The translations under genes and the position numbers were made by a program. 437 nucleotides of DNA, from assembly GCF_003334765.1 (NCBI RefSeq), contig NZ_QOWT01000123.1; one strand, 5' to 3'. This document shows positions 1 through 437 of this stretch, in pieces. The notes under the pieces are model-generated. The model searched no databases, had not been told where the DNA came from, and saw only the letters and a program-made list of their open reading frames with translations. How positions within the stretch are numbered: the first letter of the stretch is position 1; each line of letters starts with the position of its first letter. The DNA comes from Escherichia coli (GTDB lineage: Bacteria > Pseudomonadota > Gammaproteobacteria > Enterobacterales > Enterobacteriaceae).

Positions 1-437
1 AACAGGTCGTGATGCTTACCGAAGAACTGCTGCCTTATCCGCATAATCCGGCAAGCATTGAGCAAGATCAGGTTGATCTGATCGTCAAAGTTGATCGCGT
101 TGGCGATGCTGCAAAAATCGGCGCTGGTGCTACCCGTATGACCACTAACCCGCGCGAACTGCTTATTGCCCGTAGCGCTGCGGATGTGATTGTTAACTCT
201 GGCTACTTCAAAGAAGGTTTCTCCATGCAGACCGGCACCGGCGGCGCTTCGCTGGCGGTAACCCGTTTCCTGGAAGACAAAATGCGTAGCCGCGATATTC
301 GCGCCGACTTCGCCCTCGGCGGTATTACCGCAACGATGGTTGATCTGCACGAAAAAGGTTTGATCCGCAAACTGCTGGATGTGCAGAGCTTTGACAGCCA
401 TGCTGCGCAATCGCTGGCCCGTAACCCCAATCACATC
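1..437 (+). CDS. citF: Citrate lyase alpha subunit (citrate CoA-transferase, EC 2.8.3.10), internal fragment truncated at both window edges; codon phase begins at nt 3
   Basis: Seen in sequence: the + strand frame starting at nt 3 is open for all 145 codons to nt 437, while the other two + frames hit stops within the first 50 nt (TGA at 8-10, TAA at 44-46). Codon choice is typical of E. coli-like coding DNA (CTG Leu, CCG Pro, CGT/CGC Arg, GGC/GGT Gly, AAA Lys, GAA Glu). Established knowledge, recalled and not searched: the translation, including the segment GFSMQTGTGGASLAVTRFLEDKMRSRDIRADFALGGITATMVDLHEKGLIRKLLDVQSFDSHAAQSLARNPNHI, corresponds to the middle of the ~510-aa E. coli CitF. No start or stop codon lies in the window, so the true gene boundaries are outside it. 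Confidence 0.85.

Follow-up and report, generated by a model that had tools for sequence, protein, structure and literature searches.

In citrate lyase, CitF exchanges the acetyl group carried on the prosthetic-group thiol of CitD for citrate, giving citryl-ACP and acetate, and the citryl-ACP is then split by CitE, which yields oxaloacetate and restores acetyl-ACP; activation of the carrier protein and synthesis of its prosthetic group fall to CitC, CitX and CitG, and CitT is a citrate/succinate exchanger. The genes for anaerobic citrate fermentation, citCDEFXGT, which together account for holo-citrate lyase and the citrate carrier, are described in passages of PMC3694859 as being regulated by the CitA/CitB two-component system, and activation by CitB is given there as dependent on both citrate and anaerobiosis, with reference to Yamamoto et al. 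2008, 2009. The same operon also holds a reported overlapping gene, nog1, which lies antisense within citC of E. coli O157:H7 (PMC4683798) and which appears as a verified antisense gene in the relevant passages of PMC4683798 and PMC7457138. The main text of an E. coli overlapping-gene survey likewise places nog1/citC among its verified examples (10.1101/2020.11.18.388249), and PMC7457138, in which Mir et al. 2012 is cited on this point, discusses the excess of long antisense ORFs.

The stretch analysed here, referred to as the window, is 437 nucleotides of DNA from Escherichia coli and, judged from its sequence, it is almost certainly an ordinary internal piece of citF, the gene for the citrate lyase alpha subunit, taken from the central third of that gene. 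The whole window (1..437, plus strand) lies inside citF at gene nt 596-1032 of 1533, an offset read from the Nissle 1917 genome, and it is 100% identical at the DNA level to the annotated citF of Nissle 1917 and of many other E. coli chromosomes, in keeping with the near-full identity to enterobacterial citF that had been predicted from the sequence by an earlier note. Window nt 1-2 complete citF codon 199, codon 200 begins at nt 3 and codon 344 ends with nt 437, in a gene of 510 codons. The frame at 3..437 on the plus strand thus encodes CitF residues 200-344 as 145 codons without a stop, an assignment that draws on the translation, on Pfam and NCBIfam matches, on homologues in the PDB and on the pattern of variation across codon positions; the remaining two plus-strand frames contain 6 and 11 stops. 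The earlier note had described a single uninterrupted frame running from nt 3, and those 145 codons are indeed open, but the frame is not the only one, as a minus-strand frame, the one in codon register with citF, likewise has no stop over all 437 nt.

Family searches with the translation place it firmly within CitF. The Pfam model CitF (PF04223) covers all of it, with residues 1-145 aligned to model positions 158-302 of 466 (E 5.8e-83), and the citF equivalog TIGR01584, which is the sole NCBIfam model to match the window translation, is aligned over model positions 181-325 of 492 (E 8.7e-72). The score of the window on TIGR01584, 242 bits, falls below the full-length cutoff of 501.45 because the window is only a fragment; the full-length protein of 510 aa reaches 815.2 bits when taken from Nissle, which is identical over the window, and also 815 bits when taken from a second, island-borne copy in E. 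coli strain ES1 that is described below. The placement inside citF proposed from the letters alone is therefore borne out by the match over all 145 residues, by the TIGR01584 match and by the full-length score.

Two structures deposited as citrate lyase alpha chain align with the window protein without gaps: 1xr4_A, with 72.9% identity over residues 200-343 (E 6.6e-62), and 2hj0_A, with 61.3% identity over residues 202-343 (E 4.3e-48). The former is the putative citrate lyase alpha chain/citrate-ACP transferase of Salmonella Typhimurium. Both belong to the same family and are collinear with the window protein, of which they are orthologues or paralogues in other bacteria. The longest stretch shared without change by E. 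coli CitF, 1xr4 and 2hj0 in the three-way alignment is QTGTGGASLAVTRF, at CitF residues 275-288 (window 228..269, plus strand), which may be a glycine-rich loop of the CoA-transferase-like fold. In comparison with E. coli CitF itself (EC 2.8.3.10; PF04223, TIGR01584), the window is the same in DNA, protein, frame and gene position and shows no difference, comprising 145 of the 510 residues. From established biochemistry and from passages of PMC3694859, the encoded protein would act as a citrate CoA-transferase, or acetyl-ACP:citrate ACP-transferase (EC 2.8.3.10). The gene, its function and its context are all already known and no novel system is present, as the earlier note had also concluded; the window belongs with the textbook metabolic genes of the E. 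coli core, and in itself it is of very little consequence.

The surroundings of citF were read in two genomes, Nissle and the K-12 derivative KLY, in both of which the gene occupies the same chromosomal site. The order in each is dcuC, dpiA-dpiB on the opposite strand, citC-citD-citE-citF-citX-citG-citT and rna, such that citF has beside it citD and citE, which encode the acyl carrier and beta subunits that partner CitF, and the accessory genes citC, citX and citG. The two-component genes dpiA and dpiB, whose products are CitB and CitA under their annotation names (DpiB/DpiA for CitA/CitB), lie upstream of citC and are divergent from it. This organisation agrees with that given in passages of PMC2735749. 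An arrangement with citE upstream and citX and citG downstream had been anticipated, and this is what the extended locus of Nissle contains; the operon had been named as citCDEFXG, an order that was found, but the name omits citT and the operon is citCDEFXGT. For the window itself, operon context and the intactness of the full gene are inferred from genomes that are identical to it over the 437 nt. The control by CitA/CitB given in the earlier note is consistent with the divergent dpiBA pair next to citC and with the regulation described in passages of PMC3694859, from which the adjacent CitA/CitB (DpiB/DpiA) pair would be expected to activate the citCDEFXGT operon anaerobically in the presence of citrate; the regulation and the enzymatic mechanism are thus carried over from the literature or predicted, and the gene context is read from the genomes.

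The distribution of citF was examined by megablast of the window against complete E. coli genomes, 5422 of 5426 of which contained a match at 95.7% identity or more, every match covering at least 80% of the window. At least 99% identity was found in 1331 records, with the others at 95-99%, and each of the matches listed lies under a CDS annotated as 'citF: citrate lyase subunit alpha'. The allele of the window is found at 100% identity in strains of phylogroup-B2 type, for example Nissle 1917 and F11. Four of the 5426 genomes gave no megablast match to the window, and in these citF may be absent or deleted over this stretch. Six alleles with identities to the window of 95.7-100% were compared over the whole gene, and in all six citF is intact at 510 codons with no frameshift or premature stop; the window likewise has neither, so that the earlier statement to this effect holds for the window and extends to the full-length gene of these alleles. 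Among the six, the variable sites within the window are divided 3/2/24 between codon positions 1, 2 and 3, and CitF is therefore under purifying selection, its frame being constrained as a protein-coding one. Pairwise comparison of the alleles over the full gene gives 29-35 synonymous codon differences and just 2-4 non-synonymous ones (34 and 3, respectively, for Nissle and K-12).

Records filed as plasmids were also among the matches, and a plasmid origin for the window was considered and rejected, the true plasmid copy being only 81% identical. Of the 'plasmid' matches with identities of at least 95%, most are to records 0.1-4.9 Mb in size, which resemble pieces of chromosome filed as plasmids. 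Chromosome-sized PLSDB records carrying citF of the chromosomal type (95-97.5%) include NZ_OL790696.1 (4.80 Mb), NZ_CP134663.1 (4.90 Mb) and NZ_CP141089.1 (4.94 Mb), and the count of 'plasmid' citF is therefore inflated by such chromosome-like records. A genuine case is the conjugative IncHI1A E. coli plasmid NZ_LR890350.1, in which a block of dpiAB-citCDEFXGT-rna...rnk-uspG (L007 3421-16970), 81% identical to the window, adjoins IS26 and IS66; this block appears to be a captured chromosomal segment from another enterobacterium, and a plasmid-borne cit block of this 81% type was found in only 2 of the 5426 E. coli genomes. A further record, Lelliottia amnigena NZ_CP077332.1, has citX annotated as three fragments of 144, 189 and 123 nt (L011 2436-2968), downstream of a citF-like match that carries no annotated CDS, which suggests that the cit cluster in this record is degraded or error-ridden.

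Beyond one match per genome, the megablast of E. coli genomes returned 45 extra places matching the window, and these led to E. coli ES1 (NZ_CP133856.1), in which a second intact citCDEFXG lies within an IS-flanked genomic island (L012 14092-24978). The copy in ES1 that is 100% identical to the window, at L012 20001-20437, is in this island rather than at the canonical locus. The island is ordered as a GntR-family regulator, an amidohydrolase-family protein, an MFS transporter, citCDEFXG and, directly after it, a second acnB, downstream of which are an Ag43 autotransporter, an antirestriction protein and radC, all typical island cargo. The best NCBIfam match of the amidohydrolase-family protein is 4-sulfomuconolactone hydrolase, at a score below the cutoff of that model. 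Neither dpiAB nor citT was found near the island cit copy. The island block and the canonical locus align at about 98% over 5207 bp, with citC and citG as the exact limits, and 35 of the 5426 complete genomes (~0.6%) have the citG-acnB junction. None of the titles listed by a literature search appeared to describe a citCDEFXG-acnB island module; a mobile duplicate of this kind may be of interest to research on tricarboxylate metabolism and on metabolic modules borne by islands.

The existence of the ES1 copy raises the question of which locus the window came from. Were it derived from an island citCDEFXG next to a second acnB, it would have no CitA/CitB or citT locally, and such an origin can be argued from the perfect identity of the ES1 island copy to the window and from an island block that is about 98% identical to the canonical locus over its 5207 bp and recurs, with its junction, in 35 genomes. 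However, these 35 junction genomes and the 45 extra places in total have to be set against the 1331 records with at least 99% identity to the window, and the canonical locus is roughly 30-40 times likelier than the island as the origin; we thus consider the island origin very unlikely. It would also leave the identification untouched, as the island citF is intact (510 codons, 815 bits on TIGR01584) and the window is citF under either origin. A different doubt is that citF in the genome from which the window came might be a pseudogene, damaged somewhere outside the 437 nt. This can be given hardly any credence: a citF CDS is annotated over every match listed, the six alleles and the island copy are all intact at 510 codons and the window itself shows neither a stop nor a frameshift. 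An internal piece of an intact citF at the canonical locus is the reading kept here.

The open frame on the other strand calls for a fuller comparison. In the six-frame stop count, the antisense frame that shares the codon register of citF has no stop across the window (1..437, minus strand), and in the full gene it extends to an ATG-initiated ORF of 464 aa (L001 6580..7974, minus strand), covering ~90% of citF, which is open in Nissle, in K-12 and in the ES1 island copy. A stop in this register requires a TTA, CTA or TCA codon in the sense strand; none is present among the 14 Leu and 9 Ser codons of the window, and the count is 1 of 81 Leu and Ser codons in citF as a whole and 0 of 50 in citE, which is also wholly free of in-register antisense stops. 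In twelve other local genes the codons that form antisense stops make up ~14% of Leu and ~13% of Ser codons. A null based on synonymous permutation within the window had a standard deviation of 0 and was uninformative, because the window has no TTA, CTA or TCA to permute. When Leu and Ser codons were instead redrawn at local or genome-average frequencies in 20,000 simulations, a stop-free antisense frame over the window was obtained with P = 0.02-0.03, and the run of 451 codons observed in the gene was never reached (P<5e-5); the antisense frame is therefore not a matter of chance under average codon usage.

Variation between strains gives a different picture. Of the six E. coli alleles, four have the frame interrupted, each by 2-3 extra in-register stops; the new stops fall at citF codons 31, 95, 225, 265 and 356, those at 225 and 265 corresponding to window nt 78-80 and 198-200, and all result from synonymous changes in citF. 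More distant orthologues, at 81%, 74% and 69% identity, have 9, 4 and 5 stops in this frame. Over the span of the window, 8-17 of the 145 residues of the antisense product vary between strains, against 0-1 for CitF, and counted by antisense codon position the variable sites are divided 24/2/3, the reverse of a coding pattern. The synonymous divergence of citF between Nissle and K-12, at 6.7 per 100 codons, ranks among the highest in a set of twelve neighbouring genes, and as it is not depressed relative to them, the other strand adds no constraint. As for codon choice, citE and citF are depleted in AGA, ATA, CGA and ACA in addition to TTA, CTA and TCA, and are enriched in TCC and CTG. Searches of NCBIfam and Pfam with the 464-aa product found no family, even when the thresholds were relaxed.

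Whether this ORF could be a real overlapping gene, analogous to nog1 within citC, has to be judged from both sets of observations. A stop-free frame over the full window, the 464-aa ATG ORF in Nissle, K-12 and the ES1 island, a run length that the codon redraws never gave and the report of a verified antisense gene in the same operon could all be read in its favour. However, the frame is unconserved both within E. coli and among orthologues, its product varies where CitF hardly does, the synonymous sites of citF are as free as those of its neighbours, the scarcity of TTA, CTA and TCA belongs to a wider avoidance of rare codons in citE and citF, the product belongs to no NCBIfam or Pfam family and the main text of the overlapping-gene survey (10.1101/2020.11.18.388249) contains no mention of citF; taken together, these observations leave a real overlapping gene scarcely plausible. 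The narrower proposal, that in those lineages with an intact ORF (B2-type such as Nissle, K-12 and the island copy) it might be a young, lineage-restricted overlapping gene that is transcribed and translated, would be, on the present analysis, every bit as far-fetched, though if it were true a gene antisense to citF would parallel nog1 in the neighbouring citC. The two share an operon, a species and an antisense position, nog1 being known from passages of PMC4683798. Unlike nog1, however, the citF antisense ORF is much longer, is aligned with the codons of the sense gene, is broken in most of the alleles sampled and shows no constraint of a coding type. In character its antisense orientation is the sole point of likeness to nog1, and we do not class it as an overlapping gene. 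The better comparison is with shadow ORFs, the long stop-free antisense frames that arise in codon register on codon-biased genes, to which the citF antisense frame conforms, both citF and citE being nearly without TTA, CTA and TCA. On these sequence comparisons the 464-aa ORF is taken to be a non-functional shadow ORF, a passive by-product of codon bias, because of the breakage of the frame, the variability of its product, the unconstrained synonymous sites and the general avoidance of rare codons. It may serve as a worked example of an antisense ORF which reaches P<5e-5 under a naive redraw null and yet is dismissed by a simple comparison of alleles.

The composition of the window is that of its neighbourhood. 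Its GC is 0.542 and its GC3 0.572, with a GC3 of 0.60 for the whole of citF and 0.47-0.63 for twelve neighbouring genes. Across citE and citF, CTG accounts for 57 of 78 Leu codons (73%), and AGA, ATA and CTA are absent, a pattern that matches the major-codon preference of E. coli. Codon usage had been described by the earlier note as native rather than acquired, and indirect support for this comes from the GC3 values, from the codon counts and from the near-universal presence of the gene at a fixed chromosomal site. No Rfam match to a structured RNA was found at E<=1 on either strand of the window, which also contains no inverted repeats and no promoter- or terminator-like sites (0.3 sites of these two kinds would be expected by chance). 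A second antisense ORF, TTG-initiated and of 75 aa (203..430, minus strand), appears in the ORF listing in a frame other than the codon register; it was set aside as being at chance level, since it is shorter than the median longest antisense open run of 86 aa in 437-nt tiles of 13 neighbouring genes. The sole repeat family in the window is an imperfect direct repeat of 20 nt on the plus strand, with copies at 71..90 and 338..357 that are 80% identical and encode VDLIVK and VDLHEK, respectively; short families of two copies are often chance matches, and we judge this one to be chance or a coincidence at the level of the peptide.

Follow-up and report, generated by a model that had tools for sequence, protein, structure and literature searches.

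The window analysed here, a 437-bp stretch of Escherichia coli DNA taken at its full length, lies entirely inside citF, the gene for citrate lyase subunit alpha. Frame 3 of the plus strand was the sole frame open across the entire window, and its 145-residue translation matched the TIGR01584 profile (citF, citrate lyase subunit alpha) with E = 8.7e-72 over profile positions 181-325. At 242 bits the match scored less than the full-length cut-off of 501, a shortfall due solely to the window encoding a fragment of 145 aa. The window DNA was 100% identical to the annotated citF of E. coli FDAARGOS_536, in which it occupies nt 596-1032 of the 1,533-nt CDS. The profile match and the annotated gene place the fragment in the citF family, whose homologs carry PF04223, and bear out the gene assignment made in the initial annotation.

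In FDAARGOS_536, citCDEFXG-citT has citF in fourth place and lies beside the divergently transcribed dpiBA. A frameshifted pseudogene of an IS4-family transposase was found just downstream of rna in the window-matching strain (locus L001, 10962-12305). Of 5,426 complete E. coli genomes, 5,422 had a citF match at 95-100% identity and the other four had none; some genomes carried two copies of the segment, and two matches lay on plasmids. The features of the window are as follows, with a slash marking the codon boundary inside each GATC site:

3..437, plus strand: citF codons 200-344 of 510 (CDS nt 598-1032).
66..69: site 1, GAT/CAG (Asp221-Gln222); in every E. coli allele examined.
75..78: site 2, GAT/CTG (Asp224-Leu225); lost from ~61% of complete E. 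coli genomes through silent 78C>T (CTG>TTG).
80..83: site 3, ctG/ATC (Leu225-Ile226); lost from the O157:H7-type allele (~24% of genomes) through silent 80G>A (TTA).
93..96: site 4, GAT/CGC (Asp230-Arg231); lost from the K-12/B-type allele (~36% of genomes) through silent 95T>C (GAC).
342..345: site 5, GAT/CTG (Asp313-Leu314); missing from K-12, B and STO_Bone1B because of silent 344T>C.
362..365: site 6, ttG/ATC (Leu319-Ile320); in 10/10 E. coli-labelled sequences examined, absent from E. albertii.
71-80 and 338-347: 10-nt direct repeat GGTTGATCTG.
203-430, minus strand: unsupported 75-codon ORF with a TTG start, antisense to citF; it most likely arises from the codon pattern of the sense strand.

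An exact search of the 437 bases found GATC at 66-69, 75-78, 80-83, 93-96, 342-345 and 362-365 and nowhere else, the same number and positions as in the initial annotation. The first four sites form a cluster with spacings of 9, 5 and 13 bp. All four lie at codon junctions of the peptide QDQVDLIVKVDR, in agreement with the earlier proposal that the cluster is a by-product of that peptide. One detail of the proposal was wrong: it derived one site from Ile followed by Val, whereas the site at 80-83 spans the Leu225-Ile226 junction. Site 5 uses the Val-Asp-Leu codons of site 2, GTT GAT CTG, and the 10-nt repeat exists because this tripeptide is encoded twice with identical codons; the same tripeptide and codon choice therefore account for two of the six GATC. 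Apart from this pair, the only notable one, the repeat search of the window returned short chance pairs, with no binding-site motif or repeat beyond the codons themselves.

We then compared the number of sites with several null models. In 200 dinucleotide-preserving shuffles of the window, the mean was 1.70 GATC (sd 1.22), and only 1/200 reached six. The initial annotation had expected one or two sites, which was right, and had called the density elevated; this holds against a null of composition only, and the excess becomes smaller once the coding constraint is included. Synonymous codons were resampled for the segment EQDQVDLIVKVDRV, in which 4 GATC junctions are possible. The expectation was 1.95 of 4 with an E. 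coli codon table (P(all four) = 0.049), 2.01 of 4 with the codon usage of the 10 genes in the 12.4-kb locus (P(all four) = 0.051) and 2.25 of 4 with citF's own codon usage (P(all four) = 0.095). Permutation of synonymous codons within citF produced a cluster of four sites in 31 bp, at any place in the gene, in 9% of trials. Under the synonymous nulls the totals were above expectation, with 6 sites in the window against 3.4-4.1 (P = 0.07-0.16) and 11 in the whole gene against 8.7-9.7 (P = 0.21-0.36).

A null that takes codon context into account was built from 250 kb drawn from five other places in FDAARGOS_536, comprising 61,876 codons in long ORFs. In these codons, GATC was realised at the four dipeptide types of the cluster with frequencies of 0.585, 0.498, 0.220 and 0.454, and the resulting codon-pair-aware null gave 1.76 expected sites and P(all four) = 0.027. 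In the same E. coli sample, the GAT fraction of Asp codons was 0.62 before C and 0.61-0.65 before other bases; GAT use is thus independent of the next base, indicating that GAT followed by C is neither favoured nor avoided by E. coli. Taken together, the synonymous shuffle, which the initial annotation had named as a check, gave 1.8-2.3 expected sites of 4 and P(all four) of 0.03-0.10, supporting the reading of the cluster as incidental.

The rarity of such a cluster was assessed in the same 250-kb sample, which contained no other cluster of four GATC in 31 bp. Resampling of the 61,876 codons predicted ~1.3 such clusters per genome by chance, so that a whole-genome scan should meet about one without any biology behind it. 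That no second cluster occurred in 250 kb, and that only about one per genome is expected, is nevertheless a counter-point to the incidental reading. Under the looser definition of Riva et al., four loci were found in the sample, which scales to ~80 per genome against the 76 genes reported. The long-ORF codons also carried fewer GATC in total than synonymous resampling predicted (783 vs 852 expected, sd 24) and more GATC triplets within 31 bp (8 vs 3.4 expected). Fewer but more clustered sites accord with an older claim that GATC is non-randomly clustered in E. coli genes, and some GATC clustering in E. coli coding sequence exceeds simple codon choice.

Next, we examined variation of the cluster within E. 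coli, which proved the most informative part of the analysis. Four cluster alleles were found among nine strains picked across the identity range, and every difference between them was silent. The alleles were counted as exact matches of the 68-bp alleles (window 42-109) in the 5,422 citF-bearing complete genomes, giving the following proportions, which mirror choices of what is sequenced to completion and not natural frequencies:

Window allele: no change; keeps 66, 75, 80 and 93; 2,085 genomes (38%).
K-12/B type: 78C>T (CTG>TTG) and 95T>C (GAT>GAC); keeps 66 and 80; 1,977 genomes (36%).
O157:H7 type: 78T and 80A (TTA); keeps 66 and 93; 1,282 genomes (24%).
78T-only allele: 78C>T; keeps 66, 80 and 93; 25 genomes.

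One or two cluster sites have thus been lost by silent changes in ~61% of complete E. coli genomes. The K-12 window holds three GATC in total, the site at 342 also being lost there via 344T>C, as in B. Across ten E. coli-labelled sequences, third codon positions varied at 3/8 positions inside the six GATC and at 48/138 elsewhere (Fisher P = 1.0), indicating that GATC sites are no better protected than other silent positions in E. coli. The initial annotation had suggested that a by-product would not be conserved beyond what the protein demands, and this is what was found, the silent losses extending to K-12, B and O157:H7.

The direction of change was read from close relatives. The codons GAT CAG..GAT CTG ATC were present in E. 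albertii, Escherichia sp. MOD1-EC7003, the sequence NZ_JAATUR010000029.1 (L010, labelled Escherichia coli SCPM-O-B-8794) and most Citrobacter species, and GAT CG at 93 was also present in E. albertii, MOD1-EC7003 and L010. The outgroups therefore show that Escherichia had the 4-site state ancestrally and that the alleles of K-12, B and O157 are derived losses. All six sites were kept in L010 despite ~10% nucleotide divergence, and five in E. albertii. The L010 sequence differed from the window at 43/437 positions and E. albertii at 49, whereas true E. coli strains differed at no more than 19; judged by this divergence, L010 is probably a cryptic Escherichia clade and not E. coli proper.

Conservation beyond Escherichia was examined in an ortholog scan of species-representative genomes, which yielded 80 loci. 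The peptide QDQVDLIV was shared by 27 non-Escherichia species, including Citrobacter, Salmonella, Buttiauxella, Atlantibacter and Hafnia. In these species, within-gene synonymous permutation predicted the total over whole citF closely (275 GATC observed vs 269 expected). The 14-codon segment, however, held 83 GATC against 55.8 expected and ranked in the top 3 of 485 citF windows. In 18 more distant Enterobacterales the segment ranked first for observed minus expected GATC (22 vs 11.2). The Asp221-Gln222 site was realised in 22/27 of the QDQVDLIV species and in 16/18 of the distant Enterobacterales, whose peptide is QDQVDY[IV]V, against 8.2 expected in the latter, and may be under weak constraint. 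Three of the four cluster sites (66, 75 and 80) were common to Escherichia and Citrobacter. In Citrobacter and its relatives, residues 228-229 are Gln-Ile and not Lys-Val, which creates an extra CAG/ATC junction that was realised 18 times against 10.6 expected, and the segment of C. youngae (L016) contained five GATC.

The high rank of the segment was considered as a sign of GATC conservation, but the per-site controls argue against this: Asp codons that form no GATC were equally conserved, and the depletion at other junctions was as strong. The Asp230-Arg231 junction was realised less than expected in the 27 species (4 vs 9.1), as were the junctions at residue 330 (3 vs 11.5), residue 483 (0 vs 7) and residue 488 (5 vs 12.5). 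Where E. coli has GAT at a conserved Asp, the relatives used GAT in a fraction of 0.59 before C and 0.55 otherwise, and the distant group in 0.51 before C vs 0.52 otherwise. By residue, the GAT fraction in relatives was 0.89 at Asp221, 0.96 at Asp224 and 0.21 at Asp230, and Asp234 (GAT GCT, which forms no GATC) was 100% GAT. We attribute the cross-species excess to shared ancestry together with the most permissive junctions, where the variance is largest; junctions behave like one or a few inherited states and not like 27 independent trials, and the most permissive segment therefore varies most.

Enterobacterales carry an orphan Dam together with SeqA and MutH, and Clostridia, Paenibacillus, Prevotella and spirochaetes generally do not. 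In Clostridia, Paenibacillus, Prevotella and one of three spirochaete genomes, the corresponding peptides (e.g. PESQVDY[IV]V) gave 0-0.2 expected GATC, and none was observed. The other two spirochaete genomes kept permissive junctions, with 0.6-1.15 expected and one site each. The comparison of Dam-positive with Dam-negative species is largely uninformative because the Dam-negative species mostly lack the peptide. Within the Enterobacterales, Providencia has the peptide QDEVDYIV and 0 GATC in the segment, a further point against GATC-specific conservation. Over the whole gene, synonymous permutation showed fewer GATC than expected in Cardiobacterium (0-2 vs 5.1-5.7) and in four Providencia species (0-1 vs 3.4-5.3), and the density across their loci was 0.7-1.9 per kb. 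This suggests GATC avoidance in Cardiobacterium and Providencia, for example under a GATC-specific restriction system; for Providencia, a member of the Enterobacterales, the depletion was unexpected.

In a Dam-positive cell, GATC is methylated and becomes transiently hemimethylated after replication. On the evidence above, the citF cluster is in all likelihood a coding by-product, with no sign of selection or of a role in regulating citF. The peptide Q-D-Q-V-D-L-I-V-K-V-D-R has four GATC-capable junctions (Asp+Gln, Asp+Leu, Leu+Ile and Asp+Arg), and the common codons GAT, CTG, ATC and CGC happen to realise all four in this strain. Dam would be expected to methylate the adenines and leave the sites briefly hemimethylated after fork passage, when close pairs could transiently bind SeqA and serve MutH, as would any close GATC pair. 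The initial annotation had called the cluster probably incidental, and the synonymous nulls, the allele polymorphism, the background level of third-position variation and the next-base-independent use of GAT all point the same way.

The strongest competitor of the by-product explanation is an intragenic GATC cluster of the Henaut/Riva type, defined as at least four motifs whose spacing averages less than 18 bp, one pair being less than 8 bp apart (PMC493266). Riva et al. 2004 listed 76 K-12 genes and reported the energy metabolism class as enriched, and their model invokes a block of transcription on a cold or oxygen shift (PMC493266). Applied to citF, the ancestral 4-site cluster would be weakly selected; when left under- or hemimethylated, for example by such a shift, it would damp transcription of this energy-metabolism gene, either by making the duplex more stable or by retaining SeqA. 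The window allele falls within the definition of Henaut et al. 1996 and Riva et al. 2004, and citF belongs to the class reported enriched. The ancestry of the 4-site state in Escherichia, the sites at 66, 75 and 80 common to Citrobacter, the top or near-top rank of the segment in the cross-species comparisons and the over-represented GATC triplets of the genome sample also favour this explanation. Several results speak against it. Only the 4-site allele (38% of genomes) falls within the definition; those of K-12, B and O157 retain 2 sites each, and ~61% of E. coli genomes, these lineages among them, have lost one or two. Because the K-12 allele has 2 sites, citF is absent from the Riva K-12 list, and its score in the K-12 gene table is 0 (PMC493266). 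Henaut and Riva took a cluster shared with Salmonella as a mark of relevance, and the Salmonella subspecies examined had fewer than 4 sites in the aligned segment (3 in S. enterica subsp. diarizonae and 2 in subsp. arizonae). Codon conservation in the segment was not GATC-specific, and the network hypothesis itself is computational only, its function never having been tested experimentally (PMC493266). We therefore regard weak selection on the cluster as improbable.

Published data on Dam and SeqA bear on the same point. A 2025 study showed that occupancy by RNA polymerase and by protein is altered in dam mutants at dense Dam clusters in MG1655 ORFs (PMC11741368). Local transcription at the 15 loci selected in that study, which score 6-7 for Dam site density, was however unaffected by dam deletion except at mnmG beside oriC, which argues against a transcriptional effect of a weakly selected cluster (PMC11741368). 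Like the citF cluster, the dense loci of MG1655 lie wholly within ORFs; citF, citC and citrate are unmentioned in that study (PMC11741368). In SeqA ChIP-chip experiments, binding followed GATC density, with spacings of ~10 and ~20 bp favoured (PMC2912659). The citF pairs that are 9, 13, 14 and 18 bp apart lie near these favoured spacings, and transient SeqA binding after replication would therefore be expected. Stable SeqA targets, of which pyrD and mukF are examples, extend over kilobases at 7-13 GATC per kb, and the list of 12 does not include citF (PMC2912659). K-12 itself carries the 2-site citF allele. The whole of citF has 7.2 GATC per kb in FDAARGOS_536, like its neighbours citG (8.0) and citE (6.6), and unlike oriC and the dnaA promoter it has no link to replication control. 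A literature search combining citF with GATC returned nothing relevant, its one match concerning cytosine modification in a K-12 derivative (bioRxiv 10.1101/2020.05.15.097816).

The silent positions might instead be constrained for a reason other than Dam, such as mRNA structure, codon-pair preference or translation rate, with GATC as a passenger. A local codon preference is hinted at by the retention of GAT at Asp221, at Asp224 and at Asp234, the last of which is part of no GATC site. However, relatives mostly use GAC for Asp230, which belongs to this segment too, and the positions are freely polymorphic within E. coli. A reading in terms of RNA structure was ruled out by the folding z-scores, which were unremarkable (z = -0.69 for 41-120 and -0.67 for the whole window), and an Rfam search of the window gave no match at E up to 1. 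Such a constraint seems very unlikely.

There is a negligible chance that the cluster works as an epigenetic switch in the manner of pap, agn43, gtr or std, with a protein shielding its GATC from methylation by Dam. The citF cluster resembles the phase-variation switches (pap, agn43, gtr, std and sci1) only in having several GATC within a few tens of bp; the GATC of these switches lie in promoter or regulatory regions overlapping Lrp, OxyR, HdfR or Fur sites, whereas the citF sites lie ~660 nt inside the CDS of the fourth gene of citCDEFXG, are polymorphic and are accompanied by no binding-site motif or repeat apart from the codons. A sigma-70 promoter scan of the window found no promoter-like site, and an intrinsic terminator scan of the window found none.

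As a coding by-product, the citF cluster provides a worked negative: it is striking against a composition-only null, but the peptide and ordinary codon usage account for most of it. Intragenic motif clusters should be tested against synonymous and codon-pair-aware nulls, as well as population variation, before regulatory claims are made. The choice of strain also matters, as K-12 would show no such cluster. Persistence of the ancestral state across Escherichia and Citrobacter is the one remaining point that is not trivial. There is a slim chance that codons 221-231 of the ancestral Escherichia/Citrobacter citF form a weakly selected Dam/SeqA-responsive element and a true member of the GATC network. 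If so, the element would tune how the citrate-fermentation operon is transcribed following replication or a cold or oxygen shift, and lineages in which citrate fermentation matters less, such as K-12, B and O157:H7, would be losing it.

Follow-up and report, generated by a model that had tools for sequence, protein, structure and literature searches.

A conserved Q-x-G-x-G loop in the citrate lyase alpha subunit CitF very probably contacts the cofactor or its thioester

Does the glycine-rich segment encoded in the middle of this Escherichia coli locus form a conserved loop that binds a substrate or cofactor, and which of its residues would matter? Frame 3 on the + strand stays open throughout the window, i.e. 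the whole stretch of DNA that was analyzed (437 nt). The window shares 100% identity with annotated citF and is carried by 5422 of the 5426 complete genomes of E. coli. Taken alone, it matches model positions 158-302 of Pfam CitF (PF04223, E 5.8e-83) and residues 200-343 of the Salmonella CitF structure 1xr4 (E 6.6e-62), and the full protein scores 815 bits against the NCBIfam citF equivalog (TIGR01584, cut-off 501). The neighborhood in E. coli Nissle is citC-citD-citE-citF-citX-citG-citT (the citCDEFXG operon), in which citD encodes the ACP and citE the beta subunit of citrate lyase. Pfam, NCBIfam and the cit operon agree with the gene call of the original prediction: the gene is citF, which encodes the citrate lyase alpha subunit. 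Its predicted activity is that of a citrate:acetyl-ACP transferase (EC 2.8.3.10), a family II CoA/ACP transferase. No Rfam families and no promoter-like or terminator-like sites were found within the window. The other frames hold three short ORFs that we regard as mechanical. A 75-aa ORF that starts with TTG lies antisense to citF on the minus strand (203-430) and shows no sign of being a genuine gene; ORFs antisense to coding sequence are commonplace.

Because residue i of the window is CitF residue i+199, the reported segment corresponds to CitF S273-V285. Its codons (tcc atg cag acc ggc acc ggc ggc gct tcg ctg gcg gta) encode three glycines, and small residues (G/A/S/T) make up nine of the 13 positions, a density that is the highest among CitF 13-mers and is tied with 10 other 13-mer windows. 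The translation and the richness in glycine and small residues had been read correctly from the start. The positions of this segment and of the features discussed below are collected in Table 1.

Table 1. Features placed on the window, with positions in nucleotides of the 437-nt stretch and CitF residue numbers
Feature	Positions	Strand	Basis
Internal citF coding part, CitF residues 200-344	3..437	+	Open frame 3; 100% citF match; Pfam CitF; 1xr4
Reported segment S273-M-Q-T-G-T-G-G-A-S-L-A-V285	222..260	+	Direct translation, frame 3
Predicted beta-strand S273-T276, carrying Q275; first strand of the C-terminal Rossmann-like domain	222..233	+	DSSP, AlphaFold2 model
Conserved core Q275-T-G277-T278-G279, putative [N/Q]-x-G-x-G loop	228..242	+	A1 conservation, hhalign register
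Predicted helix G280-R296, N-terminus pointing at the loop	243..293	+	DSSP H280-296; AarC hhalign
G305-G306, end of strand 300-307, at the putative position of the class I catalytic glutamate	318..323	+	A1 conservation; hhalign AarC, ScpC

Among 120 listed relatives (clusters) at ≥78% identity, the segment is near-invariant, with M274L/I and T278S as the only changes, and this close set is too similar for testing conservation. The solved orthologues 1xr4 and 2hj0 are likewise identical over the segment except for M274L/F, and both read FSxQTGTGGASLAVTRF. A wide search over 1.84 billion 50%-identity representatives returned 1707 matches (E ≤0.001), of which the best 150 were listed. The alignment on which conservation was scored, A1, consists of 39 near-full-length representatives (29-60% identity) and E. 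coli CitF, i.e. 40 sequences. Only ~40 columns of A1 are invariant or at least 90% kept, and these include Q275, G277 and G279, each of which is retained in 93% of the 40 sequences. By information content, Q275 ranks 17th, G279 19th and G277 20th among 510 positions, placing all three in the top 4%. Their conservation is not a chance effect. At the level of windows, QTGTG is 16th of 506 five-residue windows and the whole 13-mer S273-V285 merely 77th of 498.

The invariant unit is Q275-x-G277-x-G279. The original prediction had put forward TGTGG(A/S) as the motif to be checked for invariance and gave Q275 no special place. That motif is not the invariant unit because T276, T278, G280, A281 and S282 vary, the E. 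coli residue being present in 30%, 50%, 60%, 35% and 55% of the A1 sequences, respectively. The alternatives at G280 are Ala or Ser, and Ala, Ser and Val are also common at position 278 in the wider representative set; L283, further along, is retained in 85% of A1. Thus the idea of a conserved loop stands under multiple alignment of CitF homologues in the form of the Q-x-G-x-G core, and its extension to the five variable positions does not.

Two kinds of unusual entries were seen among the CitF-like proteins. Some divergent sequences (P0155, P0222, P0195, P0153 and P0150) are without the Q-x-G-x-G core and read, e.g. FHSDAAG or MQIETNKK; these may be inactive paralogues, proteins of other function or local misalignments. 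Some entries (among P0005, P0006, P0036, P0139, P0150 and P0152) are 607-943 aa, far longer than CitF, and some of the overlong entries carry extra Pfam domains (PF01874, PF03802, or PF03328 together with PF15617). Such entries must be genuine fusions to neighboring cit genes or else artefacts of gene calling or frameshifts.

The place of the segment in the fold was taken from an AlphaFold2 model of E. coli CitF built on A1 (mean pLDDT 93.7, pTM 0.88). DSSP assigns a helix at 249-263, a strand at 273-276, a loop at 277-279, a helix at 280-296 and a strand at 300-307. In the model, the segment forms the first strand-loop-helix junction (beta-alpha turn) of the C-terminal Rossmann-like domain, and structural mapping puts it at this turn and not on the surface away from the active site. 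A Foldseek search with the model recovers the solved CitF structures at TM 0.92 (1xr4) and TM 0.91 (2hj0, deposited with citrate), and the matches that follow are AarC, MdcA, 4-hydroxybutyrate CoA-transferases, RipA and SCOT (E 1e-18 to 1e-15). Our literature search for 1XR4 and 2HJ0 found no paper on the CitF active site.

To what extent the core corresponds to characterized transferase loops was addressed by profile comparison. HMMER comparisons of the CitF profile with PDB chains and with E. coli AtoA, AtoD, ScpC and YdiF reached the GxGGxxD region and some stretches of the N-domain but not the loop. CitF S394-G395-G396-H-C-D399 falls on the beta-subunit G-G-x-x-D (E 5.6e-10), and the GxGGxxD external oxyanion-hole motif is present in CitF, its first Gly being Ser in the E. 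coli protein. Because the HMMER local alignments cover the GxGGxxD region and not the loop, the register of the loop rests on hhalign, for which the target profiles were small (AtoA 3, AarC 4 and MdcA 8 sequences).

Against the AarC-family profile (AarC, 2nvv, 2g39 and E. coli ScpC), hhalign aligned 396 columns of CitF at a probability of 97.3% (E 2.3e-11). In this register, CitF Q275, G277, T278, G279 and G396 pair with AarC Q267, G269, V270, G271 and G388, and CitF G280-S282 pairs with AarC N272-A274, the remainder of the '270s loop'. CitF G395-G396..D399 also aligns with AarC G387-G388..D391, and the AarC numbering used here reproduces the published R228, V270, E294, N347 and G388. The comparison with eight MdcA sequences (probability 96.4%, E 1.1e-9) pairs Q275 with N258, T278 with I261 and G396 with G381. 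The profile of AtoA, 3cdk_B and 9ctd_C (three sequences, probability 90.5%) pairs Q275 with N22, G277 with G24, T278 with I25 and G279 with G26; AtoA has the same order of elements as CitF around the loop, and its N22 and E46 correspond to N281 and E305 of pig SCOT at a constant offset of 259. Against single sequences, the CitF profile gave a weak match to AtoA (51%, compared with the 90.5% of the three-sequence profile) and 45% to YdiF, in which the loop was misaligned and which was left out. The carboxamide and both glycines match in AarC, MdcA and AtoA alike. On the strength of these alignments, Q275-x-G277-x-G279 appears to be the form that the [N/Q]-x-G-x-G loop of AarC/Cat1, SCOT/AtoA and MdcA takes in CitF.

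The MdcA orthologues used above were obtained by searching genome contigs for an 18-nt primer site given in the supplement of the MdcA paper, which matched mdcA of P. putida, Thiopseudomonas, Paraburkholderia and Oxalobacter and missed that of P. aeruginosa. NCBIfam classes the P. putida ORF as mdcA (1050 bits, cut-off 789), and all ten active-site residues named in the MdcA study (PMC5534430) are present in its product at the same numbers. The last 18 nt of mdcA (..RFRSW and the stop) are identical across Pseudomonas, Thiopseudomonas, Paraburkholderia and Oxalobacter (L009, L019, L021, L026, L027, L032 and L034), an unusually strong nucleotide conservation for a C-terminal tail. The tail is reported as required for holoenzyme assembly (PMC5534430).

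Published work places the loops of these enzymes at the CoA or thioester end. Closure of the AarC active site shifts two loops more than any others, and the '270s loop' (residues 270-274) is one of the pair. Val270 at its tip has its NH 3.4 Å from the CoA sulfur while its side chain constrains the thioester; Gln267 comes to ~4 Å of the terminus of a CoA analogue, and the conserved external oxyanion hole is provided by the Gly388 NH (PMC4876117). The GIGI loop of TbASCT and pig SCOT shifts ~4 Å toward succinyl-CoA, contacts the pantothenate and hydrogen-bonds the ligand through one backbone NH (PMC12817287). MdcA belongs with CitF to the family II ACP transferases and has an active site without an acidic residue. 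For the step in which malonate attacks acetyl-ACP, an oxyanion hole made up of the Asn258 side chain and the Ile261 NH was proposed, and the Gly381 NH and Tyr134 were proposed for the second step (PMC5534430). The oxyanion hole is a model-based proposal that the authors were unable to test by assay (PMC5534430). Since the internal oxyanion hole of AarC is Asn347 and not the loop glutamine (PMC4876117), the role of the carboxamide differs between families.

We consider it very likely that the Q-x-G-x-G loop of CitF is an active-site element that contacts the cofactor or its thioester, the CitF contacts being inferred from the homologues. The original idea of a cofactor loop is right in kind because the core is in register with the thioester- or pantetheine-contacting loops of AarC, MdcA and SCOT/AtoA, even though the motif had been drawn wrongly. 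Three other explanations of the segment have to be weighed against it.

The glycines could be purely structural, i.e. needed for a tight beta-alpha turn and its packing with no functional contact to cofactor or substrate. Glycine-rich beta1-alpha1 turns are general in Rossmann-like folds, and the segment is exactly a beta-alpha turn in the AlphaFold2 model, both of which count for this explanation. However, the polar Q275 is retained just as often as the glycines (93%) and is N or Q in three other families, and the loop is reported to touch CoA or the thioester end in each of them (PMC4876117, PMC5534430, PMC12817287). On these grounds, a turn of purely structural importance is unlikely.

Alternatively, the segment could be a classical Rossmann GxGxxG or P-loop that grips the diphosphate or phosphoribosyl of the CitD group and not the thioester. 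The geometry of strand, Gly-loop and helix N-terminus in the AlphaFold2 model would suit such a role, the TbASCT GIG loop has been described as adjacent to the CoA diphosphate (PMC12817287), and the window gives weak matches to KaiC (E 0.14-0.37). We rejected the resemblance to P-loops and KaiC as chance level because the segment fits neither pattern: G277-T-G279-G-A-S282 lacks a third Gly for GxGxxG (Ser occupies position 282 in 55%, and the residue otherwise varies), and for Walker A there is no GK[ST] or Lys. The homologues also speak against phosphate gripping, since the AarC NH faces the CoA sulfur, the TbASCT loop contacts the pantothenate, and the CoA diphosphate in MdcA is placed elsewhere, near Arg228 and another helix (PMC4876117, PMC12817287, PMC5534430). 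We regard this role as quite unlikely. That the loop mainly binds the carboxylates or hydroxyl of citrate, setting specificity instead of holding the cofactor, would fit the position of citrate at the domain interface in 2HJ0 (PMC5534430) and the presence of Gln at position 275 in CitF and the AarC family and of Asn in MdcA and the SCOT family, but it is very unlikely because the loop is common to enzymes with unrelated acid substrates (acetate/succinate, malonate and acetoacetate), and the malonate ligands named in MdcA are Arg341, Asn292 and Gln345 and not the loop (PMC5534430).

A cofactor- or thioester-contacting loop could work in CitF as follows. The cofactor is the 2'-(5''-phosphoribosyl)-3'-dephospho-CoA arm of CitD, and the loop would lie at the interface of both domains, where the thioester end of this cofactor would meet the carboxylate substrate. 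G277 and G279 would permit a tight, probably mobile turn against whose backbone the pantetheine arm could pack. The NH of residue 278, together with the NH groups opening helix 280-296, may hydrogen-bond the thioester, the thiolate or the pantetheine. The Q275 carboxamide would form part of the pocket wall near the thioester carbonyl, where it may take part in an oxyanion hole during the attack of citrate on acetyl-S-ACP that yields the mixed anhydride. [quoted passage not shown] If true, the loop would itself be catalytic and not just a binding element. To our knowledge, the oxyanion-hole role in family II enzymes is so far a proposal made from the MdcA model.

The positions around the loop bear on how much of the chemistry it would have to carry. 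The class I catalytic glutamate, which belongs to SENG or, in AarC, to S-E and sits where the second C-domain strand ends, is absent from CitF. AarC E294 aligns with CitF G305 in the hhalign comparison with the four-sequence profile; with ScpC alone, the glutamate falls in a gap just past CitF G306, so that the register here is uncertain by 1-2 residues. Because the AarC/ScpC glutamate aligns at G305-G306, each at least 90% conserved in A1, CitF appears to carry two glycines in place of the class I nucleophile. This arrangement fits the direct anhydride transfer proposed for family II, which would proceed with no enzyme-bound intermediate (PMC9813914, PMC5534430). With no catalytic glutamate in CitF, the backbone and carboxamide dipoles of the loop and the G395-G396 loop would carry much of the catalytic load. 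CitF Q327-S-F-D330 was considered as a degenerate SENG and was rejected, since it is G305-G306 that align with the catalytic glutamate.

Several other CitF positions are near-invariant or highly conserved within the window, namely G318 (354-356), Q327, F329 and D330 (381-392) and H343 (432-434). H343 is a candidate citrate ligand because it is near the place where MdcA Arg341 and Gln345 align. Outside the window, residues 369-381 of CitF (L001:4406-5938), LSALEIDTQFNVN, form the most conserved stretch of the family, above the reported loop; D375 and N381 in it are invariant, and it aligns with AtoA VLGGLQVDEEANLANW. In the CoA-transferase fold, the N- and C-terminal domains are related by pseudo-two-fold symmetry, and class I alpha subunits carry GGFxGxG at the corresponding turn of the N-domain. 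Residues 62-75 of the N-terminal domain of CitF (L001:4406-5938) have a conserved S-F-H-H-x-x-R-x-G-D and no G-x-G loop, with G62, S66 and D75 each kept in at least 90%. They sit roughly at the expected N-domain counterpart of the first turn, a placement made by expectation and not by alignment.

The glycine loop of CitF is an already known, ordinary feature of a well-studied enzyme superfamily, and nothing in it is surprising to a specialist because citrate lyase is well known and two orthologue structures have been solved. The value of the analysis lies in the corrected motif, Q-x-G-x-G, which is tied residue by residue to the loops of AarC, MdcA and SCOT-type enzymes, and in naming residues (Q275, G277, T278, G279, G305/G306 and G396) for tests of the proposed family II mechanism, i.e. 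direct anhydride transfer with no enzyme nucleophile.

Set beside the known systems, the CitF family itself is represented by 1XR4 (Salmonella) and 2HJ0 (S. mutans, with citrate), both structural-genomics depositions. In AarC/Cat1, the succinyl-CoA:acetate CoA-transferase (PDB 4EU3 and related; ScpC in E. coli), Q267-S-G269-V270-G271 is in register with CitF 275-279. AarC works through a catalytic Glu294 and a glutamyl-CoA intermediate where CitF has G305-G306, and its substrates are free CoA thioesters, whereas CitF uses an ACP-bound cofactor. The alpha subunit of malonate decarboxylase, MdcA (PDB 5VIT and 6MPR), has Asn for the CitF Gln and Ile for the CitF Thr; it shares ~15-20% identity with CitF, acts on malonate and has a long C-terminal extension. 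In SCOT/AtoDA enzymes (pig SCOT, T. brucei ASCT and E. coli AtoA), the beta-subunit or C-domain opens with a helix, a strand and N-L-G-I-G-x-P, again with Asn for the CitF Gln. Although the SENG glutamate of this group (AtoA E46) is absent from CitF and its members are often split into two subunits, the GxGGxxD region is common to both.
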